Shown here piece by piece: positions 1-64,000 of a stretch of 64,000 bases of DNA. The stretch is taken from contig OZ242041.1 in the NCBI GenBank assembly GCA_965205215.1, positions 800,001 through 864,000 on the forward strand, written 5' to 3'. The DNA comes from Nitrosopumilus sp. (lineage in GTDB: Archaea; Thermoproteota; Nitrososphaeria; Nitrososphaerales; Nitrosopumilaceae). Every line of letters starts with the position of its first letter. Position 1 is the first letter of the stretch. The notes under the pieces are model-generated. The model had not been told where the DNA came from. It was given only the letters and a program-made list of their open reading frames with translations, and ran no database searches. A program made the position numbers and the translations under genes.

Positions 1-1378
1 TGTCCTCGATCCGGCCGCGGCCGTCGTCGTAGTTCCTGCCCAAGTATTCCTCCCCGTTTATCTCCGGGGAGACGTACACGTCCCATCCGGGGTGGCTGCG
101 CCTCACGGAGTCAAACCATTCTGGCAGGCCCGCCTCCCCGTGGTTGATCTCCTGCCCTCCCCCGACAAGGCAGACGAGCACCGCCCAGTCCGCGTGCCTA
201 TCCATCGTATTGATCAAGTATTCCGGCTGCGACATGCCGATCTCCCTCCCCTTCCTCTTCTTCATGAACCTGTCAAGCTCCTTCCTGCTCCACGCGCGCT
301 GCGCCTCGTCGAACACCACTACCCTTTCGTGCGGCGGGCGATCCGAGTCCATGGCCTCGGTGATGAACTCCCTGACGGGCTGTATGAGGGCCGCGGCCTC
401 CCTGTACGCGCTGCTCTTCGTGACCCTGGCAAGGGTGGGATCCCTGGCGCGTTTGGAGCGCTCCCTGTCGAACTTGTCGCGCGCGAGCGCCTCGCGCAGG
501 ACGTTTACGAGCGGGCCGTTGCCGGACAGAAAGACGGATCCGGTGTCATCATCGCCATCATCATCGTCGTAGTCGTGGGACGGCCAGTCACGGGGCTTTA
601 CAGTCAGGTTCAACCCCACCAGGGTCTTGCCCGCCCCCGGTATGCCGGTCACAAAGCATATCGATTTTCTGCCGTTTTCTCTGGAGTGTTCTATCACGCC
701 CTCGACTGCCGACTTGGTACTGGTGAGGTTCTCAGCTCCCGCCTCGGAGCGCGTTATGTCGCGCACGTCGTGGTTGTTGTACAGGGCGCGCGCGGCCTCG
801 ATGATGGTCGGCGTGGGCTTGTATGCTGATCTCTCCCACTCGAGCGGGTCTATCGTAACCCCGCCGCCCTGGACCCCGGCCGCCCTGCGCATGATCTCGT
901 GCAGGTTTGATCCGTTGGAGCACACGACCCCAAAGACCCCGTCCTCCCGCATGTCCAGGCCGTATGCAGCCGTCCCAGCCTCGCTGGCCACCAGAACGGG
1001 GAGTATGGGCTTGTCGTGGCTCCCCTCGTGGAAGTTCTTCAGGTCCACTGCATAGTCTGTGCACTGGTCCATGTCCGCCCGCCTGTACTGGCCTTCGCCG
1101 ATCTTGAACTCCAGCACGAACACCACGCCGCCGTAAATTATTACGGCGTCGGACCTCTTTCCCATGCGTGGGATGACAAACTCCAGGTAGACGTGGCCGC
1201 TGCCATCGCCGACATCCAGCCTGCGCAGCTCACGCGCCATTATGCCCAACTGGCCCTGCCACGCCCGCTTCTGCTCGTCTGTGGGGGGCATCTCGCTCCG
1301 GTCTGCCAGGACCGAGCGCACCTGCGCGGCATCAGTCCCCAAAAAGGACTCCAGACTGTCCGAATAGTACGCCCTCAC
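1..1378 (-). CDS. DUF2075 / Schlafen group 3-like helicase with N-terminal nuclease-like domain (3' end beyond the left edge)
   Basis: Not in the ORF track because it has no stop in the window. Manual translation from GTG 1378 gives VRAYYSDSLESF...LEFVIPRMGKRSDAVII...VLEFK, Walker A FVTGIPGAGKTL, Walker B VVVFDEAQRAW and CLVGGGQEINHGEAGL. Confidence 0.85.
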   Translation of the reverse strand, partial: MRAYYSDSLESFLGTDAAQVRSVLADRSEMPPTDEQKRAWQGQLGIMARELRRLDVGDGSGHVYLEFVIPRMGKRSDAVIIYGGVVFVLEFKIGEGQYRRADMDQCTDYAVDLKNFHEGSHDKPILPVLVASEAGTAAYGLDMREDGVFGVVCSNGSNLHEIMRRAAGVQGGGVTIDPLEWERSAYKPTPTIIEAARALYNNHDVRDITRSEAGAENLTSTKSAVEGVIEHSRENGRKSICFVTGIPGAGKTLVGLNLTVKPRDWPSHDYDDDDGDDDTGSVFLSGNGPLVNVLREALARDKFDRERSKRARDPTLARVTKSSAYREAAALIQPVREFITEAMDSDRPPHERVVVFDEAQRAWSRKELDRFMKKRKGREIGMSQPEYLINTMDRHADWAVLVCLVGGGQEINHGEAGLPEWFDSVRRSHPGWDVYVSPEINGEEYLGRNYDDGRGRIED

Positions 1379-1528
1379 GCCCTGTCACCGCGGCGGCGCT
1401 AAATATGGATGCTGATCCTCCCTTGCGTGCCGGCCCCTCTGATTGGCGCCCCGGCGCGGCCCTCGGGGGCGCCGCACCTGTATGTGATCATCACAATATA
1501 TTTAACATCTGGAGTGGCCGTTTTTCTA

Positions 1529-2374
1529 TTGGTTGTAGACAACAAGGCGACGGTCACGTACGTCCAGCTGCTCAAGGAGGACCTGGTGATCATGAGGCTC
1601 GTCCCAAACGAGGGGCCCGTGCCGGAGTTCAGGGCCGGGCAGTTCATAACGCTTGGCATGCCGAACCCCAACGAGGGCGGCAAGATTGTGAGGCGCGCCT
1701 ACTCCATAGCGTCGCATCCGGAGAACAGGGACTATATCGAGCTCGTAATCCGGTGGGTCCGCAAGCCCCTGCCGGGCAGGCTCACCACCCAGCTGTTCAA
1801 CGCCAAGGAGGGCGACGAGGTGCTGTGGCTCAAGCCGAGCGGCAAGGCGCTCGACATAAACGAGACCCTGCCGGACGGCTCGCCTGACACGAGGAGGATG
1901 GTCTGCATCGGGGGCGGCACCGGGCTTGCCCCGTTTGTCAGTTATGCGCAGCACCTGCACCACGTCGGCGACAAGCGTGAGATCGTGGTGCTGCACGGCG
2001 CAAGCTACGTCGACGAGCTGTCCTACAAGGACCTGCTGACCGACCTGGAATATGACAGCATGCAGAGGGGCAAGGACCAGTGGAATTTCAGGTACAGGGC
2101 CGCGATCAGCAGGCCGCAGGAGTGGTTCAACCGGTCGTGGTCGGGCCAGATTGGGCGCGTCGAGACGTTCCTGCGCCCGCGCGCGGACGGCGTGTCCCCA
2201 CTGGAGGACTTGGTAGGCGAGGAGATAACAAAGGAGAACACCATGTTCTACGTGTGCGGCTGGCAGGGCACGATAGACGGGGTGATGGACTTTTTAAAGC
2301 CGAGGGGGTTTGTGACGGAGCACGACAAGCGCGACGACGGCAGCTTTGAGGTCAAGTACGAGTCGTACGGGTGA
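1529..2374 (+). CDS. Ferredoxin-NADP(+) reductase family flavoprotein
   Basis: RAYSIAS, GGGTGLAPF and YVCG motifs. Start placed at TTG 1529, 30 nt after a TATTTAAC box at 1499. Confidence 0.9.
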   Translation: MVVDNKATVTYVQLLKEDLVIMRLVPNEGPVPEFRAGQFITLGMPNPNEGGKIVRRAYSIASHPENRDYIELVIRWVRKPLPGRLTTQLFNAKEGDEVLWLKPSGKALDINETLPDGSPDTRRMVCIGGGTGLAPFVSYAQHLHHVGDKREIVVLHGASYVDELSYKDLLTDLEYDSMQRGKDQWNFRYRAAISRPQEWFNRSWSGQIGRVETFLRPRADGVSPLEDLVGEEITKENTMFYVCGWQGTIDGVMDFLKPRGFVTEHDKRDDGSFEVKYESYG

Positions 2375-2448
2375 CCTCCCCTTCCCACCGCCACCATCGC
2401 CGCCGCATGGCCACAGTTGAAATAAGAGACATTACGGTTTAGACGCAG

Positions 2449-3177
2449 TTGGCCACCCGTGACGATGATGCTACGGCCCTGTACCTCGCCCACCTCAACC
2501 CCGTCACGAACGCGCACGTCGAGATCATATCGGACCTCAAGGGGGCCGCCGGCACGGTCAAGGTGATGCCGGTCGTGTTCAGGGACCGCGATCACAACGA
2601 GGTCAACAGCCGGAGCTTTCCGTTCAGCTTTGAGTGCAGGAGGGAGATGCTAGAGTCCGTCTTTGGCGACTCCATTGTGATATCCGACGACTATACGTTT
2701 CACGCCCCCTTCAAGTGCTACATGCCGCCCCTCCTCTCGCCTAAGTCCTGGAGGCTGCGGAGGCAGATACTGCGCGGGGTGGAGCGCCGGAGGTACTTTT
2801 CGTACACGGGCGACCGCACGGAGGGCTACATGCTGCGGCTCTATAGGCTAAAGCCGCGGGTGGGCACGAGGAGGCCCATCTCGGCCGCGTCAGTCAAGGA
2901 GAGGATGTACGGGGCCGCGCTGGCGGAGGGGGGCGCCGGCGGTGGTCACGGTCCTGATGATAATGATGATCATGATCGCGGTGATGATCATGGCAGTGAC
3001 GATCGTGATGGCAGCGGCGCCGGCCCGGGAGAGGGACGCGCCCCCGGCGGGTGGGAGTCCGACGTACCGGAGCCGGTCGCGCGCATAATCCGGAGGGAGT
3101 GGGACGTGGTCAGGAGGTTTGCGGGCGCCGAGGACCTGACCGCCAGAATTTTCGGCATGAAGTTTCCAAAGGAGTAG
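2449..3177 (+). CDS. Cytidylyltransferase-like (HIGH-superfamily) nucleotidyltransferase-fold protein
   Basis: N-terminal LYLAHLNPVTNAH, PFSFECRREML and ISAASVKE motifs; acidic D/H-rich insertion near the C-terminus. Confidence 0.6.
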   Translation: MATRDDDATALYLAHLNPVTNAHVEIISDLKGAAGTVKVMPVVFRDRDHNEVNSRSFPFSFECRREMLESVFGDSIVISDDYTFHAPFKCYMPPLLSPKSWRLRRQILRGVERRRYFSYTGDRTEGYMLRLYRLKPRVGTRRPISAASVKERMYGAALAEGGAGGGHGPDDNDDHDRGDDHGSDDRDGSGAGPGEGRAPGGWESDVPEPVARIIRREWDVVRRFAGAEDLTARIFGMKFPKE

Positions 3178-3252
3178 CGCCGGCGCGGCACGCGCCTCGC
3201 CGCCCGGGCCCGGTTGAAAATAGATTAATACAGAAACACGGCCGCAACATGC

Positions 3253-4182
3253 GTGAAGCTTCCGCTGTGCCCGCTCGTGTGGATTGACGGCTCGTACGTG
3301 CCGCTTGAGCAGGCCACCATACCGATAACCACCCATGCGATGCATTATGGCACCACCATCTTTGAGGGGGTCAGGGCGTACTGGAACGGCGAGGACCTCA
3401 ACGTGTTCCGCCTCGACGACCACATACGCCGCTTTAGGCGCTCCGGCGGCTTTTACGGGATATCGCTCAACCATACGGACTCCGAGGTGTCCGACGCCAT
3501 TACCGGGATCTGCAGGGAGAACAAGCTCAGGGAGTCGTGCTATGTCAGGCCCTTTTACTTTGTGGGGAACCACGGCATAAACCTGCACGTCACGCCCGAC
3601 GCGCCCACCGTGATGGCCGTCTTTGCGTTCCCGTTCGGCGACCTGTTTGAGAAGGGCGGCATATCGGCGGTCACGTCCTCGTGGCGAAAGTTCTCCGACG
3701 CGTCGACCCCGGTCCAGGCAAAGATGGGCGGAAACTACCTCAACTCGATAATCGCCACAGGCGAGGCCAAAAAGGCCGGCGCGGACGAGGCCATACTGCT
3801 GGACCTGTCCGGAAACGTGAGCGAGGCGCCCGGCGAGAACATATTCGCGGTCATAGACGGCAGGCTGGTCACGCCCACCCTGGCGTCCTCCGCGCTGGAG
3901 GGCATCACCCGCGACACGATACTGGAGGTGGCCCGCGCCGCGGGGATAGAGGCAGTGGAGCAGGACATGACGCGCGCCGATATGATGTCGGCGCAGGAGG
4001 TGTTTCTGAGCGGGACGGCTGCCGAGATCACGCCGGTGACGACGATCGACTCCAAGAGGATAGGGGACGGCGGCGGGCCCGGCCCCGTCACGCGCGAGAT
4101 GATGGAGCGGTACACCGACATCGTAATGGGGCGCGCGCCAGAGTACGCCGACCGCTGGCTGACACCGGTGTATGGCACATGA
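3253..4182 (+). CDS. ilvE: Branched-chain amino acid aminotransferase
   Basis: HYGTTIFEGVRAY, AKMGGNY (PLP lysine), EAPGENIF, LEGITRDT, SGTAAEITPV. Confidence 0.95.
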   Translation: MKLPLCPLVWIDGSYVPLEQATIPITTHAMHYGTTIFEGVRAYWNGEDLNVFRLDDHIRRFRRSGGFYGISLNHTDSEVSDAITGICRENKLRESCYVRPFYFVGNHGINLHVTPDAPTVMAVFAFPFGDLFEKGGISAVTSSWRKFSDASTPVQAKMGGNYLNSIIATGEAKKAGADEAILLDLSGNVSEAPGENIFAVIDGRLVTPTLASSALEGITRDTILEVARAAGIEAVEQDMTRADMMSAQEVFLSGTAAEITPVTTIDSKRIGDGGGPGPVTREMMERYTDIVMGRAPEYADRWLTPVYGT

Positions 4183-5327
4183 CCAGAGGCGGCGGCACGA
4201 GGCTGGCGCTCGTCGGCGCGGGCGGGCCGGAGTGCGGGCGGATTGCAAGGATATTGTCCGACATGGGCGCGCTTGCGGCCGTGTGCGACCCCGATGAGCG
4301 CAGGGCCGCGTCGTGCGGCCAAGAGCACTCCGTGGGCCATTACGGGGACGTCGGCGGCATGATCCGGGGCGAGGCGTTTGAGGGGGCCGTCGTGGCCGCA
4401 CCCGCTGCTGATGGTGCCCGCGCAGCTGCGGCCTCTGAGCTGCTCGGCGCGGGAAAGCACGTGTGCGCGCAGTGGCCGCCCGCGTGCGACGCGGCCGGTA
4501 TGGAGTCGCTGCTGGAGCTGGCAGGCCGGAAGAAGGCGGTACTGTCGTGCCTTCCTGTGGCGCCCTCGGGCATGGCCGCAGAAGCGATGCGCGACGCGGC
4601 GTCGTCTGGCGCGTACGGCCGCCTGATGTCGTTTGACATCCGCGCAAGGGGCAGTACCGCGTTGGCGTACGCCGGCCGGGACGACTGCGACTATGGGGAC
4701 GAGCGCGACGGCGGCCCGGGCGGCGGCCATACAGATAGTGACCATACAGATAGTGACCATACAGATAGTGACCATACAGATGATGACCCTGCCGGCGATG
4801 CCCGCGCCAGCGCCATGCGCGCCATGCAGGCAGACTACGTATACGCCGCAAACCTGGCGTTTGACGCCGCTCCACACGTGGTCTTTGCCGTATCAGGCAG
4901 CCTGGGGGACGGCCGCCCGGAGGGCCGCCTGACCACCATATTCGGATACGGCGGCGGCTCGGCTGCCACGATATCCATCCACCTGGAGGCCGGCAACATC
5001 TCTGAGACGGCGGAGGCGGTGCTGGAGGGGGCGGTCATAAGGGCGGACCTGTCCGAGGGGTTAGTCGTAACCGAGCCTGCCGCGGCCGGCCCCGGCCCCG
5101 ACAGCGCCGCAGAGAGCCGGGGCCATCCGCACGACAGCCTGGACCCCGACTCGCAGCTGCGATCCTGGCTTGGGGACTTTGCGAACGCCGTAAATCACGG
5201 GGACAATCCGGAGCGCCGCGCACGCGTCGCGCGGAGCGCCGCGCACGCGCTGGCGGCAATCAAGGCCGCCAAAGCTTCACTTTTATCTGCAAGGCGGGGG
5301 ATCCCCATATACCTGGATCTGAGATAG
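4179..5327 (+). CDS. Divergent Gfo/Idh/MocA-family oxidoreductase
   Basis: ATG overlaps the ilvE stop (ATGA). Rossmann start RLALVGAG, AVCDPD and LLGAGKHVC; the canonical EKP appears as QWP. Confidence 0.7.
   Translation: MTRGGGTRLALVGAGGPECGRIARILSDMGALAAVCDPDERRAASCGQEHSVGHYGDVGGMIRGEAFEGAVVAAPAADGARAAAASELLGAGKHVCAQWPPACDAAGMESLLELAGRKKAVLSCLPVAPSGMAAEAMRDAASSGAYGRLMSFDIRARGSTALAYAGRDDCDYGDERDGGPGGGHTDSDHTDSDHTDSDHTDDDPAGDARASAMRAMQADYVYAANLAFDAAPHVVFAVSGSLGDGRPEGRLTTIFGYGGGSAATISIHLEAGNISETAEAVLEGAVIRADLSEGLVVTEPAAAGPGPDSAAESRGHPHDSLDPDSQLRSWLGDFANAVNHGDNPERRARVARSAAHALAAIKAAKASLLSARRGIPIYLDLR
4728..4787 (+). repeat. In-frame 15-bp tandem repeat (CATACAGATAGTGAC x3 plus one variant) encoding HTDSD
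   Basis: Read directly from the sequence. Confidence 0.95.
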
Positions 5328-5603
5328 ATGAAGAAGAGCGTGATGATGGACATACTGGCGTGCCCCATTGACAAGCACCACCCGCTGGAGCTCCACGTCG
5401 TGAGCGAGAAGGGGGACGGCACCGTGTCGGAGGGCGCGCTGTACTGCGAGAAGTGCTCCCGGTTCTATCCCATTATAGAGGAGATCCCGATAATGCTCCC
5501 CGACGACCTGCGCGACAAGGAGCAGGAGACCGAATTTCTCGGCAGGCACTCCGGGTCGCTGCCCGAAAAGATAACCGCGCGCGCGAACCCGTGGCACCTG
5601 TGA
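5328..5603 (+). CDS. Trm112 family methyltransferase activator
   Basis: MDILACPIDK...EGALYCEKCSRFYPIIEEIPIML. Confidence 0.9.
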   Translation: MKKSVMMDILACPIDKHHPLELHVVSEKGDGTVSEGALYCEKCSRFYPIIEEIPIMLPDDLRDKEQETEFLGRHSGSLPEKITARANPWHL

Positions 5604-5645
5604 CCGCATGCGAAATCTCTAAATCATCCACCTGCGCGCGCGCCG

Positions 5646-7037
5646 TTGCTATTGTCTCCTAACCTGCCCCGCGGCATGAGGGATTTTGACGGGGCCGACT
5701 CTGCGGGAATCGAGCGCATCAGGGAGCGCTTTGTGCGCGCGTGCGGGCTGTACGGGTACGGGCTCGTGGACCCCTCGCCGCTTGAGAGCCTCTCGACCCT
5801 GGAGACCAGGTCGGGGCCCGCAATCAGGGACGAGATATACCACTTTGAGGACAAGGGCGGCCGCCGGGTGGCCCTCCGCTTTGACTTTACCATGGGGCTT
5901 GCGAGGCGCGCCGCGCAGCAGCGCTCGGAGAGGCTGCCCTCCAAGGTCGCCAGCTTTGGGGGCGTGTTCAGGTACGACGAGCCGCAGCAGGGCAGGTACC
6001 GGTACTTTCACCAGTGGGACATGGAGGTGTTCGGCAGCCCTTCTGCGGACGCGGACGCGGAGATAATCGAGGCCACGTCCCTGCTGTTCGAGTCCCTCGG
6101 GATGAAAAAGGGCATCTCGATACGGGTCTGCCACCGCGGGCTGGTGGAGTCCCTCGTGCGCAGCGTCTTCGGGCAAGAGACGCCTGCAGGCGAGATGTCA
6201 GATATACTGCGCGCCATGGACAAGGCCGCAAAAAAGCCGAGGGATGCAATAATATCCGAGTATGCGGACGCCGCGGGAGGCGGTGGGCGCCCGGACCGCG
6301 CCGACATGCTAGGCGAGCTGCTCGAGTATGCCTCCATGCGCGGAGGCGCGGACGAGATAGCCGGCAGGCGGGGGGAGATCTCGTCGCTGGACGGGTGGGA
6401 CGATCTCGCGTCGCTGTCCGACTCGCTTGGGAGCCGCGGCGTGGACTGCGCCGTGATAGACCTTGGAATCGTGCGGGGGCTTGACTACTACTCCGGGATG
6501 GTCTTTGAGGTGTTCGATGACAGTGATGACGATGGCGGCGGCGACGGCCCGCCCTCCCAGTACGGCTCGCTTGCCGGGGGAGGCAGGTACGACGCGCTGA
6601 TGAAGGCCTTTGACAGGCCAGACCTCGGGGCCGCCGGCGTTGCAGGCGGGGTGGAGCGCACGATGCTTGCGATGCGCCGCAGGGGGCTGCTTGACGGTGA
6701 CCGTGACGGCTCCACCCGGGCCGGCGCGGCGGCAGCAGCAGCGGACCTGGTCGCCGTCATATGCGCCACGCCGGACGCCAGAGGGGTGGCCGCCGGAATC
6801 GCGTCGGCCCTGCGCCGCGGCGGCATTACGACCGAGTTTGATATTGCAGGACGCCCCCTCAAAAAGCAGATGGCCGCCGCGTCCCGCGCGGGCGCCCATG
6901 CCGCCATAATCATAGGAACCGAGGAGGTGCAGAGCGGGCAGGCGCTGCTCCGTATGATGGACACCGGGGAGCAGCGCACGGTAAGGCTCGATGAGCTGAC
7001 AGGCGACCCTGGCTCGGTCATTGCGCGCGTCAGCTAA
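5646..7037 (+). CDS. hisS: Histidyl-tRNA synthetase
   Basis: PRGMRDF, LRFDFT, FRYDEPQQGRYRYFHQ, VRGLDYYSGMVFE, GGGRYD, C-terminal anticodon-binding domain. Confidence 0.95.
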   Translation: MLLSPNLPRGMRDFDGADSAGIERIRERFVRACGLYGYGLVDPSPLESLSTLETRSGPAIRDEIYHFEDKGGRRVALRFDFTMGLARRAAQQRSERLPSKVASFGGVFRYDEPQQGRYRYFHQWDMEVFGSPSADADAEIIEATSLLFESLGMKKGISIRVCHRGLVESLVRSVFGQETPAGEMSDILRAMDKAAKKPRDAIISEYADAAGGGGRPDRADMLGELLEYASMRGGADEIAGRRGEISSLDGWDDLASLSDSLGSRGVDCAVIDLGIVRGLDYYSGMVFEVFDDSDDDGGGDGPPSQYGSLAGGGRYDALMKAFDRPDLGAAGVAGGVERTMLAMRRRGLLDGDRDGSTRAGAAAAAADLVAVICATPDARGVAAGIASALRRGGITTEFDIAGRPLKKQMAAASRAGAHAAIIIGTEEVQSGQALLRMMDTGEQRTVRLDELTGDPGSVIARVS

Positions 7038-7710
7038 GAAAGGCCCTTGTGAGCATCATTATCTCGGGCCCCGTCGTGAGGGATCCGACCACTATCGCGT
7101 TGTTGTTTGCAAGCATGCCGGACGCCACGTACGGTATACCGTTGTTTATGGACGCGTGCTCTATGCCGCGCACCCCCAGCAGGTTGGCAAACGCCTTCAT
7201 CTCCTCCTCGTCGGTCTCCGGATGGACGGCCGCGCCCGTGTTGTTCGCGGCCATTACGGATCCCGTCTGGTACATGCCGGCTATCCTGCCCTGCATGACC
7301 TCCACCCCCAGCGTGTCGGATATGGCGCCGCACTCCGCCCTTGAGAGCCATGGGGACGCAATGGCCCCCCTGTCGTTTGCGCACACCAGGTTGCCGAGCG
7401 CCGTGAACTTGGAGTCAAGCACGCCCACGTTGAGGCCGGTCTCCGACTTGAGCATGTCATACTCGTCCTCAAACGCCGTCCTCGGCAGCATGATCCCGGA
7501 GTTGTTCATCACAAGCAGGGTGCCAAGCAGCCTGGTGTTTGCCACCGACGCGTTCACGCGGCGCTCCACCCCCAGGTGACCTGCAAGCCTGTCGGCCTTT
7601 TCGGGCGCAAACCCGCTTGGCAGGAGCAGGACCGAGTCGTTTGCGGCCGCGTACACGCCCACGTTGGGCCCCCTGTACAGGTCGTACTTTATGATGTCCA
7701 CGCGAAACAT
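7030..7710 (-). CDS. eif6: Translation initiation factor 6 (aIF6)
   Basis: NVGVY, ALGNLVCANDRGA, SINNGIPYVASGMLANNN, GSLTTGPEI. Confidence 0.93.
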   Translation of the reverse strand: MFRVDIIKYDLYRGPNVGVYAAANDSVLLLPSGFAPEKADRLAGHLGVERRVNASVANTRLLGTLLVMNNSGIMLPRTAFEDEYDMLKSETGLNVGVLDSKFTALGNLVCANDRGAIASPWLSRAECGAISDTLGVEVMQGRIAGMYQTGSVMAANNTGAAVHPETDEEEMKAFANLLGVRGIEHASINNGIPYVASGMLANNNAIVVGSLTTGPEIMMLTRAFLS

Positions 7711-7809
7711 GGGCGGCGGTGCGTTATGAACCTAGGGGATTCGAGGCCTGTGCCGCGTGCGCCGCGCGGCCAGCCGTTCCGGCCCTGCGCCGCCCCCGCA
7801 CTGTTTATC

Positions 7810-7817
7810 TTTAAATA
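7810..7817 (+). promoter_or_regulatory. Archaeal TATA box (TTTAAATA) of the first ferredoxin
   Basis: 30 nt upstream of ATG 7840; the same spacing recurs at 8424, 37819 and 63434. Confidence 0.7.
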
Positions 7818-7839
7818 GCAACACCTCGCCTGTATCTTC

Positions 7840-8391
7840 ATGCCGATAGCAGAAAACTTTCCAGAGGGCCTGGAGCCCATAGGCAAGATCGAGACGGCCG
7901 ACGGCCAGTTCCACTTTATGTGGGGCCCCGGCAAGGACAAGAACGCGGACGGATCGCCGGCAGAGGTACTCTCCGACGAGGAGGTAAAGTCCGCGTACGC
8001 GGCGCGCGGCGAGGAGCAGGTCCCGCTCGGAGTCAGCGGGACGATGGTGGCAGTCGACTGGGACTCGTGCGTGGCAGACGGCGCCTGCATAGAGGCGTGC
8101 CCTGTCCAGGTCTTCCAGTGGTACCGCACGGAAAAGGACATCCCGGCCAAGGACGTGCTGGGGCAGTACTTTGAGGGCACGGGCAGCTCAGTCAAGGACG
8201 AGAGGGCCGACTTTACCGACAAGGCCGACCCCATCAGGGAGCACGACTGCATATGGTGCATGGCGTGCGTATCCGTATGCCCGCCCCAGGCCATAAAGGT
8301 GGACCAGTCGAACCTGGAGGCGCACGAAAAGGCGGCCGGGACCTTTGTAAAGATAGAGGCCGGCACGCCAAACCCGCACTCGCACGACTGA
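7840..8391 (+). CDS. Dicluster ferredoxin, paralog 1
   Basis: CVADGACIEACP and CIWCMACVSVCP motifs. Confidence 0.92.
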   Translation: MPIAENFPEGLEPIGKIETADGQFHFMWGPGKDKNADGSPAEVLSDEEVKSAYAARGEEQVPLGVSGTMVAVDWDSCVADGACIEACPVQVFQWYRTEKDIPAKDVLGQYFEGTGSSVKDERADFTDKADPIREHDCIWCMACVSVCPPQAIKVDQSNLEAHEKAAGTFVKIEAGTPNPHSHD

Positions 8392-8453
8392 CACCACTTT
8401 AGTTTCGACTAATTTTATTTAGATTTAAATAATAATCACAGGCACGTGGAATC

Positions 8454-8990
8454 ATGCCAATAGACGAGAAATTTGTGGAGAATCTTGAAGTCATCGGCAA
8501 GACCAGCCACGCGGATGGGGAGAACAAGCACTTCATCTGGGGGCCTGGTAACACCGAGGGCGACGCGTTCTCCAACGACGATGTCAAGGCCGCATACGAG
8601 GAGCACGGCGAGGAGCAGGTCCCGCTCGGCATCCACGGCACCACCGTGGCAGTCGACTGGGACTCGTGCGTCGCCGCGGGCTCGTGCATGAGCGTCTGTC
8701 CCGTGCAGACATTCCAGTGGTACCGGACCGAGCAGGACATTGCTGCGGCCGACTGCCTGGACGCCACCTTTGAGGGCACGGGCCTGACGGAGCAGGACGA
8801 GCGCCTGGACTACTCCGACAAGTCACAGCCGATCAGGGAGCACGACTGCACCCAGTGCATGGCATGCCAGGAGGCATGTCCGACGCACGCAATCCTGATA
8901 GAGCCGTCATACCTCGAGTATCACGAGAAGGCAGACGGGACCTTTGTCAAGATGCAGGGCAGCTCGGTCAACCCGCACGCACACGATTAG
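8454..8990 (+). CDS. Dicluster ferredoxin, paralog 2
   Basis: CVAAGSCMSVCP and CTQCMACQEACP; clearly homologous to the upstream gene; own TATA box at 8424-8431. Confidence 0.92.
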   Translation: MPIDEKFVENLEVIGKTSHADGENKHFIWGPGNTEGDAFSNDDVKAAYEEHGEEQVPLGIHGTTVAVDWDSCVAAGSCMSVCPVQTFQWYRTEQDIAAADCLDATFEGTGLTEQDERLDYSDKSQPIREHDCTQCMACQEACPTHAILIEPSYLEYHEKADGTFVKMQGSSVNPHAHD

Positions 8991-9036
8991 AGGATATCTC
9001 CTCTGACTTTTTTTCCATTTGTTGTGTACATGTGGC

Positions 9037-9180
9037 CGCACGTACACACGTATGCGCATACGTACGTACGTACACACGTACACACGTACACACGTACACA
9101 CGTACACACGTACACACGTACACACGTACACACGTACACACGTACACACGTACACACGTACACACGTACACACGCGCGCG
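9037..9180. repeat. Intergenic 8-bp tandem repeat (CACACGTA, ~13 copies at ~9069-9174) within a 144-bp strictly alternating pyrimidine-purine tract
   Basis: Read directly from the sequence. Confidence 0.95.
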
Positions 9181-9328
9181 GCCTGCGGCACGTCCGGCCT
9201 GCGGTCTTTCAATATCCCCCGCGGGTTTGATACACAGGTGATGTCGCGGAACTGGATCCAAAGAATATGTTCTGTTTTTGTACCACGCAGGGTATTTATG
9301 TGGGGAAAATGGTACAAAACCCAAAGCA

Positions 9329-10531
9329 ATGCTGAAAACGACGCTACTCTTGATCACGGCAACCGTGCTGCTAGGGGGAATACTAATTGGATCGACTGAC
9401 GCCCACGCATACCTTGGGATTGACTCGACAGACAAGACAGTAAGTGTCAACGCTGACAAGGTCATAGACGCAAGCATCGCAACAAACGGCACGATTCCGA
9501 CTGACGGCAGCGCGGGCGCGTTCGGCTATGGCTTGATATACCTCGGGGCAGACGGCAACGCCGACCTGTCCAACATAATCGTCAGCACGACCCATGCGGG
9601 CGTCCGGGACAGCGAGGCGCAGAGCAGCGCAAGCGATCCAATATTCCACAACCACTACGTGTCCCTGACCAACAACCAGAACGACGCCAAGTGCCCGGGA
9701 CTGGAGGTGGTGGACATTACGTTCCAGCAGCCCGGCAGCACCAGCGTGTCCGGCAATACTGTGAGCCTTGCCGACGTGCCGTTCGTCTTTGAGGGTACGC
9801 ACAGCCTGAGCAGCGCGGACGTGTCGTTTGACGCATCTGGGCATGTTGCCAAGGCCGTGTCATTTACCATCAACCCGGTGGACGCGACCGGCGCGACCAG
9901 CGTCACCGACATACAGGCAGTATGCATAAACGACGTCTCCCTGCAAGATCCGACCGACGTTGCAACCCACCTGCTGATATCCGCTCCGCGAACCGTTGTT
10001 ACATCCGACAGCCTGGCCTCCGCATCCATTGCAGCCGGCGAGGCGATTCCGACTGACGGCAGCGCGGGCGCGTTCGGCTATGGCTTGATATACCTCGGGG
10101 CAGACGGCAACGCAGACCTGTCCAACATAATCGTCAGCACGACCCATGCGGGCGTCCGGGACAGCGAGGCGCAGAGCAGCGCGAGCGATCCGGTATTCCA
10201 CAACCACTACGTGTCCCTGACCAACAACCAGAACGACGCCAAGTGCCCGGGACTGGAGGTGGTGGACATTACGTTCCAGCAGCCCGGCAGCACCAGCGTG
10301 TCCGGCAATACTGTGAGCCTTGCCGACGTGCCGTTCGTCTTTGAGGGCACGCACAGCCTGAGCAGCGCGGACGTGTCGTTTGACGCATCTGGGCATGTTG
10401 CCAAGGCCGTGTCATTTACCATCAACCCGGTGGACGCGACCGGCGCGACCAGCGTCACCGACATACAGGCAGTATGCATAAACGACGTCTCCCTGATAGA
10501 TCCGCTGAGAAGCGCGCCCATGTGCAGATAG
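9329..10531 (+). CDS. Secreted hypothetical protein with two near-identical tandem domains
   Basis: Signal peptide MLKTTLLLITATVLLGGILIG...AHA; a 150-aa domain is repeated with a 184-aa period. Confidence 0.8.
   Translation: MLKTTLLLITATVLLGGILIGSTDAHAYLGIDSTDKTVSVNADKVIDASIATNGTIPTDGSAGAFGYGLIYLGADGNADLSNIIVSTTHAGVRDSEAQSSASDPIFHNHYVSLTNNQNDAKCPGLEVVDITFQQPGSTSVSGNTVSLADVPFVFEGTHSLSSADVSFDASGHVAKAVSFTINPVDATGATSVTDIQAVCINDVSLQDPTDVATHLLISAPRTVVTSDSLASASIAAGEAIPTDGSAGAFGYGLIYLGADGNADLSNIIVSTTHAGVRDSEAQSSASDPVFHNHYVSLTNNQNDAKCPGLEVVDITFQQPGSTSVSGNTVSLADVPFVFEGTHSLSSADVSFDASGHVAKAVSFTINPVDATGATSVTDIQAVCINDVSLIDPLRSAPMCR
9493..10495 (+). repeat. 451-bp near-identical direct repeat (9493-9943 and 10045-10495)
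   Basis: Only a handful of substitutions seen by eye; offset 552 nt. Confidence 0.92.
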
Positions 10532-10685
10532 TAACGCACTAGACTTGCGCAATGGCGGCGCGCCGTCCAGATTTTATTCTGCCTCAAAGCCCCTTGAAAT
10601 GAACACAGGTGGGGCGGAAAACTCCCGATTGGGAGGCGCCGGTCCCAGTGCAACAAATTTTAACCGCAAGTGGACGTGTCTTCCT

Positions 10686-10769
10686 GCAGAGGTCGCCTAG
10701 TTCGGTAGGGCGCGGGCCTTGAGAGCCTGTGTGCGAAAGCACGCGGGGGTTCAAATCCCTCTCTCTGCG
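10686..10769 (+). tRNA. tRNA-Ser (anticodon UGA), intronless, CCA not encoded
   Basis: Acceptor stem GCAGAGG/TCTCTGC plus G discriminator, anticodon loop CTTGAGA, long variable arm TGTGCGAAAGCACG, T-loop GGTTCAAATCC. Confidence 0.95.
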
Positions 10770-10885
10770 CTAATTGTTGCTGCCATTGCCGTTATGGACT
10801 TGACGCGTCCGCCTTACAGTATGTTCATAGCACTGGCATGCCTATAAGATGACCCGTACGCCAGTCCCGAGCGCCGCGCGCCCGC

Positions 10886-11860
10886 CTACTTGCCGGCCCC
10901 GAGCGCCGCGAGCTCCGCGAGCATGGCGGCGAGCTGCACCTCCGGGTTTGCGCCAGACAGTATGCGGTAGTCGTACTCGGCGACCACCCTCAGCATGGCG
11001 CCGAGGTTCTCGGCGCCGGCCGACCTCACAACGGCGGCGCTCGCGTACTTTACAAAGTCCGACTCCGACATGCCGTACACGCGGGTCAGCTCTATCATCT
11101 TCTCGCGCGCACCCGCGACGTCCCCCGCCACGGCCGACGCGAGTATCTTGTCCACGTCTGAGACCTTTGAGAGCCCGGCCGCCGCCTCTATCCCCTCCGG
11201 CGTGACCGCCCTGTCCTTGCCCGCGGCGGCCTGCATGATGTTGATGGCGTGCCTCATGTCGCCGCCCGCATACCCGTATACGGCCTCCAGCCCGTCCTTT
11301 TTGGCGCTCACGCCCTCCTTCTTGGCGATGTGCGCCAGCCTTGCAACGACGTCCTCCCTAGAGACCGCCGTAAACTTGAAGGTCGCAAACCTGCTCTGTA
11401 TGGGCTCGATTATCTTCGATATGTTGTTTGCAATCATGATGAACCTGCACGTGCGCGACGCGTCCTCTATGATGCGGCGCAGCGCGGTCTGCGCGTCGGA
11501 CGTCATCTCGTCGGCCTCATCCAGTATCACTATCTTGAAGGGCACCTCGCTGATGCCCGCAAACCGGGAGTAGCGCTTTATCTTGTCCCTGACCATCCCA
11601 ATGCCGCGCTCGTCTGACGCGTTCAGCTCAAGCGTGTGGTCCCTGTAGTGCTTGCCCAGCACCTGCCTTGCTATGCACAGCGCGGTGGTCGTCTTGCCCA
11701 CGCCGGCAGAGCCCGAGAAGAGCAGGTGCGGCATCTCTGACGGGTTCTTGAGCAGGGCCTCCAAACTCTTGATTATCTCCGACTGGTTCACCACGTCTGC
11801 AAGCTTTGCGGGCCTGTACTTTTCGACCCACATGCCCGCGGCAGCCTCGCCCAGTGACAT
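10886..11860 (-). CDS. rfcS: Replication factor C small subunit
   Basis: WVEKYRP, GSAGVGKTT, LELNASDERGI, ILDEADEMT, IQSR. Confidence 0.95.
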   Translation of the reverse strand: MSLGEAAAGMWVEKYRPAKLADVVNQSEIIKSLEALLKNPSEMPHLLFSGSAGVGKTTTALCIARQVLGKHYRDHTLELNASDERGIGMVRDKIKRYSRFAGISEVPFKIVILDEADEMTSDAQTALRRIIEDASRTCRFIMIANNISKIIEPIQSRFATFKFTAVSREDVVARLAHIAKKEGVSAKKDGLEAVYGYAGGDMRHAINIMQAAAGKDRAVTPEGIEAAAGLSKVSDVDKILASAVAGDVAGAREKMIELTRVYGMSESDFVKYASAAVVRSAGAENLGAMLRVVAEYDYRILSGANPEVQLAAMLAELAALGAGK

Positions 11861-12000
11861 GGCGCGCGTGCGGCGATCCCATTAATAAACTCAGGATCGG
11901 TTCCCGCCATCAAGGCCGGCCATATGCAACGGTAAAGTACGGTATTTATATGGGGCCGCACGGCCGTTACCGCACATGATGGATAAATACAGACTTTGTA

Positions 12001-12642
12001 ATGGTGGGCCAAATGAGCGTCGATAAGGTTGGCCAGATACACGCAGTCGAGTACGGGCTTGAGGAGGTCGAGTTTGAGGCCGGCAGCGACTTCAAGGTGA
12101 GGGTCGGGGGGATAGACGTCGTCGCGCGCCGCGGCGAGACGACCAGGGTGCCCTACTGGGCCGGGCTGGTGCTTGAGAAGAACAAGCTGGGAAGCATGAG
12201 GCTGCCTGACATGATAGCGGCGCTCAAGCAGGCGCTTGCAAAGGAGAGGATCGCCGGCTCCCGCGCGTTCCAGGCGCTCGAGCCGCTGTTCTACGTAAAG
12301 CTAAAGGCGGCCATGAGGCATCTTGAGGGGCGCGACTACGACAGGGTGTACGACATGCTCCTGGAGCTGTTCCGCATGCGCAACGCCAAGATCGTCTCAA
12401 AGGCAAGCTCCATGAAGCTGAGCGCGGACATGAAGTCAAAGCTGACCGTCGAGGAGCAGGCGTTCTACAGCGTGGTGCACCGCACGTGCGCCGAGTTCGA
12501 GGAGCAGATAACGGCCGTATCGTCTGACGGCATGGGCGACATGGAGGTCGTGCGCGAGGAGGAACCGGAACAGGGCCGGACGCCCGGCGGCAGCGCAGCA
12601 ACAACAGCGGCAGCGGCAGCGGGGGGTGAGCAGCGGCAGTGA
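12001..12642 (+). CDS. GINS complex subunit (Gins23-like)
   Basis: VPYWAGLVL, FYVKLK, RNAKIV and LTVEEQAFY pattern; overlaps the mcm start, matching the known gins-mcm linkage. Confidence 0.8.
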   Translation: MVGQMSVDKVGQIHAVEYGLEEVEFEAGSDFKVRVGGIDVVARRGETTRVPYWAGLVLEKNKLGSMRLPDMIAALKQALAKERIAGSRAFQALEPLFYVKLKAAMRHLEGRDYDRVYDMLLELFRMRNAKIVSKASSMKLSADMKSKLTVEEQAFYSVVHRTCAEFEEQITAVSSDGMGDMEVVREEEPEQGRTPGGSAATTAAAAAGGEQRQ

Positions 12643-14768
12643 GCGAACAGGACTCGGCCCAGATGGAACCGAGGGAAGAGGCCGACGACGGTTCGGGCTC
12701 CGAGTATACGAGCTCGGCGCTGTCCGACAAGGTCAAGCAGTTCCTGACCGGCTTCCAGGACCAAAACGGCGAGCGCAAGTACGTGAAGATGATAGACGAG
12801 ATGATGCCCCGGGAGACGCGGCACATCGTGGTGGACTACAACGACCTAATCGACGAGCGCGAGATTGCAGACATGTTCGTGCACAGCCCGGACCTCATAC
12901 TCGCCGCGTTCTCGAGGGCCATCTGGGAGATACTCCAGGTCCGCTTTTACGACTACGCGGAGCAGGTGGGCGAGGAGATCAGGGCGCGCATAAGCAACTA
13001 CCCGCTGATGCGCAGCCTCCGCAAGATAAACGCCGACACCATCGGCACGATGACCAGCGTGTCGGGCATGGTGGTCAGGGCGTCTGAGGTCAACCCGCTT
13101 GCAAAGGAGCTGGTGTACGCGTGCGGGGACGGCCACTACACCAAGATCGTGCAGATAAAGGGCATGGACACAAAGCCGCCCGCGGTATGCGACAACCCGG
13201 ACTGCAAGCTGCGCGACTTTGAGCTAAAGCCCGAGTCCTCAAAGTTCATCGACTTCCAGATACTCAGACTGCAGGAGCTGCCCGAGGACCTGCCGCCGGG
13301 CCAGCTGCCCGACTACATCGACATCATGGTAAAGCAGGATCTGGTCGACAACGCCAGGCCCGGCGACCGCGTCGCGCTCACGGGGCTCGTGCGCGTCGAG
13401 CAGGAGTCCGTCGCCGGCATCGCGAGGACGCGCAGCAGCCTGTACAGGCTGCGCCTGGAGGGCAACAACATAGAGTTCCTCGGCGGCCGCTCAAAGTCGT
13501 CGCGGAAGATAGAGCGCGAGTCGATATCGCCAGAAGACGAGAGGGCCATACTGGCGCTAAAGCAGGACCCGGACATATACGGCAGGCTGATCGAGTCGTT
13601 TGCCCCCCACATCAAGGGGCAGCACCTGATCAAGGAGGCCATCCTGCTGCTGATGGTCGGGTCCGTGCAGCGGGAGCGCGCGGACGGCAGCAAGATACGT
13701 GGCGACATCAACGTGTTCCTGGTCGGCGACCCCGGGACGGCAAAGTCCGAGATGCTAAAGTTCTGCTCCAGGACGGCCCCGCGGGGGCTGTACACGTCCG
13801 GGCGCGGCTCGACTGCCGCGGGGCTCACGGCCTCCGTGGTCAGGGACAAGACCGGCATCATGATGCTCGAGGCGGGCGCCGTCGTGCTGGGAGATCAGGG
13901 GATGGTCGCAATAGACGAGTTTGACAAGATGAGCGCGGAGGACAGGAGCGCGCTCCACGAGGTGATGGAGCAGCAGTCGGCAAGTATCGCAAAGGGCGGG
14001 ATCGTGGCCACCCTGAACGCGAGGACGTCGATACTGGCGGCCGCAAACCCGCTGTACGGCAGGTACGACCCGTTCCGCAACATTACGGAGAACATCAACC
14101 TGCCGATCCCGCTGCTCTCGAGGTTCGACCTGATATTCGTGGTCAGGGACCAGCCGTCGGAGGAGATGGACACGGAGATCGCGCAGCACGTCATAAAGCT
14201 GCACTCTTTGCAGGGGGCCGACACGGCCAATCTGGTCGACGCGGACATGCTGACGAAATATCTGGCGTACGCAAAGCGCTTCACCCCCAAGATGACAAAG
14301 GAGGCAGAGCAGCTGATTGTGGACTATTACATCAAGATGCGCAAGATGGCCCAGTCAGAGGACATGACGCCCGTAACCGCCAGGCAGCTTGAGGGGCTCA
14401 TACGCATATCGACTGCGCGCGCCCGGCTCCTGATGAAGGACATGATAGAGAAGGAGGACGCGGAGAGGGCCATATACCTGCTGGAGCAGATGCTCCAGGA
14501 TGCCGGCGTGGACGTCGACACGGGGGAGATCGACGTCGGGGTGCTGAGGGGCAGGCCCCGCAGCGAGGTCACAAAGATGCAGCTCTTCATGGACGTGCTG
14601 GGGCGCCTGTCCGGCGAGCAGAAGGAGCCGGTGGAGGAAAAGACGCTGGTCACCGAGCTGGAGAACACCGACAAGTTCACGGCCGACGAGGCGCGCAATT
14701 TTATTAAAAAACTCCACCGTGATGGAGTTATTTATGAGAATCGCTCCGGCTTTTACAGCAAGGCATGA
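12639..14768 (+). CDS. mcm: Replicative helicase MCM
   Basis: GDPGTAKS, IDEFDKM, LLSRFDLIF, TARQLEGLIR; no intein-sized insertion. Confidence 0.97.
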   Translation: MSEQDSAQMEPREEADDGSGSEYTSSALSDKVKQFLTGFQDQNGERKYVKMIDEMMPRETRHIVVDYNDLIDEREIADMFVHSPDLILAAFSRAIWEILQVRFYDYAEQVGEEIRARISNYPLMRSLRKINADTIGTMTSVSGMVVRASEVNPLAKELVYACGDGHYTKIVQIKGMDTKPPAVCDNPDCKLRDFELKPESSKFIDFQILRLQELPEDLPPGQLPDYIDIMVKQDLVDNARPGDRVALTGLVRVEQESVAGIARTRSSLYRLRLEGNNIEFLGGRSKSSRKIERESISPEDERAILALKQDPDIYGRLIESFAPHIKGQHLIKEAILLLMVGSVQRERADGSKIRGDINVFLVGDPGTAKSEMLKFCSRTAPRGLYTSGRGSTAAGLTASVVRDKTGIMMLEAGAVVLGDQGMVAIDEFDKMSAEDRSALHEVMEQQSASIAKGGIVATLNARTSILAAANPLYGRYDPFRNITENINLPIPLLSRFDLIFVVRDQPSEEMDTEIAQHVIKLHSLQGADTANLVDADMLTKYLAYAKRFTPKMTKEAEQLIVDYYIKMRKMAQSEDMTPVTARQLEGLIRISTARARLLMKDMIEKEDAERAIYLLEQMLQDAGVDVDTGEIDVGVLRGRPRSEVTKMQLFMDVLGRLSGEQKEPVEEKTLVTELENTDKFTADEARNFIKKLHRDGVIYENRSGFYSKA

Positions 14769-17215
14769 CGAAGAAGAAGGGAAGGGAGCCCGGAGGAGGG
14801 GATTCTCGCGTATCCGGGCTTGGCGCGGTACCGGCCAGCGCCAGAAAGTTTCTCGAGTCGCGCGGGTTTGCGGACCTGTACCCGCCGCAGGCCGCGGCCG
14901 TCGAATCTGGGTTGCTTGACGGTAAGAGCCTGCTCGTCTCGGCGCCCACCGCAAGCGGCAAGACACTCGTAGCAACGCTTGCCATCCTGTCTCACCTGGC
15001 GCGCGGCGGCGGGCGCGTGGTGTACCTGAGCCCGCTCCGGGCGCTCGCGGCAGAAAAGTACGACGAGTTCGCGGCCCTCTCCGGGGTAAAGGTGTCGGGG
15101 GCCGGATGGCGTGGGAGGCTCCAAGCGCTGCGGCAGCAGCAGCAGCAGGACGGGGCCGCGCGGACAGACGCCGCAATCACGACTGCCCGCTTGACCGGCG
15201 AGCGGGGGGCCGCGGCCGCCTCCCGGGGCCCCGTGAAGATCGACGACGCGGACATCGTGGTGGCCACAAACGAGGCCATGGACGCGGCCATGCGCCGCGG
15301 ACGGGAGTGGACGCAGGAGATAGGCCTGATGATAATCGACGAGATACACCTCATCGGCGACGAGTCGCGGGGCCCGACGCTGGAGATGATACTGACGCAG
15401 CAAATACAGCAGCAGCAACAACAACAACAGCAGCAGCGCGAGAAGCAGCACCAAAAGAGTTCACCTCCGCCCAAAATGCAGATCGTCGGCCTGAGCGCCA
15501 CCGTCAGCAACGACGAGGAGATCGCCGAGTGGCTCGGCTGCACGCTGGTCCGCAGCACGTGGAGGCCCGTCCCGCTTGCGGAGGGCATCTGTGACGAGGC
15601 AGGCAGCGTCATGATGAACGACGGCCGCAGGTTCGAGGTCGGGATCGGTACAGAGGGGATGCCGGCGCGGCTGGGCATACACGCGGTGTCGGAGGGCGGC
15701 CAGAGCCTGGTGTTCGCGGCCACGCGGGCGAGCGCCAGGGCGACCGCGGTAAAGGCATCAAAGCGGATTGGCAAGCTGCTCTCAGACGACGAGAGGAGGG
15801 CGCTTGGAAAGATATCTTCAAGGATACTGCCCGCAAGGCTGAGAGCCGGCGCCACCACCACCGCGGTAGCAGCTCCTAAATCTACTGCTCCTTCTCCTTC
15901 TCCGCCTCCTGCCACCACCACCCCTGCATCCCCTCCCACGGAGCTCGAAAAGGATTTGGCCACGCTCGTCTCCACCGGCGTGGCGTTCCACCACGCGGGC
16001 CTCTCCGAGCGGCTCCGGGGCATAGTCGAGTCCGAGTTTCGCCGCGGCTCGATCAGGCTGCTTGCATCGACCCCCACCCTCGCGGCGGGGGTCAACCTAC
16101 CCGCAAGGCGAGTCGTCATAGCATCCGTCAGCCGCTACGACGCAAGGTACGGGTTCAACAGGCCCATCAGCGTGCTCGAGTACAAGCAGCTCTGCGGGAG
16201 GGCCGGCAGGCCCCAGTACGACAAGTACGGCGAGGCCGTCATATCCGCGACGGGCCCGCTGTACGAGCTCCTGGAGCGATACGTGGAAGGCGAGCCCGAG
16301 CCGCTGGAGTCCGGCATCATGGCCGAGAAGGCCATGCGCACGCACCTTTTGACCGTGGCCGTGCTGAACCCTGGAATCCGCCGGGACGACCTGCAGTCGT
16401 TCTTCTCCGCGACGCTCGGGGGGCTCCAGTACCCCGAGAGCGAGGTGGAGGACGCGGTCGGCACGGCGGTGGAGTTCCTGCTCGAGCACGGCATGATCGT
16501 CTCAAAGGGCGGGAGGTACGCGGCCACCTCCCTGGGGAGGAGGACCTCCGGCCTCTACGTGGATCCCGTAACGGCGTCGTACCTGCGCAACGTGGCCGGG
16601 GGCGCCCCGCGCGGCAGCGGCAAGCGCGCGCAGAGGCACACTCTCGGGTTCCTGCACGCGATCATATCCTGCGACGAGTTCAACCCTAGGCAGGACCTCC
16701 TGAAGAACCACTACCATTTCGCGGAGAGCCTGCTGTCGGGCCCGCACCGCTCGGAGCTGCTCTCCCCGGTGTACGCCGAGGAGTGCTCTCGGAGCCTGCT
16801 GGTGCTGCACGACTGGATGAACGAGCGCACGGACAGGGAGATAGAGACCGCATACAAGACGCAGTCCGGCGACCTGCACCGCATGACCGAGAGCGCGGCG
16901 TGGCTTGCATATGTGATGCGCGAGATGGCACGGGACGCGGGCCGCGACGACCTGCTGGCGGAGCTTGCCACCCTGCGCACTAGGCTGAGGTCGGGGATCA
17001 AGGAGGAGCTTGTGGAACTGGCGTCAATCCGGGGGGTGGGCAGGGTCAGGGCGCGCGCCATATATGACGCCGGGCTGCGGAGCATCTCCGACATCAGGGC
17101 CGCGTCCCCGGCCAGGCTTGCCACCATACGGCAGATAGGGCCCACCGTCGCAGAGTCGATAATGCGCTCGGTGTCGGGCAAGTCGGCGGGGTATGGCAGG
17201 AGGCGCGCGCCATGA
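14765..17215 (+). CDS. hel308: Ski2-like DNA helicase Hel308/Hjm
   Basis: APTASGKT, DEIH, LSAT, FHHAGL, TLAAGVNLP, QLCGRAGRP, C-terminal GVGRVRARAIY. Confidence 0.92.
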   Translation: MTKKKGREPGGGDSRVSGLGAVPASARKFLESRGFADLYPPQAAAVESGLLDGKSLLVSAPTASGKTLVATLAILSHLARGGGRVVYLSPLRALAAEKYDEFAALSGVKVSGAGWRGRLQALRQQQQQDGAARTDAAITTARLTGERGAAAASRGPVKIDDADIVVATNEAMDAAMRRGREWTQEIGLMIIDEIHLIGDESRGPTLEMILTQQIQQQQQQQQQQREKQHQKSSPPPKMQIVGLSATVSNDEEIAEWLGCTLVRSTWRPVPLAEGICDEAGSVMMNDGRRFEVGIGTEGMPARLGIHAVSEGGQSLVFAATRASARATAVKASKRIGKLLSDDERRALGKISSRILPARLRAGATTTAVAAPKSTAPSPSPPPATTTPASPPTELEKDLATLVSTGVAFHHAGLSERLRGIVESEFRRGSIRLLASTPTLAAGVNLPARRVVIASVSRYDARYGFNRPISVLEYKQLCGRAGRPQYDKYGEAVISATGPLYELLERYVEGEPEPLESGIMAEKAMRTHLLTVAVLNPGIRRDDLQSFFSATLGGLQYPESEVEDAVGTAVEFLLEHGMIVSKGGRYAATSLGRRTSGLYVDPVTASYLRNVAGGAPRGSGKRAQRHTLGFLHAIISCDEFNPRQDLLKNHYHFAESLLSGPHRSELLSPVYAEECSRSLLVLHDWMNERTDREIETAYKTQSGDLHRMTESAAWLAYVMREMARDAGRDDLLAELATLRTRLRSGIKEELVELASIRGVGRVRARAIYDAGLRSISDIRAASPARLATIRQIGPTVAESIMRSVSGKSAGYGRRRAP

Positions 17216-17254
17216 CGGCATCTTCGTAACGTGCAGCCGGGGACGCCCCCCTCG

Positions 17255-17710
17255 TCATCTTCCGTCCGCAAGGCATCTGCCGCTTTGTAAAAAGTCAATT
17301 ACCTGGTCGTGCGGGACGTCCAGCGCGTACGAAAACTCGGGGCCGCAGCCCGCGCTGACCTCTATCCCCTGGTGCAGGACGTTCTTTCTTACCGTCATTG
17401 AGATGCTTTGCGCGTCGCCGGTTTCCGAGGTGTACTGGACTACCCTCCATGCCATAAAATCGCCATAGTGGGAAGTGCCGTAATTCGGATATTCTTCAGT
17501 GAAGACCTTTACCTCTGGAATCCGTGCAAAGTCTTTTTCAACTGACTCCTCTGAGGGATCCGGCATTATGCTGGCAATCGTGCCAAAGGCAATCATAAAG
17601 AGAACCGGCCCCATGATGATTGCCGCCAATCCGGCCGGGACGGCGATGCCTATTATCAGCGGAATCTTGTACCTTGCCCTCAACACCCCGGTTAGGCCCG
17701 TCATGCCCAT
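17255..17710 (-). CDS. Hypothetical membrane-anchored protein
   Basis: Long hydrophobic N-terminal segment followed by a soluble domain; start uncertain. Confidence 0.6.
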   Translation of the reverse strand: MGMTGLTGVLRARYKIPLIIGIAVPAGLAAIIMGPVLFMIAFGTIASIMPDPSEESVEKDFARIPEVKVFTEEYPNYGTSHYGDFMAWRVVQYTSETGDAQSISMTVRKNVLHQGIEVSAGCGPEFSYALDVPHDQVIDFLQSGRCLADGR

Positions 17711-17859
17711 AAAGAGTTCCGACCGGCCGCTACGTGCCGCAGTACTCACAGGGCCGCCAAGGCATGTGGTGGCCAAAACGGATGGTTCGACGCATGGCCG
17801 TCCGCCTCGGGGCGGACTGACTGCTGCGCGGCGCGGGGCATGCGTGACACAAGCAGACG

Positions 17860-17883
17860 AAAAAAAAAGAAAAGAAAAGAAAT
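17860..17883 (-). terminator. T-rich archaeal terminator-like tract
   Basis: TTTTCTTTTCTTTTTTTTT on the minus strand directly after the small ORF. Confidence 0.5.
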
Positions 17884-17896
17884 GTGCGGATGCCCG

Positions 17897-17995
17897 CTAC
17901 TCGCCTGAGAACTCTCGCACTATCCTCGGAAAGAAGATGGGCGGGGGCCTCTCACCCCCCCGATGACTGTGCAATAGCGTGATCTGTTTCTGCAT
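17897..17995 (-). CDS. Candidate 32-aa small protein (MQKQITLLHSHRGGERPPPIFFPRIVREFSGE)
   Basis: CTTAATAG box 29 nt upstream of the ATG and a long T tract just after the stop. Confidence 0.45.
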   Translation of the reverse strand: MQKQITLLHSHRGGERPPPIFFPRIVREFSGE

Positions 17996-18135
17996 ACAGT
18001 CTGAATCCGTCTATAACTATTAAGTATCATTACCATACTATGCATAGTTTACATAATATTGTAAATACTCATACCTTGCGTGACATGTGGCTTCGTGACG
18101 GGACTCTTTTTAGCGTGCGGCGAGCTTGTGTCTGC

Positions 18136-20034
18136 ATGGGCGCGGGATGCGGCACGAAGACGGCCCCTGCGGCCGCCGCTACGGCAGTCTCCGTAGCCCT
18201 TCTCTTTACTGCCGCCGCCTTTACCGCCGAGCCGGCCCACGCCGCCGGGCCGTACGCGCAGGCCGACTATCCGGCACTGGGCGTCCGCGTCCAGACCGTC
18301 GCGGACGGGCTGGCCGTACCCTGGAGCATCGACTGGCTTCCGGACGGCACCGCCATATTCACCGAGAGGGGCGGCACTGTCAGCGTCATAAGGGACGGCC
18401 TGCAGGAGCCCGAGGCCGTGCTGTCCGTCGCCGCGGGGGGAGGGGCGGAGGCCGGCCTGCTGGGAGTCGCAGTCGATCCGGACTTTGAGGAGAACGGGTA
18501 CGTCTACCTGTACTACACCTACGTTGATCTCTTGTCGCCCCCCTACAACAGGATAGAGCGCTATACGTATCACGACGGTTCTGACGGTAGCGGCGGGGAC
18601 GCCACCGCCGCCTCGCCGCGGCTGGACGACGCGCACGTCATACTTGACCGCATACCGGCAAGCTCCTGGCACGACGGGGGCAGGATACAGTTCGGGCCCG
18701 ACGGCATGCTGTACGCGGCCACGGGTGACGCCATAGTTCCGGAGCTGTCGCAGGACGCATCGTCGCTTGCCGGGAAGATACTGCGCATGGACCGCGACGG
18801 CGGGGCGCCCGCCGACAACCCGTGGGAGGGCTCGCTCGTGTACTCGATGGGCCACAGGAACCCGCAGGGCATGGACTGGGATCTCGACGGGCGCATGATC
18901 ATAACGGAGCACGGGCCGTCCGGGCGCCTGGGGGTGGGGCACGACGAGATAAACGTGATTGCAAAGGGCGGGAACTATGGCTGGCCCGTCGTAATTGGTG
19001 ACAGTACCAACAACAACAACAACGGTGGCGGCGGAACGCCGTACGAGAACCCCGCGTTCCACACGGGCGGCAGCACGTGGGCCCCGTCGGGCGCCGAGTT
19101 CTACGAGTCCGACGTGATACCCGAGTGGCAGGGCCGCTACTTTGTGGCAACGCTGCTTGGGCGCACCCTCCAGATGGTACAGCTGGGCGCCGACGGCGCG
19201 GTGGTGTCGCACACGCCGCTGTTTGGGGGCGAGTTTGGCAGGCTGCGCGACGTCCAGACGGGCCCCGACGGGCACCTGTACGTGCTCACAAGCAACAGGG
19301 ACGGCCGGGGGGCCCCGGTTCCGGAGGATGACCGCATACTGCGCATCGAACCGCTGTACGAGGCGGCGCACGGCGGCAGCAGCGGCGGCGCGGCCCCGGA
19401 GCAGCAGCTTCGCGTGCTCACGTATGACGGCCCGGAGACTGCCGATACGGGTCAGCTGACGGCCGCGCTGAGGCATCCGGGGTATGATGTCTCGTCCCTC
19501 ACATTTGACATAGAACAGAAGAGCTTGGACTTTGGGTTTGCCAAATCCGACACGGACAGCGGCCACGGGCATGCGGGCTCGTCCCTCTCCCTGTACGTGC
19601 AGAGGCCGCTGGTCTCGGCCCCCTTTGAGGTCGTGATATATGACGAGTCCGGGGACATGGTGCCCGTCTCGGAGGCCTCCGGCCATGCCGGCTATCTGGA
19701 TAGCAGTGACGACAATAGCAACAACGGCGCGACGGATCCCGTGGCCGCCTATGCGGTACGGCACGGGCCGGACCACTATGTCATAACGGTTGGCACGGGA
19801 CTGGAGAGCGGGCGCGTTGCGATAATCGGGGAGCACGTGGTGCCGGAGTATCCGAGCGCGATACTCGTGATGGCCGCGGCCGCAGTTGCCGTCGTCGCGA
19901 CCATTGTCCTTGCCGCGGTAGCCCCGCAGTCGCTGGCGCACGGCGCGCTGCGCGCCGCGCGCAGCGCGGGCGCGCGCCCAAGCTACGGCCCGTCGGCCGC
20001 CGCGCCGGCAAGCCCGATGGCCTCTCCAAAGTAG
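18136..20034 (+). CDS. PQQ-dependent glucose/sorbosone dehydrogenase-family protein with C-terminal PEFG-CTERM-like anchor
   Basis: PWSIDWLPDG, GLLGVAVDPDF, HDGGRIQFGPDG, GHRNPQG, GGNYGWP, GRLRDV; VPEYP followed by a TM segment. Confidence 0.88.
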   Translation: MGAGCGTKTAPAAAATAVSVALLFTAAAFTAEPAHAAGPYAQADYPALGVRVQTVADGLAVPWSIDWLPDGTAIFTERGGTVSVIRDGLQEPEAVLSVAAGGGAEAGLLGVAVDPDFEENGYVYLYYTYVDLLSPPYNRIERYTYHDGSDGSGGDATAASPRLDDAHVILDRIPASSWHDGGRIQFGPDGMLYAATGDAIVPELSQDASSLAGKILRMDRDGGAPADNPWEGSLVYSMGHRNPQGMDWDLDGRMIITEHGPSGRLGVGHDEINVIAKGGNYGWPVVIGDSTNNNNNGGGGTPYENPAFHTGGSTWAPSGAEFYESDVIPEWQGRYFVATLLGRTLQMVQLGADGAVVSHTPLFGGEFGRLRDVQTGPDGHLYVLTSNRDGRGAPVPEDDRILRIEPLYEAAHGGSSGGAAPEQQLRVLTYDGPETADTGQLTAALRHPGYDVSSLTFDIEQKSLDFGFAKSDTDSGHGHAGSSLSLYVQRPLVSAPFEVVIYDESGDMVPVSEASGHAGYLDSSDDNSNNGATDPVAAYAVRHGPDHYVITVGTGLESGRVAIIGEHVVPEYPSAILVMAAAAVAVVATIVLAAVAPQSLAHGALRAARSAGARPSYGPSAAAPASPMASPK

Positions 20035-20528
20035 TATCCCGCCAGTATGGTCGCGCACGCCCAGACCGCCGAGCCCGCGTACGTGTATGTGACGAACTTG
20101 AGCGCCCTCATCTTGAACAGTCCCGCCGGTATGGATATCATCTCCCTCATGACGGGCATCATCCTGCATATGAACACGGTCTTGTCGCCGTGCCTCTCAA
20201 ACCATTTCTCGACGCGCTCTAGCTTCTCCTCCGATATGCGGAGGCGCCCGAGGTACCTGAGCATCACGGCCCTGCCGAGCTTTAGCGCCACCGCGTATAT
20301 GGCAGTGGAGCCTATCGTGGCGCCCGCGGCCCCCAGCATGACGAGCGGGATGAGGCCCTCCGGCGGAATGCCGTTTTGCGACGCGATGAATCCTGCCGTC
20401 GGAAACACGGCAAGCGTCGGGACGGGCGGCACGATGGTCTCTATCAGGGCGGCCAGAAATATGCCCTCGTACAGGTGCCCGCCGAGAATCTCCGCAATCC
20501 ATGCAAGGAACTCCTCAAACGGCTCCAT
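19983..20528 (-). CDS. DedA family membrane protein
   Basis: LIETIVPPVP, WFERHG, FICRMMPVMREMISIPAG. Confidence 0.9.
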   Translation of the reverse strand: MEPFEEFLAWIAEILGGHLYEGIFLAALIETIVPPVPTLAVFPTAGFIASQNGIPPEGLIPLVMLGAAGATIGSTAIYAVALKLGRAVMLRYLGRLRISEEKLERVEKWFERHGDKTVFICRMMPVMREMISIPAGLFKMRALKFVTYTYAGSAVWACATILAGYYFGEAIGLAGAAADGP

Positions 20529-20614
20529 GCTGTGCGGCACCTGTGCCTCACTAACTACCTTTCCGATCCCAGAATGGGACAATCTGCTATATATGGAGAG
20601 GACGTCGTGACCGC

Positions 20615-21166
20615 ATGGGAGCAAAAAAGCTCGCCGCGATTGCAGCGATCGTCATCGTAGGGGCGGGGGTAGGCTACGCCGTGTCCCCGTATTTCACGGA
20701 GTCTACAATCGACGAGCCGATGCCGCAGGGCGTGACAGTGATGCCGCCCGCGGAGCCCGCCGTTCCGGTTGTTGGCGGTGGTGGCGACGACGGCGACAGC
20801 AGTAGTGCAGGCCCGTCCGATCCGCAGGATGTGATGACCCCCGTATCGTACGCCGGGACCTTTGTCGGGGTGGGCGACGGGATACACGATGCCGGCGGGA
20901 GCGCCTACACGATCCCCCTTGGGGACGGCAGCAACGTCCTGCGCCTGGAGGACTTTTACTCTACAAACGGCCCGGGTCTGCGCGTCTACCTTGCCACCGA
21001 CACGGAGGCCACGGACTACATGTCCCTGGGCGACCTGAAGGCAAACCGCGGAAACCAGAACTATGAGATTCCGGAGGGGCTCGACCTTGACAAGTACAAC
21101 CACGTGCTGATATGGTGCGAGCCATTTAGCGTCCTGTTCGGGAGCGCGGAGCTCTCCGCCCGGTGA
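20615..21166 (+). CDS. DM13 domain membrane-anchored protein
   Basis: LRLEDF-STNGPGLRVYL, LGDLKANRGNQNY, VLIWCEPFSVLFG. Confidence 0.9.
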   Translation: MGAKKLAAIAAIVIVGAGVGYAVSPYFTESTIDEPMPQGVTVMPPAEPAVPVVGGGGDDGDSSSAGPSDPQDVMTPVSYAGTFVGVGDGIHDAGGSAYTIPLGDGSNVLRLEDFYSTNGPGLRVYLATDTEATDYMSLGDLKANRGNQNYEIPEGLDLDKYNHVLIWCEPFSVLFGSAELSAR

Positions 21167-21221
21167 CACCCCGGCTTTGCCGCGCGTGAGATGTTAATAG
21201 TGGCACCGTTCAGGCAACCGC

Positions 21222-21704
21222 GTGGAGCGAGGCTACCGATTCTTGGAGCACGCCACCGACGCGGTTGTCGAGGCGGAGGGGAAGAGCATGCGGGAGGCCT
21301 TTGCCGCGGCCGCCGACGCGACGGTCGACCTGACGCTTGACCCGGGCTCGGTGGCCGAGGACGGCCATATGGAGATAAGGGCGGAGGGCGAGGACCTGTC
21401 GTACCTCTTGTACAGCTGGCTTGAGGAGGTAATATTCGCGCTGATAACGCGCGGGTTTGCGATAAGGCGTGTCGAGATTGACGAAGAAGCGTCGTCTGAC
21501 CTGGACGCCGCGGCCGCCTCTGGTGGTGATGATGGCAGCGACAGTGCCGCGGAGCCCCTCGCCATACGCGCAAGGGCCTACGGCGAGCCGCTTGACCTGA
21601 AACGGCACGGGTTCAAGCTGGAGATAAAGGCGCCGACCTTTCATGAGATGAGCATCAATAGGTCGGAGGCTGGCGCGTCGGTGCGCTTTCTGCTTGATCT
21701 GTGA
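21222..21704 (+). CDS. Archease
   Basis: YRFLEHATD, LLYSWLEEVI, EIKAPTFH, FLLDL. Confidence 0.93.
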   Translation: MERGYRFLEHATDAVVEAEGKSMREAFAAAADATVDLTLDPGSVAEDGHMEIRAEGEDLSYLLYSWLEEVIFALITRGFAIRRVEIDEEASSDLDAAAASGGDDGSDSAAEPLAIRARAYGEPLDLKRHGFKLEIKAPTFHEMSINRSEAGASVRFLLDL

Positions 21705-21778
21705 CCTGCAGACGTGTGCGAATCCCGCGCGCGGCGGCCTGCTCACGCTTTTAAACAGTTAGCGCGAGCATCGAATGA

Positions 21779-23407
21779 ATGCATGCGAGCACCATGCCTA
21801 TGATCGCCGTGGTGGCAGTGGCAGCGATCGCCGCCGCCTGCCTCGTACCGTCCGCCATGCCCGCCCACGCGCAGGCAGCCGGGTCCCCGCCGGTCCCCGC
21901 CGGATTCGTAGAGCCCGGCGTCGACCCCCAGACCTACGTGGACCGCTACCACGCGGAGCCCTCGTACAAGGAGTGGTTTGACAATAACTATTCACAATAT
22001 GACTCGATATACCACGCGGTGGGGCTTCCCGACCCCGACGCGGCACCAGAGCCGGCACCGCCCCCGTTTGCAAGGGATACCGCGGCGCTCGCGCCGTTCG
22101 TCGACCCGACAGTCGACCCCCTTACCTACGTGGAGCGGTACCTCACCGACCCCTCGTACAAGGAGTGGTATGACGCGAACTACCTTGCAGAGTACGGCTC
22201 CATATACGACGCGGTGGGGATTCCAGACCTCGACACGTTTGTAAGCGAGATGACGCCACCACCCCCGTCAAGGGACATCGCGGCGCTCGCGCCGTTCGTC
22301 GACCCGACAGTCAGCCCTTGGACCTACGTGGACCGGTACCTCACCGACCCCTCGTACAAGGAGTGGTATGACGCAAACTACCTTGCAGAGTACGGCTCCA
22401 TATACGACGCGGTGGGGATTCCCGACCCCGACGTGTTTATGGACGAGCCGGAACCGTCCCAGCCCGCAAGGGATCTCTCGGCGCTCGCGCCGTTCGTCGA
22501 CCCGGCAGTCGACCCCAACACCTACGTGGACCGCTACCACACGGAGCCCTCGTACAAGGAGTGGTATGACTCAAACTACCTTGCAGAGTACGGCTCCATA
22601 TACGACGCCGTGGGCATACTTTTGATACCTGCCAGTTTTGTGGACCTGTCAGTCGACCCCCAGACCTACGTGGACCGCTACAACTCGGAGCCCTCGTACA
22701 AGGAGTGGTTTGACAATAACTATTCACAATATGACTCGATATACCATGCCGTCGGGCTGCCTGATCCCACCGGCGGCAGCGGCGGTGTCCCGACCGAGCC
22801 GGAGCTGCCCCCTCCGGTGGTGGCCCCGGGAGTAGAGCTTCCGCCCGGGCTTGAGCTAAAGCCGGGCCAAGAGTACGGCGAGTGCGGCGAGGGGACCGAG
22901 CTTGCCAACGGATACTGCGTCATAATCGGGACCGCGCCGCCCGAGCCTCCGACAACCTCCACGGCCGGCAGTGACGACACGAGGGGTGGAGGATGCCTCA
23001 TCGCGACTGCCGCGTACGGCTCTGAGATGGCGCCCCAGGTTCAGCTGCTCCGGGAGATACGGGACGGCCGGCTCGCGCAGACGCAGGCCGGCTCGTCGTT
23101 TGTGGAGGGGTTCAACGTCGTGTACTATTCGTTCTCGCCGCACGTGGCCGACTATGAGCGCGAGAATCCCGTGTTCAGGGACATGGTCAGGACGCTCCTG
23201 ACCCCGATGCTCTACACGCTGGGCATCATGGATCACGCCGGCTCCGAGTCCGAGGTACTGGCGTACGGCATTGCAGCGCTGCTTGCAATCTTGATGATAT
23301 ACGTGGGGGCGCCCGTACTGGCGGCGTCATTCATGTATCGGTATTACGCGCGATGCCGGGAAGACGGCGCGGTTGCACACGAGAACCATGGGAGGGAGTC
23401 ATGTTGA
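21779..23407 (+). CDS. Cell-surface protein with five ~45-aa Tyr-rich repeats and a CFI-box-CTERM domain
   Basis: Signal peptide; repeats FVDxxVDPxTYVDRYxxEPSYKEW; GGCLIATAAYGSEMAPQVQLLREIRD followed by a TM helix. Confidence 0.85.
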   Translation: MHASTMPMIAVVAVAAIAAACLVPSAMPAHAQAAGSPPVPAGFVEPGVDPQTYVDRYHAEPSYKEWFDNNYSQYDSIYHAVGLPDPDAAPEPAPPPFARDTAALAPFVDPTVDPLTYVERYLTDPSYKEWYDANYLAEYGSIYDAVGIPDLDTFVSEMTPPPPSRDIAALAPFVDPTVSPWTYVDRYLTDPSYKEWYDANYLAEYGSIYDAVGIPDPDVFMDEPEPSQPARDLSALAPFVDPAVDPNTYVDRYHTEPSYKEWYDSNYLAEYGSIYDAVGILLIPASFVDLSVDPQTYVDRYNSEPSYKEWFDNNYSQYDSIYHAVGLPDPTGGSGGVPTEPELPPPVVAPGVELPPGLELKPGQEYGECGEGTELANGYCVIIGTAPPEPPTTSTAGSDDTRGGGCLIATAAYGSEMAPQVQLLREIRDGRLAQTQAGSSFVEGFNVVYYSFSPHVADYERENPVFRDMVRTLLTPMLYTLGIMDHAGSESEVLAYGIAALLAILMIYVGAPVLAASFMYRYYARCREDGAVAHENHGRESC

Positions 23408-26400
23408 TGAAGGCCGGCCGCAACGGCACTGGGCGGGCCCTGCCGATCCTTGGGAGCTACGCGCTCGCGGCCGCAGTAGTCGTCGCAGTCGCCACGGTCG
23501 CGCTCGCGGCCGCATCACTGACATCCGGCGCCTATGCCGCGCTGGAGTTTGGCCACCTATTTGATGATGAAGACATAGACGGCGGGGCAATCGACGGCCC
23601 CTATGACGTCGCGCTGAGTGAGAATGGTAGGGACGTTTACGTCGTGGAAAAGGACAAGGACCGGATCAGCATATTCTCAAAGGACGGCTCGTTTGACAAG
23701 CGGTTTGGCTCCGCCGGCAGCGGCGATGAGCAGTTCTCCGGCCCGGTATCGATCGTAAGGTATGACCGCGACTTTTTTGTGCTTGACGTGGGAAACAAGC
23801 GGATCCAGGTGGCGGACAAGGACGGCGAATTTACGGACGAAGGGTTCAGCTCAAACAAACTGTTGTCGCCGACGGATATCGCGGTGGACACGGCGACCCA
23901 GAGGGTGTTCATATCGGATGAAAGCGGCGACAGGATACACGTGTTCTCGCTGGACGGCGTGTACAAGTACGACATTAACAAGTTCAACACGACCGGCATG
24001 ACGGATCCCTCGGGGCTTGTAGTAGACGAGATAGGCAGGTATCTGTACGTGTCGGATACCGGAAAGCACCGCATAGGCATATTCAAAATACTGACTGAGC
24101 GGGAAGAGTGCCACAGCTACACGGTGAAGGCGGCCACGGGGATCTGCTACGTGGGGGAGTTCGGCACCGCGGGCGTTCCGGGCACCGCGAACGGCACATT
24201 TAACGGTCCAACCGGGCTCGCGATAGACAAGAAGACCACGCCCAACAGGGGGGAGCTGTACGTGTCAGACACCAACAACGGCCGAATACAGATCTTCAGC
24301 TTCCTTGAGAGGGGGGGAGGCGGGTCGTGCCCCGACGGGACGCAGAACCTGACTGACGTGGTATGCTACGTGGACAAGTACGGCTCTTTAGGCGAGGACG
24401 ACGGCAAGTTCAGGTCGCCGCACGGGATTGCGATCGATACAAAGAACCGGCTGCTGTACGTGGCAGACACCGGCAACGACCGCGTGCAGGTGATAGAGCT
24501 TGACGCGCAGTCCGCCTCTTCATCGTCATCGTCTTCATCGTCTTCATCTTCATCGTCGTCCGGCACTTCCTCCTCCTCCTCCTCTTCCTCCACTACCACC
24601 GTCACAAAGCCGAACTCTCCGCGCAACGTCCAGGCGGTTCCGATCTCCCCGACGTCCATACTCGTCGACTGGGATGAGCCGAGGCCAAGTGGTGATCCCG
24701 TTTTGCCCATAATCGGATACGCTGTAGAGTACAAGTCCAAGGCCGCCACGGGATCCTCCGTGACCGACTTTACGGTGATCACGTCAAAGACCAACACGAA
24801 TGCGACGGCGCTCTACCACACCGACCTTGACCCCGGCACCACCTACACCTACAGGGTCTCTGCCGTCTCTAGCGGCGCGGACGCCGTCAGCACCCCGTCG
24901 GCGCATGCATCGGCGCGGCCTGCGGGTACGGACAGGCCCACCATGGTGGATATCGTGGCGATGTCCCCCACCCATGTAAAGATGACGTGGCTGCCCCCCT
25001 CAGACACGTTCGATCTGCCGATCAACGGTTATGTCGTGCAGGAGAAGATCGGCAGGACCTTTTTCACGGTAGACGACGGCGAGGTGGGCAGGAGCGAGTT
25101 CTCGTTCATGCACAGGGTGGATACGGGCAGGGAGAACTCGTTCCACGTGTACGCCCAGATTGGGCCTGCAAGCACGCCGCCCTCGGATCCCGTCTCGATC
25201 AGGGCGATCGACTCGTCGTTCCATACCGGCGTAATCGAGCCCTATCCGGTGAAGCTTGTGTCGTTGTCGGAGCCCAGCCCACCGATAAAGGTGAGCGCAA
25301 AGCCGGTAAACGACAGGCACATAGAAGTAACCTGGAGCCCGCCCGCCGACGACGGCAACTCGGCCGTCACCGGATACACGGTAGAGGCCAAAAAGAAGGG
25401 CTCGTCCTCGTTCTCGGAGATCGCCAGCAGCGTGACTGGAACAAAGTACGCACACAGGGGACTCGAGCCCGGCTCCGAGTACACCTACCGCGTATACGCG
25501 ACAAACGCACAGGGGACAAGCGGGGCCTCAAACGAGAGCACCGCTGAGGCCCGCATAGTCGGACTGGTGATAAACTCTGTCGGCTCGCTGACAGTCGACG
25601 AGGGCAAGCCGGCGACGTTCATCGTGACTGTGTCCGGCGACGCCTCCTCAGGCGCCGCCCTCTCGCTTGCCAACGAGCCGGAGGGGGCCAGCATCGTGCC
25701 GGGGACGGGGGCCTTTTCATGGACGCCTTCATACGACCAGGGCGGCAAGACGTACACGTTTGACGTTGTGGCGGCCCGGGGCGAGCACAGCGACAAAAAG
25801 ACCGTCCGCATAAAGGTCAACGACGTGCAGGATGTCGATGTGGGACAGCAGCAGCAGCAGCCGCAAACAAGGTCCGAGGCGCCAAGTGACGCGCAGCAGC
25901 CTGACGCCGGCACCGGACTGGCGCCGTTCGTCGACGAGTCAGTCGACCCCCAGACCTACGTGGACCGCTACAACGCGGAGCCCTCGTACAAGGAGTGGTA
26001 TGACGCGAACTACCTTGCAGAGTACGGCTCGATATACGACGCGGTGGGCGCGCTGCAGGTGCCTGCCAGTTTCGTAGACGGGTCAGTCGACCCCCAGACC
26101 TACGTGGACCGGTACAACGCGGAGCCCTCCTTCAAGGAATGGTTCGACGCGCACTACTCGGAGTATGATTCCATATACCATGCCGTGGGACTCGACGATC
26201 CTGCCGCAGCGGACGACACTTCTGGTGGCGCCGTTGGCGGTGATGGTGATGATGGCGCCGACACCACCGAGCCGGCTCTGGATGAAACCGGTGCAGGGAA
26301 GGCACCGGACGAGCCCGCGCGCCCTGACCTCAGGCTTGACGTCCCGCTTGCGCCGTTCGTCGACGAGTCAGTCGACCCCCAGACCTACGTGGACCGCTAC

Positions 26401-26730
26401 AACGCGGAGCCCTCGTACAGGGAGTGGTTTGACCAGAACTATGCGGCCGAATACGGCACCATATACAGGGCGGTAGGACTGTTTGAGATCCCCGCGCCGT
26501 TCGTCGACGAGTCAGTCGACCCACAGACCTACGTGGACCGCTACAACGCGGAGCCCTCGTACAAGGAGTGGTTTGACCAGAACTATGCGGAATACTTCTC
26601 GATATACCACGCCGTGGGGCTGCCGGAGCCCGCCGCGGAGGAACCCGAGCCGCCTGCAAAGCAGTACGGCATATGCGGGCCCGGCACGAAGCTGATCGAG
26701 GGCGTCTGCACGATCGTAAATAATGGATAG
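23401..26730 (+). CDS. Secreted NHL-repeat / fibronectin type III / Ig-like protein with four Tyr-rich repeats
   Basis: NHL repeats (PHGIAID..LYVADTGNDRVQV), poly-Ser linker, FN3 (WSPPADDGNSAVTGY, YTYRV), GAFSWTP Ig-like domain, same repeat as the upstream gene. Confidence 0.88.
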   Translation: MLMKAGRNGTGRALPILGSYALAAAVVVAVATVALAAASLTSGAYAALEFGHLFDDEDIDGGAIDGPYDVALSENGRDVYVVEKDKDRISIFSKDGSFDKRFGSAGSGDEQFSGPVSIVRYDRDFFVLDVGNKRIQVADKDGEFTDEGFSSNKLLSPTDIAVDTATQRVFISDESGDRIHVFSLDGVYKYDINKFNTTGMTDPSGLVVDEIGRYLYVSDTGKHRIGIFKILTEREECHSYTVKAATGICYVGEFGTAGVPGTANGTFNGPTGLAIDKKTTPNRGELYVSDTNNGRIQIFSFLERGGGGSCPDGTQNLTDVVCYVDKYGSLGEDDGKFRSPHGIAIDTKNRLLYVADTGNDRVQVIELDAQSASSSSSSSSSSSSSSSGTSSSSSSSSTTTVTKPNSPRNVQAVPISPTSILVDWDEPRPSGDPVLPIIGYAVEYKSKAATGSSVTDFTVITSKTNTNATALYHTDLDPGTTYTYRVSAVSSGADAVSTPSAHASARPAGTDRPTMVDIVAMSPTHVKMTWLPPSDTFDLPINGYVVQEKIGRTFFTVDDGEVGRSEFSFMHRVDTGRENSFHVYAQIGPASTPPSDPVSIRAIDSSFHTGVIEPYPVKLVSLSEPSPPIKVSAKPVNDRHIEVTWSPPADDGNSAVTGYTVEAKKKGSSSFSEIASSVTGTKYAHRGLEPGSEYTYRVYATNAQGTSGASNESTAEARIVGLVINSVGSLTVDEGKPATFIVTVSGDASSGAALSLANEPEGASIVPGTGAFSWTPSYDQGGKTYTFDVVAARGEHSDKKTVRIKVNDVQDVDVGQQQQQPQTRSEAPSDAQQPDAGTGLAPFVDESVDPQTYVDRYNAEPSYKEWYDANYLAEYGSIYDAVGALQVPASFVDGSVDPQTYVDRYNAEPSFKEWFDAHYSEYDSIYHAVGLDDPAAADDTSGGAVGGDGDDGADTTEPALDETGAGKAPDEPARPDLRLDVPLAPFVDESVDPQTYVDRYNAEPSYREWFDQNYAAEYGTIYRAVGLFEIPAPFVDESVDPQTYVDRYNAEPSYKEWFDQNYAEYFSIYHAVGLPEPAAEEPEPPAKQYGICGPGTKLIEGVCTIVNNG

Positions 26731-26807
26731 GCGCATACGCGACAACGGCAACGGCCGCCTGCTGCCCAAACCAGTAGCTTTTAATCACAATGCGTGGCCG
26801 CCGCGTC

Positions 26808-26957
26808 ATGGGCAAGCTCTCAAGGAACCTGCGCATCTGCGGCAACTGCGGAATCGTGTACTCTTCTGTGAGCTTTACCAAGTATATCGACCAGTGCCCC
26901 ATATGCAAGTCGCGGCGGTACGAGCAGATCCCCCTAAAGGATCAGGGTGACGACTAG
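26808..26957 (+). CDS. 49-aa zinc-ribbon small protein (CGNC...CPIC)
   Basis: Below the ORF-track cut-off. MGKLSRNLRICGNCGIVYSSVSFTKYIDQCPICKSRRYEQIPLKDQGDD; TTTTAATC 29 nt upstream. Confidence 0.75.
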   Translation: MGKLSRNLRICGNCGIVYSSVSFTKYIDQCPICKSRRYEQIPLKDQGDD

Positions 26958-26974
26958 GACGGTGCGTGGCTGCC

Positions 26975-27469
26975 ATGGCGAGCGGTGCTGGTCCGGACGG
27001 CGGCGGCGACGGCGCGGACGATCCCGAGCTTGAGAGGCTAAAGCGCAAGAAACTGCAGGACATGATAAGCGCGCAGCGCAGCAGGGAGCAGGGACAGCAA
27101 CGACAGCAACAACACCCGGAAACCCCCCGCGGCGTTGCAAGCCTGTCGTCTGCCACCTTTGCAGGCGCGGTGTCCTCCCCCCGCCCGACGCTAGTCGACT
27201 TTTGGGCCCAGTGGTGCGGGCCCTGCAGGGCGATGCATCCGGTATTCGAGGATCTGTCCGGCTCGTACCCCGGCATCGCGTTTGCGCGCGTCAACGTGGA
27301 CGAGTGCCCGGACGTGGCGGCCCGCCTTTCTATAAGCTCGATTCCGACCTTTGTCATGTTCAGGTCGGGCGCCCCGGTGTCCCGCGTGGCCGGCGCGGTG
27401 GGGCGCGACGCGCTCGACTCGATGTGCCGCGCCGCCGCTGCCGCGGCCCGCCCCGGCGATGCGAACTGA
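26975..27469 (+). CDS. trxA: Thioredoxin
   Basis: VDFWAQWCGPC and SIPT; N-terminal DDPELERLKRKKL helix. Confidence 0.92.
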   Translation: MASGAGPDGGGDGADDPELERLKRKKLQDMISAQRSREQGQQRQQQHPETPRGVASLSSATFAGAVSSPRPTLVDFWAQWCGPCRAMHPVFEDLSGSYPGIAFARVNVDECPDVAARLSISSIPTFVMFRSGAPVSRVAGAVGRDALDSMCRAAAAAARPGDAN

Positions 27470-27532
27470 CCGGTATGTCCTGCGCGTGGACGCCCCCGCC
27501 GCACCTGCGACACCCTTCCCTTTCTGGATTCG

Positions 27533-29384
27533 TCAGTACGCGTACGCGGGATCCTTTTCGCGCTGCATCCTCACTATCTCCTCGAGCACCTGCTGCTCCT
27601 CGGGGCTCAGCCTGCCCCAGAACCTGTTCTGCAGCTCCTTTGCCTCCCTTGAGGAGGGGGCAGTATAGTACGTCGAGCCCTCCGTCACCTGCCTGCCTAT
27701 GGCCACGTCGTTGACGGAGCACGCCACCTCCTGGCCCGCCGAGGCGGCCGGCACGGTCTTCTTGTCAAGCTGCAGCTGGTGTATCGTACCTATCCTCCTT
27801 GCCGACTCGCTCATGAACGGCGCCTTTTGGCGGAGCGTCCCCACGTCGACCCGTATGCCGAACACGGCCGGGTTGCTGTTTCGGAACGCCATGTCTTTCA
27901 GAAAGGTGAACCTTGCGACCGGCGTCATTTCTGAGAATATAGCGTTCTCCTGGTCTGCCGTGTCCTCCGACACCCACGCGCTGTACGAGTCTATCATGCT
28001 GTAGATCACCTTGTCCTCGAAGATCCGTATGTGCGCCGTGTCGGCCTCCTCCCTCGCGTCCGGCAGCACCCTCACGTTGAACGCGAGTATGACGCCAAGG
28101 TGCCTGTCCTTCTCCTTTATCGCCTTTGCCTGCACTATGTCGCGCCTGTTGACGGGCCCGATGTCGGCCTTTGAGACGGCGACCCCCGCGTCCCGCAGCA
28201 TGGACACCGTGGCCTCCAGGGACCCTATGGTGTCGCACCTCAGTATGACGCCGCTTGCAGTCTGCGTGTCGTCGACGAACACGGACTCCATCTCGTCCCT
28301 GATCATCTTGGCGTACCTCTCGGCGTCGGACTCGGCCGAGTCCCCCGACGCCACGTACAGGGTGCTGCCGGGCAGCACGCCGTCGAGCTCCGGCGAGGTT
28401 ATCTTCAGGCCCGCCGCCGCGTCGACGCGGCTGACTGGCGTGAACTTGTCGCGCGGATCGCGCATCTCGTCGAGCGCCTTTGGCAGCAGGATCGCCTTGG
28501 GTTTTGCCACCGCGACGGAGTCGCGCCTGGCGGCCACCACGATGTCGTCCTTTCCCATGGACCCGTCGATGAGTATGACGTTGGCCGAGGGCCCCAGCCC
28601 CACCTCGTCGTTGACCTCGAGGATCATCCCGCGGGTCTCCTTGCCGGAGACGCCCAGCTTTTTCTGCAGGTACTGCTGGGTCAGCCCCACGAGCACGCCG
28701 AGCAGCTCGGGTATCCCGACCCCGCTCCGGGCAGACATCGGAACGATTGCAACCTCGCTCTTAAAGTCCCGCACGCGGCTGAACGCCTCGGCCTTGTACC
28801 CCCTGACCGACAGGGTGCCGACCACGTCGTATATCTTCTGGTCCAGGTCGGCCTGCACCGACGGATCCTGCTCCTTTAGGGCCTGCGATATGTACGGCGA
28901 CTCCGTCTGCCGCCACCCGGATATCTGGTCGCACTTGTTGAGGGCTATAACGAAGGGCACCTTGCGCTCGCCGAGTATCTTGAGGCTCTCGGTGGTCTGC
29001 GGCTGGAAGCCCCTGTTTGCGTCGACCACGAGTATGGCTATGTCTGCAGCCGAGCCGCCCCTGGACCTCAGGTTCGTGAACACCTCGTGCCCGGGCGTGT
29101 CGATTACTAGTATGCCCGGGATCGGGCTGCCGGTCTGCGACTCGAGCCTGTTGTACAGGGCGGGCCCGCACATGTCCCGTATGACCTCGATTGGCAGGAA
29201 GCTCGCGCCGATGTGCTGCGTGATGCCGCCTGCCTCCCTGCCCTGCACGCCGGTGCCGCGTATGCGGTCAAGCAGCGAGGTCTTGCCGCTGTCTACGTGG
29301 CCCAGGACGGCCACTATGGGCTGGCGTACGGCCCCTCCCTCTGGGGCCTGCTGTCCTTTCTGCGTGGCTGGCGACGTACTGCAT
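27533..29384 (-). CDS. infB: Translation initiation factor IF-2 (aIF5B); 5' end has a reading-frame anomaly
   Basis: RQPIVAVLGHVDSGKT, GGITQHIGA, IDTPGHE, NKCD. The ATG coupled to the ndk stop (29384) is 1 nt out of frame with the body, which is open from 29314. Confidence 0.93.
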
Positions 29385-29791
29385 CACCCACCAAAGACCA
29401 CCCTCGATTCGTGCTCGAAACTCTCCCCCGAGTCCGACGCGTGTATGATGTTGTCCGTGAATCCCAAACCGTAGTCGCCGCGTATGGAGCCCGGCTGGGC
29501 CTCAAACGACTTTGTGGCCCCTATCATGGTGCGCACGGCCGGGACCGCGTGGCCGCCCTCGATGACTGCAGCCACCACCGGCCCCGAGCATATGAACGAG
29601 ACGAGCTCGCCGAAGAACGGCTTTTCGCTGTGCACCTTGTAGAACTGCTCGGCCTGCTGTTCCGTGAACTGGAACATCTTCAGGTGCGTGATCTTGAAGC
29701 CCTTCTGCTCGAACCTGGCTATGATGGAGCCCGTGAGGTTCCTGGATACCGCGTCCGGCTTTACTATGAACAGCGTCTTCTCAGTGGTCAT
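29384..29791 (-). CDS. ndk: Nucleoside diphosphate kinase
   Basis: IVKPDAV, PGSIRGDYG, NIIHASDS. Confidence 0.97.
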   Translation of the reverse strand: MTTEKTLFIVKPDAVSRNLTGSIIARFEQKGFKITHLKMFQFTEQQAEQFYKVHSEKPFFGELVSFICSGPVVAAVIEGGHAVPAVRTMIGATKSFEAQPGSIRGDYGLGFTDNIIHASDSGESFEHESRVVFGG

Positions 29792-29830
29792 CTTGTATCA
29801 TCCCTCGCGTGGTGCCGCCATGCATGGCTA

Positions 29831-30031
29831 TTACTTTCTTTTGATTCCGCCCTTTACGTACTTTTTCGTCCACTTTAGCTTGCGCGGGTCCCTCTTCAGC
29901 TCGAGCGCGTTCTTCTTGCACTTTGAGGAGCAGAACCACAGGACGGTGCCGTCGTTCTTTGCAAGCATCGTACCGGAGCCCTTTGGGACGGGCCTGTCGC
30001 AAAAGCTGCACGGCTTTACAAGTAGGCTCAT
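29831..30031 (-). CDS. rpl24e: 50S ribosomal protein L24e
   Basis: CSFC...GSGTM...FCSSKC...PRKLKWT. Confidence 0.97.
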   Translation of the reverse strand: MSLLVKPCSFCDRPVPKGSGTMLAKNDGTVLWFCSSKCKKNALELKRDPRKLKWTKKYVKGGIKRK

Positions 30032-30050
30032 CTCATCACTACCTCTCAGA

Positions 30051-30308
30051 CTACTTTATCTTCTTGGCCTCGCGCTCAGTCTCCCTCAGCATGAGTATCT
30101 CGCCGGTCCTGATGGAGCCCTTTACGTTCCTGGTCAGTATGCGCCCCCTGTCCTTGCCGGTCAGTATGCGCACCCTGACCTGTATGACCTCGCCTGCTAT
30201 GCCGGTCCTGCCGACTATCTGTATCACCTCTGACTGGACGACGTCGTCAGCAGACGCCATGGACTGCTTTGAGCTGCTGCTGCTGCTCGACGAGTCCGCC
30301 GCGCTCAT
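30051..30308 (-). CDS. rps28e: 30S ribosomal protein S28e
   Basis: [24 protein letters not shown]; poly-Ser N-terminal extension. Confidence 0.96.
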
Positions 30309-30691
30309 TTGCCGTCAGCGCCGTCCTTTATCTTGGCTATGGATGCGACCACTTGGTCGACTATGTGCTGGGCGTCGCCGGGGTCGAGTATGGCTGCCGC
30401 CGCGGACGTGATGTCGATGCCGATGGACTTGCCCAGGTCGTCCTTGGAGGGGACGAACGCGTACGCAGCTCCCTGCTCCTCGCACAGTATGGGCAGGTGG
30501 GCCACCACCTCGGGGGGCTCCACGTCCTCTGCTATTACCACCAGTTTGGAGGTGCCGCGCTCTATGGCCTTTGTGGCCTCGTTTGTGCCCTTTCTCACCT
30601 TGCCGCTTGTGGCGGCCACGCGGACTGCCTCCAGAATAGGGCTTACCAGGTCCTCGGGCGTCTCGAATTTAACGTAATATGCCTTTGCCAT
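30305..30691 (-). CDS. rpl7ae: 50S ribosomal protein L7Ae
   Basis: [28 protein letters not shown]. Confidence 0.97.
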
Positions 30692-31118
30692 AGTTTGTGG
30701 TCACCTTTTGGATCATTCTCAGACTGGGCTCCAGATTTTGGTTTTAAAAGTGTTGAGAGCCTTTCTTGCCGTGCGGTCACTTGATCCTCGACGAATGTGC
30801 AGGCACGCCACCTGCATGACGAGCAGTGCGATACTGACTGGGTACTACTGTGAATTCGGTTGATGAATTCTGGGATCCTAGTCATCCTTATTCCAGCAGA
30901 TCCACTGCGTTGTCTCTGCACGATGCGTGGTGGAAAGCTCAGGGAGGAAAATCGCCGAAATCGCATCCAAAATGTCCGGCTTACTTTTACATGCGGTTGG
31001 GATCCCCCATATATGGAAGCAGGAATTGGCGCCGGCCGGTTCGCGCCGGCGGGACGCAACGCGGAACCTACTCCCGCCAAGGATGTCAGCAGGCGGGGCT
31101 GCCCACGTGGAGGATGAA

Positions 31119-32627
31119 ATGATAACCGAGGACGAGAAGCAGCAGATCGCAGATTCGATAGTGCGGGCATTTGACAAGCACGCACATAGACAGTACCGCA
31201 ATCTCTTCGCTGGAATTGCGGAAAAAAAGGGCGGAATACGCGAGACGACCATCGAAGACCGATTCCTCAGCCTACGTGCCAGCAGCATCGACTCGTACAT
31301 GCGCGTGCTGGAGATGCGCGCCAGAAGCAAACCTGTCATGAAGCGCAGGCCGATCCTGACGAGGGCCGCCATACTCTCCCTTGCAAAGGGCGACTTTGCG
31401 CTGTCGGAGCTTGACCGTGACACGGACCGATTCCGCAGCGACGGAGATTCGCGCCGAGGCTACACGGACCGGCAACAGCGGAGGCTTCTCCGCGAGATCC
31501 ACGGGGACATGTTCTTCGATCCAGAACCCGATCCAGCGCAAAAGCAGGGAGACAGAAGAGAAAGGCGGATTGCTAGCGTGTTTTCGGATGGCGGCCCGCC
31601 CTGGGACCCGGCAGGTGATCGGGCGCGCGAATTTCTTGACGATGCCGCCAAGATCCTGCCGGCAGTCTCCGGTGCTGGCAAAATGAGGCGGGTTGCCCTC
31701 AACTCGATCCTCCGGCTTGCCTTCCCAAAGTATCTCGAGGGGGTAATGGCATTCAGGGACGAGTGCAGGGCCGTCTTCGAAAGCCTGGGCCAGAGCAATG
31801 ACAGGATCGACTTTCTGCGGGAGCAACTAGTCGAAAGCCCGCGCCTGCTTGATGGGGTCTACTCCCATCTGACTTCGATCCTCGACTTGGCGTGGTTCCG
31901 AACTCGGAAAAATGCGGAAAAGGAACTGCTCCTCAAACCGGCCCCACAGGCAAAGTACGGCCCCGATGACGCCCGGAATGCGCGCGGGATACTGGTCGGC
32001 ATCTACGGGCCGGATTTGGCGCATCACTTTCTAGACGCCTCCGGTACGGCCTTCCTGCAATACAACAGGCCGTCGGCCGCCGCCTATGTGTTCATTGAAT
32101 GCTCCGACATGGCGAGAAACGACATGAATCGCGGGAGCGCGTGGCAGAACGTGGCGGTCTGTCACAGAATGAAAAATAACTTCAAACTCGCGCTCCGCGC
32201 TCTGAGGAAGGCCTTGGACTGCTTCGAGGCGACTGGGGACACATACAGGGTCTGCAACGCGCTGCAGCTGATCGGGGAGAGTCAGTGGCGGCTCGGGTTC
32301 AGGGATGCTGCGATGGGGTCGTTTGACGAGGTCGAGAGGCGCGGCATGGAGATGGAAGCTGAAATGAGGTGGCGGAGCCAGTACATACTGGGGATGTCCT
32401 TTGGGCGCCTAGGCGAGATGGGGCTGCGCAGGGCGCATTTGGTAAAAGCCCTCAAAATGATTCCGGAGGAAGACACGAGTGAGATCCTTCGGGTAAACGG
32501 CCTAATCGATTATGAGCACCCAATATCGCCTGACGCGATGTTGCCTCAAGGGTTGAGAGAAGAGCTTGACGATGCAGTGAGTAGCCTATGGAAGGCGCTG
32601 TACGAAAGGGGAGAACGGGCATTATGA
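31119..32627 (+). CDS. Hypothetical protein with C-terminal TPR-like repeats
   Basis: AWQNVAVCH..ALRALRKAL, ALQLIGESQWRLG, YILGMSFGRLG..HLVKAL; GGAGGA before ATG 31119 (ORF open from 30927). Confidence 0.7.
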   Translation: MITEDEKQQIADSIVRAFDKHAHRQYRNLFAGIAEKKGGIRETTIEDRFLSLRASSIDSYMRVLEMRARSKPVMKRRPILTRAAILSLAKGDFALSELDRDTDRFRSDGDSRRGYTDRQQRRLLREIHGDMFFDPEPDPAQKQGDRRERRIASVFSDGGPPWDPAGDRAREFLDDAAKILPAVSGAGKMRRVALNSILRLAFPKYLEGVMAFRDECRAVFESLGQSNDRIDFLREQLVESPRLLDGVYSHLTSILDLAWFRTRKNAEKELLLKPAPQAKYGPDDARNARGILVGIYGPDLAHHFLDASGTAFLQYNRPSAAAYVFIECSDMARNDMNRGSAWQNVAVCHRMKNNFKLALRALRKALDCFEATGDTYRVCNALQLIGESQWRLGFRDAAMGSFDEVERRGMEMEAEMRWRSQYILGMSFGRLGEMGLRRAHLVKALKMIPEEDTSEILRVNGLIDYEHPISPDAMLPQGLREELDDAVSSLWKALYERGERAL

Positions 32628-33053
32628 TCTCCCCCTCGACACCTCCTGTATTCTCCGATTGGGCAGGACAACAGCGCGGTCGGCTTCCTGCCTTCCATGG
32701 CAGGAAAGGGCCTCATGACGCGATAGGCTTTGGAATTGCACATGCCGACCGCAAGTCAGCGCCCCGCCCTTTGGTTGTACGGCCAGTTCTCGCACGCGGC
32801 GGACTCAAATCGTATCGAGTCGTTGCGGTTGTAGTATATCGCAGCCAAGACAATTGGGATCTATTCCGATGCAAGGAAACCGGGCGTTTTGGATCTAGGA
32901 TGAAGCCGCAACGAGGCCGCGCCGGGCTCAAGCCGAATCGCCCGTTTTTCTTTGACGGGGATGAACTCGACGTGCCCCACAAACACGAAGAACGGTCATG
33001 CGGGGTTGAGTCGCTCCCGTGGACACCTGTATCGCACATCTCGGGAGGGAGAG

Positions 33054-33665
33054 ATGCAGCAGATCCGAGCAGGTGCGTACACGCCCGAACCGCGGGCTCT
33101 GCATCTGCGGGCACCCCCGCCTTGGGCAACGGAGGAGAGGACTAGATTGAGGATCGGCCACAGGGGAACCCGGAACAAATTCGTCGACGGCGCCGACTCC
33201 GACATGGTATTCAAGATCAAACAGTACCTGAGAAAAGAGCACAAGATACCGTTCAGTCAGATTCTGATCGAATGTAGCATGCTGTTTCACGCCAACGGGC
33301 ACAAACTACTCGGAACGCTCAAGCCCCGACGGATCGGGCGTATAAGGGGGCTTGTCCACACTCCCGATGTCGCGGTAACCGACTGCGCGGGAAGCCTCCT
33401 GTTCGTGATAGAGCAGGACGGCAGGATACACGAGTCGGCAGATGTTGCAGCGAGGGACAAGCTGCGGAACGGCCACTACGCCAAGGCCGGCATCCCGTGC
33501 ATAGTGTTGAAGAGCTCCGAGATACGATCAAGTCGGAAGTGCATGGCCGAAATCTTGGACAACGGACTCGAAAGACTTGGAATGAGAAAACCGGCAGGGC
33601 TGCACCTCTCGTTCTCCACTGCCCAATCTAGGCCAAAACGAACTGGGGGGACTGATGGCGTCTAG
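33054..33665 (+). CDS. DUF559/DUF2726-like (Vsr-type PD-(D/E)xK) endonuclease-domain protein
   Basis: TPDVAV...VIEQDGRIH...RDKLRNGHYAKAGIPCIVL; start uncertain. Confidence 0.7.
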   Translation: MQQIRAGAYTPEPRALHLRAPPPWATEERTRLRIGHRGTRNKFVDGADSDMVFKIKQYLRKEHKIPFSQILIECSMLFHANGHKLLGTLKPRRIGRIRGLVHTPDVAVTDCAGSLLFVIEQDGRIHESADVAARDKLRNGHYAKAGIPCIVLKSSEIRSSRKCMAEILDNGLERLGMRKPAGLHLSFSTAQSRPKRTGGTDGV

Positions 33666-34908
33666 GCCGGAACCGCCGCGTAATTCCCTCCCGCGTCCTG
33701 TGGTTCTGGTTTCGCTGGACTGGCTGAGGGAGGGGGATCCACCCTTCGGGCTGGGCTGCGCGTCCATCGCCTCCTCTCTCCGGGCCTGTGGGGTCCGCGT
33801 CGGGATCGTCTCGGACGCGGTGAACAGGCAAGGGTTCTCGCCGGATGCCTTCCTTGACCGCGTCTTGAAAGCGGTCTCCGGCGCCGGAACCCGGGCCTTG
33901 GTCGGAATCGGCGCCTACGTCTGGTGCGAGCCGGAGGTGCAGGCGCTTCTGCGCGCCCTCTGCCCCGGGGCAGACGTGGTGCTTGGAGGGCCGCAGGTCT
34001 CGTACGCGGGGCCTGGCCTTGAGCGGATGTATCCCGGAGCCCGCTATTTCGTGCGCGGGAATGGGGAGCTTGCGATGGTCTCGCTGGCCTGTGGCCGCGT
34101 GGTGAACGGCATGTACGGACTCCATGTAGCCGGGATGGGCGACCTCTGCACCAGGGCCGCCTTTCCGCTCGACTTACTGCCCTCGCCGTACCTTGACGGC
34201 ACCTCCCCGACAGGGCTCTTCGTCCGTTGGGAGACGCAGCGCGGATGCCAGTTTTCCTGCACCTTCTGCCAGCACAGGCAACCAGGGGCCCTCCTACGCA
34301 ACGCGTACTTTTCCATGGGGCGCCTACAGCGCGAGATGACCGCGTTCGCCGATGCTGGGACGGTCAAGATCGCCGTGCTGGACCCGATCTTCAATACCGT
34401 CAGCGGCCGGGCCGTGGATCTGCTGGAACGCATGAGGGAATCGGGCATCAGGGCCCGTTTGTCCCTCCAGTGCCGTTTTGAGCTGCTTACGGATGCCTTT
34501 CTGGACGCGGTAGAGCCCCTTGGCGCCACTCTTGAGTTTGGCCTGCAGACGGTCCACGACGACGAGGCCAGCGCGGTCGGCAGGCCAAACCACATGGACT
34601 CGGTGGAGCGCGCCATCACGAAACTGAACGCGCGAAAGATACCATACGAGGTCTCCCTGATCTACGGCCTGCCTTTCCAGACGGTGAGGCGCTTTCAGGA
34701 ATCGGTAGACTGGTGCCTGACGCGGGGGGTACCGAGGGTGCGCGCCTGGCCGCTTATGCTCCTGCGCGGTACCCCCATTCATGAACAGCAAGAGAAGTGG
34801 GGGTACGTCGAATCGGACGGTGAGCGTATCCCGGTAGTGGTGGAGAGTCGCTGGTTCTCGCGCAGAGACCATTCCAGAATGAAGGATATCGCCTCGGGTC
34901 TGTCCTGA
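33655..34908 (+). CDS. Cobalamin-binding-type radical SAM protein
   Basis: VGIGAYVW, VVLGGPQVS, LPSPYL, ETQRGCQFSCTFC (CxxxCxxC), EFGLQT, LIYGLP. Confidence 0.88.
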   Translation: MASRPEPPRNSLPRPVVLVSLDWLREGDPPFGLGCASIASSLRACGVRVGIVSDAVNRQGFSPDAFLDRVLKAVSGAGTRALVGIGAYVWCEPEVQALLRALCPGADVVLGGPQVSYAGPGLERMYPGARYFVRGNGELAMVSLACGRVVNGMYGLHVAGMGDLCTRAAFPLDLLPSPYLDGTSPTGLFVRWETQRGCQFSCTFCQHRQPGALLRNAYFSMGRLQREMTAFADAGTVKIAVLDPIFNTVSGRAVDLLERMRESGIRARLSLQCRFELLTDAFLDAVEPLGATLEFGLQTVHDDEASAVGRPNHMDSVERAITKLNARKIPYEVSLIYGLPFQTVRRFQESVDWCLTRGVPRVRAWPLMLLRGTPIHEQQEKWGYVESDGERIPVVVESRWFSRRDHSRMKDIASGLS

Positions 34909-35251
34909 CGCGCCGTTGCTTTTTTACCTCCGTCGAGCCAGTATCAGCTGGTCGCAGGGATTGTGATCACCTGTTCTTACCACCTGTATCCAGCCATGAA
35001 TGCAGCTCATCCTTTCCTCTTCCCTGTGCTTTATACTGACTATGCTTGGCCCTCTGCTACATGCAGTCATGACGTCCCGACTTGTATTATGCATACCATG
35101 AACGCCTTGTCACCGACAGGGAGTTCCAGGCGCGGTTTGACCGCAGGATAAAACAATACAGGGCACATTGGAATGAGGATGACTAGGACGCCTAGAATCC
35201 ATCAACCGAATCTGCAACAGTGTCGTTGACTGTTACCATTATTAACCCGCG

Positions 35252-35842
35252 TTGCCAATCCGCCTTGACTTGAACGACGTTGCACGTATTCTGGAGACAG
35301 GTGACAGCGCGCAAAAAATAAGCGTTCTTGAGGGGCTTGCCGCCACGGACCGCCCCGACATCATAGAGAAGATGATTGCGAGGCTTGATGATGATGACAT
35401 CCGGGTGAGGGGCGAGGCGTTCAGCTCGCTGATACTCAACGAGAACCGCATATACGAGCATCTGGTAAAGGGACTGGGCTCCGCGAGCAAGAACGTGCGC
35501 GGCTTTGCGTCGCTGGTACTTGCAAACAGGAACGAGACGGACTCGATTCCGGAGCTGGTAAAGCTCGCGCGCGACAAGCGGTCCATGGTAAGGTCGTGCG
35601 CCGTGGGGGCCTTGGGGCACATGCGCGCAAGCGGCCCCGACGTTGGGAGGGTACTGGCCGAGTCGCTGCTTGATGACAGCTCGGAGGTCCGGAAGAGCGC
35701 GGCCCACGCCATAATTACCACTGGTATTGACATCGCGCCGGACGTGATCGAGCGGGTGTCGGAACTGTGGGCCGGGGACGTGCAAGACGATCCGGATCTC
35801 GGGATGCTGCTTGGCAGACTCGAGGAGGGGCGCGGCGCGTGA
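35252..35842 (+). CDS. HEAT repeat protein
   Basis: LDDDDIRVRGEA, SKNVRGFA, RSMVRSCAVGALG, DSSEVRKSAA. Confidence 0.85.
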   Translation: MPIRLDLNDVARILETGDSAQKISVLEGLAATDRPDIIEKMIARLDDDDIRVRGEAFSSLILNENRIYEHLVKGLGSASKNVRGFASLVLANRNETDSIPELVKLARDKRSMVRSCAVGALGHMRASGPDVGRVLAESLLDDSSEVRKSAAHAIITTGIDIAPDVIERVSELWAGDVQDDPDLGMLLGRLEEGRGA

Positions 35843-35971
35843 TTGTTGTTGCTGCTGTTGTGATGAATGGTGATGGTGGCTGGTAATTATGATGACTGAC
35901 TATAGATGCGGGGACTGCGGCCTTTGCGCGAAACCTGTTTGCCGCGACACGGCGCACGGCAGGTGACTGCA

Positions 35972-36262
35972 ATGGGTGAAAGTCTCGGCATCACGTCGTC
36001 CTACGAGGAGTGGCTGGACGAGTTCATCATGATAAACTCGGATCCGGCCAGGTCCGACAACAGCAGCAGCGTGGGCTCGCCCCTGACGCGGCGCGACTAC
36101 TATGCCAGGTACTGCGGCCCCGACGTGGACCCGAAAGACGTCTACGAGCAGCACCTTGCAGCGGACAGGGAGAACCGCTCGAGGGGTGCCATAGCGGAAA
36201 CGTCCGCCGACGACGAGGACGCCCCCGAGACAGGCGGGGACGCCCGGGATCGTAATCCTTAA
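35972..36262 (+). CDS. Hypothetical acidic protein
   Basis: ORF with host-like codon usage; no recognised motif. Confidence 0.5.
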   Translation: MGESLGITSSYEEWLDEFIMINSDPARSDNSSSVGSPLTRRDYYARYCGPDVDPKDVYEQHLAADRENRSRGAIAETSADDEDAPETGGDARDRNP

Positions 36263-36290
36263 GATATTACGACCCGTCCTGTGACAAGAC

Positions 36291-37742
36291 ATGCACGGCC
36301 CTACTGCAAGCAGCCCCCCGGTGCTGCCCTCCGGAAAGATGGTCATGTGGGCGCTCGCGCAGGTTGTGGGCAGGCCCGGCAGCACCATCTCCGAGGTGGA
36401 AACCGCCCGGGGCAGGACGTGCGGCAGGGGAGACCGGACGCAGCACGCCCACAGAGACGACGCCGTATGGCACGGCTCCGGCAAGGTCGTCGATCAGGTG
36501 GCCGGGCTCCTGAACCTTGATCGCAGTGCGGTGTCCGGGAGCGGCATACTGGCAGTCGACTTTTACCAGTCTGTCATGGCGCAGATCTCGGCGCTGCGCG
36601 CCAGGGGGTGCATCGCGGACTGGAGGGCAGGCGGGCGCCTCGGGGTCTTCCGCCTGGCTGATCCCTCGAGGCTACCTGACATCGACCCGGACGGGCTGCG
36701 CCCCCCTTCGTACGCCGCGATGTCCACGGACACGTCGACTGCCGGGCTGATCAAGAGCTTTCTGTCCATACTGGACCGCGGCTCAAAGGCCAACACGTAC
36801 AAGTTTGCGCTCGCTCGCGCCATATTGGAGCACTGCAAGGGCGGCTACCGCGGCGCGGGCCGGGAAAAGGAGGGGGAGAGGCAGTCAGTCCTGCGCATAC
36901 CATACGGGTACCTGGCCGCCAAGTTTCTCAAATATTATTGGCACCAGGAGTACGTGTTGCACATGCGCCAGAACTACGACGCAAAGCACGTGCCGCACGC
37001 CATAACAAAGCTCAGGGATGTATTCGGGGAGAGCACGCCAGCGGACTATTCGCTTCTCGACAAAAAGGACAGGGAGAGGGCCAGGAAGCTCATACTGAAA
37101 AACGTGTTCGGGAACACCAGGTCCAAAACATCGATAGTGGTGCCGCGCTTTCAAAAAATACCCGTCGGAAACCGGACGGCGGAGGTGCGGTCGTTTTACG
37201 ACTATGACGACGACGAACAGGCCATAATGCTGAGACCCGAGGCGTTCGAGTTCTTCCAAAAGTATAACGCGCTGCTCTCAAAGGCCGTCCTTGTGGGATG
37301 GACAAAGTTCCTCGAGCCGATAAACCCAACCCTGCCGAGGCTCCTGACAAAGATCGAGAAGATGAGCGCCAAGAAACGGGCGCTGACAAAGTACCACAAC
37401 ATGCTCAGCCCGTTCACGGACTGCTGCTTTTACTGCCGCGACAGGCTCGAGCCCGGCTACGTGCAGGTGGACCACCTGATCCCGTGGACGTACATATACG
37501 ACAACAACGCGTGGAACCTGGTGCTGGCCTGCCAACCGTGCAACTGCAAGAAGAGCAACTCGCTTCCAGAGGACGAGTTTCTCGACGGGCTCATGGAAAG
37601 AAACCGCAGGCACCGCGGCGAGATCCCCCCGCTTAGGGCGTCCCTTGACATGCTTGACCGCGGCAGGGGGTGGGAGGCCGAGATTAACACCCACTACCAG
37701 ACGTGCCTCGAGTACGGCTTTGGCACGATACGCCTCCCCTGA
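36291..37742 (+). CDS. HNH endonuclease with extended N-terminal domains
   Basis: NTYKFALARAIL; CFYC...VDHLIPW...NLVLACQPCNCKKS. Confidence 0.85.
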   Translation: MHGPTASSPPVLPSGKMVMWALAQVVGRPGSTISEVETARGRTCGRGDRTQHAHRDDAVWHGSGKVVDQVAGLLNLDRSAVSGSGILAVDFYQSVMAQISALRARGCIADWRAGGRLGVFRLADPSRLPDIDPDGLRPPSYAAMSTDTSTAGLIKSFLSILDRGSKANTYKFALARAILEHCKGGYRGAGREKEGERQSVLRIPYGYLAAKFLKYYWHQEYVLHMRQNYDAKHVPHAITKLRDVFGESTPADYSLLDKKDRERARKLILKNVFGNTRSKTSIVVPRFQKIPVGNRTAEVRSFYDYDDDEQAIMLRPEAFEFFQKYNALLSKAVLVGWTKFLEPINPTLPRLLTKIEKMSAKKRALTKYHNMLSPFTDCCFYCRDRLEPGYVQVDHLIPWTYIYDNNAWNLVLACQPCNCKKSNSLPEDEFLDGLMERNRRHRGEIPPLRASLDMLDRGRGWEAEINTHYQTCLEYGFGTIRLP

Positions 37743-37848
37743 TGGCAGACGCGCCCGGGCAGCGTGCGGCGGCCGCCGTCACCGATGCCGCAGCGCCTTT
37801 TCCGCACCGCATCTTAACTATAAATAATACACAACCTGTCGGGTTGCA

Positions 37849-38136
37849 ATGTCTAACGAAGCAAGAGACACCATATTCATAGGCAAGAAGCCGCTGATGA
37901 CGTACGTGACTGCCACAGCGATTCAGCTGGTCAACCTGCCAAAAGTGAACATCAAGGCTCGGGGGCTCAGCATCGGGCACGCCGTAGACGTCGCCCAGCT
38001 CGTCTTGAGAAAGACCGAGATTGCTGGCTGCTCTATCGGAGAGATCCGCATAGGCTCCGAGTCCCTCAAGTCTCAGGACGGACGAACGCGAAACGTATCG
38101 ACGATCGAGATCGAGGTAAAGAGAAACTCCCAGTGA
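37849..38136 (+). CDS. albA: DNA/RNA-binding protein Alba
   Basis: IFIGKKPLMTYV, IKARGLSIGHAVDVA, VSTIEI; TATAAATA at 37819. Confidence 0.95.
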   Translation: MSNEARDTIFIGKKPLMTYVTATAIQLVNLPKVNIKARGLSIGHAVDVAQLVLRKTEIAGCSIGEIRIGSESLKSQDGRTRNVSTIEIEVKRNSQ

Positions 38137-38137
38137 G

Positions 38138-38170
38138 TCTCTCTTTTTTGGCATTTTTTATACTATTTTC
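38138..38170 (+). terminator. T-rich terminator after alba
   Basis: CTTTTTTGGCATTTTTTATACTATTTT. Confidence 0.6.
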
Positions 38171-38192
38171 GGTGGTATGGCGACGTGCGCGG

Positions 38193-39101
38193 TCAGTGGC
38201 TCTTGTTCCTGCCGCTTCTTCTGCTGCCGTATCTGTATTCCATGTCCTTGAACTTTGAGAGGTTTACGATCTCGTTGAACTGGTCAAAGCTCAGCGCGCT
38301 CTTGCTCGACTCCCTGGTGGCGCCGGTCTGCCGCAGCTCCGCGAGTATCCCTGACGCCGCGTGAGCGCTCGCAAAGAGCACCGACAGCGGGTACAGTATC
38401 ATGTTGAACCCCATCCCGTGCAGGGTCTGCGCCGGGCTGATGGGAGTGACGCCGCCCTCTATCATGTTTGCAACGAGGGGGGCGTCTATCTCGCGCCCTA
38501 TCATCCTCATCTCGCCTATGCTCGCGGGGGCCTCTATGAACACGGCGTCTGCCCCCGTCTTTTTGTTCTGTTTGCCGCGCTCTATCGCCTCGTCGAGCCC
38601 CAGCGTCGCGCGGGCGTCTGTGCGCGCCACTATGACAAAGTCGGAATCGCCCCTGGCGTCCACCGCGGCCCCGAGCTTTTCCGTATATTCCTCCTGCGAT
38701 ATGACGTCCTTGCCCTGCATGTGGCCGCACCGCTTGGGCCACCTCTGGTCCTCCAGGAACATCCCCGACGCGCCGGCCGCCCGCAGGTCACCCACCAGCT
38801 TCCAGACGCTCAGGGCGTTGCCGTACCCGGTGTCCGAGTCCACTATTACTGGCGAACTGGTCGCCGCGCATATTCGCCTCGCGTTCTCGACTGTCTCCGC
38901 GGCCCCGACGAACCCATAGTCCGGCATGCCAAGGAGGGACGCTGACGTGCCGTACCCGGTCTGGAACATGGCGTCGAACCCCGCGTTCTCCGCTATCCTT
39001 GCGCCCAGCGCGTCGTACACTCCGGGTATGACCAGGGGCGAGTCGCCCCTCTTTACCATCTCGCGGATGCTCTTCTTCTCGGGTTTGTTGGAGTCTGACA
39101 C
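38193..39101 (-). CDS. Isocitrate lyase / PEP mutase family protein (2-methylisocitrate lyase-like)
   Basis: DSDTGYG, LEDQRWPKRCGH, VARTDA. Confidence 0.9.
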   Translation of the reverse strand: MSDSNKPEKKSIREMVKRGDSPLVIPGVYDALGARIAENAGFDAMFQTGYGTSASLLGMPDYGFVGAAETVENARRICAATSSPVIVDSDTGYGNALSVWKLVGDLRAAGASGMFLEDQRWPKRCGHMQGKDVISQEEYTEKLGAAVDARGDSDFVIVARTDARATLGLDEAIERGKQNKKTGADAVFIEAPASIGEMRMIGREIDAPLVANMIEGGVTPISPAQTLHGMGFNMILYPLSVLFASAHAASGILAELRQTGATRESSKSALSFDQFNEIVNLSKFKDMEYRYGSRRSGRNKSH

Positions 39102-39148
39102 AGCGCAGGAACGTCCGGATTGTTATTTATGCTTGACGTCACCGCAGA

Positions 39149-39706
39149 CTATCTTACGGGGATGCTCGTCTCGTCCCCGCTTTCGTCCCCGGTATTGCTC
39201 TTCTCCGGATCGCTGTCGGCGCCTTTCTCAGTACGCCCCTCCATCCTGGCAAGCTCGTCCCTCAGGAACCGCTTGTACCGCTCGGCGTCCTCTGCAGTCA
39301 TCCTTGCCGCGTTCTGGCCCAGTATGGCCGCAATCGAGGCTATTCTTTCTATCACGTCTGCCGCGACAAACCTGCCGGCGTTCCCCAGCCGGGACAGCAC
39401 GTCGATCTGCCTGTCTATGCCGTCCTTGATCTTCTTCATGTCATCCGCCGTGTCTGCCCCCTTCTGCGTGAGCGCGTACCTGCCGCCATCGTCGGACTCT
39501 TCAATCAGCCCCTCGTCAAGCAGCCTGCCAAGCAGCGGGTATATCAAACCCGGCGAGGGCCTCCACTCCCCGCCGCTCTCGCCTGCCGCCCTGTTTATGA
39601 TCTCCTTGCCCGTGTGGGGCCCCTCCTGCAGTATGCTTATGATGTAATATCTAGAAAAGCCCCTAGGGATGGCGCTCTTGACCCTCTCAAACCATGCAGA
39701 GCTCAT
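39149..39706 (-). CDS. PadR family transcriptional regulator
   Basis: WRPSPGLIYPLLGRLLDEGLI...YALTQKG. Confidence 0.9.
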   Translation of the reverse strand: MSSAWFERVKSAIPRGFSRYYIISILQEGPHTGKEIINRAAGESGGEWRPSPGLIYPLLGRLLDEGLIEESDDGGRYALTQKGADTADDMKKIKDGIDRQIDVLSRLGNAGRFVAADVIERIASIAAILGQNAARMTAEDAERYKRFLRDELARMEGRTEKGADSDPEKSNTGDESGDETSIPVR

Positions 39707-39794
39707 GATGTTATATCGCTAGCGATATATTTTAGTCTTGCCGCGCAGGTTATTACATTTTTAATATCTCGGCGCGGAGCGTCCGTGAACGATT

Positions 39795-41516
39795 ATGGTC
39801 GATACCATAGACGAGTATGACCTGCTTATATGCGGCTCGGGGCTTGCGGGGCTCAGGGCTGCCATATCGGCGGCAAAGACCGCCCCCAAACTGAGGATTG
39901 CGGTCATCTCAAAGCTCCAGGTGATGCGCTCGCATTCCGTGTCTGCTGAGGGCGGCACCGCTGCAGTGATGTTCGAGGACGAGGGCGACACGATAGAGTC
40001 GCACGTGTACGATACGGTAAAGGGGAGCGACTTTCTGGCAGACCAGGACGTGGCCGAGCGGCTCTGCGTCGAGATGCCCCGCGAGGTACACCAGCTGGAC
40101 CACTGGGGCATGCCGTGGTCCCGGCGCAAGGACGGCCGCATCGACCAGCGCAACTTTGGGGGGTACAGCTTCCCGCGCGCCACGTACGCGTCGGACAAGG
40201 TGGGGTTCTTTGAGATGCAGACGCTGTATGACACGTGCCAAAAGTTTGACAACATATCATATTTGAACGAGTGGTTTGCCACCTGCATCGTACATGACGG
40301 CCGCAAGTTTCTGGGGCTTACCGCCATAGAGCTGGGGACGGGTGACTTTTATTCGATAAGGGCAAGGGCTTTAATTATCGCGACCGGAGGGGCGGGCCGG
40401 CTGTACAGCTTTTCCACATACGCGTTGTCCTCGACGCCCGACGGATTAGATATGGGGCTGAGGGCCGGCATGGCGCTCAAGGACATGGAGTTCGTCCAGT
40501 TCCACCCCACCGGGATAATGCCCTCCGGTATACTGATCACGGAGGGGGCCCGCGGCGAGGGGGGATATCTGCTGAACAGCGCCGGCGAGCGGTTCATGAA
40601 GCGGTACGCGCCCTCCAAGATGGAGCTGGCCCCCCGCGATATAGTGTCGCGGTCAATAATGTCTGAAATACGGGAGGGCCGCGGGTTCAAGCACGAGACC
40701 GGCGTGGACTGCATGAAGCTGGATTTGCGCCACATAGGCGACGAGCGCATAAAGGAAAAGCTGGGCGGCATACGCGAGATATCGATAAAGTTCTCCGGGA
40801 TAGACCCGGCAAAAGATTTGCTTGACATCAGGCCCGTGTGCCACTACATGATGGGGGGGCTGCACACCAACATCGACGGGGCGACTGAAATACAGGGCGT
40901 GTGGGCCGCAGGCGAGGCCGCCTGCAACAGCGTGCACGGCTCCAACCGCCTCGGCGCAAACTCCACGTCTGAGTGCATAGTATGGGGGAGGATAACCGGC
41001 GAGCAGGCCGCCATGTACGCGGAGCGGGAGTCCGCTGCATCCAGGCCCCCGTGGCCGCACCATGTGGTAAACGCGGAGGAAAAGCGCATCTACGACGGCA
41101 TATTCAGGGGAGGAGGGGGCGCGAACCCCTACGAGGTACGACAGAGGCTGACAGACGCGATGAATTCGAACGCGTACGTGTACCGGAACGGCGACGAGCT
41201 TGCAGAAGGGCTGCGCATAGTGCGGAACCTGCGCAAGGAGTCATGGAAGCATGTTGATGACAAGGCGGCCGAATACAACACCAACTTTACCAATGTAATG
41301 GAGCTGGACTCCATGTTCAGGGTAGCCGAGATCGTCCTGGTGGGCGCCATAAACCGCAAGGAGTCGCGGGGCGCGCACGCCCGCACCGACTATCCAAAGC
41401 GCGACGACGAGAACTTTTTGCACCACACGCTCGCATACTACGACCCGGAGGGGCCCATAATGAAGACGCACCCCGTCACAATCACCAAATACAAGCCGGT
41501 GGAGAGGAAGTACTAA
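39795..41516 (+). CDS. sdhA: Succinate dehydrogenase flavoprotein subunit
   Basis: GSGLAG, RSHSVSAEGG, QFHPT, TEGARGEGG, HYMMGG, HGSNRLGANS. Confidence 0.97.
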   Translation: MVDTIDEYDLLICGSGLAGLRAAISAAKTAPKLRIAVISKLQVMRSHSVSAEGGTAAVMFEDEGDTIESHVYDTVKGSDFLADQDVAERLCVEMPREVHQLDHWGMPWSRRKDGRIDQRNFGGYSFPRATYASDKVGFFEMQTLYDTCQKFDNISYLNEWFATCIVHDGRKFLGLTAIELGTGDFYSIRARALIIATGGAGRLYSFSTYALSSTPDGLDMGLRAGMALKDMEFVQFHPTGIMPSGILITEGARGEGGYLLNSAGERFMKRYAPSKMELAPRDIVSRSIMSEIREGRGFKHETGVDCMKLDLRHIGDERIKEKLGGIREISIKFSGIDPAKDLLDIRPVCHYMMGGLHTNIDGATEIQGVWAAGEAACNSVHGSNRLGANSTSECIVWGRITGEQAAMYAERESAASRPPWPHHVVNAEEKRIYDGIFRGGGGANPYEVRQRLTDAMNSNAYVYRNGDELAEGLRIVRNLRKESWKHVDDKAAEYNTNFTNVMELDSMFRVAEIVLVGAINRKESRGAHARTDYPKRDDENFLHHTLAYYDPEGPIMKTHPVTITKYKPVERKY

Positions 41517-42055
41517 TGGCTTCCGTGGACCAAGAAGAGGGGGATGCGGGCGTAGAGGCCGGGGCCGACTCCCAGAACCGTTATGACGGCGTCAGCGGTA
41601 GCAGCAGCAGCAGTGGAGCCAAAACCGCGGCAGACGGCAACAGGGCCGGCGTCGGCGGCATGATAAACCCCGGCAGGTACGGGATAGAGCGCGTCGCGTA
41701 CTGGCTGATGCGCCTGTCTGGCCTCGGGCTGCTTGCATATTTCATCGGGCACATCTACGAGACGAGCAGCATTCTGCAGGGCAAGATGGGGTGGGACGAG
41801 TTCCTTGCCATAACGCAGACAACGGAGGGGCACATCCTGCTTGCCATCGTAATCGGGATGTGCGTGTTTCATACGGTCAACGGGATACGCGTCATGCTCG
41901 GGCACGGCGGCGTGGGCGTGGGCCGGGCGGCGAGGCCCGACTATCCGTATATACCGGCGTCCCAGAACTACAGGCACAAGCTGGGAATATACACTGCGAT
42001 CGTGCTTGCCGCGATAGCTATGATGTACGGCCTTGCCGTAATGTTCGGGGTGTGA
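41516..42055 (+). CDS. sdhC: Succinate dehydrogenase membrane anchor subunit C
   Basis: RLSGLGL, FHTVNGIR, three TM segments, operon position. Confidence 0.88.
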   Translation: MASVDQEEGDAGVEAGADSQNRYDGVSGSSSSSGAKTAADGNRAGVGGMINPGRYGIERVAYWLMRLSGLGLLAYFIGHIYETSSILQGKMGWDEFLAITQTTEGHILLAIVIGMCVFHTVNGIRVMLGHGGVGVGRAARPDYPYIPASQNYRHKLGIYTAIVLAAIAMMYGLAVMFGV

Positions 42056-42057
42056 CT

Positions 42058-42420
42058 ATGGCGACTGCGATACTCAAGGAATCTACCATAATGAAGATCC
42101 ACTACGGCACGGCGCTGGCCGCCGTCGCCTTGGTGGCCGTGCACGTGCTGATGAGGCTCACGTCGGGTGGGTTTGCCGAATCGCTGGAGTACGAGACTGT
42201 CCTTGCAAACTACAGGTTTCTACCGTACGCTCTGATGCTAGAGATAATACTGGTGCTGCTGTCAATACACGGGTTCAACGGGCTGCGCGTTATACTGCTT
42301 GAGCTGCGCCAGGGGCCCCGCTACGAGAAGGCCGTCTCGTACGGCTGCCTGGCGGCCATGTTTGCGCTGATAGCGTACGGGTCGCGAACCATTATTATGA
42401 CCAACATGGGGATGGTCTGA
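42058..42420 (+). CDS. sdhD: Succinate dehydrogenase membrane anchor subunit D
   Basis: HGFNGLRVIL, three TM segments, operon position. Confidence 0.88.
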   Translation: MATAILKESTIMKIHYGTALAAVALVAVHVLMRLTSGGFAESLEYETVLANYRFLPYALMLEIILVLLSIHGFNGLRVILLELRQGPRYEKAVSYGCLAAMFALIAYGSRTIIMTNMGMV

Positions 42421-42422
42421 CT

Positions 42423-43223
42423 ATGGCGTTGCAGGCAGCAGCTGGTCAGGCCTCCGCGCAGCAGCCGGGCGCGCAGCGTACGATTACGCTCCGCATAGCA
42501 CGCAGCAACCCCGCTCACGACAGTTCCACTACTGGATTTGACGACTTTGAGGTTCCGTACGAAAAGTGGACCACCGTCCTGGACACGATCTTGGAGGTCA
42601 AGAAGAGTCTGGACCACTCCGTGGCCGTCAGGTACTCGTGCAGGCAGGCCACCTGCGGCTCGTGTGGCATGATGATAAACGGCAGGCCCAGGCTTGCCTG
42701 CTTTACGAAAATTGACGAGCTGAACTCCTCGGTGATTACAGTGGAGCCGCTGCAGAACTTTCCGGTGATACGGGACCTTGCAGTCGGGTTTGACTCGCTC
42801 TTTGAGAACCACCGCGAGGTCAGGCCGTACCTGGACCGGGAGGACACGGAGCTTGAAGGTGTACCGGACGGCGAGCTCAAAGAGTACCCGCAGTCGCCGG
42901 AGGAGCTGGAGCAGTACATACAGTTTGCCAACTGTATCAAATGCGGGCTGTGCAACGCGGCCTGCCCCACGATGGCGACCGACTCTTCTTTTCTGGGGCC
43001 GCAGGCTTTGGCCCAGGCGTACCGCTATGTGGGCGACAGCAGGGACAAGGGAAAGGATTCTAGGCTGAAAGTGATAGACGACTCGCACGGCATATGGCGG
43101 TGCCACTTTGCTGGCTCCTGCAGCCAGGTCTGCCCGAAGGGGGTGGATCCCGCGATGGGCATACAGATGTTGCGCGGGTACATGCTGGGTTTTGGCGGCG
43201 GCGGCAACAATAACCAAAAGTGA
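42423..43223 (+). CDS. sdhB: Succinate dehydrogenase iron-sulfur subunit
   Basis: SCRQATCGSC, CIKCGLCNAACP, CHFAGSCSQVCP. Confidence 0.96.
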   Translation: MALQAAAGQASAQQPGAQRTITLRIARSNPAHDSSTTGFDDFEVPYEKWTTVLDTILEVKKSLDHSVAVRYSCRQATCGSCGMMINGRPRLACFTKIDELNSSVITVEPLQNFPVIRDLAVGFDSLFENHREVRPYLDREDTELEGVPDGELKEYPQSPEELEQYIQFANCIKCGLCNAACPTMATDSSFLGPQALAQAYRYVGDSRDKGKDSRLKVIDDSHGIWRCHFAGSCSQVCPKGVDPAMGIQMLRGYMLGFGGGGNNNQK

Positions 43224-43333
43224 CAACGGCTATTGTGTGCCGAGTACAGCGGCGCAAAAAGAATTGACATACTTCGCCGTCCTGTAACAAGGTAGGATCT
43301 GGTGTCTGTGGTGTATGCTGCGATCGCCGCCGA

Positions 43334-43819
43334 CTATTGCGGCGCGTCCGTGGACGATGATGATGGTGGTGGCGGAGGCGGAGACGACCCTAGCTGTGAC
43401 GTTGATGCAGTTGTTGGTGTTGATAATGATGCTGAATCGGAACCTTCCTGACCCTTTGCCGGCTCGCCGGCCTGCGACGCGCCCTGATTGCCACCCGCCG
43501 CCTTTTTGGGGTTCGGCGAATTGTTGACCTGCTGGTTTATCTGCTCTGCCATAAAGTGATTTGAGACGTTGACCTTTACGTCGTCAACGCCGTCCACCAT
43601 CAGCAGGTTGTCGTGTATGTCCTGGCATATCTTGAACCCGTATATCGCGGGACAGAACGGGCTCGTGAGGTGCAAATCAACCCTTACGTCGCTGTCGCTT
43701 ATGTCGACCTCGTCTATGAGCTCCAGCTCCACTATGGACATGTCTATCTCCGGATCTACGATCTTTGAGAGCTCGTCGAATATCTTGACCCTCTTCTGCT
43801 TGATCTCCTGCTGGCTCAT
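43334..43819 (-). CDS. Metal-sulfur cluster assembly factor (DUF59/SufT-like)
   Basis: IVDPEIDMSIVELELI, LTSPFCP; low-complexity C-terminal tail. Confidence 0.9.
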   Translation of the reverse strand: MSQQEIKQKRVKIFDELSKIVDPEIDMSIVELELIDEVDISDSDVRVDLHLTSPFCPAIYGFKICQDIHDNLLMVDGVDDVKVNVSNHFMAEQINQQVNNSPNPKKAAGGNQGASQAGEPAKGQEGSDSASLSTPTTASTSQLGSSPPPPPPSSSSTDAPQ

Positions 43820-43869
43820 ATGGCACCACTCCCATTTATGCTATATATAACCATTAGAGAAGTAACGCC

Positions 43870-45399
43870 ATGTACCGTGCGCGCATGGGAGACGGCAAAC
43901 CCGACTCCCGAATACTCGGCTACCTGTCCTCTGCTGGTGAGGACGCGGAGATCATACGATATGACATACTGGGCAGCCAGGCCCACGTGCTGATGCTGCT
44001 AAAGGCGGGGATCATATCGCGGACGTCGGCCCGCCGCATACTGGGGGCGCTGTCCGAGATTATGCGAAGAAGGCGGAGCCTGTTTGAGCAGAATGGCTCC
44101 ACGTACGGCGGGAAGGACGCGGGGGGCACCGCTGAGGACATACACGAATTTGTAGAGTCGCTCGTAATCGAGAGGGCGGGGGCCGCGCACGGCGGCAGGA
44201 TGCACGCGGCCCGCTCAAGGAACGACCAAGTGGCGCTCGATATGCGCATGAAGGTCCGCGACGACATCAACACAATGTGCGGCCACGTCCTGGACGCGGC
44301 CGAGTCCATGATATTACTCGCGTCAAACCACCGGCGCACCGTCATGCCGCTGTACACACACATGCAGCAGGCCCAGGCGGGCCTGTTCTCGCACTGGCTG
44401 CTCGCCCATGCCGACGCGCTGCTCAGGGACTACGAGAGGCTGTCGGGCGCCTACGGGCGCGTGAACAAGAGTCCGCTTGGGGCGGGACCCGTGGGCGGGA
44501 CGAGCCTGCCGATCGACCGCGCGTATACCGCGGAACTGCTGGGCTTTGACGGGATGTTGGAGAATTCCCTTGACGCGACCGGCACCCGCGACTTTGCGGC
44601 AGAGTACGCGGCCGTGGTCTCCATAATGATGTCCAACCTAAGCAGACTGGCCGAGGATGTGGTGGTGTGGTCCACGTCGGAGTTCTCGTTTGTGGAACTG
44701 GAGGATGACATATCGTCGCCGTCGAGCGCGATGCCCCAGAAAAAGAACCCGGACGTGCTTGAAATTACGCGCGCCAGGGCGGCCGAGGCGGCCGGATACA
44801 CGGGCGCCATACTGGGGATAGTGGGAGGGCTTGCCTCCGGGTACGGGCGCGACCTGCAGCGGACAAAGCCACTCCTGTGGATGGTATCAGATGGCGGCAT
44901 ATCGGCCCTGCTTGCGGTGCAGTCAGTGCTCGGTGGCATGCGCGTAAACAAGATACGGATGCGCCGCGTCGCGGAGGCAAGCGACCTGGTGGCGCTGGAC
45001 GTGGCCGAGCGACTCGTGCTTGAGCATGACGTGCCGTTCCGGACGGCGCACGGCACGGCGGCCTTGCTTGTACAGCACGCCCGTGCGATAAGGAGGCCCG
45101 TCCGCAAGATGACTGCAGGCGACATCAGAAACGCGCTCAGGAAGGGGGGTACCGCTAATGCAAAACCGTCCCTAGCCGCATCAGACCCAAAGATACTGCA
45201 CTCCATCGCGTCGTCTATTGGGCCCGTCCCGTCCCTGCGCAACCGGGTCTCGAGGGGCTCGTCTGGGTACGCGGAGCAGAGGCGCATGATATCTGCCCGC
45301 AAGAGAACCATCACTAGGCTCCGAAGCGCGCTTGAGGAGCGCAAAAAAGAGGTTGACGTGGCTTTCGCGTCCCTCAAAAAACAGGCCAGGAGCGTATGA
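43870..45399 (+). CDS. argH: Argininosuccinate lyase
   Basis: EDIH, RSRNDQVA, YTHMQQAQ, SSAMPQKKNPD, VPFRTAH. Confidence 0.95.
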   Translation: MYRARMGDGKPDSRILGYLSSAGEDAEIIRYDILGSQAHVLMLLKAGIISRTSARRILGALSEIMRRRRSLFEQNGSTYGGKDAGGTAEDIHEFVESLVIERAGAAHGGRMHAARSRNDQVALDMRMKVRDDINTMCGHVLDAAESMILLASNHRRTVMPLYTHMQQAQAGLFSHWLLAHADALLRDYERLSGAYGRVNKSPLGAGPVGGTSLPIDRAYTAELLGFDGMLENSLDATGTRDFAAEYAAVVSIMMSNLSRLAEDVVVWSTSEFSFVELEDDISSPSSAMPQKKNPDVLEITRARAAEAAGYTGAILGIVGGLASGYGRDLQRTKPLLWMVSDGGISALLAVQSVLGGMRVNKIRMRRVAEASDLVALDVAERLVLEHDVPFRTAHGTAALLVQHARAIRRPVRKMTAGDIRNALRKGGTANAKPSLAASDPKILHSIASSIGPVPSLRNRVSRGSSGYAEQRRMISARKRTITRLRSALEERKKEVDVAFASLKKQARSV

Positions 45400-45595
45400 T
45401 CGCTTGGTTTGCGCACCTTCATCTGATTTGGTAGAGTACCTCATAGGACACTGTAGCAATATAACGAAACACCTATTCCTAACAGCCAGAGAATCTTGAT
45501 GAGCTAAAGCGATTCTTCGCTTGAGCTCTGCCTATTGCATGTCACTAATTCTTACTAGAGCTTGGGCACAATACATTATTCAATGAGCATCCCGC

Positions 45596-46603
45596 GTGTC
45601 GGTTACGATGACCGCAATAGAATCTGCCGCGCTTGGAAGTCTTGCAATCCCGCGGATCATAAACGGGATGTGGCAGGTGGCCGGGGGCCACGGCGTGATT
45701 GCGCCGGATGACGCGGTCTCCGAGATGGGGCTCTACCACGACGCGGGATTGACCGCATGGGACATGGCGGACATTTACGGCCCTGCCGAGGAGTTTCTTG
45801 GTAGGTTCCGAGACGGACTCGACCCCGGGCAAAGGCAGAGGTCGGTCGCGTTTACAAAATTCGTCCCCAGCCCCGGACCCATGACGAGGAGTATCGTGGA
45901 GCACCACATCGACAGGTCGATCCGCAGGATGAACGTGGACACCATAGATCTGCTGCAGTTTCACTGGTGGGACTATGGCAACCCGTCGTATCTGGATGCG
46001 CTGCGCCATCTGGAGACCTTGCGCGACGAGGGAAAGATCAGGCATCTGGCGCTGACAAACTTTGACACGCGGCGTATGGAGGTGATGGTGGACAAGGGCG
46101 TGACGCCGGTCTCAAACCAGGTGCAGCACTCGGTGCTCGACTGCAGGCCGCAGGTTGCAATGGCTCCGTTCTGCCAAAGGTACGGGATAGGGATGCTGGC
46201 CTACGGGACGCTGCTTGGCGGGTTCCTCTCCGAGAGGTATCTGGGGGCCGCGGAGCCTGGACGTCTGGAGCTTTCGACGTACAGCCTGCAGAAATACAAG
46301 AACATGATAGACGCCTGGGGTGGATGGCCGTTGTTCCAAGAGCTCTTGTCGGCGATGGATCAGGTTGCAGAGCGGCACCAGGCAAGCATCGCAAACGTTG
46401 CTGTACGTTACGTCCTGGACAGGCCCGGGGTGGTGGGTGCCATCATCGGCGCGAGGCTCGGGATTGTCAACCACATAGGCGACAACCTGGGGGCGTTCTC
46501 ATCAAGGCTCGGCTCCGATGACTATTCGCAGATTGAGGAGGTGACTGCTCGCTCAAACGATCTGTATTCTGCGATCGGGGACTGCGGATCCGAATACAGG
46601 TAG
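45596..46603 (+). CDS. Aldo/keto reductase
   Basis: GMWQ, DMADIYG, IDLLQFHW, GKIRHLALTNF, AYGTLLGG. Confidence 0.92.
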   Translation: MSVTMTAIESAALGSLAIPRIINGMWQVAGGHGVIAPDDAVSEMGLYHDAGLTAWDMADIYGPAEEFLGRFRDGLDPGQRQRSVAFTKFVPSPGPMTRSIVEHHIDRSIRRMNVDTIDLLQFHWWDYGNPSYLDALRHLETLRDEGKIRHLALTNFDTRRMEVMVDKGVTPVSNQVQHSVLDCRPQVAMAPFCQRYGIGMLAYGTLLGGFLSERYLGAAEPGRLELSTYSLQKYKNMIDAWGGWPLFQELLSAMDQVAERHQASIANVAVRYVLDRPGVVGAIIGARLGIVNHIGDNLGAFSSRLGSDDYSQIEEVTARSNDLYSAIGDCGSEYR

Positions 46604-46760
46604 ACGGAGAGCCGTGCGTGCTTTGCTCCCCGCTTCCGCAGCCGGGGCGGGCGCGCGCATTTTGCAGGCCGCACGCTTCACCCAAGGGCGCCCCGGGATC
46701 CGAGCCGCGCGCAATCTAGTTATTCACCGCGTCCGGAATTACAACGTGGGAAACCGTGAG

Positions 46761-47456
46761 ATGGCCGCAGTGGCGCTGGCCGCCGCCGTCGCCGCCGCCG
46801 TAACGGCCGCGGCCGGAATCCAGGACGCGCATTCGACCCACGTCTCCGTGCCGATCCTGACGGCCGGCGGGGATCTGGAGTATCTTTTTGCAGATGATCT
46901 GATCATTGCGGGCTGGGTCGAGTATGCCGGGAGTCCCACCCCGGACGTGCTGCTGAACATAAGGGTCTCAGATCCGGATCGCACGCAGGTCTCCGAAACC
47001 TTTGTAACCAGCGATTCCAACGGGGAGTTCGAGTACGCGTTCGGACTGCCCGAGGGCAGTATGCCGGGTGACTATTCAGTCATGGTTACCAGCATGTGCT
47101 GGGAGCAGCACAGGCAGATATGTACACACAGGGCCGCACAGGCTACGGTGAGCGTGTCGGAAGCGGGGGCCGATCCGGGCGTCCACATACCGGAGTGGGT
47201 GAAGACGGTTGCGGGGTTCTGGGTGGACGGCCAGATCGACGATGACGACTTTGTCCGGGCAGTCGGATTTCTGATACGGAGCGGGGTGATCGTCATCGGG
47301 GATCCGGGCGGGATGGATTCAGGCGGGTCCGGGGCCGTGCCAGGTTGGATAAGGACGAGCGCCGGATACTGGGTGTCCGGCGATGTGTCCGATGACGAGT
47401 TTGCGGCCGGGATAGAGTGGCTCGTTGGCAGCGGCATCATACCTGTCGGCACTTAG
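46761..47456 (+). CDS. Secreted protein with two C-terminal IPxWVK..AGxW..G.I.D..F repeats
   Basis: Signal peptide, Ig-like region, duplicated C-terminal motif typical of thaumarchaeal exported proteins. Confidence 0.75.
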   Translation: MAAVALAAAVAAAVTAAAGIQDAHSTHVSVPILTAGGDLEYLFADDLIIAGWVEYAGSPTPDVLLNIRVSDPDRTQVSETFVTSDSNGEFEYAFGLPEGSMPGDYSVMVTSMCWEQHRQICTHRAAQATVSVSEAGADPGVHIPEWVKTVAGFWVDGQIDDDDFVRAVGFLIRSGVIVIGDPGGMDSGGSGAVPGWIRTSAGYWVSGDVSDDEFAAGIEWLVGSGIIPVGT

Positions 47457-47695
47457 CGTCAGGGGGCGCAAAAAAGGGACCGGACGGGAAGGCGTCCGGA
47501 CGAATCATCCGTAAGGGAATCCGCGCAGGCAAGACGGCGCGAGTCCTACTCCGACTCGGAAAATACGATTGCGGATCTAAAGGGGCGAGACGGGTTTTGC
47601 CGACCGTTTCGGGCCCAAATCGACGTAAATCATGCCTAGATGGGACTCCGGGCGAACGCACAGGCTGTTATGCACCGTGTGGATTCGCAGCCACT

Positions 47696-48010
47696 AAGGA
47701 GATGCAACGGCATTTCGGAAAAAGATGGCCGTGGCATCCGACAGGGCCCCGCCGCACAAGGCCAAGGCCGTCAGGAGACTGCTGCGCGAGAACAAGAACA
47801 AGAAGATCATTTACCTTCCAAAAGATTCGCCGCTCCTCAATACGATGGAGGAATGTTGGTATCGGGGAAAGCGAGTCCTGTTCGTCTCCTAATACTACAG
47901 GACGTTTCTGGAGATGCATTAGGTCATCTCCCTGTACTACAGGACGGTGAGGTTCAAGCTGGTTCTGTTCAAGTTTGCAAGCAGAAACCCTGCGATTTAC
48001 TGCAATAATC
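47696..48010 (+). pseudogene. IS630-family transposase C-terminal relic
   Basis: Manual translation gives SDRAPPHKAKAVRRLL...IIYLPKDSPLLNTMEECW (DDE_3-type LPxxSPxLNxxExxW); frameshift near 47720, in-frame stops at 47890 and 47920. Confidence 0.75.
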
Positions 48011-48190
48011 GCCACTACGTAAGCACGGATATCCCCCAGACTGCCGGAGGAAGCAGCGCGTACAATACTGAACTAAACAGAAATCTTTTCAGAGTTTCAG
48101 TCAAGAAACTAGCAAAAAAACTACCAGATACCGACAAGATTAGGAATTTATACAGGTAGATATTTTTCTATTGTCAAATGTACATGAAAT

Positions 48191-48832
48191 TCAAGTTGAA
48201 TTTGCATCTCTCTCGGTAATAGCAGCTTTCTTTTTTTCTGGCAAACTATCAAATATGCCCCGAATTTCTTTCGGGCGTGTATATGCCCAAACAGAGATGT
48301 GGTTTACTATTTTGAATAATATTTCAGCTGTTTTTACATCGTCACGTAAATCCATTTCGAGTGAGTGTGCCGCTTCGCCTCCTATGACTCTAACAGTATC
48401 TAGAGCTTCTTGGATATTCGGATCAAGCCCTTTTTCTTGTACTAAATATTTTATCATTGCATTAAGATCACTCCCTTTTGCTCCAATATCTTTACATATA
48501 TTTTCAACACAAAGTCGTAACAATATACAAGCAGAACGAGGGGAACGGGAGCATACGTCTCTAGCCTCATTATAGTCGTTTTTAATGTCATCTGGCATGT
48601 CTAGGTTTGGAGATGGTGCTGAACTCGTAATGGGATACACCATTCTTTTGTTTATCCAAATCGTCACATCATCACATCTGCTACAACGAGTTATATACGA
48701 ATTAGGATGTGAATTATAAGCACCGCGTCCTGCTGATTTGTGCAGTTCGATCCAATATTGTACAGCATAAGCATTACAATGGGGGCAATGGAAAGCATCT
48801 GAATGTAATGATGGTGGAATATAGGCTTCCAT
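48191..48832 (-). CDS. DUF4145 domain protein with N-terminal Cys pairs
   Basis: CPHC, CSRC; DYNEA..SPRSACILLRLCVE; LDTVRVIGGEAAH; AT-rich. Confidence 0.85.
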   Translation of the reverse strand: MEAYIPPSLHSDAFHCPHCNAYAVQYWIELHKSAGRGAYNSHPNSYITRCSRCDDVTIWINKRMVYPITSSAPSPNLDMPDDIKNDYNEARDVCSRSPRSACILLRLCVENICKDIGAKGSDLNAMIKYLVQEKGLDPNIQEALDTVRVIGGEAAHSLEMDLRDDVKTAEILFKIVNHISVWAYTRPKEIRGIFDSLPEKKKAAITERDANST

Positions 48833-49213
48833 GAATTTGGGCTATTGTATAGTCAATCTAAATCTTTTGCAGTATGTCCAACCACAATCTGAAATGGTGG
48901 CAGAATCAACACGTAATAGAAGCTCAAAAAAGTTCACTTGTTTTTAACACAACCAACGTACACACAGGCAATAAGCATCACAAACAAAAATAATCTGGAT
49001 AAAGATACTGTAAGCGTCTCAATTCGCTTTCTGCTGTTATCATTCATAGAACGCGCAACTACTGTGGTTTGAAGTTCATTTAGGCCTATAGCTTCTCTGG
49101 ATCCAAATCCTCTTTGTGATGGTGCTCTAGCACGACTTTGCCGTTTAGAAGTACGCCTACAAACCTGTAACCTTCATCCATGATGAGCGTCTCTGCGGAA
49201 TCCGTCTCTGTGA

Positions 49214-49430
49214 TTAGATGGTTGCGGCATTTTGGCCGTATCTTGCCGAGATACGTGAAAGCACTTCTAGTACGAGGCCGAGCTGTTCTGGAGTCGCATT
49301 GTCGATTGTAGTCTGGACTCTCCGCTCGCTCTCTAGCATGTGGTCGGTGTTCTCTGTCTGGTCCATAACTTCCTCGAAGCGCGCATAGACGCCATGCATC
49401 TCACCAAGCAGCCACGGCGGATTTGTCTCA
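49214..49430 (-). pseudogene. Possible C-terminal remnant of an archaeal tyrosine integrase
   Basis: PPWLLGEMHGVYARFEEVMD...IDNATPEQLGLVLEVL resembles, from memory only, the tail of the integrase family that begins at 63464. Confidence 0.3.
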
Positions 49431-49436
49431 TTAACA

Positions 49437-50819
49437 TTACAAAAGAGAATCCATGACACCGTTTGTTTGAGAAATCAATTGTTCGACTCTTTCCCTGTTG
49501 GGGCGTTTTCCTTCCAGAATTTTATTTACAGCTTCAAATATGACATATGATGGAATTATACATATTTTTCTTGATTCGGCATATTCTATTTCGTTGGGTT
49601 CATATTTTTTTCTATCGCTTCTGGAAATTGGATATTCCATTTTTCTGAATTGATTCGAGATAAATATTCCCTTTGCTTTAATGGGAGATTCTGCTATGAG
49701 GTAATTTGTAACCCATTTCTCACATTGAGTAATGTCTGCCATAGTAGTTTTGCTAGATCTTCCTTTAACTTCAATAACTCCGAGGTTAAATTCGTTAATC
49801 GATGGTAGTTTAATGATCAGATCTTCTTCATTAGATTGTTTTCCACAGTGGATGTCATCAAAGCCAAGTATTTTAAAAGAATTCATAACAATTTCCTCTA
49901 ATTGCCGTCCCTGGGAAAATAACAGGCCACAGTAACTCAAAAGTTCTTTTTGTTTTCTTACCTTGATCTCAATTTCTTCTTGTATTTCTTCTTTGTTTTT
50001 TTCTAGCAATGCTATTTCTTGATCAAGTTCAGTCAATCCGGGAATTTCCAATTTTGTAATCCATTTAGGCGGTAGTTCATTGTTGTCTTTCTTGACAATC
50101 GATATAATTATATCAATAGCATCTTCATTTGGAATAGCTGTTGGAGCTGGCAATATGGTGATGTCTCCAAGAATTATGCTAGTATTAATAGAGAAAGTTC
50201 CACCTATACATCTAGCCGAATTGTCAGTAATTTCATAATTAGGATCCTTACGAATAGATAAATCAAATCGTGTTTTATCTTGTAAAGAACGAGACTGATG
50301 AATATCTGAAATAGAATAATCGAAATTTTTTACAGTTTTTAGATATTCCACATACATGTGGTTTTTTGTGTGCTTCATTTTTGTAGACTCGCCAGTATAA
50401 CGTGACTGTATATTAATGGGAAGTATTATGTTGGGAAGCATTGTATCTTTCACAATTAAACTTTCATAATGTCTATAAATTACAATAATTTTTCCACCGC
50501 TTAGAATCTTATCCTCCAAATCTGAACAAATTTTCCTAATTTTTTGATCAGTAAACTTGTTATCCATATTTTCTATGTATCTATGTTTTGGGTCCGTTAA
50601 CACAGGTGTTGTACATATTTTCTTGTCACTTAGATCTAAGATTTCGCTTGCTAGTGAAGTAATGTCAATAATAATTATATCTGCATCGGAAATGCTTGGG
50701 ATATATTCTGTCCATAGGAAAGATTTGTCCGCATTAGAAGTTTTTGCACCTAAAACCCAGATCTCACTATCGTGTGTCATTTGATTAGATATTTGAGTCA
50801 TAAATAAAAGTGATTCCAA
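49437..50819 (-). CDS. AT-rich hypothetical protein with coiled coil and C-terminal PD-(D/E)xK nuclease-like domain
   Basis: GRQLEEIV..FKILGF, EDLII, GVIEVKG, ITQCEKW. Confidence 0.7.
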   Translation of the reverse strand: MESLLFMTQISNQMTHDSEIWVLGAKTSNADKSFLWTEYIPSISDADIIIIDITSLASEILDLSDKKICTTPVLTDPKHRYIENMDNKFTDQKIRKICSDLEDKILSGGKIIVIYRHYESLIVKDTMLPNIILPINIQSRYTGESTKMKHTKNHMYVEYLKTVKNFDYSISDIHQSRSLQDKTRFDLSIRKDPNYEITDNSARCIGGTFSINTSIILGDITILPAPTAIPNEDAIDIIISIVKKDNNELPPKWITKLEIPGLTELDQEIALLEKNKEEIQEEIEIKVRKQKELLSYCGLLFSQGRQLEEIVMNSFKILGFDDIHCGKQSNEEDLIIKLPSINEFNLGVIEVKGRSSKTTMADITQCEKWVTNYLIAESPIKAKGIFISNQFRKMEYPISRSDRKKYEPNEIEYAESRKICIIPSYVIFEAVNKILEGKRPNRERVEQLISQTNGVMDSLL

Positions 50820-51279
50820 ATTCCTGACGTAGATTTCATATAAGCTTAGATCAAATTGTTAGACGTAAACAGAATCAAACCCGTACATGCACACATTGAA
50901 CTCCAATTAATCGCACCACAAAATTCAATGGTTTATCGATCAAATATGTGCTTGCCCGTCAGTTCGCGACACGCTTGCTGGCAGAACATGCTCACCCTGA
51001 AAAAGCTTCGAAATTGAAACGCGGCAGATCCCCCGTACCAGAAACATCCTTCGTTATGGACTGAAACGTTGTGTAACACTCAAAGTAGGATCTACTTTTA
51101 CTCTTGAAGCGCACAAGCTCCAGCCCCCACAACTGGATTGGAGTATCATGGTTTATTATTGCCCCGGTTCTGATGTTATTGTCTGTGTTGCGATAGTCTT
51201 CTACATTATCTTCATACCCGCCACTGAGGTTTGACGTGGTAGCAGACAGGCCGGTCTCATCAGAGACATGTCCATGAAA

Positions 51280-52620
51280 TTAGGAAGACCATATTTTCTG
51301 AAGTCCGCTCAACTCCTTTCTGTTGTAGATGGAGCGATCCAGCGCATCAAGTACATCTTTCTGGGCCTTGTACATGTCTAAAAGCGCCATCATCCGGAGT
51401 ATTGACTTTTTTGTTATCACATGCAGTCTGGAATACACGTCTCCTACTTCCATCACGGATGAGCGGATCTTGATCTGCCTCTCTTCTGATTTATGTACTA
51501 TTCCGCTCCGGAAGTTGTAGGCTCGCCTGATGAACTCCCACGTGTCCACTCTGTCACTGTCGGTGTCGGCGCATATCGCGGCCGTCCTATGGGCCAGCTT
51601 CAGCGTGGACTCGCCAGGGGAGTCCGTGAGTAGGGCCTCCAAGGCTATCACGTAGTCCACTATCTTGCCTGCGTGTGTCCTGTGCATGTGGGCCATACCG
51701 AACCGGTTTATCACATTGTGTAGGAATTCAGACTTTTTTTGGCCCCCGACCTTCTTTGCAATCATGCCATAGAGCGATTCGAATTTCTGGACGTCCGTTT
51801 CGGACATCCGTATCTTCTTGAACGCAACCGGATTCTCATAGTGGGATCTCAGAGCCTCGATCGATCCAACGTCCATGTATTCGGACTCGCTCTCGTACAC
51901 CCGCCCGAACTGTGGATCCCCGTCCTTGAACAGCCGTAACACGTTCAAGGCCAGGATATACCGTGATGTGGCCTCCTGTTGTAGTTGTTTGTTGGGTGGG
52001 CCGGGCTTCCTGCAGACCAGTACGAACCTCAAACCCCTCTGGTACATGGGTATGTCTTCCATTGTCAAGTCTAACCTCACGATCTTGGAATACTCGACGT
52101 CTGTTACCCTGCGAATGCGCAGTTCCGGGGACAGCCTGATCTCAGAAAAGTCCCCACTTACGCTGTAAAGCGGCGTAACATACGTGGTGTGCGTCAGGTT
52201 GCTGCCCAGATGTCCGTAAAACTTTGACAGCGTGGCGCGGAACGCATCATGTGTCTTGTGTCCGCCACACACCGCCAATTGGGCCACGAACATGGCAATC
52301 TGTCTTGTCGCAAAGTCGTCGTCGCTGTCGTAGTGTGGTTCGTTGCCGCGCAGTGTTCGCGAGTCGTTCTTTAGGATGTTTTTGGCTATTTTGAAAGGTG
52401 GCGCGTCCGTCCATCTTATGTCGTGTTCTATGTCGTATCTCATCTTCCGGTAGTCCAACGCGTCCGGCCGCCGGACGATGTCCGTAAGCTGTTCCTTTTT
52501 GAATACGGGCACGTGCTCTAGTACTCTGTACTTGTCGTCATTCCGCATCTCTTCTATGAGATCCGAGCAGAACTGGGACAGTTTTTTCAGGTGCTGGGTC
52601 AGGTACCGGTTCACGCGCAT
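51280..52620 (-). CDS. ApeA-like HEPN domain protein (predicted RNase)
   Basis: VIALEALL...LKLAHRTA...AYNFRSGIVH (Rx4H). Confidence 0.82.
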   Translation of the reverse strand: MRVNRYLTQHLKKLSQFCSDLIEEMRNDDKYRVLEHVPVFKKEQLTDIVRRPDALDYRKMRYDIEHDIRWTDAPPFKIAKNILKNDSRTLRGNEPHYDSDDDFATRQIAMFVAQLAVCGGHKTHDAFRATLSKFYGHLGSNLTHTTYVTPLYSVSGDFSEIRLSPELRIRRVTDVEYSKIVRLDLTMEDIPMYQRGLRFVLVCRKPGPPNKQLQQEATSRYILALNVLRLFKDGDPQFGRVYESESEYMDVGSIEALRSHYENPVAFKKIRMSETDVQKFESLYGMIAKKVGGQKKSEFLHNVINRFGMAHMHRTHAGKIVDYVIALEALLTDSPGESTLKLAHRTAAICADTDSDRVDTWEFIRRAYNFRSGIVHKSEERQIKIRSSVMEVGDVYSRLHVITKKSILRMMALLDMYKAQKDVLDALDRSIYNRKELSGLQKIWSS

Positions 52621-52627
52621 TGTCCCA

Positions 52628-53659
52628 TCAGTCCGGCATGTGTTTTGCCTTTATTCCGAGATCGGACGTGATCCTGTCCGCAAGCGTCTGTCCGTTGGGG
52701 GTGCGTTTGTTGTCAGTTATCACGGCCCTAGGCCCCGCCGATTCTACATACTTGAGCACATCGGTAAACTCGGCGTGCTCGTCGGACGCCATCCAGATGT
52801 CTCTGCCTTCCTGCCGCATGACTGCATTCCCATAACTGCCACTTACCGTGATCCGCGCCACCGTGCCCTTCCTCTCACGCGGCGTCTCACTCATCGACAC
52901 GTTGAACTCTATCCACGGATAGTCCTTGGACATTATCTCCTCTCCATCGTATTCACGTATGTTCACCAAGTCTCTCATCTCATATCCGTGCCTTTTGTAG
53001 ATGTCCGCCACACGTATGTCCGTTCCACCCGTCAAAAAACTCACATTAGGTGGAATCTCGTCGTGCTTTGAAAGTACGTGCATGATGTGTTGTAGTTTGC
53101 CCCGATGCGCATGTATGCAGACCGGCATCTGTGATGTGATGTTTTCCACCACGGCATCAATTAGGCGGCGCTCCATGCTGCCGCTGTCTATGTTTTTGTC
53201 CAAGCTGGGATTTCCATGTGTGGAGTCTATCACGAGGACGTCGCACTCGGGTGGCTTGTCACGAGGGGATATGTCACCGGAATACAGTATATTCAGGCCG
53301 TCATGCGTCGTTAGCAACACCTGGCTTGCTCCGAGCATGTGATCGGACTCCAGAAGCTTGAGATAGTCCATGTGCCCGTTTATCCGTATGCCCTGCGATT
53401 CATTGTAGTCTATCCTGTGGAACTGTGTTCTACGGTTGTACGTGTCCTCCGTAATCGCCTCCAGAAGGTCACCGGTGATCTTTGAGGTGAACACCTGATA
53501 GTGGTGCATACATGTCTCAAAACTGTTCCCGATATGATCGCTGTGTACATGCGTGAAAGCCGCCGCATAAAACCCCGGCATAAATCCATCGCAAACCACC
53601 GAGCGTCCTAGGCGGATCGCTCCGTCCTCCGTGATGGCCGCCTGTTCGAAGAGATTCAC
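52628..53659 (-). CDS. Metallo-beta-lactamase-fold (beta-CASP-type) nuclease
   Basis: THVHSDH, DHMLGA, YSGD, IDSTHG, SDEHAEF. Confidence 0.85.
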   Translation of the reverse strand: MNLFEQAAITEDGAIRLGRSVVCDGFMPGFYAAAFTHVHSDHIGNSFETCMHHYQVFTSKITGDLLEAITEDTYNRRTQFHRIDYNESQGIRINGHMDYLKLLESDHMLGASQVLLTTHDGLNILYSGDISPRDKPPECDVLVIDSTHGNPSLDKNIDSGSMERRLIDAVVENITSQMPVCIHAHRGKLQHIMHVLSKHDEIPPNVSFLTGGTDIRVADIYKRHGYEMRDLVNIREYDGEEIMSKDYPWIEFNVSMSETPRERKGTVARITVSGSYGNAVMRQEGRDIWMASDEHAEFTDVLKYVESAGPRAVITDNKRTPNGQTLADRITSDLGIKAKHMPD

Positions 53660-53660
53660 G

Positions 53661-54416
53661 TTAGTCGTCTTTCATCATCTCCGAACCAATCATGTGGCCG
53701 AGTGTCCTCTGCATCGGTATGTCGTGGGATTTCGAATATTCTGATATAAAATTGGAGCCGTGTTTTGCAAGAGCCAGTCTTATGCTGTCCGAAAACACCT
53801 TGGCACTCTTGAACGAGCCTTCAGGAAACACGCAGCTCAGTATTTTTGACGCGAATTCGTGAATGTCCACACCGGACTTGTGTGCCTTCTGTTTCATGGC
53901 CTGTATGATGTCCGGGTCTAGCCCGCTTAGGAATATGTAGTGGGTTATAACGACCGGGCGTGTGACGTTGAGCACCTCTGTCAGGCACTCGTTGATGGGT
54001 TTGTCCGGATTGCCCCTCTTCAGGCTCAATATGCCCTTGATCTCTTCCTTGGTGACGGGGCGGGACAGGTCCTCCACTGTTCCGGCCATCATTCGCATGT
54101 CATCTTGACTGTCCAATGAGGCTATTCTGGACGCGACGCTGAATACGATGCCTCCGGTCTCGCGCTTTGATCCGCCCCACACCACCATGCCTTGTATCTC
54201 TGGCGGCAGCCGTAACAGGCTCTTGAATTCATTTATTACATCCTGTTTGATTGGAAGGCGCCTGAGCAGTTCGTTCTGGTCTCCTGCCAGATCATCCAGC
54301 ATTATCTTTATTTCTCTTGCCACATCCACTGGACTGAGCGGCCTGTTGGCACCCTGTACCTTGATGCTGGTGAGTAGTTTGGCCAGCCTGAACGGGTTGT
54401 CAAGTATGTACATCAC
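53661..54416 (-). CDS. ParB-like HTH/central-domain protein lacking the N-terminal NTP-binding domain
   Basis: RPLSPVDVAREIK...LLRLPPEIQGMV pattern parallels the adjacent ParB (ARLPQEIREDV). Confidence 0.55.
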   Translation of the reverse strand: MMYILDNPFRLAKLLTSIKVQGANRPLSPVDVAREIKIMLDDLAGDQNELLRRLPIKQDVINEFKSLLRLPPEIQGMVVWGGSKRETGGIVFSVASRIASLDSQDDMRMMAGTVEDLSRPVTKEEIKGILSLKRGNPDKPINECLTEVLNVTRPVVITHYIFLSGLDPDIIQAMKQKAHKSGVDIHEFASKILSCVFPEGSFKSAKVFSDSIRLALAKHGSNFISEYSKSHDIPMQRTLGHMIGSEMMKDD

Positions 54417-55237
54417 ACATCTGCCGTGTCCAACCCGATGTCTACCAGTTCTACTACAGCTTCCTCGTCCTTTTCTATGTCCTGCCGTTTCTTGTATCGG
54501 TCGATCCGTTCACCTTGGTCATCCGTGAAATGGAGTTGCATGATGTTGACGCTGGTTCTCTGCCTGGCTTTTTCTGCGGCTTGTTGTGGGGTCGAGTCCG
54601 GCTCCCTCTCCTTTATCTCCACGAACTTATCCCGGCCCTGCGGGGAGAGTTTCTTCATCTCCAATGCGGTTTCACGCAGCATGCCGGTGTCGACGGCCGT
54701 CTCGTCGTCGCCCAGTGCCTTGAGGGCCTTGAGCGCGTGCCCCAAGCGGTAGTTTTTGTTGCGCACGTCCTCTCGTATTTCCTGTGGTAACCTTGCCGCA
54801 TTGACGTATTTTCTTATCGTATTGGGGTGGAGTCCGAGTTCCTCTGCCACGTCACTGGTTGAATTGTACTTATCCATGAAATACTCTACTGCATCCACCA
54901 GATCTGCATTCTTCATGTCCTTTCTGGCCACGTTCTCAATAATTGAGAGCATTTTGGCGTTGGATTCGTTCATATCCTGTCCCACCACGTACGCCTTGAT
55001 TGTTGGGAGTTTCAGATGCACATGAGCCCTGTACCTCCTCTGTCCGATCAGCAATTCGTATTGGTCATTATCAGGCACTTGCTTGACCACCACCGGACTG
55101 ATCAGTCCGTGTTTTCGTATACTGAGAACCAAGTCGTCATCCGGCTCCACCTTGGTATCTCGTTGCCTAGCCTGACTGGTACTCATTACGATCTTGTCGA
55201 GCGGAATGTCTTGGGATGTGGACGGTATTGTTGCCAT
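54413..55237 (-). CDS. ParB/RepB/Spo0J family protein
   Basis: SIRKHGLISPVVV, LIGQRRYRA, ENVARKDM, HTH VAEELGLHPNTIRKY; TTTTAAAC box 29 nt before ATG 55237 (ORF open from 55276). Confidence 0.9.
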   Translation of the reverse strand: MATIPSTSQDIPLDKIVMSTSQARQRDTKVEPDDDLVLSIRKHGLISPVVVKQVPDNDQYELLIGQRRYRAHVHLKLPTIKAYVVGQDMNESNAKMLSIIENVARKDMKNADLVDAVEYFMDKYNSTSDVAEELGLHPNTIRKYVNAARLPQEIREDVRNKNYRLGHALKALKALGDDETAVDTGMLRETALEMKKLSPQGRDKFVEIKEREPDSTPQQAAEKARQRTSVNIMQLHFTDDQGERIDRYKKRQDIEKDEEAVVELVDIGLDTADV

Positions 55238-55363
55238 CAATCCTGTGTTTGAATCCATGTTTAAAACTCTGTCCATCTCTTCGCTGGGTGTAGGGTCATG
55301 CAGGCGGCAGAAATCCCAGACATGAAGTCACGTCCGTCTCACTGGATGACGGGTGCCAGTCTG

Positions 55364-56542
55364 TCATGCAGTCGAGCCTATTCTGCCCAGATCGCTTACT
55401 GCTTCCGAGATCGCATCTATGAGATACGCGACCTCCTCGTGGGTGTTGAACCTCCCAAGTCCGATTCGTATGGACGAGTGTGCCTCCTCCACACCCATGC
55501 CCAGTGCCAGTAGCACGTGAGATGGCTCGACTGTCTGGGTGGTGCACGCGGATCCCGCGGATATTGCGACGTGTTCGGATATAGAATTGATGATAGCCTT
55601 GCCGTCTATTCCCGGAAACGTGAGGCTTATGTTGTGCGGAAGTCTCTTGTCCGTGTCGCCGTTGTGCATCGCCCCTGATGTCCTTGAGAGTGTGTCGATT
55701 ATTTCAGTCGACCATTCGCGAAACCGTTTGTTTTCCTTTGGCATCTCTTTTTGCGCTATCTCGGCCGCCTTTCCAAACCCAACTATGGCAGGCACGTTCA
55801 GGGTTCCGGGACGCATGCTGCGTTCCTGACCGCCCCCATGCATTGAAGGCAGAACTCGCACCCTCGGCTTTATGGCCCTAATGTAGAGCGCCCCGACTCC
55901 CTTTGGTCCGCACATCTTGTGCGATGAGAACGACATCAGGTCGACGTTCATGTCTTGGACGTTGACCGGTATGTGTCCCACTGCCTGGGCCGCGTCCGTA
56001 TGGAACAGTACGTTGTGCTCGTGAGCCATCTTTCCAATCGATCTGACATCTGCGATAGTTCCGATCTCATTGTTTGCCGTCATTATGGATATCAGCACGG
56101 TCTTGTTGGTAATGGCATCTTTGATGTCCGATGTAGAGACATGTCCATACCGGTCGACTGGTAGGTACGTAACCTGCTTCCCCATGGATTCAAGATGCTT
56201 GGTAGTGTCAAGAACCGCCTTGTGCTCTGTCGCGCACGTAATCATATGATCCCCCTTGTCCGCATACGCTTCCATGACACCCATCAATGCCAGATTGTCG
56301 GATTCCGTGGCGCCACTTGTAAATACGATCTCGTGACTCCACTTGGCGTCTATCAGTCTAGCAAGTCGCTCCCTTGCTGTCTCCACCGCCACAGACGCGT
56401 CATGCCCGTACGGGTGGTCCAAGCTAGATGCATTACCGAACTTTTCTGCAAAGTATGGCATCATCTCATCAAGTACGCGCCGATCAAGCGGCGTCGTGGC
56501 ATGATAATCCATGTATATTGGACGGGCGGTGTCAGCCAGCAA
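55364..56542 (-). CDS. dndA: Cysteine desulfurase DndA (IscS family)
   Basis: YMDYHATTP, FTSGATES, HTDAAQ, SSHK, SAGSACT; overlaps the dndE stop. Confidence 0.9.
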   Translation of the reverse strand: MLADTARPIYMDYHATTPLDRRVLDEMMPYFAEKFGNASSLDHPYGHDASVAVETARERLARLIDAKWSHEIVFTSGATESDNLALMGVMEAYADKGDHMITCATEHKAVLDTTKHLESMGKQVTYLPVDRYGHVSTSDIKDAITNKTVLISIMTANNEIGTIADVRSIGKMAHEHNVLFHTDAAQAVGHIPVNVQDMNVDLMSFSSHKMCGPKGVGALYIRAIKPRVRVLPSMHGGGQERSMRPGTLNVPAIVGFGKAAEIAQKEMPKENKRFREWSTEIIDTLSRTSGAMHNGDTDKRLPHNISLTFPGIDGKAIINSISEHVAISAGSACTTQTVEPSHVLLALGMGVEEAHSSIRIGLGRFNTHEEVAYLIDAISEAVSDLGRIGSTA

Positions 56543-56915
56543 CCTTCCGCTCCTCGTCTATTACCTTCTCAACGTCTGACAGGTCGTGTATACGGGCAAA
56601 CAGCGCTATCGCGCCCCTGTTAAAGTGGGCTCGCGTCATACTGTTAAGGTACGTCTTGGGGTCTAGTCCGTCGCGGTTAAGCCTCTGTATCATCAGGGCC
56701 ATGAACACATCCTCGTATTCGCCAAACAGCACGGAGGGGTGCATCTCCGATCCTTTTTCGTCGAACTCGTCGGGATTTGGAACAGACAGGTTGTTCAGGG
56801 ACATGCATATGGCAAACCTGCCGGTGATGTTGGGGGTCAGGCCCGTCCGTGACTTTAGCTGCGCAAGCAGGTTCTGCGAGCGGTAGCTCATGTACAACCT
56901 GCTAAACCGCAGCAA
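56532..56915 (-). CDS. dndE: DNA sulfur modification protein DndE
   Basis: LKSRTGLTPNITGRFAICMSL, LFGEY, AHFNRG; lies between dndD and the desulfurase; start TTG 56915 or ATG 56891. Confidence 0.9.
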   Translation of the reverse strand: MLRFSRLYMSYRSQNLLAQLKSRTGLTPNITGRFAICMSLNNLSVPNPDEFDEKGSEMHPSVLFGEYEDVFMALMIQRLNRDGLDPKTYLNSMTRAHFNRGAIALFARIHDLSDVEKVIDEERKVAG

Positions 56916-58947
56916 TCTTGTTATCCTCCCTCGCATCAAGATCCCAAAAGTATCCGTTGCACGGCGACGTGGAGCCGGTGTCCTCGTTAAACACAAGCAG
57001 GTATGACTTTGTCATGTGGACTGACATTGCATCGTACTCGGACTCCTCGATCTCCGTGTCTGTGGAAAACACCAGAGTCTGGTGTGAGGCAACAGGCAGG
57101 AACCTTCGGACAATGCTCGTCCTATGCGCGTCGTCCAGCCTCGCAAGCGGTGTATCGATCATGAATGGTAGCGGCCTGCCAGATGTCTTTGCAAGTGCCC
57201 ACAAAACGGACATTGCAAACATCTGCTTTTCGCCTTCGGAGAGCATGTCCTTTGGCTTTGTCTTGCCGTCCCTGTCGTATATGGTGATCTCAAATGACTT
57301 TGGGTCGATTCTTATCCCGTGGATCAATCTTTTTTTGTGCAACAGGATTCCAGTCGCGTCAAGCAGGTACTGTTCAAGAAGTCGTATTTTTTTGACCCTC
57401 AGCCTGTCTATGAACTCCTCTAACACCTTTTGCACCTCGTGCGTGAGGTGTATCTGCTCCTTTGTCTTCTTGCCCTTGTATGTCCTTGATACTAGGTCGC
57501 GCATCTTAGTGTCGACATGCTGCAGCAGGGCCCTGTTGCTAGATATCTTCTCCCCTATGTGGTTCATCTCCTCCTGCAGCGCCCCCCGCTGCGAGTTTAA
57601 TTCCGCCACTTTCGAGACAAGCGGCCCGATCTCGTCGTCTGCAGGTGCACTCACGATGGCCGATTCCAACGTACTGATCTCCCTGTCGTATTTGACAAGC
57701 GAGGCTGTTTCCTTTCTGAGCGCGGGGAGCAGCGTATTGTTGGCCCTGCTGATAACACCTTTGATGGACGCAGCCTGGGATTCTGAGAATCCGAACACCG
57801 GAGTCCCTTCTGTCTTCTGGATCTTCTCCTTTTTGATGAACCTAGTTATGGAGGATGTTATGATGCGTTTTTGACTGGCGCTTAGTGCGGCGTTTTTGTA
57901 TGTGTCTTTGAGCATCTTCGACATGGCCCTGATCTTTTCATCAAGCATCGTGGCGCCCGCCCTGTCCTGAAATATTGCAGAATCCGAATCTAACTGCTTC
58001 AACAGTTCATCAAGCTGCCTTGGCATCAGTGCAAGCGGCAGCGCGTCGGAACACATATCGGATATCCGTTTGCGCGCCACCTCGTATCCAGATCGTGAGT
58101 CTCCGAGCCGCGTCTTTGCATCGTCCCTGCCGCTTGCAAAGGCCCCGCCTATCTTTGATATGTCATATTCTGCGCTCTCTATCTCGTTTGACAGGGCGTC
58201 CATCTCGGTCTGCTTTTGTGCGAGTCGTTCGCGCAAGCGCTCCATAGTCTGGGCAGTTCCGTCTCGCTCCATCTCACATTCCGCAATTTCTTTTTGTAGT
58301 TGCTTGTCGTCACCTGCCAGATTTCTTGTCAGATTAACCTGCAGATCCGCATGCAGCTGCTCCACAATCTCGATTCCCAAGAGCGACTTGAAGGAGTTAC
58401 GGATGACCGCGTCCTCTGATCCCTCCTTTGCCATCCTTACCACCTTTTCGCCGTCAAAGAAAAACAACCTGAGTATGCCTTTTGGAATCAGATCCGATAC
58501 GAATGATTGCCAGTAGGACGCCTCCACGGCGTCAAGACGCTCAAAGTGAGCGCGCGGATCCGTGCGTTTTTTGACATCCAGATGTTCTTCTGCGCGACCG
58601 TACGATGATTTCTGCCACGAACGTTCCACTCGGTATTCGACCTCTTTTGAGTTGTGATAGAACTTGAACTGGACGGCCACCGAGGCGCTGTCTGCCATGA
58701 CGGAGCTCTTCTGATACCTGTGGATCTTTTTTGCCAAGAACTCCTCGTACGCCTTTTTTGTGATGCGCCTGTCAGCCGCCGACATCCCGTACAGGCACAG
58801 TGGAACGGCCTCAAAGAGCGTGGTTTTACCCGCGCCATTAGCACCGCCGATAAGTATGATGGGTTTGTCCGGTGCGGGGACAAGGTCAAACTCGTTTTTC
58901 CCTCCGTACACCCCGTAGTCTGTCAGTACGACCTTTGTGATTATCAC
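56902..58947 (-). CDS. dndD: DNA sulfur modification protein DndD (SMC-like ATPase)
   Basis: GANGAGKTT, LFFFDGEK, long coiled coil, LSEGEKQ, FMIDTPLARLD..HR, STDTEI. Confidence 0.95.
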   Translation of the reverse strand: MIITKVVLTDYGVYGGKNEFDLVPAPDKPIILIGGANGAGKTTLFEAVPLCLYGMSAADRRITKKAYEEFLAKKIHRYQKSSVMADSASVAVQFKFYHNSKEVEYRVERSWQKSSYGRAEEHLDVKKRTDPRAHFERLDAVEASYWQSFVSDLIPKGILRLFFFDGEKVVRMAKEGSEDAVIRNSFKSLLGIEIVEQLHADLQVNLTRNLAGDDKQLQKEIAECEMERDGTAQTMERLRERLAQKQTEMDALSNEIESAEYDISKIGGAFASGRDDAKTRLGDSRSGYEVARKRISDMCSDALPLALMPRQLDELLKQLDSDSAIFQDRAGATMLDEKIRAMSKMLKDTYKNAALSASQKRIITSSITRFIKKEKIQKTEGTPVFGFSESQAASIKGVISRANNTLLPALRKETASLVKYDREISTLESAIVSAPADDEIGPLVSKVAELNSQRGALQEEMNHIGEKISSNRALLQHVDTKMRDLVSRTYKGKKTKEQIHLTHEVQKVLEEFIDRLRVKKIRLLEQYLLDATGILLHKKRLIHGIRIDPKSFEITIYDRDGKTKPKDMLSEGEKQMFAMSVLWALAKTSGRPLPFMIDTPLARLDDAHRTSIVRRFLPVASHQTLVFSTDTEIEESEYDAMSVHMTKSYLLVFNEDTGSTSPCNGYFWDLDAREDNKIAAV

Positions 58948-60473
58948 GCCCCGTTGCCACCCCCTACGGCAAACTTCTTCATCTCGCTTTTCTGCTGCTC
59001 CAGCTCGTGTACTATGGTGCCCAAGTCATCGCGCCACTCCTCCGAGAGCACCTTGGTGATCTTGGGGTATATCCTAGAATGTTGGGCCATTCCCTGCGAC
59101 TCATGCTCTGTGTTTAGCAGTTTTGATACGAGTAGCGCGGGTACACCACGTTTACTGCATATCCCCTCCAACAGATCTTGTTCTACTACACCAAACCCGC
59201 CCAAGTCCTCTTGGGGCGGGATCAACCTTTCGTCCAGCACTCTTTCGTATATCTGATATGCGGTGTTCTTCCAGTCACCACGCTCCATACGCCATATGCG
59301 CTGTATTTCATGTACCTCTTCGTCCTGTATAAGGCACAGGTGAGGGTCGGGGCCAGTCTGCCGCACCTTTTTTTGCGCCACCAGTATCTTTTCCAAAAAC
59401 TCTCGGCAAAACTCCAGCGTGTATGGTCCGGGAACCAGCTTTGCATACGGGTCAGTGATCTCGTCACCACTGCCGGCCATCTCTAATTCCATCTTTGACT
59501 CCTGTATCTTCTCATCAAAAGCTTTTTTGCGTGAGTCGTCTATCAGCTTCATCTGCCCTGTGCGCCTCTTGAGGGACCTGACCTTTTTCCTTACTGCGGG
59601 ATTCTGGGTAGCCTTTAGTTCGTCTCTCAACTCAAGCAGAGGCTCCATCCAGTCCTCCCCGCTCTCAACCGTATTGCGGAGTGAAACGTCATCCTCTACC
59701 ACCGTGCACGTCCAGCATCCGAACCTGCTGTTGCCGCAGGAGGGAGTGGTGGTATCAACCACCAGGGGGCATTCTGATGCATTTGCATTCTGGTACACGG
59801 CCAAGAGGTCGCGATTGTTTGCGCCCCACGGGTTCTCCTTTTGCAACAGATAACTCCACACGTCCTTTGCGGTAAAGTCGCGGAGCGGTGTGTACACGTA
59901 TGTCTGTGCAAACTTGGAGTGGCGCGACAAGAGGCTGCCCTCTATCTCATATAGGTTCATCAGCTGTTGTCTTGAGCCGCTCTCGTCCTTTCGGGTTCCA
60001 AGCACTACGACCGCCTCGCCGTACTCGGACACCTTTTCTTGGATGAACCTGTCGGCGTTCCGTATCTTTAGGCGCTCCGTACACCATCGAAACAGGTTGC
60101 TTGGGGCAGGAAACCCTTTGCCAAGCAGGCACACCCAGAACGTGTCTTCTATAACAGGCCTGACTAGATTGGTAGATACCGGCAGATGCGTTTTTTTTGA
60201 TGCCTTTTCCATCATGTCCAGCGTGGTGATGATCTGCTCTACTATCTTGGGTGATTCCACCAACGTATCTGATGATATGATGTAGATGCGCTTTGCAAGC
60301 TTGTTAGGCGGCAGCTCTGACAGTGCGCTCCATATCAGCTGCACCATACAGGTGGAGTCCTTGCCCCCACTGAACCCGAGTATCCAGGGACGGTTGTCCC
60401 CCAGGTATACTGAGCGTATCTCATCATGTATGTCCTTGAGGGTTCGCTTTGAAAAAACTGACTTTGCCACCAT
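58944..60473 (-). CDS. dndC: DNA phosphorothioation sulfurtransferase DndC
   Basis: PWILGFSGGKDS, SDTLVE, FRWCTERLKI, ECPLVVD, SCGNSRFGCWTCTVV. Confidence 0.96.
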   Translation of the reverse strand: MVAKSVFSKRTLKDIHDEIRSVYLGDNRPWILGFSGGKDSTCMVQLIWSALSELPPNKLAKRIYIISSDTLVESPKIVEQIITTLDMMEKASKKTHLPVSTNLVRPVIEDTFWVCLLGKGFPAPSNLFRWCTERLKIRNADRFIQEKVSEYGEAVVVLGTRKDESGSRQQLMNLYEIEGSLLSRHSKFAQTYVYTPLRDFTAKDVWSYLLQKENPWGANNRDLLAVYQNANASECPLVVDTTTPSCGNSRFGCWTCTVVEDDVSLRNTVESGEDWMEPLLELRDELKATQNPAVRKKVRSLKRRTGQMKLIDDSRKKAFDEKIQESKMELEMAGSGDEITDPYAKLVPGPYTLEFCREFLEKILVAQKKVRQTGPDPHLCLIQDEEVHEIQRIWRMERGDWKNTAYQIYERVLDERLIPPQEDLGGFGVVEQDLLEGICSKRGVPALLVSKLLNTEHESQGMAQHSRIYPKITKVLSEEWRDDLGTIVHELEQQKSEMKKFAVGGGNGA

Positions 60474-61555
60474 TAGATTCCTCTCTCCACCCTATCCGGT
60501 ACGCCCAGCCTAAACAGAATCTCGTTTGCGGCGCGCTTTATGCCCAGTCGGTTCTTTAGCATCTTGCCGTCCATTACGACCTTGTCTTGCCAGATGGGAC
60601 TGCTGCGGGACCAGTCTATGTTCTGTAGCCCCCTTATCTTTTGCCTCCAGTCCCTGCGCCTAGTGAGTATCTGGCCTACTATGCCCAACGCGTTCAGTAT
60701 GTTTGTGTGGGCGTGCACGTATTGTTTTCTCATGTCATGCGGGGCCATCCTCTTGTCTATCAGCAGGTTCCACTGCGGGATGTTTCTGGATACGTGGATC
60801 CAGTATTCGGCTGCTAACTTCTGCTTTTCTGCAGCAATTGACTTGGTGCTCGTCTTTATATCCAAGAGGCGGCGGGTGGCCTCGCCGACGCCGTTGAGCG
60901 TGAATACCTTATTTGAGCGGTTTGATATGTTGGTTTTTTCCATTTCGGTGCGCCCTGCAAATATATCGATGTCGTTGGCCAGCGTCACCACAAACCTGGC
61001 AAACGTGTCACGGTGGTCGTACAGTAGAGCAAGCGACTTTGTGGGCTTTACTGCGTTCTGATTCAGGTCCGCAAACATTTGCTGACTGTGCTCCAGTCCG
61101 CGATCTTCGAATATCACGACGGGTATTCTCTCCAGCCCCACTTCTTTGTTCTGTTCGTATGCGCTCCTTATCGCCGCGCATCGGTGCTGGCCGTCGTTTA
61201 CCAGTATGGTAGCATTTGAGGGTATTGTTATCGTACCCACCCTGCTCTCGGAGTTTCCCGACGGAATCGGGTCGAATCTCATGAGTTTGTCCACCGAAAC
61301 CGTAATTGCAGAAAACACGTAGTTGGTTGGGTTCTCCAGTATGTACGACGATATTTTGGATATGCGCGACTCCCTGACCTTGCGCTGGGCCCTCATCTCG
61401 GGAGGCACTCTGGAATCCTTGTCAAATGCAAAGTGCTTTACAACCGTGGCAAAGTCGCACATGGCAACGTAGAACTCTCTTCCCGCTTGTATTCCCCTTG
61501 TCGCATGAAACGTCATGGCACCCTCTGCATCACCAGCGTATGCCAGTTTACCCAT
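60473..61555 (-). CDS. dndB: DNA sulfur modification protein DndB (DGQHR domain)
   Basis: RGIQAGREFY, RAQR, YVFSAIT, VNDGQHR, QQMFADLN, LYDHRD; ATTATAAC box 29 nt before ATG 61555. Confidence 0.93.
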   Translation of the reverse strand: MGKLAYAGDAEGAMTFHATRGIQAGREFYVAMCDFATVVKHFAFDKDSRVPPEMRAQRKVRESRISKISSYILENPTNYVFSAITVSVDKLMRFDPIPSGNSESRVGTITIPSNATILVNDGQHRCAAIRSAYEQNKEVGLERIPVVIFEDRGLEHSQQMFADLNQNAVKPTKSLALLYDHRDTFARFVVTLANDIDIFAGRTEMEKTNISNRSNKVFTLNGVGEATRRLLDIKTSTKSIAAEKQKLAAEYWIHVSRNIPQWNLLIDKRMAPHDMRKQYVHAHTNILNALGIVGQILTRRRDWRQKIRGLQNIDWSRSSPIWQDKVVMDGKMLKNRLGIKRAANEILFRLGVPDRVERGI

Positions 61556-61570
61556 GCCACATGTATTTGG

Positions 61571-61588
61571 AAGCATGTTATAATGCTT
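61571..61588. promoter_or_regulatory. Inverted repeat AAGCAT-N6-ATGCTT overlapping the dndB TATA box
   Basis: Perfect 6-bp arms read directly; function inferred. Confidence 0.5.
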
Positions 61589-61658
61589 TACACACATCTT
61601 TTTGTACATCTCATACAACCGGAAACGATGGCAGATCTAAGTATCGGGGCTGTTCCGG

Positions 61659-61790
61659 TCATGGCGCGCTGCTGGCTGGCTGGCACTCACCCTCCCCCCA
61701 ATATTGCTCGCCGTGCTCCAGATGGTTTGCGCAGTATATGTCCCGCTCCGCCGTCTTTTCGCTGCACCTAGCGTACTGACATTTGGACAT
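61659..61790 (-). CDS. Candidate 43-aa CCCH zinc-finger microprotein
   Basis: MSKCQYARCSEKTAERDIYCANHLEHGEQYWGEGECQPASSAP; CTTTTATT 29 nt upstream. Confidence 0.55.
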   Translation of the reverse strand: MSKCQYARCSEKTAERDIYCANHLEHGEQYWGEGECQPASSAP

Positions 61791-61989
61791 GCGCGTCATA
61801 CAGCCGCCCGCAATAAAAGAGGCGTAATCGTTTGAGCGCCTTGATACAATATTGATCCGGAAGCATTCAATTCAAAATCAAATTCTGTTGTGAATTCGGA
61901 ATGTGCCTATCGTTCTAGATCAAGTCACGAATTCGTAACAGAACCTACCAATGCAAAATACTTTTATTTCGTACATCGTCAGCAGATGC

Positions 61990-63006
61990 ATGACTGTCAC
62001 CGAGGAGACGATAGATCGGGATGACGAAATCAAAAATGACTATGTGCTCCTTCGTAACTATAACGAAAACATCCTGCCAATGAGAGAAATACTACTCAAG
62101 ATCGCCATGAATTCCATAAGCCAAATAGAAGAAGACAAATTTCCACTAGGAAATTTTTCGGATAAAGAAAAAATCAAAATAAAGTCAATGTTTCAGATGG
62201 ATATAATTTCGGGCATTATGATGTACGTCGAAGATCTCGCTATTTTGGCGGAATCATTTAGGAGGAAAATTTCGTACTACAAGCTACTGGATCGTTCCGA
62301 TGAAAATGAGGGCGATGCAGGAGATATAATCAGAGATTTTTTTGAATGCCTGAATTCCTTCTCCGATGTGGAATTTCACAGGATTTTGGGATATGCAGAT
62401 CTAAGCCAACTAGAACTGAAGGAAGAAGAAAGACGTCTTGTAGAAAAAGTAATGTTGACAAATATTGCAGAGATAAAGAGAATTCTCATTGAGATAAAAA
62501 AGTTTAGAAGTAGCCACCATCCTGCATTTAGGAGGTTTAAACATGCGGGAGCTCCGTTGATACTAGGCGCGCTAGGGAACGTACCTGAAAATTCTCCACT
62601 TTCCAAATTTGATTCTTACACTCAGGTGTCAAGGGGGAAAAATCCGCTTAAAGACATGATTACAATTCCGTTATCAAAGAATGTTTTGGATGGCTATAAT
62701 ATTATCATTGATGGCATCCGGATTTTTCTGCAAGACTTGGTCAAAAATCACATGGCGTGTACTGAACGAAATCTAGTCGGTATACTCCCAGACCAATCCT
62801 ATTCTCTGGAATATACTCCTGAGGAAAAAAAACTGTATGAAAAAATTATACGTGAGTTTTATGACAAACATCCTCCTCGCACGGATGATCTAAGGAGATT
62901 ACACTTCAAACTCACAATCGAAAAGGAAGACATCATGTGGTATCTTGACCTGCCAAACTTTTTAAGAGAATGCAAAGAACGAAAAGAATACGCTAATAAT
63001 TCATGA
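61990..63006 (+). CDS. AT-rich hypothetical protein, possibly HEPN-like
   Basis: Long helical-looking ORF with YVEDLA and FRRFKH; TTTTATTT box ~29 nt before ATG 61990. Confidence 0.65.
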   Translation: MTVTEETIDRDDEIKNDYVLLRNYNENILPMREILLKIAMNSISQIEEDKFPLGNFSDKEKIKIKSMFQMDIISGIMMYVEDLAILAESFRRKISYYKLLDRSDENEGDAGDIIRDFFECLNSFSDVEFHRILGYADLSQLELKEEERRLVEKVMLTNIAEIKRILIEIKKFRSSHHPAFRRFKHAGAPLILGALGNVPENSPLSKFDSYTQVSRGKNPLKDMITIPLSKNVLDGYNIIIDGIRIFLQDLVKNHMACTERNLVGILPDQSYSLEYTPEEKKLYEKIIREFYDKHPPRTDDLRRLHFKLTIEKEDIMWYLDLPNFLRECKERKEYANNS

Positions 63007-63101
63007 TGTGACCGTAACAGATAGCCTTCTGGTGCTCACGCAGTGGCATGTCGGTTACATGTCACTCCAGTTGTGGTGCAGTTCCACGTAGCGAGATCAA
63101 A

Positions 63102-63374
63102 CTATTTCTTGTGTTGCTCATTAGAACCACTTTGCAGAATTAATTTCTGCTTCAAGAACTGTTGTTTGCGTAGCGGTTCAGGCAACAAGGCAATCAGCTC
63201 ATCAACGGAATCTAAATAATGCTGGACACGCCCACGTGAATAGTCCAGCGCCATGATCACGTTCTCTGTCTTGACCTTGGATGCGTCGTCTTTTGGGCCA
63301 ATGTAGATGGTGGTCTTGCCTGCTTGAAAGTACAGGTACTCTCTGTCCTTGGTAGCCTTGACTGTCATGCCCAT
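63102..63374 (-). CDS. Small integrase-associated protein, probably DNA-binding
   Basis: KDREYLYFQAGKTTIYIGP beta-rich basic motif; divergent from the integrase-like gene. Confidence 0.6.
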   Translation of the reverse strand: MGMTVKATKDREYLYFQAGKTTIYIGPKDDASKVKTENVIMALDYSRGRVQHYLDSVDELIALLPEPLRKQQFLKQKLILQSGSNEQHKK

Positions 63375-63413
63375 TATATTGTTATAAGACATAGCTCCTA
63401 TATTTGACTGTCT

Positions 63414-63465
63414 ATGACTTGTTATGAGTCATCTTTAAATAGTGATATGACTTATAGTAAGTTAT
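63414..63465. promoter_or_regulatory. Two 19-bp palindromic operator-like boxes flanking the integrase TATA box (TTTAAATA at 63434-63441)
   Basis: ATGACTTGTTATGAGTCAT (63414-63432) and ATGACTTATAGTAAGTTAT (63447-63465). Confidence 0.65.
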
Positions 63466-64000
63466 GAAGACAGGCAATGCGGCAGATCGCAAGACATCTG
63501 ACAACCGTGGCACTGGCAGGCAAACGCGCCTTGACCCTGTAGATGGCCATACAGTAACGTCAGACAAGATTGAAATATCCGCGCCGCTTAAGGATCACAC
63601 AAGTGAAGTCGCCGAGAGGCTGACCAATATGGGAACAAACAAGCAGCCAAGAACAACAACAAAAGACACTGCCAAAACAACCAACACAAAACGAGCAAGA
63701 CTTCTAGCCAATATGGACATCAAGCGGTGGTATGATAACCTAGCTCGCGGCAGTCCTCTGACTGCCGAGGGGCGTCTTCGCAGGCTGGGGAGGTTCTGCG
63801 AGATGCACCAGGTGACGCCGATGCAGCTGGCAGACCTGGCCCTCAAAGAACTGAGAACGACAACAGACCTGTTGGAGGATCACATCACCATGATGGAATC
63901 CAAGGGGTACTCGCCGGGATACGTGGACGAGCAGATAAAGGCCGTAAAGTCTTGGTTCCGGCACTTTGACGTCGAAATAAGGAGAAAGATCAGAGTGTCA
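63464..64000 (+). CDS. Site-specific tyrosine recombinase/integrase, N-terminal part (runs off the right edge)
   Basis: Open for 179 codons to the edge: RWYDNLARGSPLTAEGRLRRLGRFCE...LLEDHITMMESKGYSPGY..IKAVKSWFRHFD, a core-binding-domain pattern; catalytic residues are not in the window. Confidence 0.75.
   Translation, partial: MKTGNAADRKTSDNRGTGRQTRLDPVDGHTVTSDKIEISAPLKDHTSEVAERLTNMGTNKQPRTTTKDTAKTTNTKRARLLANMDIKRWYDNLARGSPLTAEGRLRRLGRFCEMHQVTPMQLADLALKELRTTTDLLEDHITMMESKGYSPGYVDEQIKAVKSWFRHFDVEIRRKIRVS

Follow-up and report, generated by a model that had tools for sequence, protein, structure and literature searches.

In a Nitrosopumilus sp. genome, the phosphorothioate (PT) modification operon dndBCDEA is followed by four genes that encode a ParB protein, a ParB-like protein, a beta-CASP nuclease and a HEPN-domain protein. 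We propose a modification-based defence that tells self from non-self, with dndBCDEA as its writer half and the four genes that follow as its effector (restriction-type) half, a reading that we hold to be reasonably probable. The locus lies in a stretch of 64,000 nucleotides (the window), to whose positions the coordinates below refer.

A four-gene cassette follows the dnd operon

The nine co-oriented genes of a preliminary description were recovered from the ORF list, all on the minus strand, with strong Pfam and PADLOC matches for dndB, C, D, E and A.

dndB, 60473-61618, minus strand: ParB-superfamily regulator of Dnd (Pfam DndB 4.5e-113; PADLOC DndB 1.1e-123)
dndC, 58944-60473, minus strand: PAPS-reductase-fold ATP pyrophosphatase of PT modification (PADLOC DndC 4e-176; Pfam PAPS_reduct 4.3e-11)
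dndD, 56902-58947, minus strand: SMC/ABC-type ATPase (PADLOC DndD 3.5e-174; Pfam AAA_23 and SMC_N)
dndE, 56532-56996 (longest ORF), minus strand: DndE (Pfam 4.2e-21; PADLOC 1.6e-41)
dndA, 55364-56542, minus strand: cysteine desulfurase (PADLOC DndA 2.6e-159; Pfam Aminotran_5 1.4e-85)
TATA-like TTTTAAAC, 55259-55266, minus strand: precedes ATG 55237 by about 25 nt (sequence reading)
ParB, 54413-55276 (longest ORF), minus strand: ParB_N 3.9e-16 and HTH_ParB 1.1e-4 (Pfam); TIGR00180 1.8e-26
ParB-like protein, 53661-54416, minus strand: GTG start; ParB DNA-binding domain and tandem ribbon-helix-helix (RHH) by predicted fold
Nuclease, 52628-53659, minus strand: 343 aa, GTG start; beta-CASP metallo-beta-lactamase-fold (MBL) nuclease by profile comparison with the PDB
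HEPN-domain protein, 51280-52620, minus strand: 446 aa; C-terminal HEPN by predicted fold
PD-T7-4, 48191-48832: defence gene in the window's island (match 6.3e-71)

Measured on the longest ORFs, overlaps amount to 1 nt (dndB/dndC), 4 nt (dndC/dndD), up to 95 nt (dndD/dndE) and 11 nt (dndE/dndA). For dndE, whose Pfam match starts at residue 33, the true start probably lies within the ORF; dndB likely starts at ATG 61555, about 27 nt downstream of a TATA-like CATTATAA (sequence reading). Within the cassette, ParB and ParB-like overlap by 4 nt, and gaps of 1 nt and 7 nt separate ParB-like from the nuclease and the nuclease from HEPN, just as first described. The distance from the dndA stop to ParB, previously put at about 90-130 nt, is 87 nt (ATG 55276) or 126 nt (the homologue-supported ATG 55237).

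The setting is a defence island. GC content here is low (39-53%, against about 60-65%), transposases flank this low-GC island just outside the window, and an MmeI-type enzyme is encoded just past the window end. Defence genes tend to cluster in any case.

In line with the earlier statement that no known PT partner is recognisable in the window, PADLOC gave no match for any of the four cassette proteins, and in this genome the PbeC model matched DndD only, without a second DndD/PbeC-like gene. The PbeA model gave generic and split matches in the genome, at distances of over 340 kb. A search for DndH (TIGR03237) found no match, but its control likewise matched in no genome, so that DndFGH may yet be present. 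A GmrSD_N (DUF262) gene about 32 kb from the cassette (G000:C1:894141-894758) could be another PT-related effector.

Domain architecture of the cassette proteins

ParB begins with a ParB/Srx NTP-binding domain (GQRRYRA, EN), continues with an HTH and ends in an RHH-like region, and its GQRR is invariant in all 22 aligned homologues. M14 (ATG 55237) is a near-invariant first residue in the homologue alignment, and position 55237 is likely the true start. TTTTAAAC falls within the longest ParB ORF, yet upstream of this start, and is a candidate promoter of the cassette that would yield a leaderless mRNA. The cassette is probably a separate transcription unit with its own promoter. The preliminary description had raised this as a caveat; it is plausible and fits the way in which the module's orientation to dnd varies among genomes.

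The second protein comprises a ParB DNA-binding domain (residues 1-139) and a tandem RHH (158-251) in its AF2 model (pLDDT 92.3) and lacks the NTP-binding N-domain. VIA-align matched the model to the ParB DNA-binding domain 6s6h (Z 9.5, rmsd 3.1, 115 aligned), Spo0J (Z 9.4), single-chain Arc (Z 8.1) and AvtR (Z 7.3), and Foldseek gave a probability of about 1.0 to Spo0J/Noc/ParB. The tandem RHH shows a weak fold likeness to DndE (Z 5.3 and 4.4). The wider family counts 469 clusters at E <= 1e-10. Of the ‘ParB clamp pair’ originally suggested, one ParB with an NTP-binding domain thus stands, while its partner is a ParB DNA-binding domain with tandem RHH only. Both proteins recall the CTP-gated clamps ParB, KorB and Noc: ParB carries ParB_N with GxxRxxA and ENxxR-type motifs ahead of an HTH, and the second protein shares the ParB DNA-binding fold. 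In contrast to these clamps, the cassette lacks ParA, an RHH-like end replaces the canonical C-terminal dimerisation domain, and ParB is operonically coupled to a nuclease. The triad-type arrangement goes unmentioned in the available text of a 2025 survey of the ParB-CTPase fold (PMC12704722).

The nuclease keeps H37, H39 and H42 of its HxHxDH motif throughout the alignment, and D41 almost throughout; H107 and H295 are likewise unchanged in all 27 sequences. Its profile matched the PDB entries of aCPSF1 PH1404 (5.1e-23), FttA (1e-18), Cas14 (5e-14) and SNM1A (4.1e-9), with Apollo and Artemis also among the matches. The best NCBIfam match, far below the cut-off, was TIGR04122 (ligase-associated DNA damage response exonuclease, 6.2e-10); the NCBIfam Cas14 model matched the single protein at 1.5e-8. 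The database protein P0001 is a 293-aa call of the nuclease, from which HxHxDH would be missing. As the nearest solved relatives by sequence (aCPSF1, FttA, CPSF73, Cas14) cleave RNA, DNA cleavage by this enzyme stays putative; genomic context favours DNA as its target, with RNA as the alternative. Cas14 of type VII CRISPR is likewise a beta-CASP metallo-nuclease that acts as a defence effector, but it measures about 610 aa and is led to RNA by a CRISPR complex, whereas the cassette enzyme is minimal (343 aa) and associated with ParB proteins and genes for DNA modification.

The HEPN protein had no Pfam or PADLOC match, and no family could be assigned to the helical and alpha/beta domains of its N-terminal part. 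In the AF2 model (pLDDT 91.9) the HEPN domain occupies residues ~292-418, and R371 and H376 of its Rx4H motif (RSGIVH) are conserved without exception (45 of 45). The top VIA-align matches were HEPN domains, with 4nqf at Z 9.0 (rmsd 3.2, 115 aligned), sacsin HEPN at Z 8.1 and Csm6 at Z 7.9. The label ‘ApeA-like’ was not borne out, as PADLOC found no match to ApeA (E <= 0.01). HEPN is missing in about 10 of the 24 complete cassette copies while the nuclease is kept in all, and many copies carry an SNF2 helicase resembling BrxH, DrmD and DpdE together with a 265-aa protein in place of HEPN. The conserved unit is therefore the triad of ParB, ParB-like and beta-CASP nuclease, which upholds three members of the four-gene module as proposed and makes HEPN an accessory. 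The parts are of the kind that a DNA-directed effector would have, and the metal-binding motifs, GQRR and Rx4H are intact.

The triad is associated with PT writers

We analyzed a sample of 401 genomes from the family of the window (its named members are Nitrosopumilaceae), calling the module-type nuclease at E <= 1e-32. The triad was found in 24 genomes at 27 places, and the flanks of 25 were examined. Rather than occurring mostly without dnd, the module had dnd genes within 10 kb at 21 of these places, mostly 0.03-3 kb away, and ssp genes at two more: one cassette abuts SspA/SspB/SspC (SspC 2.9e-296) and another lies about 11 kb from SspC. The last two comprise one place with a dndB remnant and one decayed fragment. 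DndC was present in 21 of the 24 module genomes and in 42 of the 377 others, counts that overstate independence because the 401 genomes are all kin and islands may carry dnd and cassette jointly as cargo. Among metagenome contigs, two (L064, L066) carry dndBCDEA plus all four genes, and in one (L080) the triad occurs together with a DndC-like gene (1.6e-112), a GmrSD-like gene and SNF2; three others (L068, L073, L075) encode a related nuclease without ParB partners although upstream room is present. The link of the cassette to DNA modification is well supported, and the proximity counts bear out the idea that the genes are functionally tied to phosphorothioation.

Cassette and dnd are arranged co-oriented, convergent or divergent across genomes. 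In two genomes (G383, G390) DndC is 93-94% identical to that of the window, and the cassette is SNF2-type, 29% identical and in the opposite orientation; L011 combines a cassette close to that of the window (57%) with a more remote dnd (DndC 52%). DndC and nuclease similarities to the window's proteins show no positive correlation (Spearman -0.30, n=20). The cassette-dnd link thus survives rearrangement, and the two lineages have reassorted.

The module is not PT-specific as had been supposed, since it pairs also with SspABC and, outside the family, with N6/N4 methyltransferases. A ParB_N-N6_N4 methyltransferase fusion adjoins the nuclease in G523, and two N6_N4 methylases lie 1-3 kb from the triad in G1020. 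Because G523, a genome 99% complete, encodes the triad but neither DndC nor any PAPS-reductase domain, PT is not obligatory for the triad family. This range of partners does not imply a dedicated PT-reading ParB.

Alternative functions of the cassette

The cassette might instead act alone as an independent defence system (such as one of the abortive-infection or nuclease type) that senses a signal other than DNA marks and merely shares islands with dnd, ssp and methyltransferases. Its probable own transcription unit, variable orientation and free reassortment would fit this, as would the G523 triad and the unrelated PD-T7-4 and MmeI-type genes in the window's island. However, other island genes fail to track dnd (a PD-T7-4 homologue occurs in one of 24 other family loci probed, L048), whereas a PT writer is near the cassette at 23 of 25 places, usually as the immediate neighbour, and DndC is enriched in module genomes as given above. 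Non-PT examples, too, abut DNA methyltransferases, and we consider an independent system unlikely.

The cassette could also serve modification itself by controlling PT site or level, or by repairing damage at PT sites with a beta-CASP exonuclease. The TIGR04122 match of the nuclease, far below cut-off as it is, the weak DndE likeness of the tandem RHH and the fact that DndB, a known regulator, is a ParB-superfamily protein (available text of PMC10853773) point in this direction. Yet the cassette is dispensable for modification, because 42 of the 63 DndC-bearing genomes lack it; the accessories are typical defence effectors or motors, and the triad also occurs with methyltransferases, for which PT damage plays no part. 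We regard such a service role as quite improbable.

Maintenance of a mobile island through ParB-type partition or regulation and an addiction-type toxin (HEPN and/or nuclease) fits the low-GC island with its transposases and the classic roles of the ParB family in partition and plasmid silencing (TIGR00180 match), but is scarcely credible given that none of the mapped loci has a ParA-type ATPase next to the cassette, no close relative was found in viral contigs or on 72,556 plasmids (one weak match, to a different exonuclease), and many copies do without HEPN but none without the nuclease.

Comparison with known PT systems

Like DndABCDE-DndFGH, the locus places a PT writer operon beside a multi-gene effector module, and effectors with a writer are far commoner than writers with an effector. 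DndFGH, described as a P-loop kinase, wHTH proteins and a very large REase and HerA/FtsK protein (available text of PMC10853773), has no homology to the four cassette proteins. Haloarchaeal DndCDEA-PbeABCD likewise has an archaeal four-gene cassette after dnd. According to the available text of Xiong 2019 (PMC6459918), Pbe co-evolves weakly with DndCD (rho 0.107; no positive correlation here) and pairs with methyltransferases where dnd is absent. PbeA (PLD and helicase) and PbeC (DndD-like) types, as defined there, are absent from the cassette by PADLOC, and Pbe is reported in that text to leave viral DNA undegraded, whereas the cassette carries an intact metallo-nuclease.

SspE/GmrSD is a PT-linked effector in which a ParB-superfamily (DUF262) NTPase domain is coupled to a nuclease, and some triad copies adjoin sspABC. 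SspE, however, is one DUF262 and DUF1524 (HNH) protein, whereas the ParB_N, HTH/RHH adaptor and beta-CASP nuclease of the cassette are separate genes, and none of the four cassette proteins has a PADLOC SspE match. In the available text of Rakesh, Aravind & Krishnan 2024 (PMC10853773), Dnd modules recruit diverse nucleases, HEPN among them as a backup suicide effector, which resembles the situation here. Its main text names HKD, HNH, REase, URI, HEPN and PIN as Dnd-neighbourhood nucleases; the words MBL, lactamase and CASP are absent from it, and ParB refers only to DndB. The literature searched contains no description of the cassette, which is apparently undescribed so far.

Proposed mechanism

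In our model, host DNA would receive PT marks from the Dnd proteins. ParB and ParB-like would bind DNA, with nucleotide-gated spreading or sliding that the SNF2 motor, where present, would drive. On DNA without the host mark they would recruit or license the beta-CASP nuclease, and the HEPN RNase would act as a second-line, growth-arresting effector. The cassette thus probably attacks unmarked foreign DNA. Its proteins may form a physical complex, and the mark may either inhibit the module or be needed for its activation. If this holds true, the cassette would represent a nuclease-based partner module for DNA phosphorothioation beyond the partners already known.

A complete dnd operon is followed by a compact four-gene cassette

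Nine consecutive genes occupy the minus strand from 51280 to 61618 in the ORF listing of the window. Their common orientation and the overlapping dnd ORFs, both stated in the preliminary description, were confirmed by the ORF listing, PADLOC and Pfam. The first five genes form an unambiguous dndBCDEA operon in which all five Dnd proteins are present and the ORFs overlap (ORF listing, PADLOC). By gene content, the window holds a complete Dnd modification system (DndA-E), from which phosphorothioate (PT) marks are predicted.

Genes of the dnd operon and of the cassette, in order of transcription
(-), DndB (PADLOC 1.1e-123; Pfam DndB 4.5e-113)
(-), DndC, PAPS-reductase fold (PADLOC 4e-176)
(-), DndD, SMC-like (PADLOC 3.5e-174)
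(-), DndE (PADLOC 1.6e-41; Pfam DndE 4.2e-21)
(-), DndA, cysteine desulfurase (PADLOC 2.6e-159; Pfam Aminotran_5 1.4e-85)
54413-55276 (-), ParB protein (Pfam ParB_N 3.9e-16 and HTH_ParB 1.1e-4; TIGR00180 1.8e-26)
53661-54416 (-), ParB-like protein
52628-53659 (-), predicted beta-CASP nuclease
51280-52620 (-), putative HEPN protein

The close packing of the last four genes, described before as starting some 90-130 nt after dndA, was found as well: the cassette begins 87-126 nt behind the dndA stop, and its genes are separated by a 4-nt overlap and gaps of 1 and 7 nt. The dnd and cassette region lies inside an island with a GC content of 39-53%, compared with ~60-65% in the genome. The element TTTTAAAC at 55266-55259 (-) sits ~25 nt ahead of the ATG at 55237, the codon at which ParB homologues begin. 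The TATA box previously assigned to the cassette is therefore in place, and its role as an archaeal promoter of the cassette's own, giving a leaderless mRNA, is plausible from this spacing.

Predicted functions of the cassette proteins

The ParB protein combines ParB_N, including the phosphate-binding GxxRxxA and an EN motif, with a subsequent HTH, the features of the ParB/Srx superfamily. G78-Q79-R80-R81 is invariant and E114 nearly so in an alignment of 22 ParB homologues; the ParB/Srx fold thus keeps its motifs for nucleotide binding, and NTP binding is predicted. The sequence pattern of the C-terminus suggests an RHH-like domain. The earlier assignment of this protein (GQRRYRA, EN, HTH) was thus borne out.

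The ParB-like sequence alone yields only a sub-threshold HTH_ParB match in Pfam. We therefore relied on an AlphaFold2 model built from 25 homologues (pLDDT 92.3). Residues 1-139 of the model align by VIA-align with ParB DNA-binding domains (6s6h, Z 9.5, rmsd 3.1, 115 aligned residues; Spo0J, Z 9.4; KorB, Z 7.9), and Foldseek against the PDB returned ParB, Spo0J and Noc at a probability of ~1.0, though with an E-value of only ~0.04. For residues 158-251, the structural matches were pseudo-dimeric tandem ribbon-helix-helix proteins, with Z 8.1 for single-chain Arc and 7.3 for AvtR; DndE came up as a weak match (Z 5.3 and 4.4). As modelled, the protein consists of a ParB DNA-binding domain and a tandem RHH and has no NTP-binding N-domain. 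The ParB-like HTH assignment thus stands at the level of the DNA-binding fold, but 'ParB clamp pair' is the wrong description because the second protein is predicted to lack the nucleotide-binding half.

A profile of 31 nuclease homologues, compared with PDB structures, matched the solved beta-CASP nucleases aCPSF1 (5.1e-23), FttA (1e-18), Cas14 (5e-14) and SNM1A (4.1e-9) as well as CPSF73, INTS11, Apollo and Artemis. An alignment of 27 sequences with identities down to 25% shows no variation at H37, H39, H42, H107 or H295 and hardly any at D24, D41 and D129. The four MBL motifs (D, HxHxDH, H and D) are present, as is a C-terminal histidine ligand for metal that flanks the CASP insert; they identify the protein, by its sequence, as a predicted beta-CASP nuclease, in agreement with the MBL nuclease proposed from HxHxDH. 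The best and longest matches are RNA-acting members, and SNM1A, Apollo and Artemis cover the N-terminal MBL half only; the substrate could be DNA or RNA. The deposited protein (P0001) has 293 aa and is 100% identical over 85% coverage, with a start that falls after HxHxDH. All homologues support the 343-aa frame with a GTG start, and the start given in the deposited record is therefore probably a wrong call. A complex prediction for ParB and the ParB-like protein with the nuclease as partner scored 0.00 against a mark of 0.32 and is uninformative either way on binding.

No family match was found for the 446-aa HEPN protein in Pfam, PADLOC or the other family searches, nor did Foldseek against the PDB return anything at E <= 0.001 for its model (45 homologues, pLDDT 91.9). 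With VIA-align, the 11 best rows for residues 292-418 were all HEPN domains, at Z 9.0-6.9, values that are moderate for a helical domain; the best was 4nqf (Z 9.0, rmsd 3.2, 115 aligned), and sacsin HEPN (Z 8.1), Csm6 (Z 7.9) and a HEPN-MNT toxin (Z 7.3) were among the others. R371 and H376 of RSGIVH, an Rx4-6H motif, are invariant in 45/45 sequences. Together, the structural rows and the invariant R/H pair support the prediction of a C-terminal HEPN domain. The N-terminal 290 residues gave at most weak TetR-C-like helical matches (Z ~5). Of the label 'ApeA-like HEPN', the HEPN part is retained; the ApeA identity was dropped, as no PADLOC family matched at E <= 0.01 and PADLOC includes an ApeA model. 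An ORF considered as a divergent HEPN gene at another locus (L050:7852-9318) was discarded, since its alignment is poor and it is presumably a spurious ORF of high GC.

The cassette differs from known partners of PT systems

PT systems often come without a recognized restriction partner. We compared the cassette with DndFGH, PbeABCD and SspE/GmrSD, and none of its four proteins matched a PADLOC model. In PbeABCD, the PLD and helicase protein PbeA has as its neighbour PbeC, an additional DndD-like ATPase; this arrangement was not found in the source genome (G000): the PbeC model hit DndD (5.1e-168) plus one weak match (5.2e-5), and the PbeA model, positive in 14/14 control genomes, hit generic pieces of helicase and PLD type that are separate and > 340 kb away. 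The DndH model TIGR03237 had no match in G000, but it was silent in all 14 control genomes too. The SspE/GmrSD architecture, DUF262 (GmrSD_N) plus DUF1524, was found in none of the four proteins with Pfam or PADLOC. At this locus, none of the published partners DndFGH, PbeABCD and SspE was found. A GmrSD_N gene (G000:C1:894141-894758 (-), 558-aa frame, 2.4e-33), belonging to the superfamily that includes the PT-sensing SspE, is present elsewhere in the genome, ~32 kb past the dnd operon. A similar gene lies between a DndC-like gene and SNF2 plus the first three cassette genes in a metagenome contig (L080).

The dndABCDE genes are already known in Thaumarchaeota from passages of earlier reports (PMC6790972, PMC7848895). 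A 2024 reappraisal of Dnd neighbourhoods covers HKD, HNH, REase, URI, HEPN and PIN nucleases; in its main text, MBL, lactamase and CASP are absent and ParB is used for DndB only (PMC10853773). Nor does the arrangement appear in the passages found of the Menshen paper and of surveys of BREX and of the ParB-CTPase fold. A ParB and beta-CASP cassette with dnd was likewise not found in the literature passages retrieved; neighbourhoods of this kind might be listed in the supplementary tables of PMC10853773 and PMC12839542.

The cassette is associated with dnd in the family of the window

A first locus scan with clade-specific peptide patterns gave nine loci on one-genome-per-species contigs, seven of them in named Nitrosopumilus, Nitrosopumilaceae or Nitrosotalea MAGs. 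Wherever the contig was long enough, the four genes lay beside dndBCDEA, co-oriented or convergent. The named relatives being Nitrosopumilaceae MAGs, we abandoned the haloarchaeal frame implied before.

For a wider count, 401 genomes of the family were searched with the nuclease profile, taking matches at E <= 1e-32 as module-type (the housekeeping beta-CASP background is at ~1e-16). This gave 27 places in 24 genomes. We viewed 25 of them with flanks of up to 10 kb (the window plus 7 plus 17 loci); the contigs of the remaining two are 2.3 and 2.5 kb long. Genes of dnd were in the flank at 21/25 places, usually as the immediate neighbour at 30 nt to 3 kb, which upholds the proposed synteny; modules occurring mostly without dnd were not seen. 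The remaining places comprise a cassette flanked by SspA, SspB and SspC (L059; SspC 2.9e-296), one with SspC ~11 kb upstream (L054), one beside a DndB remnant only, with a dndC containing a stop elsewhere (L010), and a nuclease-gene fragment where a writer is absent (L063). DndC (E <= 1e-40) was detected in 63/401 genomes, namely in 21/24 module genomes vs 42/377 others; the sampled genomes are relatives, and these counts describe an association and are not a test on independent samples. Three module genomes lack DndC: in G176 the contig breaks off within dndA, G097 is 76% complete with a 2.3-kb contig, and G370 is the genome with the nuclease fragment.

A constant core carries exchangeable accessory genes

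The order ParB, ParB-like protein, nuclease was always kept. Accessory genes were counted in the 24 complete copies of the family sample. A HEPN gene follows the nuclease in ~14 of these and is absent from ~10; in two copies it is apparently disrupted. In one (L009:11041-13635), 241-aa and 201-aa pieces surround a 312-aa ORF, probably an insertion; in the other (L052), the gene is in two pieces. Decay of accessory genes seems to be common. Nine copies have an SNF2 helicase of ~587 aa (SNF2-rel_dom 1.3e-36, resembling BrxH, DrmD, DpdE and ZorD in PADLOC) and a conserved 265-aa protein without a family match upstream of ParB. In an ssp-adjacent sub-clade, a helicase and an MzaB-like protein are encoded in the vicinity.

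Metagenome loci were found with a narrower nuclease profile, the broader one being too divergent, and represent mainly the window's own clade. The ParB-like gene directly precedes the nuclease in 11 of 14 such contigs with >= 400 nt upstream; L068, L073 and L075 are exceptions. Two long contigs (L064, L066) again carry dndBCDEA and the four genes, and L080 combines a DndC-like gene (1.6e-112), a GmrSD-like DUF262 + DUF1524 gene, SNF2 and the triad of ParB, ParB-like protein and nuclease. The proposed four-gene, dnd-linked unit is thus right as to the link, but the conserved unit is the triad with swappable accessories, and it is not exclusive to PT systems.

Cassettes and dnd operons have been re-paired

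We wondered whether the link might reflect no more than inheritance of one island. The orientation of the cassette relative to dnd varies (co-oriented, convergent or divergent). Two loci (L057, L061) have a DndC 93-94% identical to that of the window, yet a nuclease of only ~29% identity, another cassette sub-type and the opposite orientation, and another (L011) has a cassette close to the window's (57%) with a distant dnd (DndC 52%, DndD 35%). Over 20 loci, DndC and nuclease identities to the window's proteins showed no positive correlation (Spearman -0.30, a crude measure with a single reference). In one genome (L048/L049, G299:C1:1652000-1685199), two complete dnd and cassette systems lie ~13 kb from each other; they belong to different sub-types, and the SNF2 pair is present in just one of them. 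The link is thus more than inheritance of one island. Repeated re-pairing of writer and cassette argues for selection on the pairing itself and suggests coupling via the DNA mark, not via co-evolving protein contacts. The same pattern is reported for Pbe in the part of PMC6459918 consulted.

Two further observations concern these loci. In L057 (8310-9428) and L061 (8164-9546), dndA and the convergent cassette are separated by a gene for a DUF7669 protein (~3e-13), at the window's HEPN/ParB position. In L062, the cassette is located between two dnd clusters.

The triad occurs with other writers beyond the family

Among 401 genomes sampled at phylum level, the ParB-like signature was present in one genome of another family (G523), where a ParB_N-N6_N4 DNA methyltransferase fusion lies behind the triad in convergent orientation; neither DndC nor a PAPS-reductase domain was found in this 99% complete genome. 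The signature also occurred in 2/301 genomes from the class of a MAG titled Alphaproteobacteria (that of locus L014). In one of these two, G1020, two N6_N4 methylases lie 1-3 kb downstream of the triad. A decayed ParB and ParB-like pair (internal TAA in the ParB-like gene) was seen beside SspA and a truncated SspC in G014. Given its Dnd, Ssp and methyltransferase neighbours, the behaviour of the cassette is that of a restriction-type module whose partner can be one or another DNA writer; in this archaeal family it is overwhelmingly Dnd. The ParB-like profile matched 945, 469 and 87 clusters (50% identity) at E <= 1e-3, 1e-10 and 1e-30 among 1.84 billion representatives. Searches of plasmids and of viral contigs returned no close relative of the cassette.

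Neighbouring genes of the island

Several other genes of the island were recorded.
48191-48832 (-), 213-aa DUF4145 protein matching the single-gene antiphage system PD-T7-4 (PADLOC 6.3e-71; Pfam DUF4145 2.5e-15)
49437-50819 (-), 460-aa ORF between PD-T7-4 and the HEPN gene, with the lowest GC of the island (~39-42%)
61951-63006 (+), 351-aa ORF divergent from dndB, ~43% GC

A PD-T7-4 copy of 52% identity lies near the dnd and cassette of another genome (L048:16207-16815). Neither the ORF at 49437-50819, a possible further defence gene, nor that at 61951-63006 matched anything in Pfam, NCBIfam or PADLOC. To the right of the window the island goes on (L085, G000:C1:863000-880000) with a 460-aa unknown protein starting inside the window at 63464 and an 892-aa MmeI-type IIG restriction-modification enzyme that is complete, its five MmeI domains all being present. 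It also holds a DDE transposase and a pair of IS66-family transposase ORFs identical to each other.

Discussion

We regard the cassette as the probable effector partner of the Dnd writer and as a probable new effector type for PT systems. Mechanistically, a ParB clamp would read the PT marks. A broader reading is that the triad is a widespread, unrecognized and writer-agnostic restriction cassette, which we regard as a tentative and rather unlikely extension. Here, a ParB-type clamp would be the DNA-surveillance device of an immune system: gated by nucleotide and sliding, it would scan for the host mark set by the paired writer, be it PT from Dnd or Ssp or methylation of the N6/N4 kind, and license the metallo-nuclease on unmarked DNA. 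Judged by the 469 ParB-like clusters at E <= 1e-10, the class would then extend well beyond ammonia-oxidising archaea.

If the cassette is the effector partner of Dnd, it would serve about a third of the dnd operons of the family (21 of 63 DndC genomes) and represent a fifth, mechanistically different type of PT-linked effector. It would also give ParB-CTPase-fold proteins an immune role alongside a beta-CASP nuclease, and the pairing with Dnd, Ssp or methyltransferases would make a good model for one effector cassette re-used with different epigenetic writers. Ammonia-oxidising archaea are globally abundant, and to our knowledge little of their defence biology has been tested; the cassette would thus bear on how these archaea defend themselves against viruses.
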